Source: Escherichia coli (GTDB taxonomy: Bacteria > Pseudomonadota > Gammaproteobacteria > Enterobacterales > Enterobacteriaceae). Taken from it: DNA of 1,647 bases. The notes below the pieces were generated by a model. It was given only the letters and a program-made list of their open reading frames with translations. It ran no database searches and was not told where the DNA came from. Positions 1 to 1,647 of this stretch are shown one piece after another. Made by a program: the position numbers and the translations under genes. Numbering within the stretch: the first letter of the stretch is position 1; the number at the start of each line of letters is the position of its first letter. The stretch lies in NCBI RefSeq assembly GCF_003334765.1, contig NZ_QOWT01000077.1. The stretch is one strand, 5' to 3'.

Positions 1-77
1 ACCAACCGCATGGCTGCCTGTTCCGTGCAAATGGGCTTTGCAGGGGGCTGGCGCGGTTCCTGGCGACCTGAAAGCCC
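1..77. repeat. Terminal direct repeat, copy 1 (identical to 1571-1647); circular-closure overlap
   Basis: Base-by-base identity of 1-77 with 1571-1647 (77/77). The repeat sits exactly at both window ends, the signature of a circular molecule written linearly with a k-mer overlap. Implied unit length is 1570 bp. Confidence 0.9.
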
Positions 78-264
78 CTGGTTAGGGGTATCGGCGCGCT
101 TGACCTCCTGAGAGCCTCTGTAAGCGTTTTTCGCGCCTTCCATGCCCTGGCGGGCATCTAAAACCCGTTTCGTGCGTCTGAGAGCTTTTGAGCGCGTTTG
201 AGGGGCTATCTGGCGACTCATCCCCAAAAGAACAACACCGGGATCACCGACAACATGCGAGAGG

Positions 265-328
265 TGATCCCGCTCGCCGCAAGTCGATGACCGAGCGTAG
301 CGAGCGAATCGACGAGGAAGCGGAAGAG
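265..328 (-). other. ColE1/pMB1-like block downstream of bom (candidate single-strand initiation / primosome-assembly-like site)
   Basis: The minus strand reads CTCTTCCGCTTCCTCG ... CTCGCTACGCTCGGTC ... GCGGCGAGCGGGATCA. From memory this resembles pBR322/pUC sequence between bom and ori (CTCTTCCGCTTCCTCGCTCACTGACTCGCTGCGCTCGGTCGTTCGGCTGCGGCGAGCGGTATCA), with a 16-bp identical run and roughly 80-85% identity over about 60 bp. It contains a CGCTCG/CGAGCG stem. The functional label is inference. Confidence 0.5.
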
Positions 329-364
329 AACCGGAAGCCACATTGAGCACTTACGCACTGATGC

Positions 365-389
365 GGGGTGTCGGGGTGAAGCCCTGACC
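365..389. repeat. Left arm of 25-bp inverted repeat (inverted partial copy of the bom arm)
   Basis: GGGGTGTCGGGGTGAAGCCCTGACC is the reverse complement of 613-637 at 24 of 25 positions (mismatch at 377/625). The two arms are separated by 223 bp. Confidence 0.9.
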
Positions 390-394
390 AAGTG

Positions 395-432
395 GTAATC
401 GTATCGGCGTGCATGCGCGGTTATACGATTAC
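395..432. repeat. Hairpin-forming inverted repeat (10-bp perfect stems GTAATCGTAT / ATACGATTAC, 18-nt loop containing GCATGC)
   Basis: 395-404 is the exact reverse complement of 423-432. It lies between the left IR arm and the tandem repeats. Confidence 0.8.
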
Positions 433-539
433 ACATCCTGTCCCGATTTCTGAGGCGTTTTAACGGTGAACGGACGGCAAAAACACGATGGAGCTGTTGA
501 ACGTGAAAACCACGAAATCTGGCAAAAATCACGGCTGGC

Positions 540-581
540 GAGGCTTGCATAGGAGTAAGCGAGGCTTGCATAGGAGTAAGC
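540..581. repeat. Perfect tandem direct repeat, 2 x 21 bp (GAGGCTTGCATAGGAGTAAGC)
   Basis: 540-560 and 561-581 are identical. On the minus strand the repeat begins exactly at the predicted nick (GCTTACTCCTATGCAAGCCTC twice). Confidence 0.95.
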
Positions 582-640
582 CAGTATACACTCCGCTATC
601 GCTACGTGACTGGGTCAGGGCTTCGCCCCGACACCCCCAA
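577..640 (-). other. ColE1/pMB1-type oriT (bom) with predicted nick between 580 and 581 on the minus strand
   Basis: The minus strand reads GGGGGTGTCGGGGCGAAGCCCTGACCCAGTCACGTAGCGATAGCGGAGTGTATACTGGCTTA. From memory this matches the pBR322 bom region (GGGTGTCGGGGCGCAGCCATGACCCAGTCACGTAGCGATAGCGGAGTGTATACTGGCTTA) with only about 3 substitutions. The nick is placed by analogy to the CTGG/CTTA context. The pBR322 sequence is recalled, not aligned. Confidence 0.75.
613..637. repeat. Right arm of 25-bp inverted repeat (part of the bom/oriT)
   Basis: GGTCAGGGCTTCGCCCCGACACCCC pairs with 365-389. Confidence 0.9.
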
Positions 641-641
641 A

Positions 642-666
642 GGGCGTTGCGTTGCACGCAACACCC
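642..666. repeat. Hairpin (10-bp stem with one mismatch, loop TTGCA) flanking the oriT
   Basis: 642-651 GGGCGTTGCG pairs with 657-666 CGCAACACCC. The loop and right arm contain CACGCAACA (655-663), which recurs at 781-789 next to the rep promoter. Confidence 0.7.
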
Positions 667-675
667 TTGCCTAGA

Positions 676-731
676 ATAGATCTTTTACGCCGATTTGTAA
701 GTGGTTGTTTTTTTAGTGTGTTTTTTATTTA
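676..731. other. AT-rich tract, candidate DNA-unwinding element of the Rep-dependent origin
   Basis: A run dominated by A/T (TCTTTTACGCCGATTTGTAAGTGGTTGTTTTTTTAGTGTGTTTTTTATTT) between the oriT-like region and the palindromic repeats upstream of rep. The functional assignment is inference. Confidence 0.35.
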
Positions 732-781
732 CCTGTCGCATCCAGGATGAAACAACGTTGTCGCATCCTGGATGCGACAAC
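731..781. promoter_or_regulatory. Operator/iteron-like repeats: 25-bp perfect palindrome (757-781) plus degenerate upstream copy (734-755), each centred on a CCWGG site
   Basis: 757-781 GTTGTCGCATCCTGGATGCGACAAC has perfect 12-bp arms around a central T. 734-755 TGTCGCATCCAGGATGAAACAA repeats the left arm and core 25 bp upstream. Half-site TGTCGCATCC occurs at 734-743 and 759-768, and inverted at 771-780. It sits immediately upstream of the candidate rep promoter. Confidence 0.5.
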
Positions 782-794
782 ACGCAACAAGGTG

Positions 795-824
795 TTGCAC
801 AGATGTGTCATGATGGCTTAGATT
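795..824 (+). promoter_or_regulatory. Candidate sigma70 promoter for rep (-35 TTGCAC 795-800, 18-bp spacer, -10 TAGATT 819-824)
   Basis: Hexamers read directly from the sequence. The position between the palindromic operator-like repeats and the rep RBS fits an autoregulated rep promoter. Not experimentally anchored; alternative weak hexamers exist in the AT-rich tract. Confidence 0.35.
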
Positions 825-852
825 TGAACCAACGTTAGTGCATGGGATTTTC

Positions 853-858
853 AGAGGG
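853..858 (+). promoter_or_regulatory. Shine-Dalgarno sequence for the rep CDS
   Basis: AGAGGG lies 8 nt upstream of the ATG at 867. Confidence 0.6.
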
Positions 859-866
859 AAAAAATC

Positions 867-1343
867 ATGTTTATTGATTCAGAAAAACGACTGAAACAAC
901 TTTCAGATGAGGCAAAGAAAAACACCGAGGATCTCGAAGAAGCAAAGAAAAATTCAAGGTTTACACAGGTATCCCCAAAAGGTTGGGAACGTGTTCGAGA
1001 GCTGCTGAAGGATAGCCAAGGCATATCAGCACTGAAGCTGTACTCATTTTTAGCGGAGCATATCGATCCTACGTGTGGCGCTGTCGTTGCGGATCAGCAA
1101 TTCCTAGCTGAAAAACTTGGAGTTAGCAGAAGCACAATTATTCGGTGGCTCAATTACTTAGAATCAAAAAATGCATTAGTTAGAATCCCCGTTGCTGGTA
1201 AGGTTTGTGCGTATGCCCTCGATCCACATGAAGTCTGGAAGGGATACAACACTACGAAAAACCATGCAGCGTTTGTCACTAAAACACTGGTCAACAAAGA
1301 CGGTGATATTCAGCGCCGAATCATGGCCATGTTTTCAAATTGA
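867..1343 (+). CDS. Putative plasmid replication initiation protein (small winged-helix/HTH Rep), 158 aa
   Basis: ATG at 867 with a Shine-Dalgarno AGAGGG at 853-858 (8-nt spacer) and TGA stop at 1341-1343. It is the only long ORF without Arg/Pro/Trp-rich low-complexity composition. The C-terminal half has an HTH-like segment (QQFLAEKLGVSRSTIIRWLNYLESKNALVRIP) typical of winged-helix DNA-binding domains of plasmid initiators. It lies just downstream of an AT-rich tract and palindromic repeats. No HUH or catalytic-Tyr motifs, so not a rolling-circle Rep. The Rep assignment rests on context and motif, not on a homology search. Confidence 0.8.
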   Translation: MFIDSEKRLKQLSDEAKKNTEDLEEAKKNSRFTQVSPKGWERVRELLKDSQGISALKLYSFLAEHIDPTCGAVVADQQFLAEKLGVSRSTIIRWLNYLESKNALVRIPVAGKVCAYALDPHEVWKGYNTTKNHAAFVTKTLVNKDGDIQRRIMAMFSN

Positions 1344-1478
1344 GCTAGCGGCAGGCGGACAATCAGGGGCTACGTGTTAACGTTCTGACCATGATTGTCT
1401 ATCCTGCATTGCTCTTTTGCCGCCTCAAAATCCTTTGCGTGTTTTTGCTCCCCGTTCTCCAGAAAAAACCGAGCCGCC

Positions 1479-1532
1479 ACGGTTCCGGCAGCGCCTTGAG
1501 CGCTACCGGAAACCGTCTGGGGAGAACCCCAG
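1479..1532. repeat. Nested inverted repeats / hairpins in the GC-rich region
   Basis: ACGGTTCCGG (1479-1488) pairs with CCGGAAACCGT (1506-1516), enclosing AGCGC-CTTGA-GCGCT. A perfect hairpin CTGGGG-AGAA-CCCCAG follows at 1517-1532. No adjacent T-run, so these are not intrinsic terminators. Confidence 0.6.
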
Positions 1533-1570
1533 ACCCCCATCGCTGCAACACCGACGGTCTACGACCACCT

Positions 1571-1647
1571 ACCAACCGCATGGCTGCCTGTTCCGTGCAA
1601 ATGGGCTTTGCAGGGGGCTGGCGCGGTTCCTGGCGACCTGAAAGCCC
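1571..1647. repeat. Terminal direct repeat, copy 2 (identical to 1-77)
   Basis: Same 77-nt sequence as the window start. Most likely redundant sequence, not a biological repeat. Confidence 0.9.

Follow-up and report, generated by a model that had tools for sequence, protein, structure and literature searches.

A 1570-bp pKL1-type plasmid of Escherichia coli, written linearly with a repeated 77-bp end, carries two oriT-like segments and a 21-bp tandem duplication

The window, i.e., the whole 1647-base stretch of DNA that was analysed, holds a replication gene, repA, preceded by an A+T-rich region, two short segments resembling origins of transfer (oriT), a short tandem duplication, and a 77-nt sequence present at both ends. 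The features, in window coordinates, are as follows:

1–77, no strand: closure overlap, first copy; genuine plasmid sequence, single in each circular record examined
364–462, plus strand: oriT of the IncI/K (R64-like) type, without a relaxase gene; ~90% identity to a region of pRM8385-1
365–393, no strand: left arm of a 29-nt inverted repeat (GGGGTGTCGGGG...), 93% complementary to the right arm
538–579, no strand: two tandem copies of the 21-bp unit GCGAGGCTTGCATAGGAGTAA, equally written as 539–559/560–580
574–643, minus strand: ColE1-type oriT (bom); 95–100% identity to ColE1-like plasmids
609–637, no strand: right arm of the 29-nt inverted repeat, 93% complementary to the left arm
650–866, plus strand: A+T-rich region with the predicted origin and repA promoter/operator, assigned from repeats, a GC content of 36–46% and identity to pKL1
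867–1343, plus strand: repA, a 158-aa helix-turn-helix replication initiator and putative autorepressor, assigned from the ORF, identity to pKL1 and Pfam HTH_36
1571–1647, no strand: closure overlap, redundant second copy; its removal leaves a unit length of 1570 (1549 + 21)

Sequence comparison identifies the 1570-bp unit as the known cryptic E. coli plasmid pKL1 (NC_002145.1, 1549 bp), of replicon type Col(MG828). Records were rotated to a common start before they were compared with the window. Relative to NC_002145.1, the pKL1 type record, in which one gene is annotated, the window shows 1 substitution and 23 gap columns (a 21-bp insertion and two single-base indels); relative to a modern record, pMTY14759_Col (L014, 1549 bp), it shows 1 substitution and the 21-bp insertion only. 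Since L014 shares the state of the window at the two single-base positions, these indels are probably errors of the 1997 pKL1 sequence. The plasmid pKL1 of E. coli KL4 agrees with the window in gene content and gene order, in RepA (WP_000469298.1, identical), and in its origin region and oriT segments, whereas the second tandem copy of the 21-bp unit at 538–579 sets the window apart from it. Reportedly, pKL1 was studied by Burian et al. in 1997 (Plasmid 37:2), 1999 (J Mol Biol 294:49) and 2003 (Biochemistry 42:10282).

A megablast search of PLSDB with the 1570-bp unit recovered 335 records with a coverage of 80% or more. Nearly all of them are plasmids of 1549–1570 bp typed Col(MG828), from E. 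coli and in some cases from Klebsiella, Shigella and Salmonella. Among complete RefSeq E. coli genomes, 293 out of 5426 (~5%) contain a copy, in nearly every case as a small plasmid of its own. In reviews, pKL1 is cited among the smallest natural plasmids (PMC12839544).

The RepA protein contains a Pfam HTH_36 domain (E = 3.5e-8); an NCBIfam search returned weak matches at the level of the helix-turn-helix only, and a sequence search of the PDB found no solved structure of a RepA relative. Compared with L011, the most distant relative fetched, repA has accumulated 32 substitutions, of which 27 fall on the third position of a codon; 30 codon changes are synonymous and 2 non-synonymous. This codon pattern indicates that repA is under strong purifying selection, and it is the sole ORF for which evidence of selection was obtained.

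Upstream of repA the GC content falls to 36–46%, as compared to 55–65% in the remainder of the plasmid, and a 12+1+12 palindrome at 757–781 is accompanied by a partial copy at 734–756, both the same as in pKL1. There, the oriV, which contains Rep-binding sites together with a perfect inverted repeat, sits upstream of rep (PMC3832669), and PMC12361487, citing Burian 1999, describes control by Rep autoregulation alone, in which neither iterons nor antisense RNA take part. Within the window, a search for the IHF consensus WATCAANNNNTTR gave no exact match, even though an IHF box has been reported for pKL1; the DnaA box consensus likewise had no perfect match, and no sigma-70 consensus promoter passed a simple scan. 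An Rfam search of both strands at a permissive threshold produced two sub-threshold chance matches and no RNA I/II or antisense RNA family. With the mechanism taken from the pKL1 literature or by analogy, RepA would act as a winged-helix/HTH initiator and the sole replication protein, binding to repeats of the A+T-rich origin that immediately precedes repA, and would repress its own promoter, leaving copy-number control to Rep alone.

In PLSDB, 2259 records match the window, most of them in just two short segments, 364–462 and 574–643. The first segment matches plasmids of 75–94 kb at ~90% identity, and its counterpart in pRM8385-1 (IncFIB/IncI-gamma/K1, MOBP) is intergenic, located directly upstream of a nikA-like mobA and a relaxase gene. 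It features a strong hairpin at 395–432 (single-strand DNA fold z = -2.55) followed by ACATCCTG/TCCCG (ACATCCTGTCCCG), where the slash, here and below, marks a nick or boundary. A hairpin followed by ACATCCTGTCCCG is presumably the layout of R64/RP4-type nick regions. The second segment, read on the minus strand, is 95–100% identical to the rop–mobC interval of many ColE1-like mobilizable plasmids, e.g., p5217, and this similarity stops at ...GTGTATACTGGCTTA. If the ColE1 nick is CTGG/CTTA, as we take it to be from the MbeA literature, the predicted nick separates positions 581 and 580 of the minus strand. The two oriT segments are inversely oriented and face each other, and the 29-nt inverted repeat is common to both.

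ColE1-type plasmids share with the window a ~65-bp bom/oriT segment that extends up to the nick core CTGG/CTTA. Membership of the window plasmid among ColE1 (RNA-primed) replicons was rejected, since this likeness is limited to the oriT segment and no Rfam match rose above noise: unlike ColE1-type plasmids, it has no RNA I/RNA II replicon and no rop or mob genes, and its replication would depend on a Rep protein.

The plasmid carries no relaxase gene or transfer genes, and repA is its only conserved ORF. With no relaxase of its own, transfer would therefore need relaxases in trans, and spread by this route is most likely, judging by analogous systems. The two short oriTs mimic those of IncI/K-type conjugative and ColE1-type mobilizable plasmids, and the plasmid would spread with relaxases and mating machinery borrowed from other plasmids in the same cell; the nick positions and mobilization itself are predicted by the same analogy. 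In the literature searched, no documentation was found of mobilization of pKL1-type plasmids through either oriT. For other small plasmids, PMC9282650, citing Moran & Hall 2019, describes two inversely oriented oriTs in pBuzz and its mobilization by a B/O plasmid, and pEC156, a small oriT-only plasmid with a functional 93-bp R64-type oriT, is mobilized by a relaxase in trans (PMC4743918). Like the window plasmid, pBuzz and pEC156 have no relaxase gene, and pBuzz further resembles it in having two inversely oriented oriT mimics, of which one belongs to the I-complex (R64, B/O, K) type. They differ from it in replication: pBuzz replicates by the rolling-circle mode and pEC156 by the RNA-primed mode of ColE1, and the window contains a RepA/HTH_36 replicon instead.

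The first-pass annotation had described the window as a 1570-bp circle with identical ends probably produced by assembly. Positions 1–77 and 1571–1647 indeed agree at 77 out of 77 positions, with a start-to-start spacing of 1570 and the repeat flush with both ends of the 1647-base window. A length of 77 is the only k at which the prefix and suffix of the window match exactly, and the probability of an exact 77-nt match by chance is ~4^-77. The terminal identity is not a product of chance.

Circular records provide the context of this 77-mer. It occurs once, exact and inside continuous sequence in L001, L002, L003 and L004, all of which start elsewhere, and once with 2 mismatches, likewise inside continuous sequence, in L009, which has yet another start point. 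Over its full length, the 1570-bp unit is matched by hundreds of entries of 1549–1570 bp that were submitted as complete circular plasmids. In addition, the IncF plasmid pCTX-M-27_d1-7 (L008) contains a 1557-bp segment between two directly oriented IS26 copies, bounded at both ends by the same 8 bp, CTCATTTT, which maps to window positions 1043–1050 within repA. The segment length equals 1549 + 8 bp, that of a permuted copy with an 8-bp target duplication, and this structure identifies it as an entire circle that IS26 cointegration opened within repA. The L008 copy passes the 1570/1 junction of the window uninterrupted. Because the permuted records and L008 cross 1570/1 with a single 77-mer, the molecule is a circle and its second 77-mer is redundant; the earlier proposals of a 1570-bp circle and of an assembly artefact are both upheld by these records, with their varied starts and continuous junction.

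The default set of de Bruijn k-mer sizes in SPAdes is 21/33/55/77. The number 77 presumably comes from a de Bruijn-graph assembler closing a circular path. We are highly confident that the window represents a 1570-bp circular monomer of the pKL1 family, written linearly with a 77-bp end repeated by the assembler. The finding is correct but ordinary: a known plasmid and an assembly artefact.

Two other readings of the terminal repeat were weighed. If the sample contained head-to-tail multimers (dimers or higher), the 77-bp repeat would be where a further unit begins, and not purely an artefact of the assembler. Small plasmids commonly form multimers, a 3096-bp RefSeq record (NZ_CP159752.1) resembles a dimer of a pKL1-type plasmid, and monomer and multimer are indistinguishable in a short-read assembly; however, the repeat measures exactly 77, a standard k value, and halts at the contig end, and the complete records are nearly all monomers of 1549–1570 bp, which makes this reading very unlikely. 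Even if it were true, the replicon unit would stay 1570 bp. That the 77-mers form a genuine direct repeat around a copy integrated in the chromosome or a larger plasmid has a negligible probability: integrated copies are known (pCTX-M-27_d1-7 and NZ_JBUZKL010000002.1), but the one in pCTX-M-27_d1-7 is bordered by IS26 and the 8-bp target duplication in repA, with no 77-bp plasmid repeat, and the window lacks any non-plasmid flank, its repeat stopping exactly at the window ends.

In the circular monomer, a single ORF crosses the 1570/1 junction, running from 1391 to 111 and encoding 96 aa (RefSeq WP_157806413.1, a PGAP 'hypothetical protein'). It was rejected as a gene, since substitutions are spread evenly over its codon positions and relatives contain a frameshift or early stops in it. 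Because this ORF is not conserved, the linearisation does not interrupt any real gene, and the earlier caution about features divided at the junction becomes moot.

The 21-bp duplication is the only length difference between the window and the 1549-bp pKL1. The unit is present as a single copy in ~500 PLSDB records, and two or three copies were found in only 5 records of PLSDB and RefSeq E. coli:

L002 and L003, 1570 bp: two copies
L010, 1573 bp: two copies
L011, 2078 bp: two copies
L009, 1665 bp: three copies

Position 13 of the unit is G in all five of these records and T in both copies of the window. The window allele, with T in both copies, is absent from PLSDB and complete E. coli genomes, and an exact-pattern scan for the duplication junction with either allele found nothing in IMG/VR viral or JGI metagenome contigs.

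Between a duplicated plasmid and its single-copy sibling we counted 1 substitution for window/L014, 4 for L010/L013 and 7 for L002/L012, while the duplicated lineages lie 15–79 substitutions apart. The 1570-bp variants NZ_OZ039830.1 and NZ_CP070003.1 have the length of the window's circular unit and show the 21-bp duplication at the identical site, but they differ from the window by 19 substitutions and carry G instead of T in both repeat copies. Since they bear the G allele and their nearest single-copy relative is L012, their duplication arose separately. The distribution of the T and G alleles indicates that the 21-bp unit was duplicated independently in at least two lineages, and independent duplications probably occurred in three or more; this recurrence may be a new observation. 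A 1527-bp record, whose length (1548 - 21) made it a candidate for the reciprocal deletion of the 21-mer, was rejected: it has a different backbone and another Rep.

Written in the register 539–559/560–580, the unit lies exactly between CTGG/C on the plus strand (535–539) and CTGG/C on the minus strand (584–580). The latter is, as we take it, the predicted ColE1-type nick core. The 1570-bp unit contains six CTGGC motifs on its plus strand and one on its minus strand, and the left boundary of the 21-bp unit reads CTGT/C in L009 and CTGA/C in L011. Hairpin-assisted slippage could have made the duplication, but the direct homology flanking the unit that might support it amounts to only 1–2 bp. 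Tentatively, and with the odds against it, the geometry of the unit suggests that the duplication could be a trace left by relaxase activity and not by random slippage. Under such a scheme, a ColE1-family relaxase supplied in trans would nick at the oriT and, after 21 nt of displacement synthesis or when a transfer round terminates, would rejoin at a pseudo-site, ...CTCG; mis-rejoining of this kind would leave a tandem copy beginning at the nick.

If the relaxase scheme were true, these tiny plasmids would retain a scar of earlier mobilization in their sequence, and the 21-bp duplication could make relaxase action on hitchhiking plasmids readable from sequence. Its recurrence next to the predicted nick is the only point here that might repay further work; the biology is otherwise known, that of a tiny, widespread E. 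coli plasmid with one gene and two seemingly borrowed origins of transfer.

For the sequence record, the contig needs trimming to 1570 bp and a pKL1-type (Col(MG828)) label, as its size, copy number and gene calls are otherwise distorted. The risk is illustrated by the public record pS21EC_C, 1640 bp in length, in which a 91-bp internal duplication breaks repA and resembles an untrimmed overlap.

The sole difference in length between the window and the 1549-bp plasmid pKL1 is a 21-bp tandem duplication (window 538–581). The duplication was found repeatedly, in lineages separated by 15–79 substitutions, and one 1665-bp record (L009) has three copies of the unit. Inverted CTGG|C motifs (535–539 and 580–584) mark its exact boundaries, in one register, and the right-hand motif is the predicted nick site of the ColE1 type.

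Both oriT segments, the IncI/K type and the ColE1 type, open with the same GGGGTGTCGGGG... arm, which gives rise to a 29-nt inverted repeat (365–393 and 609–637) with the arms 215 nt apart. The motif of this arm is similar to GGGTG/GTCGGG, given in PMC5935869 as the nick sequence of CloDF13, and in the plasmid pEA5_4 (L007) the same two oriT segments flank a rop gene. The GC content is 36–50% across the origin and repA module (window 650–1400) and 55–65% in the rest of the window, which holds the two oriTs; this split suggests two modules differing in origin.

One annotated ORF spans the linearisation point:

1391–1570 and 1–111, + strand, WP_157806413.1, 96-aa hypothetical protein (RefSeq annotation)

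No coding conservation was seen for this ORF, and relatives carry broken versions.

At window 614, 626 and 1386/1387, the 1997 pKL1 reference sequence (NC_002145.1) shows one substitution and two indels of a single base relative to both the window and the modern 1549-bp record pMTY14759_Col; the older sequence was probably misread at these sites. In the "complete" record of pS21EC_C (NZ_CP076691.1, 1640 bp), repA is broken by a 91-bp internal tandem duplication, with a stop at codon 79: positions 1031–1212 correspond to two copies of window 1000–1090, probably a closure overlap left untrimmed and then rotated to the middle of the record. The 49-nt oriT/21-mer probe also matched records labelled Corynebacterium renale (NC_004833.1, 1488 bp, 100% match), Staphylococcus, Acinetobacter and Morganella, and these labels may reflect contamination or mislabelling.

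An entire pKL1 circle was found integrated in pCTX-M-27_d1-7 (NZ_AP040930.1, 3001–4557), a 137-kb IncF plasmid, where it lies between two direct IS26 copies and adjoins mph(A) and blaCTX-M-27. The insertion point is located inside repA (window 1043–1050), with an 8-bp target duplication, CTCATTTT; the structure is a classic IS26 cointegrate. NZ_JBUZKL010000002.1 is listed as a second record with such an integrated pKL1 copy.

Follow-up and report, generated by a model that had tools for sequence, protein, structure and literature searches.

The window, the whole stretch of 1,647 nucleotides of Escherichia coli DNA that was analysed, is a circular molecule of 1570 bp read past its own start, since bases 1-77 recur as an exact copy at 1571-1647. 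Over the full length it is 98.5-98.8% identical to a very common family of enterobacterial plasmids of 1549-1570 bp, of which the type member is pKL1 (NC_002145) from E. coli, with replicon type Col(MG828) and a single annotated gene. In E. coli, Klebsiella and Shigella this family ranks among the most frequent tiny plasmids, with more than 330 near-full-length records. A 21-bp tandem duplication sets the present plasmid (1570 bp) apart from pKL1 (1549 bp), and the block at 265-328, which had been flagged as ColE1-like, is 100% identical in the two. A 1123-bp 'plasmid' considered as a natural deletion derivative was rejected, the record being incomplete and linear. The features of the window are:

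110-264, plus strand: left flank that IncX4 plasmids share (78% across 110-325) and ColE1 does not, with direct repeats inside
270-325, plus strand: candidate primosome assembly site (PAS) core of 56 nt, CCGCTCGCCGCA - variable hairpin - CGAGGAAGCGGAA
326-366, plus strand: 3' extension of the ColE1-type similarity, containing TACGC (352-356), which is conserved, and CGCA-CTGA-TGCG (354-365), a small hairpin
362-452, plus strand: predicted IncI/K-type oriT, with a conserved GGGGTGTCGGGG..CCCTGACC box, an inverted repeat (395-432) and the nick region CACATCCTG/TCCCG (slash, putative nick)
538-579: 21-bp tandem duplication
577-641, minus strand: ColE1-type bom/oriT, 95% identical to ColE1 1462-1526, nick strand minus
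680-781: vegetative origin region, A+T-rich at about 680-730, followed by predicted RepA-binding inverted repeats at 734-781
867-1343, plus strand: repA, encoding a helix-turn-helix initiator of 158 aa (WP_000469298.1)

pKL1 replicates via its own Rep protein. Its oriV is situated upstream of rep and comprises Rep-binding sites, an IHF box and a perfect inverted repeat of 16 bp (PMC3832669), the last of which corresponds to window 757-781. Neither RNA I or RNA II genes nor the RNA-DNA switch of a ColE1 ori was found in the window: the Rfam RNAI model matches ColE1 but not the window, and ColE1 640-1300 gave no alignment to it. No ColE2-type origin was found in it either. The window is typed as a Col(MG828) RepA replicon and is not a ColE1-type (RNA II/RNA I) replicon. 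The plasmid is a mosaic of ColE1-like, IncI-like and IncX4-like pieces.

Two transfer origins adjoin the candidate element. At 82-93% identity, the segment 362-452 matches the stretch that immediately precedes the nikA-like and relaxase genes in IncK2/Z and other MPF_I plasmids, an IncK2/Z plasmid serving for the comparison, and a MOBP-type nick motif follows eight bases after the inverted repeat 395-432. We take the nick to lie at 440/441 on the plus strand, in keeping with the MOBP consensus. In the diverged 1506-bp lineage of Col(MG828) the nick region is conserved and the inverted repeat has diverged. The ColE1-type nick, CTGG/CTTA, is presumably at 581/580 on the minus strand.

ColE1 homology and the sense of the block

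The minus strand of 265-328, CTCTTCCGCTTCCTCGTCGATTCGCTCGCTACGCTCGGTCATCGACTTGCGGCGAGCGGGATCA (starting with CTCTTCCGCTTCCTCG and ending with GCGGCGAGCGGGATCA), had been predicted to resemble the pBR322/pUC segment that lies between bom and the origin, and this resemblance is real. In ungapped comparison the block shares 50 of 64 positions with pBR322-type sequence, taken from vector-like contigs, and 47 of 64 with ColE1 1304-1367, while 100 shuffles of the query, compared with the two ColE1 strands, scored 34/64 at best. By local blastn against NC_001371, window 270-366 aligned ungapped with ColE1 1309-1405 at 69% identity (E 1e-11), and window 577-641 aligned at 95% with ColE1 1462-1526, the bom/oriT nick region. 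Both alignments are plus/plus and keep the ColE1 order, as had been predicted for a second ColE1 block. A third significant match, of window 366-393 to ColE1 1494-1521, is inverted; the idea that 365-393 is an inverted copy of a bom arm was rejected, as the segment belongs to the IncI/K-type oriT.

The similarity had been expected to run on into the ColE1 ori and RNA II, and here the original prediction failed: word-7 blastn returned no ColE1 alignment with E<0.1 beyond the two blocks, window 1-264 and 1344-1570 included, consistent with the Rfam result for RNA I. The notion of a ColE1-like module, bom plus an adjacent structured site, carried on a Rep-encoding plasmid survives in part. The two blocks are collinear with ColE1 and pKL1 does encode its Rep protein, but the module is not contiguous, since the IncI/K-type oriT at 362-452 intervenes. 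The spacing between element and bom is about 251 nt here and 230 in pKL1, compared with 97-98 nt in 54 ColE1-type loci.

The query 230-350 alone matched at least 5000 plasmid records. The conserved unit is narrower than the block originally flagged, and was set at 270-325 as the overlap of a rightward similarity to ColE1 and ColE2-like plasmids, which continues to about 366, and a leftward similarity to IncX4 plasmids, which spans 110-325.

The sense of the element was approached through ColE1. In the ColE1 record the Rfam match for RNA I lies at 645-749 of the minus strand, so that RNA II and the leading strand run in the plus direction and the displaced parental strand is plus. The homologous ColE1 block, 1309-1364, lies on this displaced strand roughly 100-150 nt past the origin, and in 68 ColE1-type loci the median distance from the projected RNA II end to the start of the core is about 68 nt, with constant sense. 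By position and strand the ColE1 counterpart is ssiA, or n'-pas, in agreement with the predicted homology to the single-strand initiation/primosome segment between the ColE1 ori and bom. Zipursky & Marians in 1980 and Nomura, Low & Ray in 1982 reportedly identified this ColE1/pMB1 segment as ssiA. At ssiA of ColE1/pMB1 the extension by Pol I exposes a primosome assembly signal, at which PriA and then DnaB and DnaG act in lagging-strand synthesis (PMC3167613), and a stem-loop-forming ssi of about 82 nt near oriV is a standard element of the ColE1 family (PMC5935869).

The block had been read on the minus strand. Our comparisons instead indicate that the active sense is that of the window plus strand, since the displaced strand of ColE1 is plus and the viral strand of phiX174 bears the same motifs in the plus sense. 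The viral-strand site of phiX174 is the archetypal PriA site. In the F-G intergenic region the viral strand reads ...CCGAAGCGGTAAAAATTTTAATTTTTGCCGCTGAGGGGTTGACCAAGCGAAGCGCGG..., and GAAGCGG, its partner CCGCT and GACCAAGCGAAGCG are all found on this strand, which is single-stranded in vivo, in the same sense as window plus. GAAGCGG and CCGCT form a strong hairpin (z -3.7), and further downstream phiX174 GACC-A-AGCG-A-AGCG mirrors window GACC-G-AGCG-T-AGCG, the phiX174 mini-hairpin being GCGAAGC. The two sites nevertheless differ in that there is no extended alignment between them, the order of the AGCGG/CCGCT arms is reversed, the phiX174 loop is an A/T-rich extension and the host replicon is a phage genome.

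Likeness to ColE1 ssiA (rriA) and to the pBR322 L-strand n'-pas, the factor Y effector site, is one of direct sequence homology. In addition to the 47-50 of 64 shared positions, the 12-nt and 13-nt ends are identical, and the leading/displaced-strand sense, the covarying fold and the order relative to bom are the same. The surroundings are different: the ColE1 site follows an RNA II/Pol I origin that has no counterpart in the window, and in the window an IncI/K-type oriT separates element and bom and the left flank is IncX4-like. In ColE1/ColE2 plasmids ssiA typically lies on the displaced strand, about 50-150 nt past a Pol I-type origin. The window element does not share this position, being about 355-410 nt from the RepA origin and on its far side. 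Such placement is a property of ssiA in ColE1 and not a requirement of a PAS.

The predicted hairpin and its covariation

The core was aligned among the window, the 1552-bp and 1506-bp lineages of Col(MG828), ColE1, a Salmonella ColE1-like plasmid, a Col156/ColE2-like plasmid and an IncX4 plasmid. Across these replicon types the ends, CCGCTCGCCGCA at 270-281 and CGAGGAAGCGGAA at 313-325, are invariant, as is GACCGA between them. A scan for exact anchors in 100,044 species-representative genomes gave 110 loci with 35 distinct cores, many of the loci being pUC/pBR322 vector contamination in unrelated assemblies, and an additional interior-anchored scan of IMG/VR raised the number of distinct cores to 45. 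Covariation was assessed in the 22 ungapped 56-nt variants, with core position 1 corresponding to window 270. The elements of the predicted plus-strand fold are:

270-274 with 319-323: predicted outer stem, CCGCT with AGCGG, which the RNAalifold consensus and the MFE folds of most variants share
277-278 with 316-317, and 280 with 314: inner pairs of the window fold, C277-C278 with G316-G317 and C280-G314
283-288 with 308-313: P1 stem, GTCGAT with ATCGAC, fully Watson-Crick in the window and covarying
292-304: apical hairpin C-GA-GC-GTA-GC-GA-G, with pair C292-G304 and tandem G.A at 293.303 and 294.302
295-301: apical tip, a GCGNAGC mini-hairpin with G295-C301, C296-G300 and loop G297-T298-A299
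318-323: AAGCGG hexamer within GAGGAAGCGGAAG, unvarying in all homologues

The hexamer AAGCGG is, we presume, the one described in the literature of the 1980s as conserved in n' sites and as their defining feature.

In the P1 stem, pairs 18/40 (A-T in 18 variants, G-C in 4) and 19/39 (C-G and T-A in 11 each) are Watson-Crick in all 22 variants, and 15/43 is so in 20 of 22, using three pair types. At 16.42 and 17.41 a class of 14 variants, that of ColE1/pMB1/IncX4, has a tandem G.A/A.G, and the remaining 8 have Watson-Crick pairs. In the window P1 is GTCGAT/ATCGAC with Watson-Crick pairs throughout, whereas in ColE1/pMB1 it consists of C-G, G.A, A.G, A-T and C-G. Among 29 distinct 56-nt cores, 12 different combinations of P1 arms were counted. 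In the apical part the tandem G.A at 24.34 and 25.33 is invariant, and pair 26/32 is Watson-Crick throughout, being G-C in 16 and A-T in 6 of the 22 variants (20 and 9 of the 29 cores). The loop is G-N-A, with G28 and A30 almost unvarying and N being T in 14, G in 4, C in 2 and A in 2 of the variants (T17, G5, A5 and C2 in the 29 distinct cores).

Counted on the proposed structure, 91.7% of the cells in the 22 ungapped variants are paired, and two-sided changes affect 6 pairs, with 30 cells so changed. None of 500 shuffles attained the observed covariation score, which was 0.196, slid controls gave at most 0.059, and RNAalifold run blind arrived at the same architecture. The outer stem was fixed by the search pattern and is hence hardly probed by covariation; in the interior-anchored scan it displayed one compensatory A..T change, and the terminal pair was broken in three copies.

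On either strand the folding energy of a single sequence is unexceptional (z -1.4 to -1.75) and has no discriminating power, and the window's own MFE structure favours an alternative pairing of CCGCTCG with CGAGCGA over the consensus fold. Both results weigh against the proposed site. Nearest-neighbour models give no credit to mini-hairpins or to tandem G.A. On account of the weak single-sequence z-scores the comparative analysis was used as the evidence of folding. Counting G.T against A.C as a test of strand was dropped, the counts being too few and confounded by unpaired positions.

Only G-N-A loops closed by G-C pairs yield the extraordinarily stable DNA mini-hairpin, any N being allowed (PMC13037366). 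Window 295-301, GCGTAGC, fits this d(GCGNAGC) rule with its two closing G-C pairs, G-N-A loop and free N, and the variation seen at N agrees with the stability rules in that account. Since the complement, GCTACGC, is unable to form a mini-hairpin, the tip also constitutes strand-specific evidence for plus. Taken together, the comparative data point to a conserved intrastrand hairpin on the plus strand.

Distribution among replicons and origin-proximal placement

The core is common to ColE1, ColE2-like/Col156, IncX4 and Col(MG828) plasmids. The copies in Col156/ColE2-like and IncX4 plasmids share with the window a core of 56-60 nt and the orientation logic, and differ from it in having other initiators, other P1 and apical alleles and no adjoining transfer origin. 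In IncX4 the unit corresponding to 110-325 is intergenic and upstream of the initiator gene, and about 95 nt separate the element from an A+T-rich stretch, which is succeeded by five 22-bp iterons, a pair of DnaA-box-like TGTGGATAA motifs and rep. The window agrees with this in order and orientation, from the element through the A+T-rich region (680-730) and the RepA inverted repeats (734-781) to repA at 867, except that about 310 nt of transfer-origin sequence are inserted between element and A+T-rich region. In the ColE2-like plasmid the element is located just after rep, about 100-150 nt past the ColE2-type origin (AAGCCTATATCAGATAACAGCGCC). It is accordingly origin-proximal in four replicon types, and in IncX4 and ColE2-like plasmids no ColE1 bom is nearby. 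The window element is situated about 355 nt to the left of the A+T-rich/RepA-binding origin, and its 5'→3' sense points at that origin, as in IncX4.

The left flank bears on the repeats at 109-120 and 179-190, which had been loosely likened to the CAAAAGG motifs of the ColE1 RNA-DNA switch. The repeats themselves exist, as direct repeats at 108-129 and 178-199 with 77% identity over 22 nt, and they are kept in IncX4; the analogy with the switch was not upheld, the flank being homologous to IncX4. Coding in the left flank is argued against because indels there shift the frame.

The diverged Col(MG828) lineages of 1552 and 1506 bp have retained the PAS at the same position with a different allele, nearly identical to that of the Salmonella ColE1-like plasmid, and its differences from the pKL1 allele are compensatory. 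These distributions show the core to be a portable module common to several replicons, and not a speciality of ColE1.

Candidate roles of the element

We consider it likely that 270-325 on the plus strand is a primosome assembly site of the phiX174 type, that is n'/PriA-dependent, belonging to the ColE1 ssiA lineage and most likely serving vegetative replication. The homology, the sense of the strand, the conservation of the fold and the closeness to the origin in four replicon types are direct observations, whereas PriA binding in pKL1 and the exact replicative role are inferred. Selection on function, and a vegetative role, are indicated by the origin-proximal position in four replicon types and by the retention of the PAS with a compensatory allele in diverged Col(MG828).

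In such a scheme the plus strand, once single-stranded, would adopt an imperfect hairpin made up of the outer CCGCT/AGCGG stem, short C-G pairs, the 6-bp GTCGAT/ATCGAC stem, tandem G.A and the GCGTAGC tip. The hairpin may resist coating by SSB and be recognised by PriA, whereupon PriA together with PriB and DnaT would load DnaB-DnaC, and DnaG would supply the primer for the complementary strand. In vegetative replication, opening driven by RepA might expose the plus-strand site and allow a primosome to be assembled there. The site would then belong to the lagging-strand template of a rightward fork or, equivalently, be the point from which the leftward-copied strand is primed. DnaB on the plus strand would move rightwards, toward and through the origin and repA, and a primer on plus would be extended leftwards. 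This geometric argument for a replicative role depends on the direction of pKL1 replication and is only suggestive. In Rep-initiated theta replicons DnaB can be loaded at the origin itself, so that a PAS need not be required.

A primase-only site of the G4 type is also conceivable as a functional analogue, presumably without sequence similarity to the window element. G4-type sites are recognised directly by DnaG and do not need PriA. The G-site of R1, according to what Masai & Arai are said to have described, is a primase-only priming signal about 400 bp from oriR, with an orientation to the origin as here. The clear homology to a PriA-type site makes it unlikely that the window element is itself of the G4 type.

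A functional PriA site might also have been selected for conjugation rather than for vegetative replication, which we regard as unlikely. If the plus strand were nicked at the IncI/K-type oriT and transferred, the recipient could use the site to prime the complementary strand; alternatively, the site could prime a replacement strand on the retained plus strand in the donor during ColE1-type transfer of the minus strand. With the IncI/K-type oriT on the plus strand at 362-452, the PAS is about 115 nt 5' of the putative nick and would enter last, an ideal spot for priming the complementary strand in the recipient; this makes it an attractive alternative. ColE1 itself has ssiB on the transferred strand just 5' of nic, to which the same logic applies. 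The donor variant is in line with the bom nick strand being opposite to the PAS sense in all 58 loci that have both, and small relaxase-less plasmids with functional R64-like oriTs have been documented (PMC4743918). Against a conjugative role, the IncI-type nick region occurs in both orientations to the PAS in two ColE1-type plasmids, so that a general coupling of orientation between PAS and IncI-type oriT had to be rejected, and the position and strand of the IncI/K-type nick in the window are themselves putative. IncX4 and ColE2-like plasmids, moreover, keep the element by the vegetative origin with no such oriT near. IncI plasmids export their own primase, which also counts against the need for a priming site in the recipient.

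The plasmid is visibly mosaic in its ColE1-, IncI- and IncX4-like pieces, and an initiator-type replicon has no obvious need of a PAS; the block may on these grounds be taken for a non-functional passenger, a relic of recombination with ColE1-type plasmids that arrived together with the bom segment. We hold this to be improbable, given that space is scarce in a plasmid of 1.5 kb, that the PAS occupies this position in all diverged Col(MG828) lineages examined, with compensatory allele differences in the 1552-bp and 1506-bp lineages, and that the left boundary is shared with IncX4, where the unit is origin-proximal without bom. Least credible of all, to the point of being hardly tenable, are the readings ALTERNATIVES to a single-stranded DNA site, namely a minus-strand ORF that codes for protein, a structured RNA, or a site at which protein binds the duplex. 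Some records do annotate a CDS ('rep protein') over the minus-strand ORF 218-571, but this ORF has no NCBIfam match and the lineages differ by 1-nt indels inside the block. Covariation alone cannot tell DNA from RNA folding; Rfam, however, had no match to the block and two chance-level hits elsewhere in the window, no promoter-like or terminator-like signals overlap the block, and G-N-A triloops closed by G-C with free N are a stability motif specific to DNA (PMC13037366). The compensatory changes point to intrastrand pairing rather than to a duplex-binding site, and the homologous ColE1/pBR322 element is an experimentally defined single-stranded DNA site (PMC3167613, PMC5935869).

Returning to the reading as a PriA-type site, the block appears to be a genuine member of the ColE1 lineage on the known plasmid pKL1, and thus a new or newly annotated member of a well-known kind. 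A literature search for pKL1 together with primosome found only unrelated vectors, and GCGNAGC at PriA sites is not among the features listed in the mini-hairpin review (PMC13037366). What is modestly new is a fold backed by covariation with a GCGNAGC tip and tandem G.A, the spread over four replicon families and the two opposed oriTs that adjoin the element. One may speculate, tentatively and with more doubt than belief, that pKL1-type plasmids are minimal 'transfer parasites' organised around one plus-strand PriA site, with the PAS exchanged among at least four replicon families and recognised via GCGNAGC and tandem G.A. The site would then serve three processes: replication from the RepA origin, in the IncX4 layout; replacement synthesis in the donor during ColE1-type mobilisation of the minus strand; and complementary-strand synthesis in the recipient upon IncI/K-type mobilisation of the plus strand, the IncI/K-type oriT being the second of the two and opposite in orientation to the first.

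In practical terms the finding has modest consequences. A conserved non-coding block of a very common tiny plasmid receives an explanation, and the database annotations of 'rep protein' ORFs over it may be corrected. The outer CCGCT/AGCGG stem, the variable stem of 5-6 bp, the tandem G.A and the GCGNAGC tip make up a structural definition that is independent of sequence and usable for automatic annotation. If a Rep-initiated plasmid does need such a site, this would bear on how minimal replicons recruit the helicase and primase of their host.

Circular form and modules in common with IncX4

The first 77 nt of the window recur exactly at its end (1-77 = 1571-1647), and the sequence is therefore that of a circular plasmid whose assembled ends overlap, the true length being 1570 bp. 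The non-coding segment 110-264 is about 78% shared with the origin-proximal intergenic region of the IncX4 plasmids, where its counterpart is likewise contiguous with the primosome assembly site (PAS). Within this segment lie the following elements:

108-129 and 178-199: direct repeats
143-160: 6-bp hairpin, ATGCCC-TGGC-GGGCAT

Just 3′ of the repA stop codon, an imperfect palindrome (1357-1417) displays 83.6% identity to a palindromic element located between the small post-rep gene and the DUF2726 gene of IncX4. Judged by this similarity, the palindrome is a second short module common to the replicon types of the window and of IncX4.

The PAS and its surroundings

The 5′ end of the PAS is abutted and overlapped by the right arm of a perfect inverted repeat:

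239-248 and 263-272: 10-bp arms, CGGGATCACC ... GGTGATCCCG

This repeat is confined to the pKL1 lineage and is missing from the diverged 1552-bp and 1506-bp lineages and from IncX4. The pUC/pBR322 form of the PAS was encountered on short contigs in many assemblies, including Streptomyces, Microbacterium, Clostridium and Bacteroidetes MAGs (L010, L017, L018, L031, L034, L043, L098, L119 and other loci), with lacZ-alpha or pBR322 sequence as flanks. These copies in public genomes are almost certainly contamination by cloning vectors or small plasmids.

In some RefSeq records a 'rep protein' or hypothetical CDS is drawn on the minus strand over the PAS/oriT region:

352-1011 of record L005, minus strand: annotated CDS
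218-571 of the window, minus strand: corresponding ORF

Since this minus-strand CDS has no family support and is broken up by indels between lineages, it is probably a mis-annotation. Elsewhere on this strand, a transcript in 1-260 and 1493-1570 is hinted at by one feature of the unannotated arc:

1473-1492, minus strand: good hairpin resembling an intrinsic terminator, with a T-run after it (GCTGCCGGAACCGTGGCGGC TCGGTTTTTT)

Two apparent transfer origins

The only length difference between this plasmid and pKL1 is a perfect 21-bp tandem duplication at 538-579 (GCGAGGCTTGCATAGGAGTAA twice). The repeat, read on the minus strand, begins 1 nt past the predicted ColE1-type nick (CTGG|C-TTACTCC...), and one possibility is thus that the duplication arose in a relaxase-associated or replication-slippage-associated event.

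A second, putative oriT of the IncI/K type was recognized on the opposite side of the PAS from 110-264:

362-452, plus strand: putative IncI/K-type oriT
365-393, plus strand: conserved box
395-432, plus strand: inverted repeat
3′ of 395-432, within 362-452, plus strand: putative nick motif, CACATCCTG|TCCCG

The small ColE1-type plasmids at L244 (75-88 plus, 225-238 minus) and L245 (6230-6243 plus, 7383-7396 minus) each carry the IncI-type nick region twice, in inverted orientation.

With its IncI/K-type oriT oriented opposite to the ColE1-type bom (577-641), this relaxase-less 1.5-kb plasmid appears to possess a pair of oriTs that serve different helper families and differ in the strand that they would transfer.

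Follow-up and report, generated by a model that had tools for sequence, protein, structure and literature searches.

What is the inverted repeat that flanks the mobilisation region of a very small Escherichia coli plasmid, and is it an element in its own right? The window (the whole 1,647-nt stretch of DNA analysed here, from contig NZ_QOWT01000077.1) had been described in an initial annotation as carrying a 25-bp inverted repeat (365-389 against 613-637, 24/25), the left copy of which was taken to be an inverted partial duplicate of one arm of a ColE1-type oriT (bom). The repeat is real and slightly longer than was claimed: the two arms, at 365-393 (GGGGTGTCGGGGTGAAGCCCTGACCAAGT) and 609-637, are 29 nt in length, are complementary at 27/29 positions and have 215 nt between them. 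In 200 dinucleotide-preserving shuffles of the 1570-bp circle that the window represents, the best 29-nt inverted match was 24/29 and none of the 200 reached 27. The hairpin at 395-432 and the 21-bp tandem repeats that had been noted between the arms are also present, the latter as exact copies (538-558 and 559-579). The answer to which the evidence below leads us, and which we hold with considerable confidence, is that two related oriTs stand head to head on a 1.57-kb plasmid with repA as its only gene, with their arms outward and their nick sites inward, the inverted repeat being a by-product of this arrangement.

Positions 1-77 of the window are repeated exactly at 1571-1647. This terminal duplication is most likely an overlap arising from the assembly of a circular molecule, the true unit being 1570 bp. 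Whole-length identity to hundreds of 1.5-kb plasmids from E. coli, Klebsiella and Shigella in PLSDB is 98.5-98.8%, and 335 PLSDB records span at least 80% of the plasmid, the best of them at that same level of identity across 100% of its length. The type plasmid among these relatives is pKL1 (NC_002145.1, here L001; 1549 bp, E. coli) with the replicon Col(MG828), and the window belongs to the same family by virtue of full-length identity that includes repA and the Rep-binding repeats upstream of it. The window has in common with pKL1 the RepA gene, both oriT modules and the spacer between them, at 98.5% whole-molecule identity; it differs by one SNP and by an extra copy of the 21-bp unit at 538-579 (1570 against 1549 bp). 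Three more single-base differences from the pKL1 record, at 614, 626 and 1386, may be errors of that old record.

The sole conserved ORF of the window is repA (867-1343). The RepA accession WP_000469298.1 is annotated identically in pKL1 and in L017, L018 and L020, and comparison of the Rep ORF with NCBIfam gives weak winged-HTH matches only. Upstream of repA, at 734-781, lie two 23-25-nt repeats and a perfect 12-nt palindrome (GTTGTCGCATCC/GGATGCGACAAC), which presumably correspond to the RepA-binding sites or oriV repeats of pKL1 mentioned in PMC3832669. The length differences seen in L017 (1582 bp) and L019 (1640 bp) lie outside the 365-637 region and reflect a 33-nt and a 91-nt repeat, respectively, both of which are probably assembly overlaps. 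An Rfam scan of the window found nothing in 365-637 and two sub-threshold chance matches elsewhere. PLSDB and MOB-suite type the plasmids of this family as mobilizable despite their having no relaxase, and pKL1, with its one gene, is typed in this way.

When positions 340-660 are used as a query, the region splits into two: 364-449 matches 85-110-kb conjugative plasmids at 83-92% identity, and 575-637 matches thousands of small ColE1-like plasmids. On the left, 365-445 is 92% identical to the oriT of the IncK2/Z plasmid NZ_LR890609 (L002 4001-4086), where the match lies directly upstream of a nikA-like mobA gene and a MOBP relaxase gene, and 83% identical to 3501-3588 of the IncI-gamma/K1 plasmid L010, where the genes immediately downstream are annotated as IncI1-type nikA and nikB. 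Placed side by side, the window and these native oriTs have in common an arm (GGGGTGTCGGGG-N4-GCCCTGACC), a long inverted repeat and a nick region (ACATCCTGTCCCG). In the window, all three are found on the plus strand: the left arm at 365-393 is the distal small-hairpin module, with a stem-loop at 370-388 (GTCGGGG-TGAA-GCCCTGAC) that is presumably the counterpart of the small distal repeat of R64 labelled the '8-bp inverted repeat'; the long inverted repeat occupies 395-432 (GTAATCGTAT...ATACGATTAC); and the nick region occupies 433-445 (ACATCCTG^TCCCG, the caret marking the nick), with a predicted nick that we take, from the MOBP consensus, to lie at 440^441. Since the left arm, the hairpin and the nick region all match the native oriTs, 365-445 is a complete oriT of the IncI complex (R64 family) with an IncK2/Z flavour, the left arm being its own distal small repeat. 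No ColE1 bom is found near the native IncK2/Z and IncI-gamma oriTs. The window itself encodes neither nikA nor nikB, and the module is thus an orphan oriT that depends on trans-acting proteins. It has already entered the reference set of oriTs as oriT_pKL1, a member of the oriT_R64 family (bioRxiv 10.1101/2024.01.30.577996).

An alignment of 16 I-type modules bears out this assignment element by element. The distal small inverted repeat (370-388) is invariant in 16/16 modules and the columns of the nick region are invariant or nearly so, with 433-445 identical in the window and in the native IncK2/Z and IncI-gamma oriTs; CATCCTGTCC is identical in 14 I-complex-type modules, and the two pEC34A-like modules (in L011 and L012) have GTATCTTG. 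In the long repeat, 395-404 pairs with 423-432, ending 8 nt 5' of the predicted nick, and compensatory changes are seen at 9/14 pairs. The covariation score of this hairpin is 0.337 against 0.150 in shuffles (0/500 reach the observed value), and slid controls score 0.081 at most. The long repeat would correspond to the NikA-binding repeat of R64-type oriTs, and it probably sets helper specificity. In the window the long stem is identical to the native IncK2/Z stem (L002); in other members of the pKL1 family the long repeat is R64-like or of other flavours, a diversity which suggests that helper specificity has itself diversified. The helper range of the window is accordingly to be read as a prediction, as its long hairpin is of the IncK2/Z flavour and not that of R64 itself.

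The right-hand module is of a different kind. Occupying 577-637 on the minus strand, it consists of the arm, core and nick motif (TATACTGG^CTTA) of a ColE1-type oriT, with the distal small-hairpin module of that oriT (GTCGGGGC-GAA-GCCCTGAC) forming the right arm at 609-637. Positions 577-636 are 98.3% identical to 2794-2853 of the ColE1-like (colicin-E1) plasmid pH1519-7 (L003), a carrier of mobC, mbeB and mbeD, and every ColE1-type module has TATACTGG^CTTA without a mismatch, at a distance of 56-57 nt from where the arm starts. The predicted nick, which we place by the ColE1 literature, is taken to lie at 581^580 of the minus strand. No ORFs corresponding to the mbe (mob) genes are present in cis in the window, which makes this module too an orphan oriT. 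Abutting the right arm, at 640-668, is a 13-bp stem-loop (AAGGGCGTTGCGT-TGC-ACGCAACACCCTT) that is kept in L005 and L008 and replaced in L006 and L007.

The resemblance to ColE1 does not end at the bom. A ColE1-like ori-distal segment lies at 262-340 on the plus strand, colinear with ColE1-type plasmids: 270-328 matches L003 2641-2699 (83%, E 5.5e-11), its strand and order agreeing with those of the bom match, and also L004 1875-1937 (81%). The whole segment, which is kept across the pKL1 family and in L011, has its homologue in the ori-bom interval of ColE1/pMB1; it contains GAGGAAGCGGAAGAG and may resemble PriA (n') primosome assembly sites. Just upstream of it, at 239-272, is a perfect 10-bp inverted repeat (CGGGATCACC ... 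GGTGATCCCG) with a spacer of 14 nt. The distance between the two colinear blocks (270-328 and 577-636 in the window, 2641-2699 and 2794-2853 in L003) is 249 bp in the window against 95 bp in L003, so that the interval does represent an insertion relative to ColE1-type oriTs, as had been suspected, with the 262-340 segment as its left flank. Reading the sequences directly, ColE1 CTGATGC-C-GCATGG..TAAGCCAG corresponds to CTGATGC (364) ... GCATAGGAGTAAGCCAG (568-584) in the window. The inserted DNA, ~180 bp (~200 bp with the 21-bp duplication), consists of the I-type oriT and a 92-bp spacer, placed ~20 nt 3' of the ColE1 nick. This spacer (446-537), which lies between the two nick sites, is specific to the family: it is found in ~512 PLSDB records, nearly all of them 1.2-2.6-kb plasmids of the pKL1 family, and none of the I-complex and ColE1 plasmids examined contains it.

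The ColE1-type nick is also where the 21-bp tandem duplication is located. The two exact copies of the unit (GCGAGGCTTGCATAGGAGTAA) at 538-579 are represented by a single copy in most family members. Read along the minus strand, the region is TATACTGG^CTTACTCCTATGCAAGCCTCG^CTTACTCCTATGCAAGCCTCG^CCAGCC. The unit CTTACTCCTATGCAAGCCTCG thus starts exactly at the predicted nick (CTGG^CTTA...CTCG^CTTA...), its register being ambiguous by 2 nt (GC), and its end falls at CTCG^CC, which resembles a nick site. Identical duplication boundaries occur on three backbones, those of the window, L018 and L020, each of which has a single-copy sibling that is nearly identical to it. One SNP separates the window from single-copy pKL1; L018 has 3 SNPs relative to single-copy L008 and 79 relative to the window, and L020 has 19 relative to the window. 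Each of the three has a lineage-specific T or G variant in both copies. A recurrent origin is the simplest reading of these results. Carriers of the duplication are rare (as a rough figure, ~3 of 268-390 records). The duplication may have come about by over-length termination by a relaxase at a pseudo-nick, which would give exactly such a product; slippage on GC microhomology, or repeated collapse of an ancestral duplication, may be the explanation instead.

That oriTs of two different families have such similar arms finds its explanation in a module that both families possess. We catalogued ~30 arm-bearing modules in 17 sequences, including native plasmids with a single oriT. The arm is the 5' element in every one of these modules, and the nick motif follows at +75 to +78 from the arm in I-type modules and at +56/57 in ColE1-type modules. 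The part common to both families amounts to ~25 nt (GGGTGTCGGGG-N3/4-GCCCTGACC) forming a small imperfect hairpin, after which come a core and nick that are family-specific. Folded alone, the left and right arms of the window reach -5.2 and -7.5 kcal/mol, respectively. The arm hairpin is invariant across the 16 I-type modules, a G.T position included, and shows no covariation, indicating that it is conserved at the level of sequence. The right arm of pKL1 has the loop CGAA, typical of I-type modules, rather than the CGCA typical of ColE1; about half of within-plasmid arm pairs have the same loop flavour, but CGAA and CGCA are common anyway and the sample is small and phylogenetically non-independent. 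A homologous element is seen in CloDF13 (L021 9752-9780; GGGTG^GTCGGGC-GTGA-GCCTGAC), which has the same G.T position in its stem and which, according to a passage quoted in PMC5935869, is nicked at the 5' edge of the small hairpin. To judge from these comparisons, three oriT families possess the arm as a module while differing in where they nick, and a simple requirement for a hairpin does not explain the invariance of the arm's primary sequence across the three. A role for the arm hairpins as terminators was considered and rejected, as no T-run follows on either strand.

The two modules of the window are independent of one another. Both are kept in 6/7 aligned members of the pKL1 family; L009 (1306 bp) has the I-type module only, homology to the window ending near position 496, and L003 has the ColE1-type module only. 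Other combinations are also seen. Three modules, with inward-facing arms and rop between them, are carried by the ColK-like L004 (one of ColE1 type, the others representing two I-type flavours); in L014 and L015 there are two I-type modules each, differing in hairpin flavour; and L016 combines the I-type and the ColE1-type in direct orientation. Inverted orientation prevails in most of the sampled plasmids that have several modules. In the three plasmids with two I-type oriTs each (L004 2733/4070, L014 366/1391 and L015 1825/266), the long hairpins differ from one another and are internally compensated, which suggests that these plasmids are collections of oriT mimics tuned to different I-complex helpers.

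How might a plasmid organised in this way be mobilised? It encodes no relaxase, from which we infer that it is mobilised in trans. On one route, a co-resident I-complex plasmid, the best match being of the IncK/Z type, would supply NikA and NikB, which would bind to the long hairpin and cut the plus strand at 440^441. On the other, MbeA/MbeC-type proteins from a ColE1-like plasmid in the same cell would act on the minus strand, nicking it at 581^580. Either of the two strands would then be exported via the type IV secretion system of a helper. Within each oriT the arm would most likely act as it does in R64, in the termination of transfer: Furuya and Komano are said to have implicated, in 2000, the two sets of inverted repeats in the R64 oriT in this process. 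Precedent for mobilisation of this kind is provided by pEC156, a relaxase-less plasmid with F-type and R64-type oriTs that is mobilised by both helpers, and is no longer mobilised after oriT deletion (PMC4743918). There is also incidental evidence closer to hand, a 1554-bp plasmid of the pKL1 class having been present in some IncI1 transconjugants (PMC4382111).

Several other readings of the locus have to be weighed against this one. It had been proposed that part of the ColE1 bom arm was duplicated locally, in inverted orientation, to give a left arm that offers an extra site to ColE1 relaxosome proteins, and the close match of the arms (27/29 here, 25/25 in some family members such as L005) fits with such an origin, as does the within-plasmid resemblance seen in pKL1, where the loop of the right arm is I-type-like. 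We nevertheless regard it as very improbable: the left arm runs directly into an I-type core and nick region that are complete, native conjugative plasmids of the I complex carry the same arm in the same position upstream of nikA and nikB with no bom, and L009 has the left arm with no right module. The presence of the arm in those native plasmids is the kind of observation that the initial annotation had itself named as refuting its proposal. The inverted repeat is a by-product of two homologous oriTs placed head to head and not a local duplication, two copies of the same module in opposite orientation being read as a 27/29 inverted repeat. A related suggestion, that the left arm marks a second relaxosome site, survives in altered form, as the arm belongs to the IncI-complex-type oriT at 365-445. 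It could also be supposed that the pairing of the arms is itself functional, early- and late-entering copies forming a 29-bp stem that joins the 5' and 3' ends for recircularisation, or that the arms constitute an inversion switch. Both strands do pair their arms in MFE and centroid structures when folded as ssDNA (z = -6.0 and -5.2), most sampled multi-module plasmids have their modules in inverted orientation, and L011 has the mirror-image arrangement expected after inversion at the arms. The predicted fold, however, follows trivially from any 27/29 inverted repeat, native oriTs and plasmids with a single module function or persist though they lack a second arm, and L016 has its two types in direct orientation; a functional role for pairing therefore seems highly unlikely to us, although pairing in ssDNA at equilibrium may have an effect on termination. 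As for the physical forms envisaged in the initial annotation, a dsDNA cruciform is implausible, since a spacer as long as 215 nt disfavours its extrusion, whilst the ssDNA stem is thermodynamically possible with no sign of its being used. Deletion by recombination between the arms can be set aside because inverted repeats invert the DNA between them and do not delete it. For inversion, the predicted inverted junctions were built and searched, alongside the native junction, in PLSDB and in complete E. coli genomes. The native junction is covered to at least 80% in 375 PLSDB records, and the inverted junction is crossed by only three (H101, H102 and H103); among the records of 5426 complete E. 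coli genomes, 268 (from 259 genomes) contain the native junction and none the inverted one. H102 is a concatemer considered an artefact by others (bioRxiv 10.1101/2024.01.30.577996). H103 is L011 (CP066327.1, 1395 bp, Salmonella), in which positions 673-1171 have the pKL1 left flank and the CTGATGC^arm junction followed by a ColE1-type core, with an I-like core (GTATCTTG^TCCCG) at the opposite arm, giving a mirror-image topology; the record has no replicon typed and no annotation. A (recent) simple inversion of pKL1 was rejected as its origin, as its spacer is unrelated and has no sequence in common with that of pKL1. H101 is L012 (NZ_CP138471.1, 2967 bp), a cointegrate of an L011-like 1395-bp plasmid and a pKL1-family plasmid, for which an assembly artefact is possible. 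Among the records with the native junction, 375 in PLSDB and 268 from E. coli genomes, there is thus no inverted isoform, which speaks against an inversion switch and against the earlier proposal that the arms serve as a substrate for inversion.

The cointegrate L012 bears on a further reading, according to which the arm is a block of homology for exchanging oriT cores between plasmids by modular shuffling or gene conversion, so that the repeat would have its importance in evolution and not in the mechanics of transfer. Positions 1386-2848 of L012 represent the whole of L011 at 95% identity, and the junctions at 1386-1446 and 2788-2848 are ColE1-type oriTs in direct orientation that are reciprocal chimeras, with the crossover between core position +34 and the nick. 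The joining of this molecule at its oriT modules is in keeping with core exchange, as are the finding that the left flank with the CTGATGC^arm junction leads to an I-type core in pKL1 and to a ColE1-type core in L011 and L012, and the ColE1/pMB1 flavour (CGCAGCCATGACC) of an I-type arm in L004, identical to the plasmid's own bom arm. Weighing against it are the small size and phylogenetic non-independence of the sample, the commonness of both loops in any case, and the length of the homology, 25-29 bp being close to the shortest that RecA-dependent exchange can use. Recombination between oriTs does occur, but the case documented here involves like modules on different molecules and not the two arms. 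Core exchange is compatible with the head-to-head arrangement that we favour, and we consider it unlikely on balance as an account of the arm. The broader proposal that the arm, as the one block which R64-type and ColE1-type oriTs have in common and which CloDF13 has in diverged form, is a portable crossover point for swapping oriT cores between small plasmids, and that orphan oriTs are actively processed with the 21-bp duplication and the oriT cointegrates as the scars, is one that we advance tentatively and with considerable doubt. The possibility that each arm is a nick site for a third relaxase of the CloDF13 type (MOBC), making the arms nested extra oriTs, derives from the small hairpin and G.T position that the arms have in common with CloDF13 and from the nick at the 5' edge of that hairpin in the account quoted in PMC5935869. 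We give it very little credence, as the 11-nt motif GGGTG^GTCGGG is not exact in the window, where the arms read GGGTGTCGGGG, one indel away; the exact motif was found only in CloDF13 itself (L021, at 9752), and there is no evidence of nicking at the arm in ColE1 or R64.

Two related oriTs placed head to head, each a mimic of the origin of a different helper system, would explain how one of the smallest and most widespread E. coli plasmids spreads without transfer genes of its own; the native junction of the pKL1 family is present in 259/5426 complete genomes. This lends support to the prevailing view, in which many plasmids considered 'non-mobilizable' owe their mobility to orphan oriTs. There is also a lesson for annotation: where an inverted repeat is found on either side of an oriT region, its two copies can simply be the end module that a pair of homologous oriTs have in common. 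Of modest additional interest are the mixing of oriT cores as modules and the recurrent duplication anchored at the nick: if confirmed, the latter, together with the oriT-joined cointegrate, would represent natural footprints of relaxase action on orphan oriTs.

Taken individually, the parts of this feature are of known kinds, R64-family and ColE1-type orphan oriTs on pKL1, the I-type half of which has already been catalogued. With the native oriTs of the IncI complex (R64/IncI1, IncK, IncB/O and IncZ, served by NikA and NikB, MOBP), the left module has in common the small distal hairpin, the long repeat 8 nt from the nick and CATCCTG^TCCCG, but whereas the native arm is located 15 nt upstream of the nikA start codon, that of the window abuts a ColE1-like segment with no nikA or nikB. 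The right module resembles the bom of ColE1 and pMB1 (MbeA, MOBP5/HEN) in its arm, core and nick motif, at the 98.3% identity noted above, and in having a colinear ori-distal flank; it differs in lacking the mbe genes and the RNAI/RNAII replicon, in the ~180-200 bp inserted and in its CGAA loop. CloDF13, with a MOBC-type nic region, has the homologous small hairpin preceded by GGGTG, but the nick is at the 5' edge of the hairpin, going by the passage quoted above, whereas the ColE1 and R64 families nick 56-78 nt downstream. Carrying two orphan oriTs is likewise a known strategy, as pEC156 demonstrates: like the window, pEC156, pKPN2 and pSe-Kan are relaxase-less plasmids with no mob genes that carry two oriT mimics for different helpers (PMC4743918, PMC9282650). 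Those plasmids combine F-type and R64-type or ColE-type oriTs with a ColE1 replicon, whereas the window combines R64-family and ColE1-type oriTs, head to head, on a Rep-dependent replicon of 1.5 kb.

Follow-up and report, generated by a model that had tools for sequence, protein, structure and literature searches.

Why should a very small cryptic plasmid carry a perfect hairpin outside its only credible gene? The question arises at positions 395-432 of the window, the whole 1,647-nucleotide stretch of Escherichia coli DNA analysed here (contig NZ_QOWT01000077.1). An earlier note on this DNA had described a perfect 10-bp stem (395-404/423-432) around an 18-nt GC-rich loop containing GCATGC, and both stem and loop were confirmed, with GCATGC located at 411-416. 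The hairpin had also been said to adjoin the left arm of a larger structure, and it does lie directly beside segment 365-393 of a long-range inverted repeat (365-393/609-637).

The first 77 positions of the window recur exactly at 1571-1647, indicating that the window is a circular molecule of 1570 bp that was read with an overlap. It is a variant of the E. coli cryptic plasmid pKL1 (NC_002145), which is among many E. coli plasmids of 1549-1570 bp that are 98.5-98.8% identical to the window over their full length. The sole credible gene of the window is repA (867-1343), encoding a protein of 158 aa with a helix-turn-helix. The open reading frames overlapping 218-679 gave no family match, including three of 117, 63 and 56 aa that run across the hairpin; as these three belong to no NCBIfam family, a coding explanation of the hairpin was dropped. 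A second perfect 10-bp inverted repeat is found at 239-272 (CGGGATCACC ... GGTGATCCCG, with a 14-nt loop); its right arm reads GGTGACACCG in the relatives L015 and L016, so this stem is not strictly conserved.

Folded as single-stranded DNA, the + strand of the 395-432 hairpin reached -10.4 kcal/mol (z = -3.2), a value equalled by 2 of 200 shuffles, and the - strand reached -8.3 kcal/mol (z = -2.4). Among 2000 shuffles of the 1570-bp circle that preserved its dinucleotides, 72 (3.6%) contained a perfect 10-bp inverted repeat with a loop of 3-30 nt, a frequency that speaks for a chance palindrome to the extent that, judged alone, the hairpin is moderately unlikely to have arisen by chance; the comparative data are decisive. 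The same reading would include an intrinsic transcription terminator or a structured RNA. No T-run follows the stem on either strand, the hairpin was unreported by a promoter and terminator scan of 200-900, and a search of the whole window against Rfam at a permissive E-value returned two chance-level matches elsewhere and none at the hairpin. Against all of these stands a covarying stem conserved across thousands of plasmids; chance origin is already refuted by this conservation, and the likelihood of this group of explanations is negligible.

The comparison was made with a query of 121 bp around the hairpin. Matches came from 3,568 plasmid records, among which were 1,905 conjugative plasmids, mostly of ~85-120 kb. 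Outside the relatives of pKL1 the matches span 364-449 at 75-92% identity. In every conjugative or large MOBP plasmid inspected in which nikA was annotated, the match begins 14-20 bp from the nikA start codon; nikA (annotated as 'mobA' or 'NikA') is transcribed divergently from the match and is followed by nikB ('IncI1-type relaxase NikB'). The match abuts nikA at loci L001-L003 and L009-L014, and the nikA-nikB plasmids inspected are of the IncI-gamma/K1 or IncK2/Z type, with MOBP and MPF_I where typed. Two Citrobacter plasmids with the same nikA-nikB pair show the same arrangement. A location directly upstream of nikA-nikB is the position of the R64-type oriT, and locus L010 carries what we take to be the R64 oriT sequence itself, GGCAATTGTAATAGCGTCGCGTGTGACGGTATTACAATTGCACATCCTGTCCCG. 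By analogy with R64, the hairpin is very probably the inverted repeat of an orphan oriT of the IncI complex, where it would act both as a positioning signal for the relaxosome and as a termination hairpin.

Each of the sequence hallmarks of an R64-type oriT that were examined was found at this locus: homology, nick core, spacing, small repeat and preserved complementarity. The distal block, the hairpin and the nick region (Table 1) make up one unit of ~86 bp. The earlier note had taken the hairpin for an extra element in a bom-flanked interval, which was wrong, since the left arm, the hairpin and ACATCCTG/T belong to a single IncI-type oriT; the nick motif 3′ of the hairpin was absent from that note.

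Table 1. Coordinates of features in the 1,647-nt window (a slash inside a nick sequence marks the predicted or homologous nick position)
Feature	Position	Strand	Sequence and remarks
Distal conserved block ('left bom-like arm')	364-393	+	Near-invariant in 17 homologues
Small inverted repeat (8 bp)	370-377/381-388	+	GTCGGGGT and GCCCTGAC; inside the distal block
Nick-distal arm	395-404	+	GTAATCGTAT; perfect complement of 423-432; counterpart of the outer arm of the R64 17-bp inverted repeat
Loop/spacer	405-422	+	CGGCGTGCATGCGCGGTT; 18 nt, G+C 13/18 (72%)
Nick-proximal arm	423-432	+	ATACGATTAC; counterpart of R64 'repeat A', the NikA-binding arm
Nick region	433-449	+	ACATCCTG/TCCCGATTT; predicted nick between G440 and T441
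ColE1-type (bom) oriT	577-636	-	59/60 identical to ColE1 (NC_001371, 1462-1521)
16-bp perfect inverted repeat	734-749/764-779		Upstream of repA; the published pKL1 oriV/RepA-binding inverted repeat
12-bp perfect inverted repeat	757-768/770-781		Upstream of repA; overlaps the 16-bp repeat at 734-779
Third oriT-like site	1357-1417	+	GGACAATCAGGG-N20-CCATGATTGTC, then TATCCTG/C (RP4-type nick octamer)

In an alignment of 17 sequences the distal block of the IncI-type oriT is the almost invariant GTCGGGGYNNAGCCCTGACC. All cells of its small helix are paired when G-T is counted, and because the helix is near-invariant it is uninformative on covariation. The 3′ part of the hairpin loop is also conserved, reading YGCRTGCGCGGT in most relatives and GTGTGACGGT in R64-type copies, and together with the proximal arm it is probably the region recognised by NikA and the relaxosome. 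The palindrome GCATGC within the loop was considered as a functional element and rejected as incidental, most relatives in the alignment having GCGTGC.

Directly 3′ of the stem lies ACATCCTG/TCCCG (433-445); ACATCCTG does not vary among the 17 homologues, nor do most of the bases after it. The invariance includes CATCCTGT (434-441), which fits the MOBP nick consensus (C/T)ATCCTG(C/T) (PMC3772185). This octamer pattern, YATCCTGY, occurs twice in the window where 0.14 occurrences are expected. The sequence places the predicted nick on the + strand between G440 and T441; the stem ends at 432, and the resulting spacing of 8 nt is the same in 17 of 17 aligned sequences. Furuya and Komano reportedly described 8 bp between the R64 inverted repeat and its nick. 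Folded as single-stranded DNA, the region 364-449 forms the two expected hairpins, at -18.4 kcal/mol (z = -2.9).

Base pairing was assessed by counting pairs of an explicit structure on the 17-sequence alignment, in which the sequences are related and do not represent independent events. Of the 10 pairs of the stem, 7 have changed on both sides and 2 are constant throughout, and pairing is kept in 94% of the stem cells. Over the whole structure 96.7% of cells are paired, as compared with 31-43% in controls with the 3′ partner shifted by 1-3 columns, and neither the observed pairing nor the covariation score was reached by any of 500 shuffles. The stem GTAATCGTAT/ATACGATTAC is shared by the window and the IncK2/Z plasmid CP090250, and its counterparts are GCAATTGTAT/ATACAATTGC in TY474p2, GGGAATGTC/GACATTCCC in p13KWH46-3, GCATTTGTC/GACAAATGC in pMB5823_2, GTAAATGTAT/ATACATTTAC in the pESI-like plasmid and GTGTTTGTAATA/TATTACAAACAC in Citrobacter. 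The changes on both sides of seven pairs indicate that the stem is conserved by compensatory change, the very property of relatives on which the earlier note had let its hairpin stand or fall. Paired changes in a palindrome can alternatively come from intrastrand template switching or from wholesale exchange of a cassette.

The nikA genes of 12 loci were translated and compared with the adjacent oriT stems. Loci L003 and L011 encode identical NikA proteins, and their stems differ at 4-5 positions per arm while each remains self-complementary; L009 and L010 likewise agree fully in NikA, and a single compensated pair separates their stems. For any given NikA the 3′ half of the loop and the inner stem are constant, the outer stems being variable. 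The occurrence of one NikA protein beside several distinct stems, each complementary to itself, is an argument for selection on pairing as such. It also gives a hint that NikA recognises the inner portion of the arm, with the outer stem constrained only to pair.

These observations bear on a reading in which the repeat is a palindromic operator in duplex DNA, bound by a dimeric protein (NikA or another), so that no hairpin forms and the arms covary through their half-sites. NikA is a ribbon-helix-helix protein that binds this inverted repeat in R64-type systems (PMC4743918, PMC9282650), and the location of the site immediately before nikA on the helper plasmids would make autoregulation plausible. 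However, the identical NikA proteins beside differing stems do not fit a pair of protein-specified half-sites, and pKL1 has no nikA promoter to regulate. Moreover, according to PMC5863519, which cites Furuya and Komano 2000, initiation on R64 needs only the inner arm of the repeat whereas termination needs all of it, a requirement that is read there as recognition of a hairpin on ssDNA. An operator is accordingly an improbable explanation of this hairpin.

If the hairpin belongs to an orphan IncI-complex oriT, the R64 system offers a model for how it would work. The R64 core oriT comprises the nick region and the nick-proximal 'repeat A', where NikA binds (PMC4743918, after Furuya and Komano 1997). 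A co-resident conjugative plasmid of the I complex (IncI/K/B/O/Z type) would supply NikA and the relaxase NikB in trans. NikA would recognise the proximal arm and the adjacent loop bases (~411-432) in duplex DNA, and the NikA-bound arm would position NikB for a cut in the + strand at CATCCTG/T (440/441), 8 nt further on. The + strand would then be transferred 5′ to 3′ from T441, the inverted repeat entering the recipient last; under the general model of 5′-to-3′ transfer, a repeat located 5′ of the nick on the + strand is the last segment in and is single-stranded at the closing reaction. Its single-stranded arms could now pair, and the hairpin together with the nick sequence would be recognised by the relaxase for the closing cleavage and rejoining that terminate transfer. 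We infer NikA binding, the exact nick position, the role in termination and the identity of the helper alike by homology to R64. The earlier note had offered a protein recognition site or an ssDNA hairpin on the transferred strand, and both correspond to accepted roles of the repeat in R64-type oriTs, from which they would carry over to this one.

The window contains no relaxase or accessory gene in cis, and neither nikA nor nikB was recovered from its open reading frames or by family search; it is not a self-sufficient mobilisation module in which an oriT is accompanied by its cognate nikA and nikB. Since pKL1 lacks both genes, the oriT at 364-449 is an orphan that depends on a helper. In PLSDB the relatives are typed as replicon Col(MG828) and as 'mobilizable', yet without an encoded relaxase. 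The same element is found on other small plasmids without nik genes, namely pColG and ColE1-like plasmids of 2.5-8 kb, and on small plasmids that keep nikA only. Locus L005 (NZ_CP039589, a 2617-bp Salmonella plasmid) carries two oriT copies in inverted orientation, at ~1356 (+) and ~774 (reverse complement). One copy is chimeric, with distal arm GTGTTTGT and the pKL1-type proximal arm ATACGATTAC, leaving its arms non-complementary; it looks like the product of recombination within oriT.

Hairpins in ssDNA can serve as priming signals, and the hairpin could instead belong to the replication origin of pKL1, where RepA or a host factor might bind it or where it might act in single-stranded form as the initiation signal of lagging-strand synthesis. 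The replicon measures 1.5 kb and has its oriV upstream of repA (PMC3832669), and the hairpin does lie in its non-coding half. However, the oriV described in that paper, with an IHF box, Rep sites and a perfect inverted repeat of 16 bp just 5′ of rep, maps to 734-779, directly upstream of repA and ~300 bp from the hairpin. RepA is 100% identical in the window, in L016 and in pJJ1886_1 (NC_022661; L025), whereas the hairpin cassette of these plasmids is only ~60% identical and its flanks are 85-91% identical; RepA has diverged in L015. By location and by its failure to vary together with RepA, the hairpin falls outside the oriV and its RepA-binding repeats. The same hairpin and flanks also travel with unrelated replicons (IncI/K/Z, ColE1-like and IncFIB). 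An identical RepA beside unrelated hairpin cassettes makes a role in replication unlikely, and we regard this explanation as very improbable.

Among the window, L015, L016 and L025 the hairpin cassette (~389-432) is hypervariable, with 58-64% identity between variants as against 83-97% in the flanks, and it is bounded by GCCCTGACCA on one side and by ACATCCTG on the other. The L015 cassette differs from that of L003 (p13KWH46-3) at 1 of 42 bases, and the window differs from L002 (CP090250) at four bases, all outside the stem. Variable cassettes that each nearly match a different helper lineage of the I complex suggest that the segment determining oriT specificity has been exchanged. A tentative extension, which we hold to be possible but would not favour, views the hairpin as a specificity cassette open to swapping: by replacing the segment 5′ of the nick, hitchhikers of the pKL1 family would retarget themselves to new helpers. 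NikB catalyses recombination between oriTs (PMC5714925); such exchange is an attractive candidate explanation, in which NikB could recombine two oriTs and resolution could follow in the upstream module that they share, with GCCCTGACC and the nick as candidate breakpoints.

The shared upstream module extends to a second oriT of the plasmid, the ColE1-type site on the opposite strand (Table 1), whose GGGTGTCGGGGCGAAGCCCTGACC module forms the right arm of the long inverted repeat 365-393/609-637. Segment 577-636 matches ~4,400 mobilizable small plasmids and lies beside mbe/mob genes in pAPEC-O78-3. The left arm is 25/28 identical to ColE1 over the shared module and the likeness ends at 393; the ColE1 nick region reads ...CACGTAGCGATAGCGGAGTGTATACTGGCTTA, and ColE1 has no counterpart of 395-440, placing the hairpin outside the ColE1 bom. 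With the likeness to ColE1 limited to the shared module, the long inverted repeat resolves into two convergent oriTs of different specificity with a common ancestral upstream module, and its arms are not the terminal repeats of one element. The interval that the earlier note had seen as flanked by an inverted repeat thus has 'arms' that are the GGGTGTCGGGGYGNAGCCCTGACC module common to two different, convergent oriTs. A 21-bp unit near the ColE1-type site is present once in the 1549-bp pKL1 and twice in the window (538-558/559-579), as a tandem duplication of 538-579 whose register is ambiguous by 1 nt (539-580). On the - strand this unit, CTTACTCCTATGCAAGCCTCG, can be written as starting at what we take to be the ColE1 nick homologue, GTATACTGG/CTTA (TGG/CTTA); its placement there may be a coincidence or a trace of relaxase-associated or slippage events.

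The second YATCCTGY match of the window falls in the third oriT-like site, at 1357-1417. This segment is 85% identical to an intergenic element of IncX4 conjugative plasmids (pIncX4_WCHEC1622, pCROD2); each record has two copies of the element, and its 11-bp inverted repeat is perfect there. The ~1.55-kb plasmid therefore seems, from these resemblances, to carry three orphan oriT-like sites, of IncI, ColE1 and IncX4 type.

An orphan site raises the question of whether it still works, and the locus might be a relic: an oriT that was once gained through recombination with an I-complex plasmid, no longer functions and now drifts neutrally. The missing relaxase and accessory gene in cis would fit such a relic, as would the state of some relatives: L016 and pJJ1886_1 have a partly decayed distal arm (~14/17 complementary), which also implies that a perfect stem is not indispensable. 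Most host genomes, too, lack a second replicon with the same arm. Among complete E. coli genomes the arm was present on 384 replicons in 353 genomes (totals only, with no breakdown by genome), that is, mostly one per genome, so that co-residence with a matching helper is the exception. Nevertheless, the stem is perfect in the window, 79 records match the surrounding 121 bp at 99% identity or more, and each cassette of the pKL1 family closely matches a living helper lineage.

Mobilisation data for related plasmids also argue against a relic. The mob-less plasmid pEC156 has a 93-bp R64-type oriT (84% identical to R64) in addition to an F-type oriT, and its orphan R64-type oriT is functional: the plasmid was mobilised by R64drd11 with a relative efficiency of 0.24-0.52, which fell to 0.0007 after joint deletion of both oriTs (PMC4743918). 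Within the pKL1 family, a 1554-bp plasmid 99.7% identical to pJJ1886_1 was present in some transconjugants of the IncI1 plasmid pESBL-283 (PMC4382111); along its entire length pJJ1886_1 shares 93% identity with the window, and its proximal arm, GACGGTATTACATTTGC, is R64-like. A relic is thus quite improbable. On the other hand, pKPN2 carries an R64-like oriT, yet it was reported not to be mobilised by R64drd11 (PMC4743918), indicating that similarity of oriT is no guarantee of function with a given helper.

Which helpers might serve the window's oriT can be approached through its proximal arm. The arm and nick region (411-446) are shared exactly by 337 plasmid records, 125 of which are conjugative (85-156 kb), and the most likely helpers, judging from sequence identity, are I-complex plasmids with an identical proximal arm, such as CP090250 and pO26_EH031_2. 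The NikA of these candidate helpers (L002/L012 type) is 65% identical to R64-type NikA, and at this distance R64 itself may not be the best helper.

The locus was compared with known transfer origins. The oriT of R64 (IncI1), with its 17-bp inverted repeat including 'repeat A', its 8-bp inverted repeat and a nick region served by a NikA/NikB relaxosome, has the same order of parts as the window: a small inverted repeat, a large inverted repeat, an 8-nt spacer ending in ATCCTG, and then TCCCG. Identity between IncI-type loci and the window is 81-83% over ~86 bp, and the position upstream of nikA on the helpers is likewise the same. The large repeat is perfect over 10 bp with an 18-nt loop in the window, whereas that of R64 has 17 bp with one mismatch, and the window's arms, GTAATCGTAT/ATACGATTAC, correspond to GCAATTGTAATAGCGTC/GACGGTATTACAATTGC in R64. 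Unlike R64, the window lacks nikA and nikB in cis, and its closest helper lineage is IncK2/Z or IncI-gamma/K1.

Close parallels are pEC156, pColG and pKPN2, small enterobacterial plasmids without relaxase genes that have an R64-like oriT of ~90 bp and often a second oriT of another type; pColG was itself recovered among the homologues. These are ColE1-type (RNA I/II) replicons of 4-5 kb, whereas pKL1 is RepA-dependent and of ~1.55 kb, and the second oriT of pEC156 is of F type, as against the ColE1-type and IncX4-type sites of pKL1. The pCERC7/NTP16/pU302S group has a homologous oriT architecture and also depends on the NikB of a helper (PMC9282650), but it keeps its own nikA and an inverted repeat of ~20 bp, both lacking in pKL1; members with nikA only were found here in Shigella sonnei 53G plasmid B, L019 and L020. 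With RP4 (IncP) and MOBP oriTs in general the window shares an inverted repeat just 5′ of the nick core (C/T)ATCCTG(C/T) (PMC3772185), but the similarity to RP4 is confined to that core and the accessory proteins are others. R1162/RSF1010 follows the same logic, with the inner arm used for initiation and the whole hairpin for termination (PMC5863519), but with a MOBQ relaxase, another nick sequence and no homology.

The hairpin oriT is an already known kind of element and at most a routine new annotation. Small plasmids with an orphan R64-type oriT, or with nikA only, have been described and tested before (PMC4743918, PMC9282650), and 'R64-like' is an established oriT family in large surveys, with oriT-only plasmids a recognised class (PMC10123127). 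We found no paper annotating oriT sites in pKL1; Burian et al. 1997 and 1999, which fall outside the literature covered, may mention bom or oriT homology.

The mechanism, then, is textbook oriT biology, and the gain is one of annotation and not of concept. An orphan oriT explains how a cryptic plasmid that is among the smallest and most widespread in E. coli can spread without transfer genes of its own: pKL1 would rely on I-complex plasmids for relaxosome and pilus, and probably on ColE1-type mobilisers and IncX4 plasmids as well. Such helpers are major vehicles of ESBL and mcr-1 genes. The apparent exchange of cassettes that tracks helper lineages could help in studying how oriT specificity evolves and in predicting which helpers and hitchhikers pair.

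Follow-up and report, generated by a model that had tools for sequence, protein, structure and literature searches.

A relaxase-less 1570-bp plasmid of the pKL1 family with a probable dual-specificity orphan oriT module and a 21-bp duplication at one predicted nick

Plasmid identity and backbone

The window, that is the whole stretch of 1,647 nucleotides analysed here, was a circular molecule of 1570 bp, since positions 1-77 recurred exactly at 1571-1647 as an assembly overlap of 77 nt (repeat D1, 100% identical, spacing 1570); circular relatives were 1549-1570 bp in size. Hundreds of plasmids of 1549-1570 bp with the Col(MG828) replicon were found in PLSDB, 98.5-98.8% identical to the window over the full length. 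The hosts of these matches were E. coli, Klebsiella and Shigella, and both pCE10D and the prototype pKL1 were among them. The Col(MG828) small-plasmid family also includes pJJ1886_1 and the 1549-bp plasmids of E. coli O104:H4 strains.

The only credible gene was repA (867-1343, plus strand), encoding an HTH replication initiator of 158 aa which was identical to WP_000469298.1 of pKL1 (Pfam HTH_36, E=3.5e-8), and the gene itself was 100% identical to pKL1 repA. Upstream of repA, a near-perfect palindrome (inverted repeat I3, 734-779) was located in the region corresponding to the pKL1 origin/operator. The oriV of pKL1 lies upstream of rep and holds Rep-binding sites and a 16-bp inverted repeat (PMC3832669). 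The window shared the RepA, the origin region and both oriT halves described below with pKL1 (NC_002145.1, 1549 bp, from E. coli KL4). After rotation to a common start, it differed from pCE10D (1549 bp) by two substitutions and one 21-bp insertion, so that with the duplication collapsed only 2 mismatches were left. Compared with pKL1 and pCE10D together, the 21-bp duplication at 538-579 was present in the window only, plus 1-2 point differences. With the pKL1 RepA and backbone, the plasmid is therefore a member of the pKL1 family with a Col(MG828) replicon, namely pKL1 plus a 21-bp duplication, and it is not new.

No relaxase or relaxosome accessory protein was revealed among the 10 ORFs of the window (52-158 aa) when compared with NCBIfam at E<=1. 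No RNA family was identified in the window with Rfam, which gave two sub-threshold chance matches only, and no sigma-70 promoter was predicted in the oriT module by a promoter scan. The preliminary description of this DNA, made from the letters alone, had called it a cryptic plasmid of about 1.5 kb with neither mob genes nor a relaxase gene, and this was borne out. An oriT without a relaxase gene is what defines the pOriT class, to which the plasmid belongs.

Two convergent orphan transfer origins

A compound module of about 275 bp occupied positions 364-637 of the window, composed of two orphan oriTs located on opposite strands in convergent orientation. Each one carried at its distal end a copy of a shared oriT element. 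The plus copy (GGGGTGTCGGGGYGAAGCCCTGACC, 365-393) contained the 8-bp inverted repeat GTCGGGG/CCCTGAC, and the minus copy (609-637) was its partner in inverted repeat I1, with 29 nt and 93% complementarity. The same element was also found in the oriTs of ColE1, R64 and IncK. Within it, GGGGTGTCGGGG resembles a CloDF13-type nick (GGGTG/GTCGGG). The exact CloDF13-type motif GGGTGGTCGGG was absent from the window and from the nine relatives scanned.

The minus-strand half was a ColE1-type (MOBP5/HEN) orphan oriT core at 577-636, with a distal 8-bp inverted repeat, a spacer and the nick sequence GTGTATACTGG^CTTA. It aligned without gaps to positions 1462-1521 of ColE1 (NC_001371.1, read 1521->1462) with 59/60 identities (E=4e-26), covering CTTA and the 56 nt that precede the nick. 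The preliminary description had recognized a bom like that of ColE1 and pBR322 here and had proposed an alignment to the ColE1-family oriT as a check, and the match was significant. Its range of 540-640 was too wide: the ColE1 homology was confined to 577-636, and 538-579 was the 21-bp duplication, which is absent from pKL1. The 60-nt stretch matched 4,779 plasmid records in PLSDB, 4,393 of them typed mobilizable. GTGTATACTGGCTTA occurred once in the window, on the minus strand at 577-591, and 0 of 200 shuffled sequences matched it even with 2 mismatches allowed; the nick sequence was exact at the same place and invariant in six ColE1-type oriTs.

Alignment of the window with five mob-encoding ColE1-type plasmids of five genera (ColE1 and plasmids of Salmonella, Klebsiella, Erwinia and Enterobacter) defined a conserved block running from GCGGGT(G/T)TCGGGGCG to the exact end CTGG^CTTA. 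This block was fully covered by the window, hence the entire conserved core of the ColE1-type oriT family was present. The distal inverted repeat GTCGGGGC..GCCCTGAC lay upstream of the nick with the conserved spacing, inside a conserved block of about 57 nt, and its hairpin was seen in the single-stranded DNA fold. By homology to ColE1, the nick is predicted on the minus strand between G581 and C580, where the preliminary description had also put an MbeA-type nick context. The ColE1 sequence CTGGCTTA fell at exactly 1469->1462 in the alignment, and the nic of ColE1 was reportedly given as 5'-(1469)CTGG/CTTA(1462)-3' by Varsaki et al. in 2003, so the two agree on the nick position.

Neither mbeA nor mbeC was present in cis. 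In ColE1-type plasmids the matching site is flanked by MobC/MbeB/MbeD genes, and since no relaxase or accessory gene was adjacent in the window, the site is an orphan, bom-like copy instead of a complete mobilisation module. The distal inverted repeat and the nick sequence are common to the window, the ColE1 oriT and the pBR322 bom, and pBR322 likewise carries an orphan site which needs Mbe proteins in trans. Sites of the pBR322 bom type work in trans. Compared with ColE1, the window had neither mbe genes nor the ColE1 replicon, and its site was paired with a second type of oriT. The homology to ColE1 ended 4 nt past the nick, with unrelated sequence beyond nick+4. Judged by its sequence, the ColE1-type half may be active in mobilisation.

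The plus-strand half was an orphan oriT of the IncI-complex (R64/IncK2/Z-type, MOBP12) at 364-449, with a distal 8-bp inverted repeat, a repeat-A-like hairpin and the nick sequence ACATCCTG^TCCCG. This second, convergent oriT had been missed in the preliminary description, and it was regarded as the more important half of the device. It shared 78 of 86 positions (91%) with the oriT of pTA142-2, an IncK2/Z plasmid; for R64 (IncI1) and an IncI-gamma/K1 plasmid the identity to the oriT was 81-83%. The matching segment of each of the three directly adjoined nikA (or a nikA-like mobA) and a gene for a NikB-type relaxase. A total of 1,905 conjugative plasmids were matched by the segment.

The distal inverted repeat GTCGGGG(T)GAAGCCCTGAC (370-388) aligned with the element of R64 and IncK. 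The repeat-A-like inverted repeat I5, of the 17-bp type, had its arms at 395-413 and 414-432, and the right arm ended 8 nt before the nick, as in R64. The left arm was imperfect in the window, the arms being 79% complementary, and the folded hairpin strand gave -18.8 kcal/mol, where the IncK2/Z plasmid gave -29.5 kcal/mol; the hairpin had a z of -2.3 in the single-stranded DNA fold. The right arm together with the nick region (GCGCGGTTATACGATTACACATCCTGTCCCG) was identical to the IncK2/Z plasmid. The nick-region motif ACATCCTGTCCCG (...CATCCTG^TCCCG) at 433-445 was identical in R64, IncI-gamma/K1 and IncK2/Z, and by homology to R64 the nick is predicted on the plus strand between G440 and T441. 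Furuya and Komano are said to have placed the nick of R64 in 1991, and reportedly described the 8-nt rule of R64 and the binding of NikA to repeat A in 1997.

Both nikA and nikB were absent in cis, while they were present beside the match in R64 and in two other plasmids (L004 and L005), so the IncI-complex-type site is also an orphan copy. The distal repeat, the hairpin 8 nt from the nick and the nick region were thus common to the window and the oriTs of R64 and the IncI-complex, especially pTA142-2. The differences from R64 were the lack of nikA/nikB in cis, the imperfect left arm and an identity to R64 itself of only 81%.

The spacer between the two predicted nicks (441-580) was 140 nt in the window and 119 nt in pKL1, and was collinear in 14/14 relatives aligned. 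From the geometry of the nicks, these 140 nt would be the first DNA to enter the recipient whichever predicted nick was used, and the recognition elements, being outermost, would be transferred last, which is the usual geometry of an oriT. The nick positions themselves are predictions from homology and the reported sites, cross-checked against the coordinates of ColE1.

A recurrent 21-bp duplication at the predicted ColE1-type nick

Positions 538-579 consisted of two perfect copies of a 21-bp unit (538-558 = 559-579). On the minus strand the unit CTTACTCCTATGCAAGCCTCG starts at nick+1, and the sequence across the predicted nick reads ...GTATACTGG^CTTACTCCTATGCAAGCCTCG CTTACTCCTATGCAAGCCTCG CCAGCC..., while pKL1 and pCE10D had one copy. 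Some plasmids leave 2 nt of ambiguity in the register, and L012, L014, L022 and L023 (L numbers denote individual plasmids or loci) only 1 nt, the base after the array being T or A there.

Five alleles of the unit, in 1-3 copies, were revealed in 17 family plasmids, and the four alleles found duplicated always had identical copies. Allele A occurred once in L002, L003, L009 and L016 and twice in the window. Allele B was present in one copy in L018 and L019, in two copies in L001, L013 and L014, and in three copies in L022. Allele B' was seen in single copy only (L020, L021), allele C in two copies only (L012, L023), and allele D in one copy in L017 and in two in L015. Two pairs of plasmids were nearly identical apart from the duplication, one being the window and pCE10D (2 mismatches) and another L013 and pJJ1886_1 (3 mismatches). 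The backbones of the two pairs were about 78 mismatches apart and carried different unit alleles, therefore this duplication must have arisen two or more times with the same endpoints, and recently. It was rare, with 10 of the 423 E. coli genomes bearing the oriT junction sequence and 7 of 474 PLSDB records, and neither PLSDB nor the 5,426 complete E. coli genomes contained the exact T/T-allele duplication of the window. The idea that the repeat came from faulty assembly was rejected, as it lies far from the contig ends and is shorter than the 77-nt overlap, the duplications come from independent assemblies of several laboratories, and a three-copy form exists.

On balance, the repeat seems to have come from replication slippage or unequal exchange, in which case its adjacency to the nick would be a coincidence or reflect local secondary structure. 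Flanking microhomology of 1-2 nt (run lengths 43-44 nt) speaks for such an origin, and the inverted pentamers CTGGC...GCCAG flanking the unit may help. Slippage from two copies also accounts for the three copies in L022 and could keep the copies identical, and a separate 33-bp tandem duplication was present in L003 (window 314-346). Another duplication of 21 bp was found elsewhere in L015, and neither of these recurs. That recurrence was seen at no other site is what slippage explains less well, as it does the same endpoints in four unit alleles, each with identical copies, and the two near-identical pairs which differ by the duplication on backbones about 78 mismatches apart. Furthermore, one of the 2-3 possible registers starts at nick+1, for which the chance would be about 0.2% for a random position in 1549 bp.

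As a tentative and rather less probable reading, the 21-bp repeats may be scars of relaxase action at the orphan ColE1-type oriT. A relaxase would nick at ACTGG^C, and then the 3' end would be extended by 21 nt, or a regenerated nick would be read through for the same length. The extension would stop at the first downstream CTNG, at CCTCG^C, which has CT.G^C in common with the true nick, and the relaxase-bound 5' end would be rejoined there, giving nick-CTTA..CTCG-CTTA..CTCG. The candidate end for cleavage and strand transfer by MbeA would be ...GCAAGCCTCG. The family, of about 460 plasmids, also has a CCTTA allele, in which CTCG is missing. Rejoining by the relaxase at CCTCG^C would yield just the structure and the register that were observed. 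Recombination between nick and pseudo-nick should leave a zero-copy deletion (ACTGG^CCAGCC) as its reciprocal product, which was not found in PLSDB; as the CTTA half of the nick would be gone from such a molecule, its absence speaks neither for nor against the scar model. If true, the scars would record that the orphan oriT of a plasmid without relaxase was cut and rejoined in the wild by the relaxases of other plasmids, and they would expose an error mode of conjugative termination.

Conservation of the module and routes of transfer

The whole module was present in 14/14 relatives first examined, with 81-98% identity. In the 13 relatives for which the module was aligned, neither nick core had changed, while the flanks went down to 81-88% identity. 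The ColE1-type nick motif was intact in 16/16 relatives checked, and the 60-nt ColE1-type core was nearly invariant in 17 family members. In L012, L015, L016, L018 and L020 the module was kept together with a rep that had no detectable nucleotide similarity to pKL1 repA. No hidden relaxase was found in the relatives with other rep genes, whose extra ORFs of 144-219 aa had no significant NCBIfam match; the 219-aa ORF of L012, the sole one compared with Pfam, had no match there. The oriT junction sequence was detected in 423 of 5,426 complete E. coli genomes (about 8%), and 473 of its 476 places were on plasmids. A metagenome scan with the 15-mer CAGCCGTGATTTTTG was too unspecific, and among the matches listed the family was represented by one locus (L105), on a chimeric contig.

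Two forms of the hairpin were present in the family. The window, pKL1 and L001 carried an IncK2/Z-like allele, and pJJ1886_1, L012, L013, L014, L015 and L017 an IncI1-like allele, in which the right arm and nick region were 1 base off R64. Since the two forms differ in both arms, the hairpin is kept, and since they match different conjugative plasmids, the small plasmids track the oriT types of different helpers. L016 was a hybrid of the hairpin forms, and the module is visibly mosaic. Its retention as a whole, the intact nick cores and the hairpin alleles speak for selection on the oriT module.

The homology, the geometry, the conservation in the family and the absence of a relaxase were all observed, and with these we consider it likely that the module serves as a dual-specificity orphan oriT, of IncI-complex plus ColE1-type, for which the proteins are borrowed. 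The nick positions and the identity of the acting relaxases are what we infer from sequence. The plasmid would make none of its own transfer proteins and borrow all of them. In a one-helper route, an IncI/K/B/O/Z conjugative plasmid would supply a NikA/NikB-type relaxosome that nicks the plus-strand oriT after ACATCCTG, and the nicked strand would be exported by the mating apparatus of the same plasmid; for the allele of the window the helper would most likely be IncK2/Z, possibly others. Given the IncI-complex oriT, relaxase and mating apparatus could both come from one conjugative plasmid. In a two-helper route, a ColE1-like mob plasmid would give MbeA/MbeC-type proteins for the minus-strand oriT, with the nick after ...ACTGG, and the channel would come from a conjugative plasmid that mobilises ColE1 (IncF, IncI and others). 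ColE1-like plasmids are efficiently mobilised by IncF and IncI1 helpers. One half being ColE1-type and the other IncI-complex, the two would call on different relaxase families. Against this dual-oriT model stand the imperfect left arm, the ColE1 homology ending at nick+4 and the fact that some relaxases are weak in trans, those of MOBQ4 being at least 500-fold worse, as does the 'non-mobilizable' typing by MOB-suite of several relatives bearing both nick cores.

The preliminary description had considered the plasmid mobilisable only when ColE1-type Mbe/Mob proteins and a conjugative system are both supplied. The ColE1-type core is indeed intact, with 59/60 identities to ColE1, and no relaxase is encoded, yet it is very improbable that a single ColE1-type bom, usable only with a ColE1-family mob helper and a conjugative plasmid, is the route of spread. 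A complete oriT of IncI-complex type lies at 364-449, its predicted nick on the other strand 140 nt away, and the oriT catalogued for pKL1 is grouped with R64 and not with ColE1, a preprint on oriT families assigning "oriT_pKL1" to the oriT_R64 family. Moreover, in work on pESBL-283, an IncI1 plasmid, the donor had no plasmids but pESBL-283 and a 1554-bp plasmid 99.7% identical to pJJ1886_1, and the latter, unselected, was present in 5/10 sequenced transconjugants (PMC4382111). This co-transfer was incidental, left uninterpreted by the authors and with no oriT mapped, and it is what an R64-type oriT predicts with IncI1 alone; a ColE1-type helper was not needed. The relative in that study carried the IncI1-like hairpin allele, and the window the IncK2/Z-like one. 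A ColE1-type helper is thus not the sole route for the plasmid of the window, and probably not the main one.

It could also be that the IncI-complex-type oriT alone works, and that the ColE1-type half is an inactive recombination remnant acquired via the shared GGGGTGTCGGGG..CCCTGACC, or a mere partner in the inverted repeat. The experimental support that exists concerns only the one-helper route, the preprint groups the pKL1 oriT with R64, and the sequence 3' of the nick differs from ColE1; the 29-nt shared element would permit recombination, and the hybrid L016 shows that the module is mosaic. We hold an inactive half to be unlikely, because the 60-nt core hardly varied among 17 plasmids whose flanks have diverged and whose rep genes differ, it matches the conserved block of the mob-encoding plasmids, its predicted nick is exactly where the duplications recur, and pBR322-type bom sites function in trans.

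Comparable plasmids are known, and the dual-specificity module fits among them. Plasmids with an oriT and no relaxase (pOriT) are an established class, and slightly more than 60% of the E. coli ones are believed to borrow relaxase and mating apparatus from one helper (PMC10123127, PMC12282955). pEC156 carries an F-type and an R64-type orphan oriT, both of which are functional (PMC4743918). As here, its relaxases act in trans on orphan oriTs of dual specificity, the R64-type one being about 84% identical to R64; unlike the window, its second oriT is F-type instead of ColE1-type, and it is larger, with a ColE1-type replicon without mob genes and a restriction-modification system. pBuzz, a rolling-circle plasmid of 1982 bp with two inversely oriented oriTs, was mobilised by a B/O plasmid (Moran and Hall 2019). 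Both pBuzz and the Col(MP18) plasmid pSSSE-01_b_RI are small and relaxase-less with two inverse oriTs, like the window, and differ in the replicon. The latter (L148, 2257 bp and unrelated) had convergent nicks and the same distal shared element, but both of its oriTs were IncI-complex variants with different hairpins, whereas one oriT of the window is ColE1-type.

The plasmid family, its typing as mobilizable and the principle of hitch-hiking (pOriT plasmids, oriT mimicry, pBuzz, pEC156) are already known, and pKL1 and its relatives are typed mobilizable in PLSDB by MOB-suite though they have no relaxase. With the principle established and the family so typed, the finding mainly confirms known biology. 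What is new here is the duplication at 538-579, which starts at the base after the ColE1-type nick and recurs with the same endpoints. Such a recurrent duplication at a predicted nick could be a sequence-only marker of an orphan oriT in use. MOB-suite typed several relatives bearing both nick cores as 'non-mobilizable', so typing tools miss relatives that clearly carry them. The pairing of an IncI-complex with a ColE1-type oriT would give both one-helper and two-helper routes, with hairpin alleles that track helper types. The plasmid carries copies of the oriTs that two different helper systems use, and the module would explain how one of the smallest and commonest plasmids of E. coli spreads without any transfer gene.

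Ends, base composition and repeats of the window

The first 77 nt of the window (1-77) were repeated exactly at 1571-1647. Circular contigs typically show such a terminal overlap when they are assembled with k=77, and the true length of the plasmid is 1570 bp. The GC content was 39-47% over the origin and repA (700-1300), whereas it was 58-60% in the non-coding remainder (1400-300), with a GC-rich stretch of about 570 nt running from 1344 across the junction to about 340. Two inverted repeats were identified. One is a hairpin with 13-nt arms (I9, 640-668), which lies immediately beside the ColE1-type half of the double-oriT module, and another is a near-perfect palindrome with 23-nt arms (I3, 734-779) upstream of repA, whose position matches the origin/operator region of pKL1 (PMC3832669), and which was also flagged on the minus strand by the terminator scan.

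Tandem repeats and the element common to both oriTs

A 21-bp tandem repeat (538-579) started at the first base past the predicted ColE1-type nick, and a repeat at this nick was present in the window and in the relatives L001, L012-L015, L022 and L023. The unit existed in one, two or three copies and in four alleles, with the copies identical. The duplication arose recently and independently at least twice, with identical endpoints each time. In a single record, the 1582-bp relative L003, a 33-bp tandem duplication of GAGGAAGCGGAAGAGAACCGGAAGCCACATTGA was observed as an insertion at window 314-346.

The element common to both oriTs opens (at 365-376 and 626-637) with GGGGTGTCGGGG, which closely resembles the nick context of CloDF13, GGGTG/GTCGGG (PMC5935869); the exact CloDF13 motif was found neither in the window nor in the nine relatives scanned.

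Occurrence outside ordinary small plasmids and in an unrelated plasmid

When the oriT junction was searched in complete E. coli genomes, 3 of the 476 matches were on chromosomes, one of them at about 5,190,948 of NZ_CP093011.1, and these could be integrated small plasmids or misassemblies. A metagenome contig of 4837 bp (L105) carried four copies of the family nick region with two different unit alleles, A and D; it could have been assembled chimerically, or else it represents a multimer or cointegrate that exists in nature. Convergent oriTs were also revealed in L148 (NZ_CP097851.1), an unrelated Col(MP18) plasmid of Salmonella with 2257 bp. Both of its oriTs (773-844, plus strand, and 1189-1260, minus strand) were of IncI-complex type with different hairpins, and pBuzz is similar to it in the arrangement of two oriTs.

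Probable exchange of the module or the rep gene, and of hairpin alleles

The double-oriT module was also found on L012, L015, L016, L018, L020 and L022, relatives whose rep genes were not detectably similar to pKL1 repA at the nucleotide level. The same module beside dissimilar rep genes argues that the module, or else the rep gene, is exchanged between plasmid backbones. Four relatives (L012, L015, L016 and L021) were typed as 'non-mobilizable' by MOB-suite in PLSDB, even though the nick cores and hairpin regions of both oriTs are present in them, and diverged oriT copies seem to be overlooked by oriT-based mobility typing.

The R64-type hairpin (395-432) occurred as two alleles, IncK2/Z-like and IncI1-like, which differed in both arms among the window, L013, L016, L019 and others, while the hairpin of L016 was a hybrid of the two. 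These differences, together with the hybrid, suggest that oriT specificity is swapped in the small plasmids so that it fits different helper plasmids.

Follow-up and report, generated by a model that had tools for sequence, protein, structure and literature searches.

Two adjacent and identical 21-mers in the window (the whole stretch of DNA analysed here, 1,647 nucleotides) appear to be a very recent tandem duplication of the 21 nt with which the transferred strand begins at a ColE1-type oriT, carried by a relaxase-less plasmid of the pKL1 family. Comparison with related plasmids suggests that this duplication is a recurrent event anchored at the nick, and misjoining by an MbeA-type relaxase acting in trans is our best explanation for it; we put the probability of this reading at about one half. 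The object as such is an ordinary short tandem duplication at a known oriT and in a known plasmid family. What is unusual is its recurrence at the nick site with fixed end points.

Plasmids that carry an oriT but no relaxase ('oriT-only' plasmids) are abundant among Enterobacteriaceae and rely on the relaxases of other plasmids; what is known of the accuracy with which relaxases terminate transfer on such foreign substrates comes almost entirely from engineered constructs. A nick-anchored duplication with at least four origins and the same end points each time would be a simple natural read-out of relaxase termination; if this is true, relaxase fidelity in nature could be measured directly from plasmid sequences. 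In a literature search of limited scope, no account of a short duplication arising naturally and repeatedly at an oriT nick came up. Duplicated plasmids of the G variant (see below) are already in public databases, and no paper remarking on them was found in that search.

Host plasmid

The window comprises a circle of 1570 bp whose first 77 bp are repeated at the end (positions 1571-1647 are the same as 1-77); this terminal repeat looks like an untrimmed assembler overlap at k=77. The circle belongs to the pKL1/Col(MG828) family of cryptic Enterobacterial plasmids, whose members usually measure 1549-1552 bp and hold one copy of the 21-mer; pKL1 itself (NC_002145) has 1549 bp, i.e. 1570 minus 21. 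With the window as query, 335 PLSDB records reach a coverage of 80% or more. The window shares the replicon, repA, and both oriTs with pKL1, pJJ1886_1, and other Col(MG828) plasmids. Its sequence is the 1549-bp T-type consensus with 21 bp added, whereas pKL1 and about 98-99% of the relatives have a single 21-mer. The features referred to below are as follows.

540-560 and 561-581, plus strand: the two 21-mer copies, both GAGGCTTGCATAGGAGTAAGC, with zero mismatches
538-581, no strand: the full perfect period-21 run of 44 bp, i.e. two units plus 2 nt of GC microhomology
560-580, minus strand: nick-proximal 21-mer copy, reading CTTACTCCTATGCAAGCCTCG, in the register that begins at the putative nick
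539-559, minus strand: nick-distal 21-mer copy, absent in the single-copy relatives L001, L010, and L011
577-584, minus strand: ColE1-type nick octamer CTGGCTTA, with the putative nick between plus-strand positions 581 and 580
581-646, minus strand: 5′ (recognition) half of the ColE1/MOB-HEN-type oriT, from alignment with ColE1 (NC_001371.1)
364-449, plus strand: second oriT, of the I-complex type (IncI/K/B/O; NikA/NikB), convergent with the first and outside the duplication
734-781, no strand: inverted and direct repeats upstream of repA, a RepA operator/oriV region of the pKL1 type
867-1343, plus strand: repA, encoding a 158-aa winged-helix initiator (Pfam HTH_36) and no HUH nickase

The only gene on the circle is repA. 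Its DNA sequence is the same as in relatives that encode WP_000469298.1, and its product, identical or nearly identical to the RepA of pKL1 and preceded by upstream repeats, is that of a pKL1/Col(MG828) replicon. No relaxase or nickase gene and no mbe genes were found on the window plasmid; therefore, any relaxase acting on it does so in trans. MOB-suite labels the relatives of the window 'mobilizable'. In being small, cryptic, devoid of a relaxase, and equipped with captured oriTs, the plasmid resembles the 'pOriT' plasmids of the pBuzz/pCERC7 type, which are mobilised in trans (PMC9282650, PMC11389934). pBuzz carries two inversely oriented oriTs (PMC9282650, PMC11389934), whereas those of the window are of two different types, ColE1 and I-complex; pBuzz is also described as a rolling-circle plasmid, whereas the RepA of the window is an HTH initiator.

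The two oriTs

The ColE1-type oriT was recognised from the nick octamer on the transferred strand together with a homologous recognition and inverted-repeat region 5′ of the nick. About 66 nt on the 5′ side of the nick are nearly identical to ColE1 (NC_001371.1), and divergence starts a few bases past the nick. The bom region of ColE1 and pMB1 (MbeA, MOB-HEN) thus has the same octamer (CTGG/CTTA, the slash marking the nicked bond), the same upstream sequence, and the same relative strand as the window; it differs from the window in that similarity on the 3′ side of the nick ends after about 10 nt and that the mbe genes are absent from the window. Varsaki et al. reportedly found in 2003 that ColE1 is cut at 5′-(1469)CTGG/CTTA(1462)-3′, and these coordinates match exactly the position of CTGG/CTTA in the ColE1 record NC_001371.1. 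The octamer CTGGCTTA is the ColE1 sequence that holds the cleavage site of the relaxase MbeA (PMC5703827). From the reported position, the octamer of PMC5703827, and the matching ColE1 coordinates, on which the exact G/C dinucleotide rests, we infer a nick between window positions 581 and 580.

The second oriT (364-449) matches about 1,900 conjugative plasmids. In NZ_CP027339.1, 15 bp separate the matching oriT from a nikA-like mobA and a MOBP relaxase gene downstream of it. The nick sites of both oriTs converge on the segment that contains the 21-bp repeat.

Position and register of the duplication

The preliminary description had reported a perfect 21-bp tandem duplication at 540-581 that begins at the predicted nick and whose second copy recreates a G/CTTA junction. 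The two copies are indeed identical, and the period-21 run reaches a TRF score of 88 with 100% matches; a perfect match of adjacent 21-mers within 1.6 kb would arise by chance with a probability of the order of 1e-9. GC flanks the unit on either side, which extends the period-21 identity to 538-581 and leaves two to three possible registers for the repeat unit. In the register 560-580/539-559 (plus-strand positions), the unit begins exactly at the G/C of CTGG/CTTA, so that the start at the nick holds within the register ambiguity, the register given earlier being 1 nt off. The backbones of L008 and L016/L017, where the flanking microhomology is just 1 nt, pin the register to at most 1 nt.

Read on the minus strand, the array is ...GGAGTGTATACTGG/CTTACTCCTATGCAAGCCTCG/CTTACTCCTATGCAAGCCTCG/CCAGCC, also written as ...GCGGAGTGTATACTGG/CTTACTCCTATGCAAGCCTCG/CTTACTCCTATGCAAGCCTCG/CCAGCC. 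The contexts at its boundaries are ...TATACTGG/CTTA, ...AAGCCTCG/CTTA, and ...AAGCCTCG/CCAG. The novel joint made by the duplication is CCTCG/CTTA (sequence AGGAGTAAGCGAGGCTTGCA), which forms the 5′ junction of the nick-distal copy between plus-strand positions 560 and 559 and is the recreated G/CTTA. The reciprocal joint, which would leave no copy, reads GGCTGG/CCAGTATAC on the plus strand.

Because 21 is the smallest default k-mer of SPAdes, and the window ends in a terminal overlap of the k=77 style, the repeat might have been made by an assembler; other family records also contain untrimmed overlaps (of 28, 33, and 77 bp). The 21-bp duplication is distinct from the 77-bp overlap and lies inside the window, away from the contig ends, and ordinary reads span a 42-bp array. 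An artefact is also unlikely because the same duplication occurs in six other records from several laboratories and of several record types, once as three copies. With seven such assemblies at hand, we regard an assembly origin as extremely improbable.

Copy number among relatives

A survey of homologous plasmids for copy-number variation, as proposed earlier, found one, two, and three copies among the relatives. Junction-specific 40-mers, which single-copy plasmids are unable to match under megablast, served as probes. The T-variant joint of the window was absent from PLSDB and from the RefSeq complete E. coli genomes in this search. The G-variant joint (unit GAGGCTTGCAGAGGAGTAAGC), which also served as positive control, was detected in four PLSDB records with two copies each and in 5 of 5,426 RefSeq complete E. 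coli genomes; a RefSeq plasmid, pB25FEP-5 (L016), carries three copies. The single-copy 41-mer was present in 301 PLSDB records, 127 of which were exactly of the G type. About 98-99% of the arrays consist of one copy and the remainder of two or three. The 21-mer itself varies at 6 of 21 positions among the relatives.

Searches of other collections with the G/T joint pattern gave one match in genome contigs, located on a probable contaminant contig in a Paramuribaculum draft, and none in metagenome contigs. Small open reading frames running through the repeat, in the one-, two-, and three-copy states and in the T and G versions, were never called as genes among 15 billion proteins.

The duplication accounts for the 1570- and 1573-bp variants of the very common 1549- and 1552-bp Col(MG828) plasmids. 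Several other odd sizes in the databases proved to be untrimmed assembly overlaps: family records of 1580, 1582, and 1628 bp, considered as candidates for duplications elsewhere, are of this kind, and one of 1565 bp has no duplication.

Independent origins

Lineage distances from whole-plasmid comparisons separate the duplicated plasmids as follows: (i) the window, with T in both of its two copies, is nearest to two single-copy plasmids, L010 and L011 (1 SNP from either, private to the respective record), and 19 SNPs away from L002/L003; (ii) L002/L003, with G and two copies, are nearest to the single-copy L012 (1 SNP) and 19 SNPs away from the window; (iii) L007, with G and two copies, is nearest to the single-copy pJJ1886_1 (L014; 3 SNPs) and 74-79 SNPs away from the others; (iv) L016, with G, three copies, and the left flank CTGTC, is nearest to the single-copy L017/L018 (3 SNPs) and has a different repA annotation; and (v) L008, with G, two copies, and the left flank CTGAC, is about 9% diverged, and no single-copy relative of it was found (best match 91%). 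L002 and L003 are identical duplicated plasmids, and L007 and L009 share a backbone. The end points of the duplication are identical across the lineages, even where the flanking microhomology amounts to 1 nt. We read this as the same end points having been reached in at least four, and probably five, separate gains, as judged from the sequences. A recent duplication, as had been suggested earlier, agrees with the backbone of the window being 1 SNP from each of its two single-copy neighbours; these SNPs fall outside repA.

A single origin would be the alternative, either as an ancestral duplication spread by recombination or as a long-standing polymorphism that was lost repeatedly. L002, L007, L008, and L016 have the same G-variant unit, and losing one of two perfect 21-mers is easy, both as this alternative would have it. 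The T in both copies of the window, as opposed to G in the others, is not explicable by recombinational import. Two positions to the left of the array, most backbones have G, L016/L017 have T, and L008 has A, and duplicated plasmids carry the flank alleles of their own single-copy relatives. For an array to be imported, crossovers would thus have to fall within its own 21-42 bp, as the SNPs 2 nt away from it in L008 and L016 illustrate. Furthermore, an unstable state could not last across about 9% divergence without selection. Taken together, we consider a single origin very unlikely.

L008 (NZ_CP145633.1, 2078 bp) stands apart in further respects: its best PLSDB relative is 91% identical over 69% of its length, and it has about 500 bp of extra DNA and, in addition, a 144-aa hypothetical open reading frame. 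Its array has two copies, and PLSDB contains no closely related single-copy plasmid.

Slippage and secondary structure

Polymerase slippage, in which no relaxase joins ends and the growing strand, ending in ...CTCG-3′, anneals again at the imperfect repeat CTGG, could generate the same product, perhaps aided by the hairpin GGCTT-N10-AAGCC or by a persistent relaxosome nick that frays the 3′ end. GC microhomology flanks the unit in most backbones, the minus strand holds an imperfect CTnG repeat, and the small hairpin spans the unit, all of which suit this mechanism; once two copies exist, changes from two to three and back and from two to one are expected from it as well. Yet the perfect microhomology at the end points measures 2 nt (GC) in most backbones and just 1 nt in those of L017 and L008, where the end points are nevertheless identical. 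The single-copy plasmid offers about 2,400 pairs of site and period (10-40) with at least 2 nt of microhomology, i.e. equal or better substrates; in 194 of them it reaches 4 nt or more, and in several 8-11 nt. Recurrent duplication was seen at none of these ~2,400 pairs among the family records, and the other internal duplications met in the family were one case of 91 bp and one of 5 bp in a G run.

The hairpin has a predicted energy of -3.2 kcal/mol and a z-score of about -0.2 against shuffled sequence. A structure-driven hotspot was accordingly rejected as a sufficient cause, since the hairpin is no better than those of the shuffles. Simple slippage, which the preliminary description had named as a possible source of the repeat, is thus disfavoured as a sufficient account of the recurrence, given at least four lineages with the same end points, 1-2 nt of microhomology, and ~2,400 alternatives. 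We regard slippage as the full explanation as unlikely, while assigning it an appreciable probability.

Possible function of the array

Positive selection might also produce identical end points, which would then reflect selection and not mutational bias; the duplication could supply a second nick site, duplicate the binding site of an accessory protein, or alter the spacing of the convergent oriTs. The second copy recreates G/CTTA, the unit is placed between two convergent nick sites, and identical duplicated plasmids or a common duplicated backbone occur in more than one isolate (L002 and L003; L007 and L009). However, the second junction, CCTCG/CTTA, is without the conserved 5′ recognition sequence GTGTATACTGG, and for this reason the reading of this junction as a second nick core is weakened. 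Only about 1-2% of the family carry the duplication, always as tips beside single-copy relatives and never as a large duplicated clade. Moreover, selection on spacing or on the number of sites should also tolerate neighbouring end points instead of favouring one exact pair, and the 21-mer is not strongly conserved. The search for promoter or terminator signals created by the duplication gave none in either version, and Rfam matches were at chance level only. On balance, selection for the duplication appears improbable to us.

The array had further been described as selectively maintained or iteron-like. Plasmid iterons are direct repeats of about 20 bp, as here, but the window array has two copies, lies outside oriV, and is unlike the RepA operator repeats at 734-781. 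In pKL1, rep is preceded by oriV and the RepA binding sites, which are adjacent to a 16-bp inverted repeat (PMC3832669), and they correspond to the repeats at 734-781, to which the 21-mer has no similarity. Family-wide conservation is likewise lacking: about 300 relatives have one copy and 5 records two to three. With ~98-99% of the family in the single-copy state and 6 of 21 positions variable, that description is not supported, and the array is best taken as a recent, non-essential copy-number polymorphism and not as an iteron.

A model of relaxase rejoining

The preferred reading, misjoining by a relaxase, would proceed as follows. A ColE1 MbeA-type relaxase provided in trans would cut CTGG/CTTA and remain covalently bound to the 5′-CTTA end, while DNA synthesis from the nick would regenerate the downstream sequence. 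The bound 5′ end would then be rejoined to a 3′ end located 21 nt past the nick, ...GCAAGCCTCG-3′, instead of to ...ACTGG-3′. The product of such rejoining would be ...CCTCG/CTTA..., exactly the joint that is observed. The 3′ end of the pseudo-site, ...CCTCG-3′, has CTnG in common with the true site and comes after the small hairpin. The new joint could itself be a better pseudo-site, so that further expansion, as in the three copies of L016, and collapse would be expected.

Both boundaries were compared across the backbones. A register with the boundary at CTGG/CTTA, the nick predicted from homology, is allowed in all six backbones within an ambiguity of 1 nt; the chance of a boundary landing on one given bond is about 0.3%. 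The distal boundary always follows ...GCAAGCCTCG in the duplicated backbones, while the base after it is C, T, or A depending on the backbone. Its resemblance to the true site is weak: ...CCTCG/ and ...ACTGG/ have CTnG in common and agree at 4 of the last 8 nt.

No nick-anchored tandem repeats with a period of 6-60 were found at 151 other ColE1-type nick sites (metagenome), and the 21-nt nick-anchored duplication was not found in 410 ColE1-type PLSDB records (0 matches to a synthetic junction of the commonest sequence). The effect is therefore specific to the pKL1-type sequence, and the general model is without an independent replicate. The same zero counts disfavour a steric version, in which the footprint of the relaxosome sets the length of 21 nt. 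Involvement of NikB, the I-complex relaxase, was also rejected: on inspection, the plus-strand joints are unlike ATCCTG/T.

Precedents for the separate steps come from relaxases of another family (MOBF) than the MbeA-type enzymes. F TraI joins its bound 5′ end to the 3′-OH formed after nic has been regenerated by extension, and it tolerates variant 5′ sequences in joining when a hairpin is present (PMC3074121). TrwC of R388 acts on degenerate, nic-like targets of 17 bp (PMC3264647). In both R388 TrwC integration and F TraI termination, one end point likewise lies exactly at the nick site. The window joint is the product expected when a protein-bound 5′ end is joined to a non-cognate 3′ end, as in recombination by relaxases and Rep proteins. 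MobA of R1162 recombines between tandem oriTs, and origin-anchored illegitimate recombination occurs with pC194 and M13. These known relaxase and Rep cases concern deletions, integrations, and the resolution of engineered tandem sites, whereas the window holds a natural short duplication.

More tentatively, and with somewhat less confidence than in the main reading, the 21-mer array may be taken as a natural footprint of imprecise relaxase termination, in which an MbeA-type enzyme in trans repeatedly rejoins 21 nt past nic. The array would then represent a relaxase-driven mini-VNTR whose new CCTCG/CTTA joints could be used as nick or rejoining sites.

Other observations on family records

A number of database records deserve comment. 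L004 (NZ_CP069466.1, 1582 bp), L143 (NZ_CP063524.1, 1580 bp), and L144 (CP077360.1, 1628 bp) have end overlaps of 33, 28, and 77 bp, respectively; all three are untrimmed plasmids of 1549-1552 bp, two flagged as linear and one as circular. L009 (NZ_PUED01000348.1, 1333 bp) is a pJJ1886_1-type contig with a two-copy array in the draft genome of Paramuribaculum intestinale DSM 100749, where it is probably an E. coli plasmid contaminant. Its match to the plasmid is limited to positions 520-1333, the remainder deriving from another ColE1-like element (a chimera or a recombinant). NC_004833.1, a 1488-bp PLSDB plasmid attributed to Corynebacterium renale, an unexpected host for a family of Enterobacterial plasmids, matches the 41-mer of the pKL1-type nick region at 100%.

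L006 (NZ_CP069986.1, 2544 bp, linear) combines pKL1-type sequence with a segment encoding a RepL-family protein and is either a cointegrate or a mis-join. In L005 (NZ_CP076691.1, rotated positions about 134-315), an internal tandem duplication with a period of 91 bp lies inside repA at record position 1031. The period is not divisible by 3, and the record lacks an annotated repA CDS; this is either a defective plasmid or an assembly error.

The two oriTs of the window have in common a 29-nt inverted repeat (365-393 and 609-637, 93% complementary). Its core, GGGTGTCGGGG, is similar to GGGTG/GTCGGG, the nick sequence of CloDF13 as given in PMC5935869, and at exactly this CloDF13-like motif L016 carries a 5-bp tandem duplication of GGGTG.

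Follow-up and report, generated by a model that had tools for sequence, protein, structure and literature searches.

The repeats at 734-798 of the DNA analysed here most probably constitute the RepA-binding core of the replication-control region of plasmid pKL1, comprising oriV and the repA operator; we put the probability of this reading at about 80%. The DNA (hereafter ‘the window’) is a stretch of 1,647 nucleotides from Escherichia coli (contig NZ_QOWT01000077.1). The reading rests on observations made here, namely the identity of the plasmid as pKL1, the anatomy of the repeats, the selection acting on their arms, and a layout shared within the RepA family. That the region contains Rep binding sites and serves autoregulation rests on two published sources (PMC3832669; PMC12361487). 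From all of these we infer which unit would serve initiation and which repression, the stoichiometry of RepA dimers per dyad, and the position of the promoter.

The element is already known, being the replication-control region of a characterised and experimentally studied plasmid. The comparative results refine the known picture of pKL1 without changing it: they add the invariance of the arms, a second dyad, and the two-unit layout. They could help in deciding which mutants to make, or in designing compatible mini-vectors based on sister lineages. Plasmids of the pKL1 type are among the smallest autonomous replicons (~1.55 kb, one gene) and are very common.

Identity and anatomy of the plasmid

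Positions 1-77 and 1571-1647 of the window are exactly identical, and this 77-bp overlap identifies the window as a wrapped complete circle of 1570 bp. The circle is plasmid pKL1 (NC_002145.1, Col(MG828) replicon) with an additional 21-bp duplication. The NC_002145.1 record is described as ‘Escherichia coli plasmid pKL1’, is 1549 bp long, has a single annotated CDS, and is typed by MOB-suite as Col(MG828). Whole-plasmid nucleotide identity to pKL1 is 98.5% across 100% of the length. The pairwise alignment differs by the tandem duplication (538-558/559-579) and three single-base differences, all of them outside 731-824; positions 627-1386 are identical to pKL1, with 731-824 corresponding to pKL1 777-870. 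The duplication (538-579) consists of two exact copies of GCGAGGCTTGCATAGGAGTAA and lies just upstream of a ColE1-type oriT/nic sequence. The length is 1570 rather than 1549 bp because reference pKL1 has one copy of this 21-bp unit, and the best PLSDB matches to the window are two 1570-bp records.

A megablast search of PLSDB yields 335 plasmids with at least 80% window coverage, which are mostly 1549-1553 bp long and come mostly from E. coli, Klebsiella, and Shigella. Of 5426 complete E. coli genomes, 332 have a match to the pKL1-type replicon, which is also found in plasmid records of Klebsiella, Shigella, and Salmonella.

The only convincing open reading frame in the window, and the only gene on the plasmid, is repA (867-1343, plus strand), which encodes a protein of 158 aa with a single winged helix-turn-helix. 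The plasmid carries the ColE1-type oriT and is typed as mobilizable. An Rfam search of the window returned sub-threshold chance matches only. Several structures lie to the left of the rep region. A 29-nt inverted repeat (365-393/609-637, 93% complementary, 215 nt apart) has both the 21-bp repeat and the oriT-like sequence between its arms; a gapless inverted repeat with 19-nt arms (GTAATCGTATCGGCGTGCA/TGCGCGGTTATACGATTAC, 79% complementary) occupies 395-432; and an imperfect hairpin, AAGGGCGTTGCGT-TGC-ACGCAACACCCTT, separates the oriT-like sequence from the IHF box at 640-668. This last hairpin may be part of the oriT module and not of the rep module. The related plasmid pMUB-MIN14-7 has a hairpin at the equivalent place, with stem bases that are partly different.

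Repeats upstream of repA

Upstream of repA there is a perfect inverted repeat at 757-781, GTTGTCGCATCC-T-GGATGCGACAAC, with arms of 12 bp that are invariant in 27 variants. An earlier note on this DNA had reported a perfect 25-bp palindrome here. The repeat is present as reported, except that its central T is unpaired, which makes it an inverted repeat with a 1-nt centre rather than a strictly self-complementary 25-mer. A perfect arm of at least 12 occurred in none of 3000 first-order Markov shuffles of the plasmid (longest shuffled arm, 11). The repeat at 757-781 is probably a high-affinity RepA dimer site.

The same note had described a degenerate copy 25 bp further upstream, and this also holds: 734-756 matches 759-781 at 20 of 23 positions (87%), and in the full 25-nt register (732-756 against 757-781) a count by hand gives 20 of 25. 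The unit reads TGTCGCATCC-A-GGATGAAACA-AC, with an exact left half-site and a right half-site mismatched at two of ten positions. Its left part pairs with the right part of the perfect palindrome, since 734-749 is the exact reverse complement of 764-779, which gives a perfect inverted repeat of 16 bp. Three exact copies of the 10-nt half-site TGTCGCATCC are present (at 734 and 759 on the plus strand and at 770 on the minus strand), with a fourth, carrying two mismatches, at 745 on the minus strand; all four lie within 734-779. Elsewhere on the plasmid, further half-sites occur at chance level (17 matches with two or three mismatches, against 12.9 ± 3.6 expected).

Next to the perfect palindrome is a small 6-3-6 dyad, GCAACA-AGG-TGTTGC (784-798), built from variants of the core TGTYGC and overlapping the candidate -35 hexamer of repA. 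It is a candidate for the operator proper, and in the fold of the single strand it forms a separate hairpin. The TGTYGC core occurs five times within 65 bp, a density that none of 2000 shuffles reaches. Weak half-site matches are present at 801-810 and at 825-845 on the plus strand; the latter (TGAACCAACGTTAGTGCATGG) is a weak third copy of the left arm and its flank (15/21 against 748-768) and sits downstream of the candidate -10. By analogy with the half-site-like motifs that border the -10 region in relatives, 825-845 might just conceivably be a low-affinity site.

The motif CACGCAACA had been proposed to link the hairpin near oriT to the promoter region through its recurrence at 655-663 and 781-789. 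Both copies are present; their recurrence is at chance level, the plasmid containing seven distinct exact repeats of at least 9 nt and shuffles yielding ~6 exact 9-mer pairs. The proposed link also fares poorly in comparison, as the 781-789 copy is changed to CGTGCAACA in variants, and the equivalent hairpin of pMUB-MIN14-7 keeps GCAACAC although the Rep repeats of that plasmid are entirely different. In terms of sequence conservation, the conserved object near 781-789 is the separate small dyad 784-798 and not the 9-mer.

A terminator-like scan flags the minus strand at 783-755, where 13 pairs are followed by TGTTTCATCC, and the repeats could on that account be taken for an intrinsic terminator of leftward (minus-strand) transcription. 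We regard this as the least credible of the explanations considered: the T-run on the minus strand is poor and the plus strand has none, the minus strand has neither a known nor a predicted gene or promoter, and a terminator would leave unexplained both the tandem degenerate copy and the Rep-lineage-specific repeats of related plasmids.

Variation within the pKL1 clade

Natural variation was assessed in eight aligned PLSDB variants (87-99% identical over 670-870) and in 41 metagenome contigs scanned with an anchor outside 731-824, which together give 27 distinct sequences. One metagenome contig (L028, 3.6x coverage) was left out, as its sequence matches pKL1 up to position 702 and is unrelated after it; it is probably a chimeric assembly. 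Some contigs (L018, L026, and L030) contain the anchor two or three times, ~1.55 kb or ~5.6 kb apart; they are either multimers of the plasmid or circles that the assembly read through more than once.

Between the anchor and the ATG, 40 of 164 positions vary among the 27 variants. None of these falls in the 24 arm positions of the palindrome 757-781 (hypergeometric P=0.0007) or in the 12 arm positions of the small dyad 784-798 (P=0.03; P=1e-5 for both arm sets jointly), while the centres of the two dyads, 769 and 792, both vary. The dyad arms are under strong purifying selection, and the combination of conserved arms with a free centre fits a site bound by a symmetric protein. The degenerate unit 734-756 is variable at 737, 741, 743, 747, and 751. 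In PLSDB at large, 337 records match the 45-mer 752-796, ~96% of them exactly apart from the centre base (~220 with T769 and ~104 with A769). At 751, within GGATGAAACA, the window and reference pKL1 have A; all 46 kept metagenome copies and all eight other PLSDB variants examined have C, so the reference plasmid carries a minority allele.

The centre base of the perfect palindrome behaves peculiarly. Position 769 is T in 17 and A in 10 of the 27 distinct variants, and neither G nor C is seen there. Paired with 16 other biallelic sites, it gives all four gametes in 12 cases, which implies that the base has flipped repeatedly or has been exchanged by recombination. If strand synthesis switched templates across a perfect palindrome, the single centre base would be replaced by its complement, which is exactly a T/A flip. 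It is conceivable, if rather doubtful, that in vivo the palindrome, with Rep bound, folds into a hairpin or cruciform and is subject, at a measurable rate, to such ‘loop inversion’ by template switching, or else that a W centre is actively selected, for example because the CCWGG/Dcm status of the site may matter for RepA binding. If the suggestion is true, loop inversion at 769 would serve in nature as a read-out of secondary structure arising at a plasmid origin.

The flip bears on a reading in which the repeats are a single-stranded structure signal (a hairpin or cruciform) rather than a protein-binding site in duplex DNA; examples would be an extruded origin cruciform, or a priming or ssi signal from which the complementary strand is made once the plasmid has been mobilised. 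Recurrent T/A change at the centre is the expected product of hairpin-templated strand switching, the plasmid is mobilizable through its ColE1-type oriT, and the single strand of 725-800 folds strongly (-25.6 kcal/mol, z = -7.8) with a 16-bp stem formed by 734-749 and 764-779. Against this reading, every arm position is invariant, and an element conserved for structure only would tolerate compensatory changes. Further evidence against it comes from the relatives considered below.

Methylation offers another explanation for the centres. The earlier note had placed Dcm sites at both of them, which is correct (CCAGG at 742-746 and CCTGG at 767-771), and had suggested that Dcm methylation might modulate binding. 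A Dcm-sensitive switch acting on RepA would suit these two central CCWGG sites and the restriction of 769 to A or T in the 27 variants. The suggestion finds no support in comparison, however: the upstream CCWGG is changed to CTAGG in three of the 27 variants and to CCTAGG in p3-S1-SRL, and the dyad centres listed for related replicons include no CCWGG. Nor are such sites enriched, with five CCWGG on the plasmid against ~3 estimated for random sequence. In the perfect palindrome CCWGG persists because the invariant arms supply the flanking bases (...CC / GG...) and the centre is always W. We consider a Dcm switch extremely improbable.

Flanking origin elements and the candidate promoter

The proposed RepA-binding core at 734-798 sits between an IHF site and A+T-rich tract on one side (698-733) and the candidate repA promoter on the other. 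The IHF-box-like site (698-710, minus strand; AAACAACCACTTA) has one mismatch to WATCAANNNNTTR. It is followed, directly 5′ of the repeats, by a tract with T-runs (711-733) that is 78% A+T, as compared with 49% for the whole plasmid. This tract is a candidate DNA-unwinding region, and relatives have an equivalent A+T-rich stretch at its position.

The candidate promoter (795-824, plus strand), read from the sequence, consists of TTGCAC, an 18-nt spacer, and TAGATT, and is weak (7/12). A -35 hexamer at 795-800 had been put forward in the earlier note. TTGCAC is indeed located there, but it matches TTGACA at only three of six positions, and a consensus promoter scan of the window found no site. 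The hexamers are nearly invariant among the natural variants, while spacer positions 799-807 vary. At the aligned position, pMUB-MIN14-7 and pSYM4 have TTTACG/TTTACT, a 17-nt spacer, and TATATT/TATTTT. A possible DnaA box at 793-801 (TGTTGCACA), with one mismatch, was rejected: its CACA end is mutated in natural variants, and relatives have no DnaA box at the equivalent position.

Given this arrangement, the repeats might act as an operator only, repressing repA while the origin and the sites for initiation by RepA lie elsewhere on the plasmid. The repeats are located directly 5′ of the candidate promoter, whose -35 hexamer lies partly within the dyad 784-798, and the predicted RepA fold resembles those of dimeric repressors. 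The perfect palindrome, though, lies outside the core promoter; with its end 14 bp short of the candidate -35, it is by itself poorly placed for steric repression. In addition, the repeats abut the family-conserved IHF consensus and the 78% A+T tract in an origin-like layout, and there is no other cluster of half-sites on the plasmid. PMC3832669, moreover, places oriV, Rep sites, and this inverted repeat upstream of rep. We consider an operator-only role unlikely and favour a combined origin and operator.

The RepA protein

RepA is 100% identical to WP_000469298.1 and to the RepA of the 1549-bp plasmids. In Pfam it matches HTH_36 (E=3.5e-8) and generic HTH families and does not match Rep_3; a match to RepL (PF05732; E=0.0043, 17 bits, residues 52-131) is borderline, and Shigella relatives with ~44% identity to RepA are annotated as RepL in RefSeq. 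NCBIfam and PDB sequence searches with RepA returned nothing specific.

An AlphaFold model of RepA from a seven-sequence alignment (mean pLDDT 67, block means of 73-91 over residues 41-120) predicts, with moderate confidence, a long N-terminal helix, one winged helix, and a C-terminal helix, with a putative recognition helix at 88-100 and a wing at 105-117. Among the Foldseek matches listed against the PDB, the nearest folds are dimeric winged-helix repressors of the CodY, ArsR/SmtB, MarR, and TubR types. None of the 50 matches listed has E ≤ 0.001, and RepE, pi, and pPS10 RepA are not among them.

RepA-like sequences also turn up in other settings. A 1488-bp PLSDB record attributed to Corynebacterium renale (NC_004833.1) matches RepA residues 53-158 at 100% identity; this host is unexpected, and mis-attribution or contamination could account for it. 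Residues 44-157 are matched at ~73% on E. coli plasmids of 70-105 kb, where the product is annotated as ‘HTH domain-containing protein’, and residues 97-157 at 80% on Proteus and Vibrio plasmids of 171-320 kb, where it is unannotated. These fragments on large plasmids may be what is left of pKL1-like replicons that once formed cointegrates.

The RepA family

A tblastn search with RepA identified relatives at 78, 73, 69, 66, and ~44% identity on other tiny plasmids, of which eight were compared. (pHW66 and pUB6060, also considered as pKL1-like plasmids, proved to be ColE2-like.) In pKL1 and five relatives, representing six RepA lineages, two tandem dyad-symmetric units with a period of 25 or 26 bp are found ~75-135 bp upstream of the rep start and downstream of the IHF consensus; the relatives that share this layout have RepA proteins 65-81% identical. 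In Paer_p5 and two Shigella plasmids, dyads are present and no 25-26 bp tandem repeat was scored. The exact IHF consensus AATCAATAACTTA occurs at -159..-147 in four of the eight related replicons and at -197..-185 in a fifth.

The layout is shared, yet the sequences of the repeats are wholly different between lineages: TGTCGCATCC in pKL1, TAGCTCAC...GTGAGCTA in pMUB-MIN14-7 and pSYM4, GGACAC...GTGTCC in the Serratia/Klebsiella group, and TTGAGACA in the P. aeruginosa plasmid. Replicons with a common variant of the recognition helix (residues ~88-100) have a common half-site, as is seen for pMUB-MIN14-7 with pSYM4 and for the Serratia/Klebsiella trio. However, the RepA proteins of pKL1 and pMUB-MIN14-7 are only one recognition-helix residue apart and their repeats are nevertheless unrelated, so either other residues are involved in specificity or the co-variation argument may be weaker than it appears. 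Half-site-like motifs flank the -10 region in several relatives as well.

The dyads of the relatives are short or imperfect (8-13 nt) and their sequence tracks the Rep lineage; non-mobilizable relatives, which lack the oriT module, retain the same repeat layout. Both observations count against the repeats being primarily a single-stranded signal, which we regard as very unlikely. With a fold this strong, a secondary role of single-stranded structure is possible alongside the preferred one, that of duplex sites for RepA.

Published control of pKL1 and a proposed mechanism

Control at oriV and repA of pKL1 was the subject of two studies, by Burian, Stuchlik and Kay (1999, J Mol Biol 294:49) and by Burian et al. 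(2003, Biochemistry 42:10282). These authors reportedly proposed oligomerisation of RepA as the basis of copy-number control, and RepA is reported to form hexamers.

According to PMC3832669, oriV of pKL1 is located upstream of rep and comprises several Rep binding sites, a perfect inverted repeat of 16 bp, and an IHF box. In the window, this inverted repeat is 734-749/764-779. PMC12361487 cites Burian 1999 for autoregulation by Rep and for the non-productive binding of excess Rep to origin elements, and describes control of pKL1 as Rep-only, through oligomerisation. The proposal in the earlier note that these repeats are a Rep autoregulation operator and/or origin binding sites is supported by PMC3832669 and PMC12361487, and the conservation and co-variation described above point the same way.

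Taken together with the repeat anatomy, these descriptions suggest the following mechanism. RepA dimers would bind units with dyad symmetry, composed of the half-site TGTCGCATCC (core TGTYGC); there would be two such units with a 25-bp period, a perfect, high-affinity unit at 757-781 and a degenerate one at 734-756. Occupancy of these units, beside the A+T-rich tract bent by IHF, would nucleate the initiation of replication. At higher RepA concentrations, oligomerisation might spread occupancy to weaker core motifs, namely to 784-798 over the -35 and possibly to 801-810 and 825-845 as well. Such spreading would shut off transcription of repA and make further binding non-productive. The outcome would be control of copy number without the usual iterons and without an antisense RNA.

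Comparison with known systems

In pSC101 (RepA), F (RepE), R6K (pi), and pPS10 (RepA), a single plasmid-encoded initiator has two functions, setting off replication and repressing its own promoter by way of inverted-repeat sites, and iteron origins carry their Rep sites a short way upstream of rep, beside an A+T-rich tract and an IHF site. The pKL1 region shares with these replicons an initiator that would have both functions, and an IHF-like site and an A+T-rich tract that adjoin the putative Rep sites. It differs from them in several respects. Iteron theta replicons of the Rep_3 class have at least three direct iterons of ~17-22 bp, in contrast to the two dyad-symmetric units of pKL1 with their 25-bp period, beyond which no further copies were found on the plasmid. 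Their Rep_3 proteins have two winged-helix domains, whereas pKL1 RepA, of 158 aa, has a single winged helix and matches HTH_36. They have a DnaA box in the origin, whereas pKL1 has no conserved one.

Compared with the oriV/repA region of pKL1 itself, the sequence of 731-824 is identical and the layout matches the description in PMC3832669; nothing differs between the two in that stretch.

The target of pKL1 RepA is also like those of the ArsR/SmtB, MarR, and TubR repressors and of the CodY C-terminal domain, in having dyad symmetry, arms that are conserved, and a centre that is free to vary. The likeness of the proteins is one of generic fold only (E of at least 1e-3, 12-26% identity). Unlike these repressors, pKL1 RepA is also a replication initiator.

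Follow-up and report, generated by a model that had tools for sequence, protein, structure and literature searches.

A RepA replicon joined to a probably exchangeable cis-acting module with three predicted transfer origins in a 1,570-bp pKL1-family plasmid of Escherichia coli

RepA of the small E. coli plasmid pKL1 starts replication; it also binds palindromic operators and is a repressor of its own gene. Upstream of rep lies the oriV of pKL1, in which a perfect inverted repeat of 16 bp accompanies the sites bound by Rep (PMC3832669). Relaxase-less plasmids that carry an oriT are common in E. coli (Ares-Arroyo et al. 2023, PMC10123127); about 88% of the oriT plasmids of this species have a single oriT, and multi-oriT plasmids tend to encode several relaxases (PMC10123127). 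The oriT of IncI plasmids is an 85-bp segment adjoining nikA (PMC3817090), and IncX plasmids have two oriTs (PMC5587640, PMC11915502). R64-type oriT loci are functional on small plasmids: pEC156 carries oriT-F and oriT-R64 and can be mobilized by either F or R64, an ability that is lost in a derivative without both loci (PMC4743918). Of the transconjugants sequenced from a donor whose sole other plasmid was the IncI1 plasmid pESBL-283, about half had acquired a 1554-bp pJJ1886-1-like plasmid (PMC4382111).

The DNA analyzed here (the window; 1,647 nt of an E. coli contig) carries a 77-nt terminal overlap. Positions 1571–1647 repeat positions 1–77, and the source is therefore a 1570-bp circle. 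Judged from this overlap and from full-length matches to plasmids of 1549–1570 bp, the window is a complete plasmid of the pKL1/Col(MG828) family (1–1570, no strand assigned), the cryptic plasmids of about 1.5 kb that have long been known in E. coli. It is collinear over its entire length with pKL1 (NC_002145.1, 1549 bp; Burian et al. 1997, 1999, 2003; Col(MG828)), with the same RepA, operator palindromes and gene order. The full-length alignment gives 98.5% identity, a value below 100% mainly because of a 21-bp indel. By segment, identity to pKL1 is 97–100% everywhere except at 450–576, where a 21-bp unit is tandemly duplicated in the window (538–581, 2.1 copies, no strand assigned). Alignment to pKL1, L030 and L002 showed this duplication to be absent from pKL1, and the circles of the window and of pKL1 measure 1570 and 1549 bp, respectively. 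The window further departs from pKL1 at two single positions of bom and by a 1-nt indel inside the hairpin at 1358–1399. The right end of the duplication touches the ColE1-type nic described below. Only three records in the plasmid collection have the two-copy unit. A three-copy form, hinted at by a 1591-bp record, was rejected: that record has one copy, and the collection holds zero three-copy records. Collinearity with the window also extends over the full length of two other relatives, L002 and L005. Compared with L030, which represents the 1552-bp type, the window is 98.4% identical in the rep cassette, 98.7% in the IncX-type element and 100% in bom, and the remaining blocks are 91.4% (1–269), 83.3% (270–363), 78.7% (IncI-type element) and 75.8% (450–576) identical. 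The pJJ1886-1-like plasmid was placed in this 1552-bp class by size alone, and the IncI-type repeat of L030 is approximately 79% identical to that of the window. The plasmid is thus already known, and its architecture is that of a known, ordinary plasmid kind.

The only ORF of the window with a family match is repA (867–1343, + strand). It encodes a predicted helix-turn-helix replication initiator of 158 aa (Pfam HTH_36, E=3.5e-8). The protein also gives a weak, partial match to Pfam RepL (PF05732; E=0.0043, 17 bits), and a 42%-identical homologue in L009 is annotated as RepL by NCBI. RepA is identical (100% aa) in hundreds of plasmids, and the pKL1 protein is WP_000469298.1; around 330 plasmid-collection records carry exactly this RepA. 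Repeats, a half-site scan and the literature point to 642–866 (+ strand) as the replication-control and origin region. A GC hairpin (640–668) is followed by an AT-rich stretch (approximately 669–733), by RepA-operator palindromes (734–781) and by the ribosome-binding site. The operator palindromes are predicted from four TGTCGCATCC-type half-sites, which were identified by the repeat search together with the half-site scan. Neither a DnaA box (one mismatch allowed) nor a strict IHF core was found in 642–866. By analogy with pKL1, RepA would act on the palindromic operators to repress its own gene and initiate replication. The AT-rich origin, the operators and repA (approximately 642–1343) would then form a minimal Rep-dependent replicon, which we call unit 1.

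The initial annotation had estimated by eye that rep and its upstream region are in the low 40s % GC and the remainder in the high 50s, and this estimate was accurate. The repA ORF has 43.0% GC (52/37/40% at the three codon positions; GC3 39.6%) and 641–866 has 43.8%, versus 57.7% for 1344–1570 and 57.2% for 1–640; the whole circle has 51.0%. Divided into two parts, the circle shows the strongest contrast when 672–1468 (43.4% GC) is set against the remainder (58.9%). This split has a chi-square of 37 (36 on the coarser shuffle grid), whereas 200 shuffles averaged 7.8 and reached at most 25. Composition is clearly not uniform, as the calculated split beats all 200 of the shuffles. The GC content climbs only at approximately 1440–1470, with 1344–1440 still at 46–49%, and it dips to 47–49% at 441–560. 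The homology boundary of the GC-rich module is at 1342, although the rise in GC comes later. The k-mer composition that had been proposed alongside GC does not separate the two parts. Their dinucleotide relative-abundance distance ranks 63 of 157 equal-size partitions, a measure that is uninformative at such a length, so that GC alone differs between the parts. As it does not discriminate here, the dinucleotide signature was not accepted as proving a foreign origin.

The chimeric origin suggested from composition is supported by homology. Separate searches with the rep module and with the GC-rich module give different relatives. Plasmid records with a match number 524 for the rep module and from 660 to more than 5000 for individual sub-blocks of the GC-rich part, and the shared module is present in 600–800 plasmid-collection records. 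Homology breaks at 1342 (the rep stop codon) and at approximately 640–645, and the boundaries proposed earlier by eye (640/641 and 1343/1344) coincide with these breakpoints. The module (1342–1570 plus 1–641) occurs at 76–95% identity in small plasmids of at least two other Rep types. In L007 and L008 a module of 85–95% identity accompanies a 146-aa ORF that is 25–30% identical to RepA, in L009 a module of 90–95% accompanies the Rep with 42% identity, and in L010 and L012 a module of 76–92% accompanies a RepL without significant similarity to RepA. The two modules thus do not have the same nearest relatives, as the GC-rich module adjoins unrelated rep genes. Relatives of RepA (60–68% aa identity) are found without the module in L003, L004 and L006, and plasmids with a 100% identical RepA diverge by up to 24% within it. 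Differences in rate between coding and non-coding DNA may explain part of this discordant identity, but not the unrelated Rep genes. Rep cassettes joined to the same module range from 29 to 46% GC, which argues for many exchanges and not one fusion. This homology evidence supports a real mosaic of two units with separate histories, and the compositional step would be the seam that joins them.

The initial annotation had called the GC-rich part ColE1-like, and the label fits two stretches of it. One is a predicted ColE1-type bom/oriT (577–641, − strand) with 62 of 65 positions (95%) identical to ColE1 1462–1526 and 97% identity to pKPN2 and L013. On the − strand, positions 584 to 577 give the nic motif CTGG/CTTA, with a predicted nick between 581 and 580. 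The nic site of ColE1 is reportedly at ColE1 1469–1462 (Varsaki et al. 2003). In our alignment these ColE1 positions read TAAGCCAG, and TAAGCCAG is conserved at 577–584 of the window. Thousands of mobilizable plasmids match the bom stretch. From this similarity we infer a ColE1 (MbeA)-type oriT, and nicking and mobilization by MbeA/B/C are predicted. The segment 609–637 is an inverted copy of 365–393. The other stretch, 270–366 (no strand assigned), is 69% identical to ColE1 1309–1405, which lies between ori and bom, and 80% identical to pKPN2; in L026 and L028, copies of it lie beside rep genes. In constructs with the pMB1 ori, ssiA is present, and ssiB is typically further downstream (Allen et al. 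2011, PMC3167613). The 270–366 patch is a putative ssiA (n'-pas primosome) site. No further ColE1 similarity was found by blastn beyond 577–641 and 270–366. A search of the window for RNAI gave zero Rfam matches at E≤1. Alignment of 1392–1570 plus 1–269 with the ori regions of ColE1, pKPN2 and L013, a search for a ColE1-type RNAII/ori, scored at the shuffled level (z between −0.5 and +0.5). We therefore rejected this stretch as a diverged ColE1-type RNAII/ori. The ColE1-like portion amounts to approximately 160 of the approximately 870 bp of the module, and the remainder of the module, for which the label does not hold, includes IncI- and IncX-type oriT-like elements along with stretches that IncX4 and MPF_T plasmids also carry, without RNAI/RNAII.

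An IncX-type oriT-like element is located at 1355–1418 (+ strand), with approximately 85% identity to IncX4 plasmids. It consists of an inverted repeat (1358–1399) followed by TATCCTG/C (1400–1407), with a predicted nick between 1406 and 1407 on the + strand. The motif YATCCTGY is found twice in the window, compared with 0.14 expected. The same unit of a hairpin plus TATCCTGC is seen in the IncX plasmids R6K, IncX3 and IncX4. The IncX4 plasmid L027 has it twice, one copy directly upstream of ddp1/taxC and one inverted after the pir operon; the window, in contrast, has one copy, lacks taxA/taxC and differs in the hairpin interior. Three alternative palindromic versions of this interior were observed, and the stem base and the nick motif are invariant. 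The element probably corresponds to an IncX (TaxC)-type oriT.

A second oriT-like element, at 364–449 (+ strand), is of the IncI-complex (R64) type and is homologous to DNA beside nikA/nikB. A 29-nt element (365–393) is followed by an inverted repeat (395–432) and by ACATCCTG/T. CATCCTG is at 434–440, and the predicted nick, between 440 and 441, lies 8 nt past the inverted repeat. Furuya and Komano reportedly found the same 8-nt spacing between the repeat and the R64 nick. The inverted repeat, the 8-nt spacer and the CATCCTG/T nick region are shared with the oriTs of the IncI complex (R64, IncK, IncB/O/Z), in which they occupy 85–86 bp next to nikA. Identity is 91% to IncK2/Z (L016) and 85% to IncI-gamma/K1 (L021), in which the homologous DNA starts 15–16 bp from nikA. 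The repeat arms are thus nearest to IncK2/Z and not to IncI-gamma, and, unlike IncI plasmids, the window has no nikA/nikB in cis. All five sequences compared share CACATCCTGTCC unchanged, and changes in the repeat arms are compensatory. The element matches 3621 records, 1916 of which are conjugative. These similarities suggest an IncI (NikB)-type oriT.

The most GC-rich block of the module begins at 1419–1570 (66% GC, near-invariant among carriers) and continues over the circle junction into 1–109 (64% GC, identified by alignment); no strand was assigned to either part. When folded as single-stranded DNA, 1342–1647 is strongly structured (z = −4.1 for the + strand and −4.5 for the − strand). 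In a search for covariation in the 1476–77 hairpins the homologues were too alike, and L018 and L010 show only a few, non-compensatory changes. The 1419–1570 block is present in 660 records, nearly all of them small plasmids; partial copies adjoin rep or ccdAB genes in MPF_T plasmids of 24–34 kb, and in L018 the segment 1539–1570 plus 1–146 is present twice. The adjacent block, 110–269 (no strand assigned), is shared with IncX4 plasmids at 78–81% identity over approximately 217 bp in L017, L024 and L025. It is probably replication-associated. In IncX4 plasmids 110–325 sits approximately 650 bp upstream of pir and approximately 6 kb from ddp1/taxC, and its candidacy as the IncX4 oriT is therefore unsupported. 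The 100–370 region shows no excess of single-strand structure (z approximately 0 versus shuffled sequences). Together, the approximately 450 bp of 1419–1570 plus 1–269 could hold the real selective value of the module, for example as an additional oriT, an RNA or a site of single-strand initiation. An F-type oriT as in pEC156 was also rejected, as blastn of the window against F 65500–67500, the region upstream of traM, gave no match. The nic site of CloDF13 (MOBC) is GGGTG/GTCGGG. CloDF13 has no blastn match to the window, and the near-matches to its nic (GGGGTGTCGGGG at 365–376 and inverted at 626–637, and GGTGGTCG at 1569 on the − strand) are each compatible with chance.

A GC-rich part of this kind might itself encode a protein or a small RNA, or form a second RNA-primed replicon. 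This would explain the Col(MG828) assignment, which is given to plasmids of different Rep genes alike. Some records annotate a 'hypothetical protein' or a 'replication protein' there, and terminator-like hairpins on the − strand (1492–1473 and 252–236) add to the strong structure of 1342–1647. However, none of the nine ORFs of the GC-rich part has an NCBIfam match, a 194-aa ORF of L002 is interrupted in the window, and indels of 1 and 3 nt occur within a 117-aa ORF. We rejected protein coding in this part on these grounds, as the ORFs vary between relatives. The Rfam search of the window gave no family at E≤1 besides two chance matches, and similarity to a ColE1-type RNAII/ori is lacking. Every carrier examined has a Rep gene, and a record with the module only was never seen. 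A coding or self-replicating role of the module is thus very improbable. The compositional step could, alternatively, reflect functional constraint within one lineage, without chimerism, in which an easily melted origin and its gene contrast with hairpin-forming cis sites. The structure of 1342–1647, the collinearity of L002 and L005, the uninformative dinucleotide signature and the fact that homologous cis elements are GC-rich wherever they are found all agree with such constraint. It accounts poorly for a module that stands beside unrelated Rep genes at 76–95% identity, for RepA relatives without the module and for identical-RepA plasmids that differ by up to 24% inside it. The sharp homology breaks at 1342 and approximately 641 also speak against it, and as an account of the ancestry of the plasmid it is already contradicted. 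We consider a single lineage highly unlikely.

The initial annotation had favored a Rep/origin cassette from a lower-GC background, fused to ColE1-family transfer and cis-replication sequences. A single fusion of this kind, to a fragment with bom, is in line with the 95% and 69% identities to ColE1 and with the GC3 of repA, which at 39.6% is lower than the approximately 51% GC of the whole plasmid. The weak relation of the Rep to RepL, according to Pfam a Firmicute plasmid family, also fits. However, most of the module is not ColE1-like and RNAI/RNAII is lacking, IncI- and IncX-type oriTs are also present in it, and Rep cassettes of 29–46% GC are found on the same module. Nor does GC identify a donor. 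The ColE1 bom has 60% GC in a 48%-GC plasmid, the IncX4 block has 52% in a 41.6%-GC plasmid, and a RepA relative from a 65%-GC plasmid has a gene of 56% GC with a GC3 of 73%. Since the cis elements are GC-rich in other hosts and the GC3 of this relative is so high, composition would seem to be a trait of each element itself, or one adapted to its host, rather than a marker of a donor genome. The lower-GC background is thus unsupported as stated, the homologous cis elements being GC-rich islands wherever they are present, and a one-time fusion is unlikely. Overall, chimerism and its boundaries stand, the ColE1-like label applies in part and the lower-GC donor is not supported. The GC-richness would be a property of the hairpin-forming cis elements, and the AT-richness one of the origin and of a typically AT-biased small-plasmid gene.

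The reading we prefer, and consider likely, is a Rep replicon joined to an exchangeable module with three oriTs and transferred in trans. The module, unit 2, would be a non-coding, cis-acting and mostly GC-rich segment exchanged among small enterobacterial plasmids with different Reps. It would itself be a patchwork of an IncX/TaxC oriT, an IncI/NikB oriT, a ColE1/MbeA bom, the ssiA-like patch and conserved structured blocks. Exchange may occur via homologous or oriT-specific recombination between co-resident plasmids. Three transfer origins of different types appear to be stacked in this non-coding module, and the window has no relaxase gene, as is characteristic of the pOriT class. The plasmid is most likely a relaxase-less hitchhiker. 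To spread horizontally, it would rely on co-resident IncI, IncX or ColE1-type plasmids, whose relaxosomes, acting in trans, would each nick their own oriT type. Plasmids of the pBR322 'bom-only' type and the pOriT class likewise have an oriT without a relaxase and need Mob proteins in trans; in contrast to the norm of that class, the window stacks three oriT types on 1.57 kb. The small ColE1-type plasmids pEC156 and pKPN2, which lack mob genes, are also relaxase-less and carry several oriTs of different conjugative families. The R64-type locus of pKPN2 is homologous (window 366–451 versus pKPN2 1238–1321, 78%). These plasmids use RNAII/RNAI replication and have an F-type oriT, whereas the window uses RepA, lacks an F-type oriT and has an IncX-type oriT and a ColE1 bom in addition.

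More tentatively, the approximately 870-bp module may be a portable 'universal hitchhiking cassette' with at least three oriTs of different relaxase families that is swapped among unrelated minimal replicons, with 1419–1570 plus 1–269 as perhaps a fourth oriT or a new single-strand initiation signal. If so, IncI, IncX and ColE1-type systems could all carry along the smallest E. coli plasmids, and what Col(MG828) typing tracks may then be the cassette rather than a replicon. Sequence-based replicon typing and mobility prediction may accordingly read a swappable cis module and not the replicon, which calls for caution in their use. A compositional mosaic is in itself ordinary among plasmids. In E. 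coli and Klebsiella, few plasmids are smaller or commoner than those of this type, which are usually termed 'cryptic' or 'selfish'. If the three oriTs work, they would explain the wide spread of a 1.5-kb, one-gene plasmid without transfer genes, and they would provide a compact natural model for oriT stacking.

The last 77 bases of the window (1571-1647) are the same as positions 1-77, so it represents a 1570-bp circle read with overlap. A megablast search of 72,556 plasmid records returned 335 full-length matches, which include 1549-1570-bp plasmids of E. coli, Klebsiella and Shigella. Among them is pKL1 (NC_002145.1), a classical cryptic plasmid of the Col(MG828) type known since 1997. Most segments are identical to pKL1. 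At 538-581 the window has a tandem duplication of 21 bp, 577-641 contains two point differences, and the hairpin at 1358-1399 has a 1-nt indel. The sole gene is repA (867-1343), encoding 158 aa with a Pfam HTH_36 match (E=3.5e-8) and a sub-threshold RepL match. RepA is 100% identical to the copy in hundreds of records, and 329 records reach at least 99%. Autonomous replication of pKL1 through RepA and its operator/origin is described in a passage of PMC3832669 that cites Burian et al.

The calculated composition bears out the contrast guessed in the initial annotation (low 40s against high 50s % GC): repA has 43.0% and 641-866 43.8%, against 57.7% for 1344-1570 and 57.2% for 1-640. When the circle is divided in two so as to maximize the contrast, 672-1468 has 43.4% and the remainder 58.9%; the chi-square is 37 (36 on the coarser shuffle grid), and the highest value among 200 shuffles was 25. 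Finer windows showed that GC climbs only at ~1440-1470 and that 441-560 dips to 47-49%. The dinucleotide signature did not tell the two parts apart: among 157 partitions, the observed one ranked 63rd. The confirmed compositional observation is a GC step, nothing subtler.

The step had been read as suggesting a rep cassette from a lower-GC background fused to ColE1-family transfer and cis-replication sequences. Cis elements homologous to the non-coding module (1342-1570 plus 1-641) are GC-rich islands in other hosts too. In ColE1, bom has 60% GC and the ssiA-like patch 62%, within a plasmid of 48%; the IncI oriT has 56-58% with flanks of ~51%; the IncX4 block has 52% inside a 41.6% plasmid; and in MPF_T plasmids the corresponding blocks have 52-57% in surroundings of 42-43%. 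The same module is joined to Rep cassettes spanning 29-46% GC, and GC3 reaches 73% in a RepA homologue whose plasmid is 65% GC. The step thus most plausibly marks where two kinds of element meet, each having an intrinsic composition and a history of its own, and it is no evidence for a specific low-GC donor.

The separate searches of the window parts that had been proposed gave 524 matching records for the rep module (660-1360; ~330 near-identical, the others distant relatives on other small plasmids) and more than 5000 for 1-640, mainly via short pieces. The counts were 745 for 1344-1647, 803 for 60-275 and 660 for the block 1470-115. Direct comparison with individual plasmids gave the clearest evidence. 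The module recurs at 76-95% identity beside quite different Rep genes: a 146-aa ORF whose 25-30% identity to RepA is confined to the helix-turn-helix region (L007, L008), a RepL-annotated protein 42% identical to RepA (L009), and RepL proteins for which no significant similarity to RepA was found (L010, L012). RepA relatives of 60-68% identity exist without the module in L004 and in L006, which has 65% GC and encodes a MobV relaxase; L003 has a RepA relative and, of the module, just the bom-like 63 bp. Module homology begins at 1342, inside the stop codon of whichever rep gene is present or at most 10 nt from it, and stops at 640-645; the boundaries originally drawn coincide with these breakpoints. 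In L030, representing the 1552-bp type, RepA is identical and identity is 98.4% in the rep cassette, 98.7% at the IncX-type oriT (1355-1418) and 100% at bom (577-641); elsewhere it is 91.4% (1-269), 83.3% (270-363), 78.7% (364-449) and 75.8% (450-576). Because divergence is discordant across the parts, the plasmid is a recombinant mosaic whose main seam is marked by the GC step. The proposed chimera is supported as to separate relatives and histories, and not supported as to the low-GC donor.

The rep gene of L002 (NZ_CP100510.1) passes from 45-68% identity at the 5' end of 867-1343 to 88-98% at the 3' end, which suggests either a recombination breakpoint inside rep or strong C-terminal conservation. 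MOB-suite/PLSDB assigns Col(MG828) to plasmids with the pKL1 RepA, RepL or the 146-aa ORF. Only the non-coding module is common to the Col(MG828)-typed plasmids compared (L007, L009, L012, L002, L030), so the typing marker is probably located in the cis module, which can be swapped, rather than in the replicon. Records attributed to Corynebacterium renale (NC_004833.1, 1488 bp) and Staphylococcus aureus (NZ_CP090002.1, 1822 bp) show 95-100% identity to these small plasmids of enterobacteria in RepA or the module; these Gram-positive attributions are probably contamination or mis-assignment, not real host range.

The name ColE1-like fits only part of the module. Positions 577-641 are identical to the ColE1 bom region (1462-1526) at 62/65 bases, and 270-366 has 69% identity to ColE1 1309-1405, between ori and bom. 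RNAI was not found in the window, a ColE1-type RNAII/ori could not be aligned, and 364-449, between the two patches, has no ColE1 counterpart at that position. The predicted ColE1-type nic is CTGG/CTTA on the minus strand, at the position reported by Varsaki et al. 2003; the ColE1 record shows TAAGCCAG at those coordinates (1462-1469). The duplicated 21-bp unit (GCGAGGCTTGCATAGGAGTAA) is single in pKL1. Given 2-nt microhomology, the right edge of the duplication can be aligned precisely with the predicted nic (580|581). Two 1570-bp records and one 1573-bp record of the 1552-bp lineage carry the duplication; a triple copy occurs in none. Slippage or aberrant relaxase-linked termination may have produced it.

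The segment 364-449 has 91% identity to intergenic DNA of a conjugative IncK2/Z plasmid, next to its nikA-like/relaxase genes, and 85% to a stretch of an IncI-gamma/K1 plasmid lying 16 bp from nikA (annotated mobA) and nikB; the IncI oriT lies beside nikA (PMC3817090). In five aligned versions CACATCCTGTCC is invariant, the arms of the inverted repeat 395-432 vary in compensatory fashion, and a nick-region-like motif lies 8 nt past the repeat. Of 3621 records matching this segment, 1916 are conjugative. Otherwise near-identical plasmids hold two alleles of this oriT (window 364-576 versus L030 and L002), with arms GGTAATCG..TATACGATTAC versus GGCAAACGGAATA..TTACATTTGC and a common nick region, CACATCCTGTCCCGATTTCTG; the alleles may be adapted to distinct NikA proteins. 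A 29-nt element (GGGGTGTCGGGGTGAAGCCCTGACCAAGT), also carried by ColE1 and by IncI plasmids, forms an inverted pair at 365-393 (IncI-type oriT) and 609-637 (bom) with 93% complementarity. Within it lies GGGTGTCGGGG, similar to the published nic of CloDF13 (GGGTG/GTCGGG). The 29-nt element could be an ancient component common to different oriTs, at which they might recombine with each other.

Just past the rep stop codon, TATCCTG|C (1400-1407) immediately follows the inverted repeat 1358-1399. By its sequence this motif is of the same class as the IncI-type nick-region motif, and YATCCTGY occurs at only these two window sites (0.14 expected). The IncX4 plasmid L027 (NZ_CP023905.1) has the homologous hairpin and TATCCTGC in two inverted copies: one intergenic, upstream of the relaxase operon ddp1/taxC (~33165-33215, plus strand), and one after the pir operon (6345-6390, minus strand). 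These mirror the two oriTs described for R6K and fit the published finding that IncX plasmids possess two (PMC5587640, PMC11915502). Across small plasmids the hairpin interior has three versions, each palindromic, with the stem base and nick motif invariant, a pattern expected from structural selection. Judged from motifs, inverted repeats and homologies, the module appears to combine three oriTs, each of a different relaxase family (IncX, IncI and ColE1 types). The IncX and IncI types would be nicked on the plus strand; the predicted ColE1-type nic reads on the minus strand.

The most GC-rich portion (1419-1570 plus 1-109, 64-66%) is nearly invariant among carriers and almost limited to small plasmids, with partial copies near rep or ccdAB in 24-34-kb MPF_T plasmids. 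Window-block copies lie at 2145-2322 and 3001-3178 in L018 (pSTEC640_3) and at 21824-21919, 23493-23687 and 23821-23908 in L028. Copies of 1539-1570 plus 1-146 and of 270-364 flank ccdAB or a RepA-family gene, with one direct repeat pair. As single-stranded DNA, 1342-1647 is strongly structured on both strands (z -4.1 and -4.5); no excess was found in 100-370. Positions 110-325 have ~80% identity to IncX4 non-coding DNA ~650 bp upstream of pir, distant from taxC, and in L026 and L028 rep genes are flanked by copies of the 270-366 patch. Such placement suggests some link to replication, e.g. single-strand initiation. According to PMC3167613, pMB1-ori constructs contain the ssiA primosome site, and ssiB is typically found further downstream. 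A terminator-like hairpin with a six-T run (GCTGCCGGAACCGTGGCGGC TCGGTTTTTT) lies at 1463-1492 on the minus strand, opposite rep, with three conserved hairpins upstream of it. Such a structure would fit a small transcript from the minus strand, for which neither a promoter nor an RNA family match was detected. In several database entries the module bears an annotated 'hypothetical protein' or 'replication protein', e.g. window 218-571 (minus strand) and L002 1-585. The ORFs of the GC-rich part have no family matches and are not conserved, being broken by 1-nt indels between relatives; they look spurious, and we rejected a protein-coding reading.

Plasmid modularity, bom-only plasmids (pBR322), relaxase-less oriT plasmids (PMC10123127) and two-oriT small plasmids (pEC156) are already established. 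Single-oriT plasmids make up about 88% of the E. coli plasmids that bear an oriT, and multi-oriT plasmids tend to encode several relaxases (PMC10123127). Part of the present picture may already be described in the original pKL1 papers; three stacked oriT types on a module swapped among minimal replicons, in a 1.5-kb family, may not have been spelled out before.

Since the plasmid has no relaxase gene, its mobilization would depend on a co-resident relaxosome. When a donor's plasmid content was limited to an IncI1 plasmid and a 1554-bp plasmid resembling pJJ1886-1, about half of the sequenced transconjugants contained the small one (PMC4382111). By its size that small plasmid falls in the 1552-bp class; L030, which represents the class, retains the IncI-type nick region. 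pEC156 was mobilized by F and R64, and a derivative without both oriT loci was not (PMC4743918). In the proposed working, RepA and the operator/origin region would supply autonomous replication, the module would contribute cis sites only, and mobilization would occur when a co-resident IncI, IncX or ColE1-type element provides the matching relaxosome.

Follow-up and report, generated by a model that had tools for sequence, protein, structure and literature searches.

Initiators of iteron-containing plasmids, such as RepA of pPS10, carry N-terminal dimerisation helices of the leucine-zipper-like or coiled-coil kind. The plasmid analysed here belongs with pKL1 of Escherichia coli KL4, whose PlasmidFinder replicon type is Col(MG828). 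pKL1 is a molecule of 1549 bp (PMC12839544), and its origin and Rep-binding sites lie upstream of rep and not within it, with a 16-bp perfect inverted repeat in the upstream region (PMC3832669). According to the title of Burian et al. 2003, cited in PMC3832669, RepA of pKL1 forms hexamers.

The window, by which we mean the whole 1,647-nt stretch of DNA that was analysed, is to judge from its sequence a complete circular plasmid of the pKL1 / Col(MG828) family. Its replication gene has long been known, and the protein sequence is present in hundreds of database records. Close to the start of this gene, two short and nearly identical A-rich stretches lie in frame with each other and encode the same charged peptide. 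From the anatomy of this repeat, from how its parts are conserved, and from the absence of both length variants and surplus nucleotide identity, we regard it as probably a resemblance at the peptide level within one charged, amphipathic helix, in which a conserved motif stands beside a drifting neighbour and the match is specific to the pKL1 lineage. The repeat would then be neither a DNA duplication nor a length-variable site.

A pKL1-type plasmid and its repA gene

Positions 1–77 of the window recur exactly at 1571–1647, as expected of a complete 1570-bp circle that was read with overlap. A 1570-bp E. coli plasmid record matched the plasmid over 100% of its length at 98.8% identity, and 1549-bp plasmids were 98.4% identical to it. 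PLSDB held 335 records covering at least 80% of the window, and 2259 that matched some part of it; the pKL1-type relatives among them measured 1546–1573 bp and were typed as Col(MG828) (MOB-suite/PLSDB). Besides this overall identity, the likeness to pKL1 extends to a fully identical RepA and to an inverted repeat upstream of rep. A palindrome with 23-nt arms (734–756 and 757–779, 91% complementary) precedes repA in the window, and a perfect 12-nt inverted pair (757–768 and 770–781) lies within this near-perfect palindrome. The palindrome at 734–781 probably corresponds to the inverted repeat of the pKL1 origin region and would represent a putative Rep-binding or operator region. The only length difference from the aligned 1549-bp relative (L052) is a 21-bp tandem duplication at 538–579.

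Other elements of the window were also recorded. Positions 577–643 shared 95–100% identity with many small mobilizable Col-type plasmids; this stretch seems to resemble the ColE1 bom/oriT region as present in pBR322 (GCCAGTATACACTCCGCTATCGCTACGTGACTGGGTCA...), and such a likeness would explain the 'mobilizable' typing. A 29-nt inverted repeat was found at 365–393 and 609–637 (93% complementary), of which 365–393 is an inverted copy of the right end of the 577–643 stretch. Three copies of a 12-nt motif (TGAAACAACGTT, TGAACCAACGTT and TGAAACAACTTT) occur at 748–759, 825–836 and 892–903, spaced 77 and 67 nt apart; the first falls within the palindrome and the third within codons 9–12 of repA, and this triplet may be due to chance.

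The original prediction had labelled the open reading frame at 867–1343 (plus strand, 158 aa and a stop codon) as rep. The label is correct: the frame encodes RepA of the pKL1 / Col(MG828) family, which is 100% identical across hundreds of plasmids of about 1.55 kb. The coding sequence was assigned from the list of open reading frames, from protein identity and from the Pfam HTH_36 signature, and a Shine-Dalgarno-like AGAGGG at 853–858 (plus strand), seen by direct reading, stands 8 nt before the ATG. The product was identical over all 158 aa to RepA WP_000469298.1 in 329 plasmid records, where it is named 'helix-turn-helix domain-containing protein' or, in one record (H58), 'RepA plasmid replication protein'. 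Pfam placed the HTH_36 winged-helix signature at residues 54–101 and returned in addition a weak RepL match and generic HTH families only; a search of NCBIfam gave no family-level name for RepA. repA is the only long open reading frame with support and the single established gene of the plasmid.

RepA proteins identical or closely related (77–85%) to that of the window are present in H81 (NC_004833.1) and in P0007, P0029, P0042 and P0068. Non-enterobacterial labels on such records include Corynebacterium renale, Corynebacterium evansiae, a Bacteroidales MAG, Acinetobacter and Pseudomonas. Either the host range is very broad, or these odd-host records go back to a small enterobacterial plasmid that is ubiquitous and reached them by contamination and mis-binning.

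The repeat itself is as it was first described. GAGGCAAAGAAAAA (909–922) and GAAGCAAAGAAAAA (939–952) match at 13 of 14 positions and are spaced 30 nt, or 10 codons, apart and in frame, giving D14-EAKKN19 and E24-EAKKN29 in RepA. When the pair is extended to GATGAGGCAAAGAAAAA (906–922) and GAAGAAGCAAAGAAAAA (936–952), 15 of 17 positions match, and an exact 11-nt core, GCAAAGAAAAA, is present in both copies. Read as whole codons on the plus strand, copy 1 (906–923) is GAT GAG GCA AAG AAA AAC, encoding D14 E15 A16 K17 K18 N19 in the variable part of the N-terminal helix, and copy 2 (936–953) is GAA GAA GCA AAG AAA AAT, encoding E24 E25 A26 K27 K28 N29 where the helix ends on its C-terminal side and a conserved motif begins. 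Similarity at the 30-nt offset is limited to the 17 nt, the other 13 nt of the unit being unrelated to their counterpart.

We assessed how often a repeat of this quality arises by shuffling. Matches of at least 15/17 appeared in 0.85% of whole-ORF codon shuffles at any offset, in 0.05%–0.1% of such shuffles at offsets of 60 nt or less, and in 0.10%–0.16% when the charged N-terminal codons only were shuffled. Residue shuffles gave a hexapeptide repeat of at least 5/6 in 0.4% of cases when local and in 2.9% when made over the whole protein. Three unrelated relatives (P0090, P0133 and P0150) contain a comparable hexapeptide self-match of 5/6. The repeat is rarer than naive chance for this one sequence (P about 0.001–0.004), on figures uncorrected for the number of windows and positions that a first reading takes in. 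This speaks against an explanation by pure drift, given that even local shuffles of the charged segment reach the match in just 0.1%–0.4% of trials. Pure drift is uncomfortable for this one sequence, and an echo of the repeat in the wider family hints at some non-random cause.

Conservation and length variation among RepA relatives

Several hundred relatives of RepA were gathered in two ways: 5.8 billion proteins were searched through a word index, and HMMER was run in full against 1.84 billion representatives. For residue counts, 101 distinct relatives were lined up at the invariant G39-W40-x-R42. The motif EEA[KR]KN-xx-F-T-Q-V..GW.R runs through the whole family and includes copy 2, whose six positions held E in 58 relatives, E in 62, A in 57, K in 57 (R in 31), K in 71 and N in 94. 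From its last residue copy 2 runs into a linker motif, N29-x-x-F32-T-Q34-V-x-x-x-G39-W40-x-R42 (951–992, plus strand), which joins the helix to the winged-helix domain; G39, W40 and R42 were invariant in alignment A1, and N29, F32 and Q34 were at least 90% conserved. The copy-1 position, in contrast, was variable, being occupied by DEARKA, QDAQKE, RDVEKE, ENVRKA, ELEKLN and similar peptides. Comparing the two positions within each of the 101 relatives gave no match per six residues in 15, one in 30, two in 45, three in 6, four in 2 and five in 3; in other words, 90 of the 101 showed 0–2/6, and all three relatives at 5/6 were pKL1 itself.

Length variation in the repeat segment, which the original prediction had suggested looking for among Rep homologues, was absent between the copies. 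N-terminal length before G39 was 38, 39 or 42 residues, owing to an indel of 1 or 4 residues near residues 3–7, and the distance from copy 1 to copy 2 was constant across relatives and never differed by 10. The homologues are thus essentially without the repeat and without length variation in it, the result that the original prediction had named as its refutation, with the caveat of a weak 10-residue echo in their consensus.

That echo could be read as the trace of an ancient internal duplication, in which a 10-residue EEA(K/R)K helical unit was doubled early in the RepA family, after which copy 2 was constrained, copy 1 decayed and pKL1 retained or regained the best match. When the pKL1 cluster is left out and sequences above 60% identity are dropped, the family consensus (TEEQAERRLKELAEEARKEAKEHEEARKNSNF) has EEARK at both positions (..EEARKE....EEARKN..). 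Under the same filters, within-sequence identity at the 10-residue offset was about 1.2/6 and ranked first and second of 225 window/offset combinations (mean 0.65, sd 0.17), and several relatives (P0006, P0007 and P0018) reached 3–4/6 at this offset. However, the signal is weak at 1.2/6 and comes mainly from K18/K28 and A16/A26; it covers 5 residues and not the whole 10-residue unit, and once sequences more than 45% identical are removed, the 10-residue offset only ties with the 7-residue offset. It is also absent from distant relatives and from the 159-aa subgroup (ELEKLN / SDPKNN), and helices rich in E, A and K give such patterns without duplication. We therefore consider an ancient duplication unlikely, although the alignments would accommodate the family-wide echo either as an old decayed duplication or as a shared helix grammar. 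Decidedly unlikely is a further version, in which the N-terminal helix of the pKL1-family initiators would have been built by an ancient duplication of 10 residues, with the EEA(K/R)K patches as its remnants making equivalent contacts in the RepA hexamer. If this were true, the repeat would mark the oligomerisation interface of a structurally uncharacterised Rep family.

Partial relatives of RepA were also detected on larger plasmids. Of those listed as H87–H99, some cover residues 44–157 at about 73% identity on 70–105-kb E. coli plasmids, and others cover residues 97–157 at 80% on large Proteus and Vibrio plasmids. As these sequences come without the N-terminal helix, they suggest that the helix may be a separable module.

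We next consider the proposal that the repeat is slippage-prone and variable in length. In principle, RecA-independent deletion is possible between exact direct repeats of 11 nt that lie 30 nt apart, and slippage here would give RepA variants of 148 or 168 aa. For an exact 30-bp deletion or triplication we used 43-nt junction queries, for which the wild type cannot give megablast's 28-nt exact word; in a local control, megablast with its default filter found these queries only in synthetic variants. Earlier synthetic queries of 161 and 221 nt had been uninformative because wild-type plasmids match them in two pieces and tie with true variants. Neither deletion nor triplication junctions were found by megablast in PLSDB (334 pKL1-type records) or in complete E. 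coli genomes, and an IUPAC pattern covering all deletion crossover products gave 0 deletion junctions in JGI/ENA metagenomes. A metagenome pattern allowing a gap of 30–60 nt recovered 46 copies, every one with exactly 30 nt. Thus no variant 30 bp shorter or longer turned up in any collection searched, with a method validated on synthetic variants, and the 1- or 4-residue differences near residues 3–7 of the relatives are likewise never the 10 residues between copies that slippage would produce. A slippage-prone site is, on this evidence, extremely improbable. The plasmid needs RepA to replicate, so that defective products of slippage would disappear without being sequenced, and what the databases show is an absence of standing variation, not of the slippage event itself.

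A point in favour of slippage is that the same plasmid family does vary elsewhere, by a 21-bp unit present once or twice. At 538–579, in a non-coding region, the window has an exact 21-bp tandem duplication (GCGAGGCTTGCATAGGAGTAA twice). Where relatives have a single unit, its position 13 is G at 18 loci and T at 10; doubled units are GG in L051 (1570 bp) and L053 (1573 bp) and TT in the window, from which it follows that the duplication arose at least twice. The unit is a real slippage-type length polymorphism of pKL1-type plasmids, and its occurrence once or twice in these same plasmids means that the data are able to detect slippage-type variation.

A different duplication was seen in L001 (NZ_CP076691.1, 1640 bp), where 91 bp equivalent to window positions 1000–1090 are repeated in tandem inside repA. 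The 91 bp are not divisible by 3, and the record has no annotated repA; an artefact of assembly or circularisation, or else a defective copy, is the probable explanation.

The repeat at the nucleotide level

The residues that make up the repeat have few codons (E = GAR, A = GCN, K = AAR, N = AAY), so a repeated EAKKN automatically yields a near-identical A-rich DNA repeat. The copies share 15 of 18 bases, compared with 14.25 of 18 expected from both hexapeptides with random synonymous codons. Across all close pKL1-type relatives the repA repeat is the same except for a synonymous A/G polymorphism at base 950 (K28, AAA/AAG). AAG is the majority form, found in 32 of 47 copies that share their flanking sequence (46 in metagenome contigs and 1 in plasmid L001), and it is also present in the 1552-bp plasmid L050. 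This variant lowers the repeat to 14/17 (14/18 over the full hexapeptide codons). Because it is common, there is no selection for DNA identity between the copies, and there is no excess nucleotide identity to account for. The internal duplication envisaged in the original prediction is not supported by these comparisons: nucleotide identity is not above what the peptides require, only 17 of the 30 nt are similar, and the relatives are without copy 1.

A recent event at the DNA level, in which gene conversion or template switching copied GCAAAGAAAAAY between nearby quasi-repeats in the pKL1 lineage, was weighed against the same codons. pKL1 has GCA AAG AAA at both copies, whereas relatives differ at both: in DNA from seven of them the codons at copy 1 are unrelated and copy 2 reads GCR AAA AAG AAC, as against GCA AAG AAA AAT in pKL1, and five relatives with unrelated codons at copy 1 have GCR AAA AAG (or AAG AAG) at copy 2. 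To get from AGA AAA GCA in the nearest relative to AAG AAA AAC at copy 1, about 5 base changes in 9 nt are needed. Such a patch need not be invoked, however, for an identity of 15/18 that is not above the peptide expectation of 14.25, and agreement by chance at three synonymous positions, at roughly 1 in 12, is too frequent to be significant. RepA of the nearest outgroup is 82%–85% identical at the protein level with many synonymous differences throughout, so that the changes need not have been simultaneous, and the common AAG at base 950 shows that both sites evolve independently. We judge a templated origin to be very unlikely.

Could the repeat instead act as a nucleic-acid element? It might do so as paired GCAAAGAAAAA protein sites, as an antisense-RNA terminator with minus-strand TTTTTCTTTGC as its T-tract, or as mRNA structure controlling repA translation. 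A minus-strand terminator-like site (stem 937–925, then TGTTTTTCTT) does lie between the copies. The stem of this site consists of just 5 pairs, including one G-T; 6 sites of this kind turned up in the scan where 2.0 were expected, and neither strand gave a promoter-like site. The antisense terminator was rejected on these grounds. A family of GCAAAGAAAAA binding sites was rejected as well, there being no further copies of the 11-mer elsewhere in the plasmid at one mismatch or less. Folding energies of RNA around the repeat were no better than those of shuffles on either strand (z = +0.41 and +0.97), and an Rfam scan of the whole window with E up to 1 gave two weak chance matches, neither overlapping 906–952. 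The synonymous polymorphism in copy 2, the complete lack of nucleotide conservation in relatives and the upstream position of the pKL1 origin and Rep-binding sites (PMC3832669) likewise count against such an element, which we hold to be most improbable in any of its forms. Nothing indicates a DNA- or RNA-level function at the repeat.

An open reading frame of 33 aa overlaps repA at 907–1008 in the +1 frame, starting from an ATG within copy 1. Several database proteins (P0026, P0037, P0102 and P0117) begin at this ATG and then rejoin the RepA frame, and P0005 is out of frame from the first A-run to about residue 36. Such frame-shifted entries look like the result of single-base indels at homopolymer runs in metagenome assemblies and not like biology. 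A programmed frameshift at the A-runs was considered and rejected, as the entries fit assembly indels and the sequence has no in-frame X XXY YYZ slippery heptamer.

The N-terminal helix and comparison with other initiators

AlphaFold2, given a 57-sequence alignment, returned a model of RepA with a mean pLDDT of 73. Both copies of the repeat fall in a single predicted N-terminal alpha-helix at residues 5–28 (879–950, plus strand), modelled at moderate confidence (pLDDT block means 56–71) and followed by a loop (29–36), a helix (37–46) and the winged-helix domain (about 50–118). The charged N-terminal segment postulated earlier is, then, helical in the prediction. The helix is amphipathic, with a moment of 0.38–0.45 per residue and a stripe formed by L9, L12, A16, N19, L23 and A26. 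In the best heptad register (L9, L12, A16, N19, L23, A26 and S30; about 2.5–3 heptads), mean hydrophobicity is 0.41 only, A16 occupies an 'a' position, A26 and N19 occupy 'd' positions, and N29 lies beyond the helix end. Since a 10-residue spacing is not a multiple of 7 and A16 is 'a' where A26 is 'd', the two patches are not equivalent heptad units. As to the proposed helical dimerisation or coiled segment, the narrow hydrophobic stripe could serve oligomerisation, but the copies are not equivalent coiled-coil units. The helix may contribute to RepA self-association and the hexamer, or to contact with a partner.

Both patches offer Glu-Lys pairs 3–4 residues apart (E14/E15 to K17/K18, and E24/E25 to K27/K28). 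Glu followed by Lys three or four residues on is a common helix-stabilising pattern, and salt bridges would explain the EAKK arrangement. A sequence search of solved structures found none among RepA relatives, and Foldseek against the PDB gave generic winged-helix matches only (ArsR/SmtB, the CodY C-terminal domain and TubR) at E values of 1e-3 or weaker, with nothing informative on the N-terminal helix.

In the peptide-level explanation that we favour, two E-A-K-K-N patches ten residues apart (codons 14–29) would share one helix (residues 5–28) preceding the winged-helix DNA-binding domain. Copy 2 would be the old and constrained element, which ends the helix and runs into N29..F32-T-Q34-V..G39-W40-x-R42. 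Copy 1 would sit where the same helix evolves fast. Selection there appears to retain no more than charged residues that suit a helix, together with a small residue on the stripe, and in the pKL1 lineage this segment would have drifted to almost the same hexapeptide. A peptide repeated in a small codon alphabet would then leave an A-rich DNA repeat as a by-product. Understood in this way, the repeat is nothing out of the ordinary in a gene that was known before, and it matters very little. It does offer a pointer for a Rep family without a solved structure, in that residues 5–28 would form a separable charged helix and N29..F32-T-Q..GW.R a conserved joint to the DNA-binding domain. A separable helix, a conserved joint and partial relatives that start from residue 44 or 97 together mark the helix as the obvious place to begin with oligomerisation mutants.

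Compared with known systems, RepA of the window resembles the pPS10 RepA type in being a self-associating small-plasmid initiator with a predicted N-terminal helix before a winged-helix domain and with hydrophobic residues (L9, L12, A16, L23 and A26) at a spacing of 3–4. No sequence relationship to the iteron-plasmid initiators was detected, Pfam giving generic HTH families and a weak RepL match only. The pKL1-type stripe also departs from a leucine zipper, having three leucines over about 2.5 heptads and Ala and Asn in its core; the 10-residue spacing of the two patches is off the heptad, and pKL1 RepA is reported, in a title cited in PMC3832669, as a hexamer and not a zipper-type dimer. In composition (rich in E, K, R, A and Q) and in its Glu-to-Lys spacing of 3–4, the RepA helix resembles charged ER/K single alpha-helices and EAAAK-type designs. 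With about 24 residues it falls far short of typical ER/K helices in length and, unlike them, carries a hydrophobic stripe.

Follow-up and report, generated by a model that had tools for sequence, protein, structure and literature searches.

Small cryptic plasmids of Escherichia coli include pKL1 (NC_002145, 1549 bp, E. coli KL4), whose RefSeq record carries repA as its sole annotated gene. A secondary statement in the literature places the oriV of pKL1 upstream of repA (PMC3832669). The nick region of MOBP plasmids has the consensus (C/T)ATCCTG(C/T) and is preceded by an inverted repeat (PMC3772185). IncX plasmids of the R6K family, which have the MOBP relaxase TaxC, contain two such sites, oriT-alpha and oriT-beta, located inside long inverted repeats (PMC3332091). 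ColE1 and pMB1 contain ssiA, an n′-pas primosome assembly site, where PriA acts on the single-stranded site to assemble a primosome with DnaB and primase (PMC3167613, PMC5935869).

The stretch of DNA analysed here, referred to as the window, comprises 1,647 nucleotides of E. coli contig NZ_QOWT01000077.1. The preliminary description took the molecule to be circular, and this is correct: bases 1571-1647 repeat bases 1-77 exactly, and the window is a 1570-bp circle with a 77-bp overlap. It is 98.5% identical to pKL1 over the full window length and belongs with the "Col(MG828)" small cryptic plasmids of the pKL1 family. Both plasmids contain the same repA, non-coding half and ColE1-type bom. A 21-bp sequence is present in one more tandem copy in the window plasmid (538-579) than in pKL1, which accounts for its 1570 rather than 1549 bp. 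The repA gene (867..1343, plus strand) encodes a helix-turn-helix replication initiator, and no rolling-circle (HUH) features were seen in the pKL1-type RepA. The results presented here make it probable that the non-coding half is cis-acting DNA, that neither of the two open reading frames (ORFs) within it is a gene, and that it consists of an IncX-type oriT and a priming module.

The DNA of this half is widely distributed. Plasmid records covering at least 80% of the query across the junction of the circle number 481, and further partial copies occur in large plasmids. A contig scan for a pattern of 16 specified bases yielded chance matches for the most part, plus a few contaminant-like small contigs belonging to lineages already sampled. 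Two divergent contigs (L021 and L022) were not trusted, as their source is a pilon-polished long-read assembly.

Two ORFs span the junction of the circle. Both exist as first described when read on the 1570-bp circle, and a linear ORF list does hide or truncate both frames. The plus-strand ORF extends from an ATG at 1391 to 1570 and from 1 to a TGA at 109-111 (1391..1570 and 1..111; 96 aa, beginning MIVYPALLFCRL). The minus-strand ORF extends from an ATG at 221-219 across the junction to a stop at 1401-1399 (1..221 and 1399..1570; 130 aa, beginning MSRQIAPQTRSK), and the listed 60-aa minus-strand ORF at 1399..1581 is its C-terminal part. The two ORFs overlap in antiparallel orientation with coinciding third codon positions. 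In records linearised at repA, PGAP calls the plus ORF a "hypothetical protein" (WP_157806413.1), and longer versions of the minus frame are RefSeq "rep protein" entries (WP_199778601.1, WP_226908833.1). All three entries are translations of the same two frames, with ends and lengths that vary with indels; neither a curated HMM nor experimental support was found for any of them. RefSeq labels for the module DNA are inconsistent, being "rep protein", "replication protein", "hypothetical protein" or none. The names "rep protein" and "hypothetical protein" look like over-annotation here.

Both ORFs lack a coding signature. Substitutions were counted by codon position across 12 relatives, with the neighbouring repA as a control. 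The differences in repA are all or very nearly all synonymous (pN/pS 0-0.1). Among the aligned relatives, substitutions per codon position are 14/14/13 in the plus ORF, without phase bias, and 20/24/22 in the minus ORF, without a third-position excess. The pN/pS values are 0.90 and 0.60, respectively; those of the other frames are 0.61-1.21, and the value of 0.61 belongs to a frame that is not open. The GC content of both ORFs is likewise flat across codon positions. Most indels inside the module have lengths not divisible by three (1, 1, 2, 8, 10 and 11 nt). A 1-nt indel near 1463 truncates the plus ORF and alters the C-terminus of the minus ORF in every lineage outside the pKL1 sublineage. 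As first noted, neither ORF has a good ribosome-binding site; direct reading of the sequence finds no Shine-Dalgarno sequence at either ATG. A scan of the window found no sigma-70-like promoter, and NCBIfam and Pfam contain no family for either ORF. Homologues are confined to contigs of small E. coli and Shigella plasmids, with lengths of 59-227 aa, and none was found for either ORF beyond ORF calls on the same DNA element. The lengths of 96 and 130 codons are not beyond chance, since shuffling the stretch 1344..350 (577 nt, 59% GC) 1000 times with dinucleotides preserved gives an ATG-initiated ORF of at least 96 codons in 30% of cases and one of at least 130 codons in 8%.

The two frames had been put forward as candidate genes of which at most one could be real, with the reservation that both may be spurious. 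That they are not both genes holds, but the idea that one is real does not, and the reservation was well placed. Most likely neither is real, because close relatives and divergent copies carry frameshifts or stops in both frames and no homologues exist outside the same DNA. The frame of the minus ORF stays open for ~107 codons, from the ATG at 221 to about 1474, in most small-plasmid lineages; in lineage L014, insertions of 1 and 11 nt in the module sum to 12 nt and keep the frame; its longer versions bear the "rep protein" name; and the 2052-bp plasmid L011 is without another obvious Rep candidate. A product of the minus frame would be a basic, fast-evolving protein, perhaps one that binds DNA or assists replication. 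Such a gene is very unlikely, given that its pN/pS equals that of a non-open frame and that the frame is interrupted in L009, L012, L013 and the IncX4, IncFII-like and IncF-type copies of the DNA, and shifted in L010 and L023. Its predicted lengths range from 81 to 227 aa with widely varying ends, its extended versions cross the ssiA homologue described below, and its ATG has only GGGG immediately adjacent. The ssiA region is non-coding in ColE1. L011 was also considered as a Rep-less plasmid that needs the minus ORF, but it is a singleton whose relatives carry RepL. It is scarcely credible that the plus ORF encodes a small protein, membrane-bound or secreted, that is peculiar to the pKL1 sublineage. 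The ORF has the PGAP annotation and a hydrophobic N-terminus, and it is intact in the window, pKL1 and L001. Outside that sublineage it is not intact: in 9 of 11 relatives only 7-51 aa remain, and its start and apparent signal peptide coincide with DNA that is conserved as intergenic sequence in IncX4 plasmids. Both junction ORFs are almost certainly not genes but chance open frames in a GC-rich, non-coding plasmid half.

The DNA directly 3′ of repA resembles an IncX/R6K-type oriT (1357..1418, plus strand). Inverted-repeat arms at 1358-1368 and 1389-1399 are followed directly by TATCCTGC at 1400-1407, which fits the nick-region consensus and occurs once in the window. This arrangement, an inverted repeat and then TATCCTGC, is that of IncX oriT-alpha and oriT-beta. 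The motif is invariant across all aligned relatives that have the region, and in L009 and L010 the repeat arms are kept although the loop sequence is replaced. The IncX4 plasmid p266917_2_05 has two inverted copies of the element, each 85% identical to that of the window, with one copy ~50 bp ahead of ddp1(taxA)-taxC and the other adjoining the pir/bis region. The element is present in 96 conjugative plasmids; among the matches listed, those of IncX4 size mostly have two copies. A taxA-like ddp1 gene accompanies the element in relatives of 2.0-2.3 kb. The window plasmid differs from the IncX arrangement in having a single copy and no relaxase gene, and the homology ends right past the nick region. 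Judged by its likeness to the MOBP consensus, the nick is predicted after G1406 on the plus strand (TATCCTG|C, 1406/1407). The ATG of the plus ORF sits within this element. The N-terminus of the plus ORF is hydrophobic as first described, but its resemblance to a signal peptide comes from translating the oriT repeat arm and nick motif (ATGATTGTCTATCCTGCATTG), a sequence that is intergenic in IncX4 plasmids.

The plasmid also contains a ColE1-type bom/oriT at 568..636 on the minus strand, with the nick at TATACTGG|CTTA. This nick faces the module from the opposite end, and the element is identical to the pBR322 bom at 58 of 60 positions. A query of 578-645, which overlaps bom, matched 4660 plasmid records, 4273 of which are typed as mobilizable. 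Relatives that have the IncX-type element but no bom are typed as non-mobilizable by MOB-suite.

Between these two sites lies a GC-rich module of ~440 bp (1474..350 across the junction) composed of blocks A-D. The module is not the mapped pKL1 origin, because the literature places oriV upstream of repA (PMC3832669). Block A (1474..1535) contains two GC-rich hairpins, at 1481-1515 and 1516-1535, and is seen only in Col(MG828)-type small plasmids. Block B extends from 1538 to 1647 and on the circle to about 109-150, 1571-1647 being the repeat of 1-77. It is found alone in pLAU-OXA4, where two copies flank ccdAB, and in L017 an IncFII-like repA and origin lie upstream of it. Block C (110..235) has a 22-nt direct repeat at 108-129 and 178-199 and a hairpin, ATGCCC-TGGC-GGGCAT, at 143-158. 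The stem of this hairpin is kept with a different sequence in L017 and L018. No strand is assigned to blocks A-C. In IncX4 plasmids, blocks C and D together are 81% identical to those of the window, with block C ~130 nt from an AT-rich region, iterons and DnaA boxes upstream of pir. The DnaA boxes of the IncFII-like replicon are followed by blocks B and D at a distance of 100-430 nt.

Block D (262..350, plus strand) is a homologue of the ColE1/pMB1 ssiA and contains GACGAGGAAGCGGAAGAG. It aligns at ~80% with the ssiA region downstream of the ColE1-type origin, on the RNAII-sense strand. Records that contain vector DNA include ColE1-derived sequence with ~81% identity to positions 262-329, and the block aligns with the copy in the ColE1-type plasmid L013, just downstream of the RNAI/RNAII origin of that plasmid. 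It also aligns with the pBR322 sequence. The context of block D is not that of ColE1, where ssiA is expected 100-200 nt downstream of the RNAII-primed origin on the displaced strand; no RNAI/RNAII or ColE1 origin was found upstream of block D in the window, and the mapped pKL1 oriV (PMC3832669) is several hundred bp beyond block D.

The module is common to plasmids with unrelated upstream genes, including those for the pKL1 RepA, a RepL-like protein and a 146-aa HTH protein, and is also found beside ddp1 alone or a ColE1-type RNAI/Rop replicon. It is present in ~10% of complete E. coli genomes, with up to 7 matching places in one genome, which argues against a role in incompatibility or copy control. 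Comparisons with other classes of plasmid site gave no match. Homology of blocks A-C to the ColE1 RNAII and origin was rejected (nhmmer E 3.6; Smith-Waterman score no better than shuffles), and their similarity to the pBR322 region beyond bom is not significant. A primase-only ssi of the G4 type, considered for blocks A-C, was rejected, with no match to G4-like phage oriC at E values up to 1. The best candidate for a cer-like Xer site, with an XerC arm, a 6-8 bp spacer and an XerD arm (TTATGNTAAA), matches 15 of 22 positions, which equals the mean shuffle maximum.

Two other explanations of the module have to be weighed. Blocks A-C could be functionless passengers of the oriT and ssiA pieces, with their conserved appearance resulting from recent spread. 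Between the window and the 1552-bp lineage the module has diverged by ~6%, and repA has ~4 changes over about 110 synonymous sites, so that module divergence is comparable to or above the synonymous divergence of repA and the constraint acting on blocks A-C could be weak. The lack of covariation supporting a structure and of any known motif or family also fits passengers, as do some large-plasmid copies that lie amid relic sequences, for instance a decayed reverse transcriptase of a group II intron. However, plasmids as small as 1.5 kb have kept the blocks beside at least 5 different upstream gene sets, the blocks are present in ~10% of complete E. coli genomes, B and C separately adjoin origins in IncFII-like and IncX4 replicons, and the hairpin stem at 143-158 survives changes in its sequence. 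A passenger origin is judged unlikely, though with an appreciable chance of being correct. The module could also encode a structured non-coding RNA, such as a primer or regulator made by read-through from the upstream rep gene, as in 9 of 10 small plasmids a gene or operon of like orientation immediately precedes the module and the predicted fold of the module is somewhat stabler than those of shuffles (z -2.1). However, neither strand shows covariation in favour of a conserved fold: RNAalifold gives an unfavourable covariation term, 2-3 pairs are compensated (3 of 96), and pairs are broken about as often as they are kept. Rfam searches of the window, at E values up to 10, and of seven relatives found no plausible match in the module, the lone match being RNAI elsewhere in L013. 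The lone terminator-like hairpin is on the minus strand (1492-1461), and its T-run is absent in relatives. The scan revealed no promoter-like site, the module is without similarity to the ColE1 RNAII, and that of L014 has no upstream co-oriented gene. An RNA product is highly improbable.

The reading of the non-coding half as cis-acting DNA suggests how the plasmid may spread. IncX conjugative plasmids, through the TaxC relaxase, would mobilise the plasmid by nicking the oriT-like element directly 3′ of repA at TATCCTG|C on the plus strand. The module would be the first DNA to enter the recipient from either site, because the IncX-type (plus) and ColE1-type (minus) nicks point inward. Once single-stranded, block D is predicted from its likeness to ssiA to be PriA-dependent, with PriA building a primosome there. 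By extension, blocks A-C may also serve priming, and the whole module would act as a priming cassette on single-stranded plus-strand DNA, for lagging-strand initiation during vegetative replication, complementary-strand synthesis in the recipient after transfer, or both. Several findings speak against a priming role of blocks A-C: their hairpin potential is modest (z about -2.1 to -2.4), covariation lends no support to a conserved fold, they resemble neither phage G4 oriC nor ColE1 sequences, and the constraint on them could be weak. Recombination has dispersed blocks A-D among small plasmids with unrelated replication genes. The fullest form of this proposal can be offered only tentatively and may well be wrong: that blocks A-C (1474..235) and block D are a previously undescribed portable priming cassette, which lies between two convergent oriTs, moves among unrelated small replicons, enters the recipient first and starts complementary- and lagging-strand synthesis.

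Several consequences follow for the annotation and ecology of such plasmids. The Col(MG828) replicon label appears to track the shared non-coding cassette and not a replication gene, since plasmids so labelled that have unrelated rep genes share only the module. If the oriT-like element works, an IncX-type oriT together with a ColE1-type bom would give 1.5-kb plasmids access to a wider set of helpers. Junction-spanning ORFs in GC-rich non-coding DNA are easily over-called, and counting substitutions by codon position, with an adjacent gene as the control, is a cheap way to settle such cases.

Finally, the module can be compared with priming cassettes of other plasmids. The G site of R1 and R100, the ssi of pIGRK and pHW126, and the sso of rolling-circle plasmids are non-coding, hairpin-rich and orientation-dependent, lie near origins and are exchanged among replicons with different Rep proteins. 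The pIGRK ssi is dispensable for replication, and its loss increases copy number and multimerisation (PMC6854812). Blocks B-D of the module occupy comparable positions in an IncFII-like and an IncX4 replicon.

The two open reading frames (ORFs) that span the circular junction of this plasmid are almost certainly not genes, and the DNA beneath both is read as elements of known kinds, an oriT and an ssi site. Because positions 1571-1647 repeat 1-77 when the window is compared with itself, it is read as a 1570-bp circle. Plasmids of this family, the pKL1 type, have been known since the 1990s. The window matches pKL1 (NC_002145, 1549 bp), an E. coli cryptic plasmid, along its full length at 98.5% identity, as it does hundreds of 1.5-kb plasmids typed Col(MG828). 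It is longer than pKL1 owing to an extra 21-bp copy at 538-579, a perfect tandem duplication of GCGAGGCTTGCATAGGAGTAA (two copies); the unit is single-copy in pKL1 and most relatives. The duplication directly adjoins the ColE1-type nick site and could alter relaxosome binding. The sole accepted gene of the plasmid is repA (867-1343, plus strand), which encodes an HTH initiator. Near-identical contigs also occur in assemblies labelled Streptococcus parasanguinis, Streptomyces capoamus, Flagellimonas pelagia and Aurantibacter aestuarii (L034, L037, L066, L073 and similar; L-numbers denote compared plasmids or contigs), and a single PLSDB record carries the name Corynebacterium renale; E. coli contamination is the most likely source.

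Both ORFs exist as the preliminary description gave them. Read on the circle, its coordinates and translations are exact: a plus-strand ORF from ATG 1391 to TGA 109-111 (96 aa) and a minus-strand ORF from ATG 221-219 to a stop at 1401-1399 (130 aa), of which the 60-aa ORF at 1399..1581 (minus) in the linear list is the C-terminal piece. The plus ORF is a PGAP "hypothetical protein" (WP_157806413.1) in records linearised at repA, and longer forms of the minus frame (194 and 219 aa) are named "rep protein" in related lineages. Such ORFs are statistically unsurprising, since among 1000 dinucleotide-preserving shuffles of 1344..350, where GC content is 59% versus 46% in the remainder of the plasmid, an ATG-initiated ORF reached 96 codons or more in 30% and 130 codons or more in 8%.

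The earlier suspicion that both ORFs may be spurious is upheld by the checks proposed with it, namely reading-frame conservation, homology and profile searches, and GC periodicity. In the core (1474..221) of a 12-plasmid alignment (82-100% identity), substitutions are spread evenly over codon positions in the parts belonging to the plus ORF (14/14/13) and the minus ORF (20/24/22). Pooled pN/pS is 0.90 in the plus frame, 0.60 in the minus frame and 0.61-1.21 in the remaining four, so the minus ORF is constrained no more than a frame that is not open. In the same plasmids repA, the positive control, differs only synonymously and at third positions, bar one replacement in L012, with pN/pS of 0-0.1. 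GC by codon position is flat in the plus (0.56/0.60/0.64) and minus (0.60/0.56/0.62) ORFs, unlike repA, whose values (0.52/0.37/0.40) are those typical of a gene. Most core indels have lengths that are not divisible by three (1, 1, 2, 8, 10 and 11 nt). The plus ORF is intact in the pKL1 sublineage only; a 1-nt indel near 1463 shortens it to 7-51 aa in other lineages, and a 1.3-kb insertion splits it in L012. The minus ORF is open in most small plasmids, but L009 has a stop within it, L012 lacks 10 nt of it, L013 has two deletions of 2 and 8 nt, and in L010 and L023 it is frameshifted. Copies in large plasmids (IncX4, IncFII-like Klebsiella, and IncF-type with replicons IncFIA/FIB/FIC) contain stops and frame changes. 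Protein searches matched only ORF calls of 59-227 aa on the same small E. coli and Shigella plasmid contigs; no homologue cluster of either ORF contains a Pfam domain, and neither ORF matches NCBIfam. A possibly new point is that the "rep protein" entries in RefSeq translate DNA that does not code for protein.

The plus ORF begins within an element at 1357-1418 (plus strand) that is likely an IncX-type oriT, judging from sequence features. It contains an inverted repeat, with arms at 1358-1368 and 1389-1399, and directly after this TATCCTGC at 1400-1407, the single occurrence of that motif in the window. MOBP relaxases nick inside (C/T)ATCCTG(C/T), directly 3' to an inverted repeat (PMC3772185), and IncX plasmids contain oriT-alpha and oriT-beta within long inverted repeats, with ddp1 and ddp2 corresponding to taxA and taxC (PMC3332091). 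In the IncX4 plasmid p266917_2_05, two inverted copies match the 60-nt element at 85% identity, one ~50 bp upstream of the ddp1(taxA)-taxC relaxase operon and the other adjoining the pir/bis replication genes. It was found in 96 conjugative plasmids; the IncX4-sized ones among the matches listed mostly have two copies. Homology to IncX4 stops right past the nick motif, which fits the recognition side of an oriT. The motif is invariant in the aligned relatives that have the region, the repeat loop is replaced in L009 and L010 with the arms still paired, and a taxA-like ddp1 adjoins the motif in 2.0-2.3-kb relatives. It is on repeat and motif, IncX4 homology, literature consensus, kept arms and ddp1 neighbours together that the oriT reading is based, with a predicted nick on the plus strand after G1406. 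The hydrophobic N-terminus previously ascribed to the plus ORF and its ATG are read as a translation of the repeat arm and nick region. MOB-suite types relatives with this kind of element but without bom as non-mobilizable, and recognition of an IncX-type oriT on pKL1-type plasmids may be new. One relative, L011 (NZ_CP055223, 2052 bp), has a taxA-like ddp1 as its only gene, two nick-motif copies, the module described below and no Rep that could be recognised. In PLSDB it is a singleton, and RepL is present in its relatives of 2255 and 2307 bp; L011 may be a helper-dependent deletion derivative or an assembly artefact.

The GC-rich stretch 1474..350 is a portable module of blocks A (1474-1535), B (1538 to ~150, via the junction), C (~110-235) and D (262-350). 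Otherwise unrelated plasmids share it at 82-94% identity, downstream of pKL1 RepA, a RepL-like gene, a 146-aa HTH protein, ddp1 alone or a ColE1-type replicon (RNAI, Rop). Since these plasmids are all typed Col(MG828), L014 excepted, this typing appears to track the module cassette and not a rep gene, which may also be new. Relative to a 1552-bp lineage, repA is 99.2% identical (four differences, all synonymous) and the module ~94%, indicating that the module was exchanged by recombination. The same comparison has several indels in block D, and the plasmid is a recombination mosaic. A search with 1474..262 covered 5426 complete E. coli genomes; 529 of them have the module, at 674 places (670 on plasmids), under annotations varying from none to "hypothetical protein", "replication protein" and "rep protein". 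Up to seven places per genome fits a passive site, not an incompatibility determinant. In IncX4, blocks C-D lie ~130 nt from an AT-rich region, iterons (GGGGACAGATTTATGGTTAA) and DnaA boxes upstream of pir. A Klebsiella plasmid (L017, K. pneumoniae OW849338) has an IncFII-RepA-like ORF that is not annotated, then DnaA boxes and an AT-rich region, with B and D 100-430 nt further downstream. Within 1880-3416 of L017 the ORF comes first (241 aa; its similarity to IncFII RepA is weak yet clear, NF040977, E 6e-15), then DnaA boxes with an AT-rich palindrome (2760-2900), block B at 3001-3195 and block D at 3329-3416; a second, inverted block D is at 1332-1427. In pLAU-OXA4 (L018, 2039-3197), two 201-nt direct copies of block B, 99% identical, lie on either side of the toxin-antitoxin genes ccdA-ccdB, an arrangement that suggests a cassette with block B at its borders; this unit is preceded by TTATATGC repeated ten times in tandem.

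Block D is very probably homologous, by sequence, to ssiA (n'-pas) of ColE1-type plasmids. It shares ~81% identity with sequence derived from ColE1, has its ssiA sense on the plus strand, and can be aligned both with the copy that L013 carries a short distance downstream of its RNAII origin and with the pBR322 sequence. In some records PGAP places a 41-46 aa "replication protein" at 218-343 (minus) over block D (L002 922-1047; L008 1189-1329); it has no family match and is probably spurious too. In ColE1, primosome assembly by PriA takes place at ssiA, on the strand that is displaced (PMC3167613, PMC5935869). A ColE1-type bom (568..636, minus) is located right of the module, and its nick is on the minus strand between TATACTGG and CTTA; it is identical to the pBR322 bom at 58 of 60 positions. 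A 29-nt inverted repeat (365-393/609-637, 93% complementary) encloses 215 nt left of this nick; its right arm is part of bom, so 365-393 is a partial second bom arm in inverted orientation.

The most likely role of the module, given the strand of block D and the location of blocks B-D beside origins in two unrelated large replicons, is that of a cis-acting priming cassette, which would serve lagging-strand or complementary-strand initiation. A point against this idea is that the module is distinct from the mapped pKL1 origin, since oriV is placed upstream of repA in the account of PMC3832669, which cites Burian et al. Both nicks, IncX-type on the plus strand and ColE1-type on the minus strand, point into the module, and by this geometry it would enter the recipient first by either mobilisation route, with repA and oriV last. 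The plus strand would be the one transferred from the IncX-type nick. For blocks A-C a priming role is a tentative proposal. Several results count against it: no similarity of these blocks to phage G4 oriC, ColE1 RNAII/ori or the pBR322 region beyond bom could be detected, they have no Rfam match and no Xer site, and their predicted folding is only modestly better than in shuffles, with no covariation support on either strand. Their divergence is of the same order as the synonymous divergence of repA, and they may therefore be weakly constrained passenger DNA, which we consider rather unlikely.

The outcome is a useful correction and a small testable hypothesis, and no surprise. A portable cassette placed between two converging oriTs may be a new arrangement. 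As a priming cassette, the module would resemble the G site of R1, the exchangeable sso cassettes of rolling-circle plasmids, and the ssi of pIGRK, which is dispensable and whose loss leads to higher copy number and multimerisation (PMC6854812).

Follow-up and report, generated by a model that had tools for sequence, protein, structure and literature searches.

Plasmid identity and gene content

The window, by which is meant the whole stretch of Escherichia coli DNA that was analysed (1,647 nt), begins and ends with the same sequence. A repeat search shows that positions 1–77 (+ strand) are identical to positions 1571–1647 (77 nt, 100%, spacing 1570), and this terminal redundancy identifies the window as a circle of 1570 bp in linearised form. 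End-to-end matches are found with hundreds of circular E. coli plasmids of 1549–1570 bp, at 98.5–98.8% identity, and pKL1 (NC_002145, 1549 bp, replicon type Col(MG828)) is among them. The window is a complete circular plasmid of ∼1570 bp that belongs to the pKL1/Col(MG828) family. It has a perfect 21-bp tandem duplication (GCGAGGCTTGCATAGGAGTAA, twice) at 538–579, directly beside a ColE1-type oriT; pKL1 has one copy of this unit, and the second copy accounts for the difference between 1570 and 1549 bp. Of 5,426 complete E. coli genomes, 293 (5.4%) have a plasmid that covers at least 80% of the window, and pKL1-type plasmids are also found in Klebsiella, Salmonella and Shigella. Identity with pBuzz was considered and ruled out, pBuzz being a 1982-bp rolling-circle plasmid.

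The gene repA (867–1343, + strand) encodes a helix-turn-helix replication protein of 158 amino acids (Pfam HTH_36, 3.5e-8, and a weak RepL match) that is 100% identical to the protein encoded by the pKL1 coding sequence. No NCBIfam profile scores above its cut-off for RepA. The open reading frames listed for the window include no convincing gene besides repA and encode no relaxase, and an Rfam search of the window returned sub-threshold noise only. The window thus has the composition of a pOriT, i.e. oriT present and relaxase gene absent, with three oriT homologues. PLSDB/MOB-suite typing classes pKL1 and most of its relatives as mobilizable despite the absence of a relaxase gene. Among E. coli plasmids that bear an oriT, ∼88% have one, and a few have up to five (Ares-Arroyo et al., 2023).

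Occurrence of the nick core motif

The octamer YATCCTGY is found exactly twice in the window, both times on the + strand, as CATCCTGT at 434–441 (site A) and as TATCCTGC at 1400–1407 (site B). A preliminary description of the sequence had placed the motif at these two positions and had likened it to the nick core of the MOBP-class oriTs for which RP4 is the paradigm, and it is correct on both counts. The expected number is 0.14, and two or more occurrences were seen in 1 of 200 dinucleotide-preserving shuffles. The hexamer ATCCTG occurs further at 743–748 (− strand) and 765–770 (+ strand), within palindromes upstream of rep, as the same description had also observed. These palindromes (734–781) consist of inverted and direct repeats with CATCC(A/T)GGATG. 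Their copies of the hexamer read CATCCTGG, which does not fit YATCCTGY, and are situated within the stem, not downstream of a palindrome. The palindromes are nested (TGTCGCATCCAGGATG... and GTTGTCGCATCCTGGATGCGACAAC) and are the source of the extra ATCCTG matches. They are probably the RepA operator and not nick sites.

The preliminary description had further stated that neither octamer has an adjacent inverted repeat. This is wrong, as inverted repeats are present directly upstream of both, with arms at 395–413 and 414–432 for site A and at 1358–1368 and 1389–1399 for site B. Stems were compared by folding each variant separately, upstream of its core. Folded as single-stranded DNA, the site A hairpin has a dG of about −11.4 (z −2.7 versus shuffled sequence) and the site B hairpin a dG of −12.6 (z −3.7), with none of 200 shuffles as good as the latter. 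The end of the site A stem (C432) is 8 nt before the predicted nick, a distance shared by each of the seven I-complex-type variants. The site B stem end (C1399) is 7 nt before the predicted nick, a distance found in five of six IncX-type variants; the sixth (10 nt) is the degraded copy that the IncF plasmid L006 carries as an insert. The RP4 sequence, folded likewise, shows 8 nt from stem end to nick; this RP4 oriT sequence was confirmed by a 100% match in the traJ–traK interval of IncP-1 plasmids. Both sites therefore show the two architectural signatures of the MOBP class, a YATCCTG|Y core and an inverted repeat that ends ∼8 nt 5′ of the nick.

Site A and the I-complex oriT

Site A lies within a segment (364–449, + strand) that is 91.9% identical over 86 nt to the IncK plasmid pCT (L001:3985–4070). 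In pCT, which has a MOBP relaxase and an MPF_I transfer system, the matching stretch is intergenic and directly upstream of a nikA-like mobA gene and the relaxase gene. A 101-nt query (window 380–480) matches 2,537 plasmids, of which ∼1,509 are conjugative. Two more I-complex plasmids match site A at 81–83%, each beside nikA/mobA and the relaxase gene, and in one of them, L009, the element is found upstream of genes annotated as 'IncI1-type NikA / NikB'. Plasmids pCT and L009, the latter with its annotated IncI1-type nikA/nikB, served as the I-complex references. Site A is thus homologous to a stretch immediately upstream of nikA–nikB. It has the character of an I-complex oriT of the IncK/pCT type (R64 family) and, with no adjoining nikA or nikB, is an orphan copy.

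The segment shares its parts with the I-complex oriTs (R64/IncI1, IncK pCT and IncB/O, which are served by NikA–NikB): the distal hairpin, the inverted repeat, the 8-nt spacer and the nick region. The distal element is a GC-rich hairpin motif, GGGGTGTCGGGGyGAAGCCCTGACC (365–393, + strand), that also forms a 29-nt inverted repeat, 93% complementary, with positions 609–637. This motif is common to all copies of the I-complex oriT, to the bom of a ColE1-like plasmid (L011 3001–3028) and to an IncX1 plasmid (L007 5529–5553). The hairpin proper spans 395–432 (+ strand), with a stem of 15 pairs closed by G395–C432. Its nick-proximal arm (414–432) would correspond to the NikA-binding 'repeat A' of R64-type oriTs. 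The nick region, ACATCCTG|TCCCG (433–445, + strand), contains the octamer, and the nick is predicted between G440 and T441 on the basis of the MOBP consensus. None of the 12 I-complex-type copies found departs from CACATCCTGTCC, and the entire 13-nt nick region is identical in 10 of the 12; the remaining two (L006 and L018) read TCCTG.

In PMC4743918, Furuya and Komano (1997) are cited for the R64 oriT core needed for transfer, which consists of the nick region and repeat A at a precise distance. Window positions 414–445 are identical to pCT over 32 nt, and these take in the nick-proximal arm, the 8-nt spacer and the CATCCTG|T core with five more bases, that is, both parts of the core and the distance between them. 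Outside this block the site departs from its relatives. The stem has two pairs fewer than that of pCT (15 versus 17) as well as internal mismatches, and its dG is −11.3 compared with −13.4. On the 3′ side of TCCCG the window has the sequence of the small-plasmid type (ATTTCTGAGG) and not that of the conjugative-plasmid type (TTTTTCAGGC).

Site B and the IncX oriT

A 107-nt query around site B matches 103 conjugative plasmids. The representatives that were examined are IncX4 plasmids (MOBP, MPF_T), and each record is matched in two places. The element in the window (1357–1417, + strand) shows 85% identity with IncX4 plasmids over its 61 nt and has the features of an orphan IncX4-type oriT; where IncX4 reads GGACAATCATGGATAAAATGTTAACATTTTGACCATGATTGTCTATCCTGCATTG, site B reads GGACAATCAGGGGCTACGTGTTAACGTTCTGACCATGATTGTCTATCCTGCATTG. 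References for the comparison were IncX4 and IncX3 plasmids. IncX4 plasmid L008 has two inverted copies of the element. One (1421–1475, − strand) is ∼50–100 nt upstream of ddp1–taxC, and the other (26068–26128, + strand) is beside the replication genes. The 10-kb IncX4 locus, searched alone, has no long inverted repeat because the second copy lies outside it, and the copy was found in the full plasmid. A pair of oriTs, the first close to taxC and the second close to the rep gene, is typical of conjugative IncX plasmids (PMC3402527). The arrangement in L008 matches this description, and site B is homologous to the element present there as two inverted copies.

The site B hairpin (1358–1399, + strand; outer pair G1358–C1399) has GTTAAC at its centre. 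It is followed by the nick region TATCCTG|CATTG (1400–1411, + strand), which contains the octamer. Two considerations place the predicted nick between G1406 and C1407: the MOBP consensus, and the extent of the IncX4 repeat, whose two copies cease to match each other 5 nt past this point. Positions 1386–1411 of the window are identical to both IncX4 copies over 26 nt, which comprise the nick-proximal arm (1386–1399) and the nick region. The sequence TATCCTGCAT is invariant in all IncX-type copies. It is present also in IncX3 plasmid L019, where it comes after a different hairpin, 34 nt upstream of ddp1–mobP1.

Compared with the IncX oriTs alpha and beta (R6K is the paradigm; Ddp1/TaxA–TaxC are the proteins involved), site B has in common the GTTAAC-centred hairpin and TATCCTG|CATTG, and with IncX4 it also shares an upstream motif, GAGCnnGCGGCAGGC. 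The window differs from IncX plasmids in having one copy and not two inverted ones, and in having no taxA or taxC gene. It differs from IncX4 in a diverged distal arm and loop, and the ∼21-nt spacer upstream of the hairpin is absent. Sequence on the 3′ side of the site B nick is closer to IncX1 than to IncX4.

A ColE1-type oriT and other shared non-coding regions

On the − strand, and hence oriented opposite to sites A and B, positions 574–636 form a third oriT, of the ColE1 bom type. Its 63 nt are 96.8% identical to the ColE1-like plasmid L011 (3001–3063), where the matching region adjoins MobC/MbeB/MbeD and rop; the homology is thus to a bom beside mob genes. Approximately 4,406 mobilizable plasmids match this region. 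A separate stretch of the window (270–334) is 79% identical to L011 3149–3213 and is collinear with the bom match. It resembles the primosome-assembly-site region of pBR322, which is located between ori and bom. The two ColE1-like pieces flank the I-complex oriT.

Two further non-coding stretches are shared with IncX plasmids. Over 217 nt, positions 110–325 have 81% identity (E 5e-52) with a non-coding stretch upstream of rep in IncX4 (L008 28285–28499). The arc that runs from 1407 through the junction of the circle to 390 (1407–1570 and 1–390) is collinear with an IncX1 plasmid (L007 5001–5554). To judge from these alignments, much of the backbone outside rep may come from an IncX origin/long-inverted-repeat region.

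Comparison with RP4

The RP4/RK2 (IncP-1 alpha) oriT resembles the sites in the window in its YATCCTG|Y core, and its inverted repeat ends 8 nt before the nick, as at site A. In RP4, as in the parental plasmids of sites A and B, the relaxase operon diverges from the oriT; the accessory and relaxase genes of pCT, IncX3, IncX4 and RP4 form an operon that is transcribed divergently, and the nicked strand reads in the direction away from it. In contrast, the arm to which the accessory protein binds is unrelated. The RP4-type oriT locus (L010) shows no BLAST similarity to the window, and the RP4 oriT has just 9 nt in common with it (CTATCCTGC), around site B; homology that includes the TraJ-bound arm, which would be specific to IncP, is not seen. 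The specificity of RP4 is conferred by the accessory protein TraJ at the proximal arm. As there is no similarity to RP4 beyond the 9 nt, the two sites are assigned, within the MOBP class, to the I-complex and IncX lineages and not to IncP. On this assignment RP4 TraI and IncP helper plasmids would be the wrong partners for a test of nicking or mobilization, and the relevant ones would be I-complex (NikA/NikB) and IncX4 (Ddp1/TaxA–TaxC) plasmids.

Variation among Col(MG828) plasmids

Eight Col(MG828) relatives were compared with the window. The site A core, CACATCCTGTCC, is identical in seven of them and absent from L016. Six of the seven relatives with site A also share the next 14 nt of the window, with CGATTTCTG inside; L018 has CCTG in place of CCCG. 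All eight have the site B core, GTCTATCCTGCATTGCTC, without change. Upstream of these cores, four or more versions of the hairpin exist for site A and three or more for site B, and every version is self-complementary. In L017 and L018, for example, the site B stems differ from that of the window yet are still self-complementary.

Covariation was assessed at site A. MAFFT placed gaps inside the stems, and only the seven outer pairs could be counted. Over these pairs, and with just seven related sequences as the basis of the statistics, 98% of cells are paired, and four pairs have changed on both sides. The covariation score was reached by none of 500 shuffles, and when the partner is shifted by 1–3 columns, pairing falls to 25–43%. 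A fixed nick core next to a hairpin that can be swapped and keeps its pairing is what would be expected from selection on a working oriT with helper-specific recognition, and not from chance or neutral decay.

Several members and relatives of the family have features of their own. L016 (NZ_CP082106.1, 1535 bp) has a RepA of identical type and site B, without CATCCTGT, i.e. without site A. Site A is therefore dispensable for survival of the plasmid, and individual oriTs can be lost. L013 (NZ_CP100493.1) has a third YATCCTGY element on the − strand at ∼958, in which a hairpin (GGGCAAAGG...CGTTTGCCC) is followed by TATCCTGCATCG. This extra element is ∼90% identical over 72 nt to IncX3, to a region directly upstream of the ddp1–mobP1 relaxase operon (L019). 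L017 (NZ_CP028575.2), which has variant hairpins at both A and B, and the IncX3 NDM-5 plasmid L019 (NZ_CP028577.1) come from the same strain, WCHEC005784; this co-residence is a single anecdotal case, and the L017 site B hairpin is not of the IncX3 type. The IncF plasmid p253 (L006, NZ_MT648288.1, 150 kb) has at ∼3650–5310 pKL1-like fragments with sites A and B, beside IS26.

Alternative explanations

The preliminary description preferred the view that a short consensus was met by chance and is without functional meaning. The motif does have only eight positions, two of which are degenerate, ATCCTG is also present in the unrelated palindromes of the probable rep operator, and shuffled sequence can produce a pair of hits, in the 1 of 200 cases given above. 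Chance is rejected because at both sites a hairpin at the canonical spacing (7–8 nt) is combined with 60–86 nt of homology to the oriT regions of conjugative plasmids, and because the nick cores remain unchanged across diverged relatives while the hairpins vary in a compensatory manner. Identity across the nick is exact over 32 nt at site A and 26 nt at site B. The homology results count as having refuted chance already, and the probability that remains for it is negligible. It is also highly improbable that the sites are targets of the TraI of IncP plasmids (RP4/R751) and that the plasmid is mobilized by IncP helpers. The fit of the nick core to the IncP consensus, the presence of CTATCCTGC at site B and the 8-nt distance between hairpin and nick at site A would all agree with such a role. 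However, outside those 9 nt there is no similarity to the RP4 oriT, and the proximal-arm sequences are unrelated to that of RP4.

It may also be asked whether the hairpin at site B is mainly a repA terminator, or a replication or priming signal derived from an IncX origin, with its likeness to an oriT incidental. The hairpin begins 15 nt past the repA stop codon, one of the two IncX4 copies adjoins replication genes, and the window shares with IncX plasmids further non-coding stretches near rep genes (110–325 with IncX4, 1407 to 390 with IncX1). On the other hand, the second IncX4 copy and the IncX3 copy are directly upstream of the relaxase operon, and what is invariant is the nick core and not just the stem. 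A repA terminator as the main role of site B was rejected, as no terminator-like site is predicted there on the + strand and the stem is not followed by a run of T residues. The explanation as a whole is very unlikely, and the hairpin may have a dual role besides that of an oriT. More weight, if still the status of an unlikely explanation, is given to the possibility that sites A and B are genuine oriT homologues, acquired by recombination with conjugative plasmids, that have since decayed to relics without useful nicking or transfer. The distal arm and loop diverge from those of the donor plasmids, site A has been lost in L016, and hairpins of the L013 type have imperfect stems. Against decay, the nick-proximal arm and nick region are exactly as in conjugative plasmids. 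The invariance of the nick cores amid turnover of the neighbouring sequence, together with pairing that is kept through double changes, indicates purifying selection. In addition, a plasmid of only 1.57 kb needs a means of spread if it is to occur in 5.4% of complete E. coli genomes and in other genera.

The reading that is considered likely, with good though not full confidence, is that this is a 1570-bp rep-only plasmid with three orphan oriTs, and that its two YATCCTGY octamers are the putative nick cores of an I-complex-type and an IncX4-type oriT. The point made in the preliminary description that the motifs would matter if more than one relaxase family could nick the plasmid is well taken.

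Proposed mobilization in trans and precedents

A plasmid of this kind, without transfer genes, probably hitches on several different helper plasmids, as far as can be judged from its oriT homologies. In the mechanism proposed, a co-resident I-complex or IncX4 plasmid would supply in trans both the accessory protein (NikA, or Ddp1/TaxA) and the MOBP relaxase (NikB, or TaxC). The accessory protein would bind the nick-proximal arm of the hairpin, and the relaxase would cut the + strand after G440 or G1406 and remain on the 5′ end. The type IV secretion system of the helper would then export the cut strand, and the relaxase would rejoin it on the return of the nick core and hairpin. A third route may be open via the ColE1-type oriT (574–636, opposite strand) and ColE1-like Mob proteins. 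The efficiency of mobilization, especially that of transfer termination, may be reduced because of the mismatches of site A relative to pCT and the differences of the site B distal arm and loop from IncX4.

There are precedents for such a mechanism. One is pBuzz, a plasmid with a pair of oriTs and without a relaxase, which a B/O plasmid mobilizes efficiently (PMC9282650; PMC11389934). Plasmid pEC156 is mobilized by R64drd11 via an R64-type oriT, and transfer is abolished when its oriTs are deleted; pEC156 is mobilized by F as well (PMC4743918). Like pBuzz (Moran and Hall, 2019), pCERC7 and pEC156, the window is very small, encodes no relaxase and has more than one oriT, one of them of I-complex type. 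Opposite oriT orientations, seen in those plasmids, are seen here between site A and the ColE1-type oriT. The replicon is different: the window has a helix-turn-helix RepA of the pKL1 type, pBuzz (1982 bp) is of the rolling-circle kind, and that of pEC156 is ColE1-like. A further difference is that the window has three oriTs from three lineages (I-complex, IncX4 and ColE1) within 1.57 kb. A literature search found no paper on nicking or mobilization, or on the oriT content, of pKL1-family plasmids.

A broader proposal, which is tentative and somewhat doubtful, is that members of the pKL1 family are 'oriT collectors', in which at least approximately one-fifth of 1.5 kb is an oriT array, the nick cores stay invariant, and the hairpins next to them, as modules of specificity, are exchanged between I-complex and IncX subtypes. 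Perhaps the relaxase would catalyse this exchange by recombination at the nick while the plasmid shares a cell with different helpers. Lineages might in this way become tuned to the conjugative plasmids that circulate in the host population, with up to three helpers used at once. The arc from 1407 to 390 would then be a captured piece of the IncX long inverted repeat. The divergent blocks have conserved sequence on both sides at site A, while at site B of L018 the divergent block is within the stem. Because of these block boundaries the breakpoints are not placeable at the nick, and the idea of recombination at the nick site is therefore speculative.

Significance

A motif that had been set aside as probably fortuitous has become a specific claim, that of exact IncK/I-complex and IncX4 recognition and nick regions, to which a ColE1-type oriT is added. 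The concept of orphan and multiple oriTs is already established, and the advance is in this respect incremental. Typing of these plasmids as mobilizable by MOB-suite also predates the present analysis; the three-lineage oriT array and the modular exchange of hairpins add interest. Annotation pipelines should label such plasmids as multi-helper mobilizable.

The carrier is among the smallest and commonest of E. coli plasmids, with a presence in ∼5% of complete genomes. Plasmids of the I-complex and IncX groups matter for resistance, as major carriers of ESBL, mcr-1 and NDM genes. With a nick core that is fixed and a hairpin that is exchangeable, the family may offer a compact natural example for the study of relaxase and accessory-protein specificity. 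Its members could possibly be used as natural reporters of the conjugative systems active in a strain. If the interpretation is true, it would explain how a plasmid without transfer genes has become so widespread.

Follow-up and report, generated by a model that had tools for sequence, protein, structure and literature searches.

Single-strand DNA signals of the ssi type and related structured elements have been described in several forms. Primosome assembly signals of the phiX174 type (ssi or n′-pas), to which ColE1 ssiA and ssiB belong, are stable hairpins in the non-coding DNA of a small enterobacterial plasmid, work independently of the plasmid initiator and are thought to be strand-specific. 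Primase-dependent ssi signals of the G4 type, such as the complementary-strand origin of phage G4 and the G-site downstream of oriR in plasmid R1, consist of two or three adjacent stem-loops over ~80–100 nt, and primers start at a CTG that lies close to the last stem-loop on its 3′ side. In the pHW126-type plasmids (pHW126, pIGRK and pIGMS31), which are small enterobacterial plasmids with helix-turn-helix initiators, an origin-adjacent 'ssi-like palindrome' between a conserved region and the iterons is dispensable for replication, although plasmids that lack it have a higher copy number and form multimers. Finally, the single-strand origins of rolling-circle replicons, such as ssoA and ssoU, are structured, host-factor-dependent, non-coding cassettes that are exchanged between different Rep genes and are orientation-specific.

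An initial annotation of a 1,647-nucleotide (nt) stretch of Escherichia coli DNA (hereafter, the window) had pointed to a cluster of hairpins in a non-coding, GC-rich region and suggested that they act in cis as single-stranded DNA (ssDNA) structures, such as a single-strand origin or a priming signal, or encode a structured RNA. Here we report that these hairpins are real, non-random and conserved, and that they are part of a non-coding module that is widespread among plasmids. We tentatively propose, with somewhat less than even confidence, that the hairpins constitute a Rep-independent, host-factor-dependent ssDNA signal of the ssi type.

The hairpins lie on a pKL1-type plasmid

Bases 1–77 of the window are identical to bases 1571–1647. 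The window is thus a circular pKL1-type plasmid of 1570 bp whose sequence continues beyond the starting point. The plasmid shares 98.5% identity with E. coli plasmid pKL1 (NC_002145, 1549 bp), and a tandem duplication at 538–579 accounts for the 21 bp that it has in excess of pKL1. Few natural replicons are smaller than plasmids of this type, and the sole convincing gene of the window is repA (867–1343, + strand), encoding a helix-turn-helix initiator of 158 amino acids.

BLAST comparison with ColE1 revealed similarity in two stretches only. The first (577–636, − strand) is a ColE1-type oriT/bom with the nic sequence, in which 59 of 60 bases are those of ColE1 1462–1521; with nicking at CTGG/CTTA, as described for ColE1 MbeA, the nick would fall between 581 and 580, and the strand that is cut and transferred would be the − strand of the window. 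The second (270–328, + strand) is 83% identical to ColE1 1309–1367, the ssiA primosome-assembly region located ~100–160 nt downstream of the ColE1 RNA/DNA switch, whose role has been described (PMC3167613). Global alignment of window 1–345 with ColE1 1061–1385 was convincing only from 270 on, and the window contained no RNAI match; a ColE1-type RNA II/RNA I origin was rejected on these grounds. A scan of the whole window for DnaA boxes found none, which fits helicase loading of the PriA type, as at phiX174-type signals. Both the physical linkage of the hairpins to an ssiA homologue and the lack of a DnaA box in the window argue for the ssi reading.

The distance around the circle from the rep stop (1343) to the ColE1-like block (270) is 496 bp, in agreement with the GC-rich stretch of roughly 490 bp in which the hairpins had been placed, and hairpin 1 starts 136 nt past the repA stop codon. 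The pKL1 oriV, in which an IHF box and a 16-bp inverted repeat accompany the sites bound by Rep, has been reported upstream of rep (PMC3832669). The hairpin unit lies ~600–700 bp from this origin and does not adjoin it, which counts against the ssi reading. The Rep-bound oriV also sets pKL1 apart from the rolling-circle replicons in which orientation-specific single-strand origins are found. The pKL1 and Col(MG828) literature that we searched contained passing citations only and no functional data on the hairpin region.

The hairpin pair is the most stable structure of the plasmid

Refolding returned both annotated hairpins with exactly the same boundaries. Hairpin 1 (1479–1516) is a 38-nt imperfect palindrome, ACGGTTCCGGCAGCGCCTTGAGCGCTACCGGAAACCGT, with 15 pairs, one bulged A, a C·A mismatch and a 5-nt loop; its 10-bp outer stem, which carries the bulged A, leads through an internal loop (1489/1490 opposite 1504/1505) to an inner stem of GCGC, which is capped by the loop CTTGA. 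Hairpin 2 (1517–1532) has a perfect 6-bp stem (CTGGGG/CCCCAG) and a 4-nt loop (AGAA), and its stem can be extended to 8 bp (1515–1534) if hairpin 1 gives up its last two pairs. A weaker hairpin 3 (1537–1557; CCATCG..CGACGG) emerged from the fold of the − strand, on which it contains a G·T wobble that becomes an A·C mismatch on the + strand, and forms part of the same hairpin unit.

As ssDNA, the 54-nt hairpin pair folds with −22.4 kcal/mol on the + strand and −24.2 kcal/mol on the − strand (z = −7.1 and −7.4), and none of 200 shuffles matched its stability; hairpin 1 alone reached z = −5.5 (+ strand) and −6.3 (− strand). The pair is the most stable 54-nt segment on the whole plasmid. In 60 dinucleotide-shuffled plasmids the best 54-nt segment had a mean of −13.0 (s.d. 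2.3, lowest −21.1), a whole-plasmid comparison that corrects for the best-looking site having been chosen beforehand.

With hairpins of this stability in ssDNA, located in the non-coding part of a small enterobacterial plasmid and independent of the initiator type (see below), the unit resembles the phiX174-type signals; unlike in those, its hairpins have no sequence similarity to ColE1 ssiA, and BLAST found no ColE1 match for 1468–1570. The three adjacent stem-loops at 1479–1557 also recall the architecture of the G4-type signals, but a conserved CTG close to the terminal stem-loop appears to be missing: on the + strand, a free CTG first occurs ~26 nt past hairpin 3, the CTG at 1517–1519 is buried within the stem of hairpin 2, and the CTG on the − strand is not conserved. 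Similarity to the phage G4 origin was limited to chance-level words, the best of which is a 10-mer elsewhere in the module (1604–1613, − strand, E = 0.06). Likewise, the hairpin stems lack the RNA-polymerase promoter-like hexamers of rolling-circle single-strand origins, and the unit showed no similarity to other PLSDB plasmid families. That the unit resembles in sequence neither ColE1 ssiA nor the G4 complementary-strand origin nor any other PLSDB family counts against the ssi reading, and the assignment to the ssi kind is provisional because no sequence relationship links the unit to characterised ssi signals. Of the functions first suggested for the hairpins, a priming signal or single-strand origin nevertheless fits best. 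A cer/dif-type Xer site was rejected, as no XerD-arm match was found with up to two mismatches; a single XerC-arm-like match, at chance level, lies outside the hairpin region.

The hairpins are unlikely to act through RNA or protein

A G+C-rich stem-loop downstream of a gene is also a feature of an intrinsic terminator, and a terminator scan flagged an alternative stem on the − strand, at a T6 run (1468 to 1463) that starts 10 nt past hairpin 1. This run is restricted to the pKL1 lineage, and the + strand has neither a T/U-run nor a flagged site, so that an intrinsic terminator was rejected; the earlier observation that no T-run adjoins the hairpins holds for the + strand but not for the − strand of pKL1-lineage plasmids. 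A broader explanation at the RNA level, which we consider unlikely, is that the hairpins form a 3′-end or insulator element that stops or stabilises read-out transcripts from the upstream gene and shields the downstream replication/priming module, with Rho acting on the following C-rich, G-poor tract as a possible aid to termination. The RNA folds of the pair are indeed very stable (−33.3 on the + strand and −40.7 on the − strand; z = −6.1 and −6.7, with none of 200 shuffles as stable), the 68 nt past hairpin 2 on the + strand contain 29 C and 13 G, and a purely structural RNA element would tolerate the inversions described below. A co-oriented open reading frame (ORF) of at least 140 amino acids ends 33–270 nt upstream in ~14 of 24 distinct contexts, a proportion that is, however, near the expectation for random orientation, and no co-oriented upstream gene is present in the L003-type, L038, L039 and L045 loci. 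The missing U-tract on the + strand, the lineage restriction of the − strand run and the lack of an Rfam match (below) weigh against this explanation as well, and a terminator would have no need for the invariant CTTGA loop of hairpin 1.

Rfam returned no match in 1344–1647, even at E values up to 10, whereas the same kind of scan found RNAI at 80.8 bits in a module-bearing ColE1-type plasmid (L134) used as positive control; gathering-threshold scans of five related loci gave no match. The proposal of a structured RNA gained no support: in addition to the absence of an Rfam match, there is no conserved promoter, and one-sided base changes favour neither strand consistently.

The absence of a convincing coding sequence, noted in the initial annotation, was confirmed by comparison with relatives, which share no conserved reading frame and differ by indels of 8 nt and 1 nt. 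The + strand frame (ORF 1417–1641) is shifted in most relatives by changes in the length of an A-run and carries stops in several, and the − strand frame has an ATG only in the pKL1 lineage and acquires stops through an inversion in a plasmid with identical RepA. Some RefSeq records annotate a 'hypothetical protein' here (ORF 1417–1641 on the + strand or ORFs on the − strand), and ORFs of 74, 60 and 56 amino acids can be drawn mechanically, but the shifted frames, stops, indels and inversions already effectively refute a small protein, to which we assign next to no probability.

The hairpins head a module shared by unrelated replicons

A non-coding module of ~460 bp on the + strand extends from 1468 across the junction of the circle to about 360, and the hairpins make up its left end, which is invariant. 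The first part of the module is 1468–1647, of which 1571–1647 repeat 1–77 where the window passes the start of the circle; the remainder (1–360) contains further small hairpins in series and ends in the ssiA-like stretch, and the module reaches 640 where the oriT block is present. The module makes up almost a third of a pKL1-type plasmid and is 85–95% identical among small plasmids of 1.2–5 kb. Conservation per 10-nt bin in 25 distinct relatives was 0.9–1.0 over the module and 0.95–0.99 over the hairpins, compared with 0.66–0.68 just to their left, and the high conservation of the module may partly reflect recent spread. Conservation among relatives, on which the first proposal of a function had been made to depend, was thus found, the stems of hairpin 1 being nearly invariant in 21 distinct relatives. 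An exceptional structure combined with conservation that ranks among the highest within a non-coding module supports the ssi reading.

From plasmid to plasmid, the module is accompanied by different initiator genes, of which at least five are unrelated. Its initiators include relatives of pKL1 RepA (down to 25% identity), a RepL-annotated group, the RepL of L003, a pAB02-ORF2-like DNA-binding protein, a Rep_3/RepE-type protein and the IncX initiator, which are mutually unrelated or only 25–60% identical. Because the module accompanies unrelated initiators, no particular Rep is needed, and the partner of the hairpin unit must be a host factor. Such initiator-independent travel supports the ssi reading and recalls the exchange of rolling-circle single-strand origins between different Rep genes.

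Among 5426 complete E. coli genomes, the hairpin unit was present in 533 (~10%), and 659 of its 663 copies were on plasmids, a distribution that is in keeping with the ssi reading and that rejects a generic chromosomal repeat. Parts of the module also occur on other plasmids: the segment 110–325 is found in IncX4, ~660 bp upstream of the initiator gene, the segment 1539–146 flanks ccdAB as two copies in a 34-kb plasmid, and further parts are present in IncX1 plasmids. In the ColE1-type plasmid L134, the ssiA-like stretch occupies its canonical place between ori and rop.

In one 5.6-kb plasmid (L038), window 1466–1556 is the only part of the module present, with 81% identity and both stems intact; the retention of hairpin 3 is not clear. 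A DnaA box (TGTGGATAA), a stretch rich in A+T and three iterons of 21 bp lie next to a Rep_3 gene in this plasmid, and the unit follows them at a distance of ~30 nt. Judged by these elements, its neighbourhood is probably where helicase loading and first priming occur, and its position next to the unwinding region of an iteron origin is comparable to that of the R1 G-site downstream of oriR. The occurrence of the unit alone beside an iteron/DnaA-box/A+T-rich origin argues for the ssi reading and suggests that the unit is a separable cassette that behaves independently of the module remainder. A search for deeper homologues that started from the L038 copy returned the same family only.

We also scanned metagenomes with a pattern in which only the stems of hairpin 1 were fixed and the loop was left free, and obtained 89 loci. 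In a scan of genome contigs, most hits were pKL1-family contigs inside assemblies of unrelated taxa. Matches of that scan in three large GC-rich contigs (L020, L023 and L028) were attributed to chance, as they lie inside coding sequence and lack the hairpin context.

The left end of homology fell at 1460–1479 in 27 of the 89 loci, and the right ends were scattered. Unrelated left flanks, of ~20 distinct classes, converge at the base of hairpin 1 in a conserved 5′ flank or junction zone (1468–1478, ACCGAGCCGCC). This pattern could mean that the hairpins are a recombination hotspot or junction, that is, a hairpin or cruciform break site or an HUH-type nick site at which small plasmids exchange rep and cargo modules. 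In favour of such a site, which we regard as distinctly unlikely, the left ends of the 27 loci lie within ~10–15 nt of the hairpin 1 base, a second breakpoint is found just past hairpin 2 (1539 in L036 and 1556 in L038), and the layout of a hairpin plus flank resembles the nick sites of relaxases and rolling-circle Rep proteins. However, the junctions are not at a single nucleotide (~1460, 1468, 1473 and 1476–1478), and the clustering of left ends, though striking even so, is partly due to the search itself, which required hairpin 1. In addition, no cognate nuclease or relaxase accompanies the unit, and the ColE1-type nic is elsewhere (577–584).

Natural variation includes inverted hairpin interiors

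Of 115 copies of hairpin 1 from metagenomes, 114 carry the loop CTTGA and the remaining one is an inversion. The two internal-loop positions of hairpin 1 switch freely between mismatch and pair (CA/AA in 77 copies, CA/TA in 21, CT/AA in 8 and TA/TA in 5). Hairpin 2 keeps a GGGG/CCCC stem under a loop that occurs in ~10 forms, including AGAA, AGAC, TTCT, GTCT, AGTA, AGAG and ATA, and its stem has changed on both sides in L010 (CCGGGG/CCCCGG) and in L038 (CAGGGGG/CCCCCTG). In hairpin 3, 83% of cells are paired, and L011 combines C1540T with G1553A.

These patterns bear on the idea, which we consider very unlikely, that a dimeric protein of the host or the plasmid binds the palindrome, either in duplex DNA or as an extruded cruciform. 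The sequence of hairpin 1, loop included, is conserved beyond the needs of a stem, and a palindromic site would read alike after an inversion. Yet a base is bulged in one arm, the internal mismatches vary freely, and the joint change of stem and loop length in hairpin 2 of L038 is easier to reconcile with a hairpin than with a fixed spacing of half-sites. No shared plasmid protein is found alongside the unit, and the palindrome is not known to match an operator consensus.

Covariation analysis, which the initial annotation had recommended as a check, was carried out on 21 distinct sequences and proved weak. Although 88.9% of cells were paired and four pairs showed two-sided change, 35 of 500 shuffles reached the same four-pair count, and most pairs never vary, so that the test says little. 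One-sided changes favour no strand: C1485T leaves a wobble on the + strand only, and G1488A on the − strand only. Both the weak formal covariation and the lack of a favoured strand count against the ssi reading.

The interior of hairpin 1, CAGCGCCTTGAGCGCTA, is replaced by its reverse complement, TAGCGCTCAAGGCGCTG, in two plasmids: L040, which is a pKL1 plasmid with identical RepA, and L039, a bacteriocin plasmid of 2.8 kb. L010 has an inverted loop in hairpin 2. Inverted copies make up about 8 of ~640 in PLSDB and occur in at least three backgrounds. These natural inversions show that the hairpin arms really interact in vivo, which supports the ssi reading. They also render two-sided changes weak evidence of selection, because a single template-switch event can create them and so mimic compensation; in palindromes generally, caution is due before compensatory changes are taken as a sign of selection. 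Moreover, since inverted interiors persist, any function must tolerate either orientation, which counts against strict loop- or strand-specific recognition. The ssi reading is affected directly: classical ssi signals of the phiX174 type are strand- and sequence-specific, yet here an inverted interior is tolerated and the unit occurs either way round relative to neighbouring genes.

The same observations make it necessary to consider that the hairpins are neutral quasi-palindromes that hitch-hike in a recently spread module and are kept by arm-to-arm template switching, not by selection. We consider this quite unlikely. It would account for interiors that invert naturally and for 'compensatory' pairs made in one step, the divergence of the module is low overall, covariation is no better than in shuffles, and the commonest form of hairpin 1 has a 2 × 2 internal mismatch (77 of 115 copies), so that perfect pairing is not favoured. 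On the other hand, the unit has been kept in ~20 flank contexts, and in L038 it survives by itself at 81% identity without loss of either stem; per site, changes in hairpin 2 are several times more frequent in the loop than in the stem; and long palindromes are normally unstable in E. coli.

The pattern of loss also speaks against neutrality. Exactly two lineages show a decayed structure; they are larger plasmid types, and each replicates with a different system. In the first (L006/L134), a ColE1-type plasmid with RNAI (80.8 bits) and Rop, two uncompensated stem changes and an 8-nt deletion weaken the fold to about −10 kcal/mol, compared with −22 kcal/mol. In the second, the IncX1 plasmids, the 3′ arm of hairpin 1 has been lost. 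Such decay would be expected of relaxed selection outside small Rep-dependent plasmids, in so far as two lineages can indicate it, and it agrees with the ssi reading. The suggestion that the hairpins act as a structure in cis has therefore gained from their extreme conservation, their association with unrelated rep genes, their position beside an origin in one plasmid and their decay beside another replicon.

A possible host-dependent signal in ssDNA

On the ssi reading, the hairpins would form a cis-acting cassette of DNA secondary structure, ~60–90 bp long (1468–1557), whose partners are host factors and not the plasmid initiator. We infer that the cassette would work as ssDNA, one strand being exposed during plasmid replication or after ColE1-type mobilisation. 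Its stable stem-loops would resist coating by SSB and could serve as a landmark for host priming or helicase-loading proteins, and the unit would act jointly with the ColE1 ssiA-like site, which the same module carries ~330 nt downstream. As the ssiA homologue has the ColE1 orientation, the active strand should be the + strand of the window, which would be the lagging-strand template for forks that move rightward through repA into the hairpins. With the nick position given above, the transferred strand would be the − strand, and complementary-strand synthesis in recipients may also be served.

The closest experimental precedent in favour of this ssi reading is the 'ssi-like palindrome' of the pHW126-type plasmids. 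Both elements are palindromes in small enterobacterial plasmids with helix-turn-helix initiators. They differ in that the Rep families are not the same and that the pKL1 unit is located downstream of rep, not between a conserved region and the iterons. By analogy with the pHW126 type, loss of the hairpins in pKL1 would be predicted to result in a higher copy number and multimers.

A combined role is also conceivable, though quite unlikely: the unit might be a self-contained cassette of ~60–90 bp that serves both as a Rep-independent host priming or accessory signal and, by virtue of folding in vivo, as a preferred breakpoint at which small enterobacterial plasmids swap initiators and cargo. 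If true, this would explain why one non-coding marker, typed 'Col(MG828)', is found beside many unrelated replicons. Should the unit be a host-dependent priming or accessory signal, minimal plasmids with differing initiators would solve a lagging-strand or helicase-loading problem by means of one cassette, and the hairpins would offer a compact part for vector design. The replicon-typing label Col(MG828) itself seems to follow the shared non-coding module rather than the rep gene, and may group unrelated replicons.

Placement of the Col(MG828) marker

The 'Col(MG828)' label given by MOB-suite/PlasmidFinder was assigned to plasmids with unrelated rep genes, as seen when the related plasmids L001, L002, L003, L006, L008, L010, L011, L013 and L039-L042 were compared with L004, L009 and L012. 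The Rep protein is identical in L004 and L011, but only L011 carries the label. Because unrelated initiators share one label and identical ones do not, the non-coding module common to these plasmids is a more probable location for the Col(MG828) marker than a rep gene.

Variation and recurrence of module sequences

Among 115 metagenome copies of the hairpin unit, retrieved by a scan that fixed only the stems of hairpin 1 (1479-1516), the 4-nt loop of hairpin 2 (1517-1532) was far more variable than any other position, differing in approximately 18% of copies, with some of the changes being flips, whereas the surrounding stretch was otherwise 95% or more conserved. Such a pattern would fit an exposed loop that acts as a hotspot of mutation.

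Segment 1539-146, the portion of the module immediately following the hairpins, occurs twice in the 34-kb plasmid L036 (2113-2290 and 2969-3146), where the copies form direct repeats, one on each side of the ccdAB toxin-antitoxin genes. The motif GAAACGCGC(T)TCAA is present 20-35 nt to the left of hairpin 1 in several flank classes that otherwise differ (L003, L008, L011, L012, L031, L059, L071 and L085). Read in the opposite orientation, it matches TTGAGCGCGTTT within the module (186-198), which itself falls in the direct repeat 108-129/178-199, and it may be a protein-binding site.

Palindromes on either side of repA

Directly past the repA stop, a palindromic element, GACAATCAGGG..CCATGATTGTC, is followed by a T-rich stretch (1357-1417). 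An intergenic stretch of IncX4 plasmids (L035, 5372-5432) matches the element at approximately 84% identity in either orientation, and the element was found again in many plasmids of approximately 33 kb; it could be the actual repA terminator or else another shared element. Upstream of repA, a 23-nt palindrome, TGTCGCATCCAGGATG.. (734-781), ranks second in stability among the structures of the plasmid, at -20.6 kcal/mol. This palindrome is presumably the counterpart of the RepA-binding region and 16-bp inverted repeat described for oriV.

Rearrangements around oriT

The window contains a perfect 21-bp tandem duplication (538-579) with two copies of GCGAGGCTTGCATAGGAGTAA, compared with a single copy in pKL1, and this additional copy explains why the circle measures 1570 bp and pKL1 1549 bp. 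A single nucleotide separates the end of the repeat from the predicted ColE1-type nick position (CTGG/CTTA, on the complement of 577-584), so relaxase action may have had a part in the duplication. Separately, part of the ColE1-type oriT inverted-repeat region (609-637) is copied in inverted form at 365-393, GGGTGTCGGGGTGAAGCCCTGACCAAGT, approximately 220 bp from oriT proper, and this copy matches the opposite strand of ColE1 1494-1521 at 89% identity.

Unusual contigs and apparent hosts

A contig scan recovered near-complete pKL1-family sequences as small, low-coverage contigs (L014-L019, L021-L027 and L032-L034) in assemblies of other taxa, including Streptomyces, Macrococcus, Clostridium, Flagellimonas, Rhizobium, Bradyrhizobium and Pseudomonas, among others. 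These most likely reflect laboratory or sequencing carry-over and not true hosts. The 12.8-kb metagenome contig L061 is a tandem multimer assembly of a 5.6-kb unit that encodes a pKL1-type RepA together with a second, Rep_3-like initiator and carries one hairpin unit per repeat; it has the look of two small replicons joined in a natural cointegrate.
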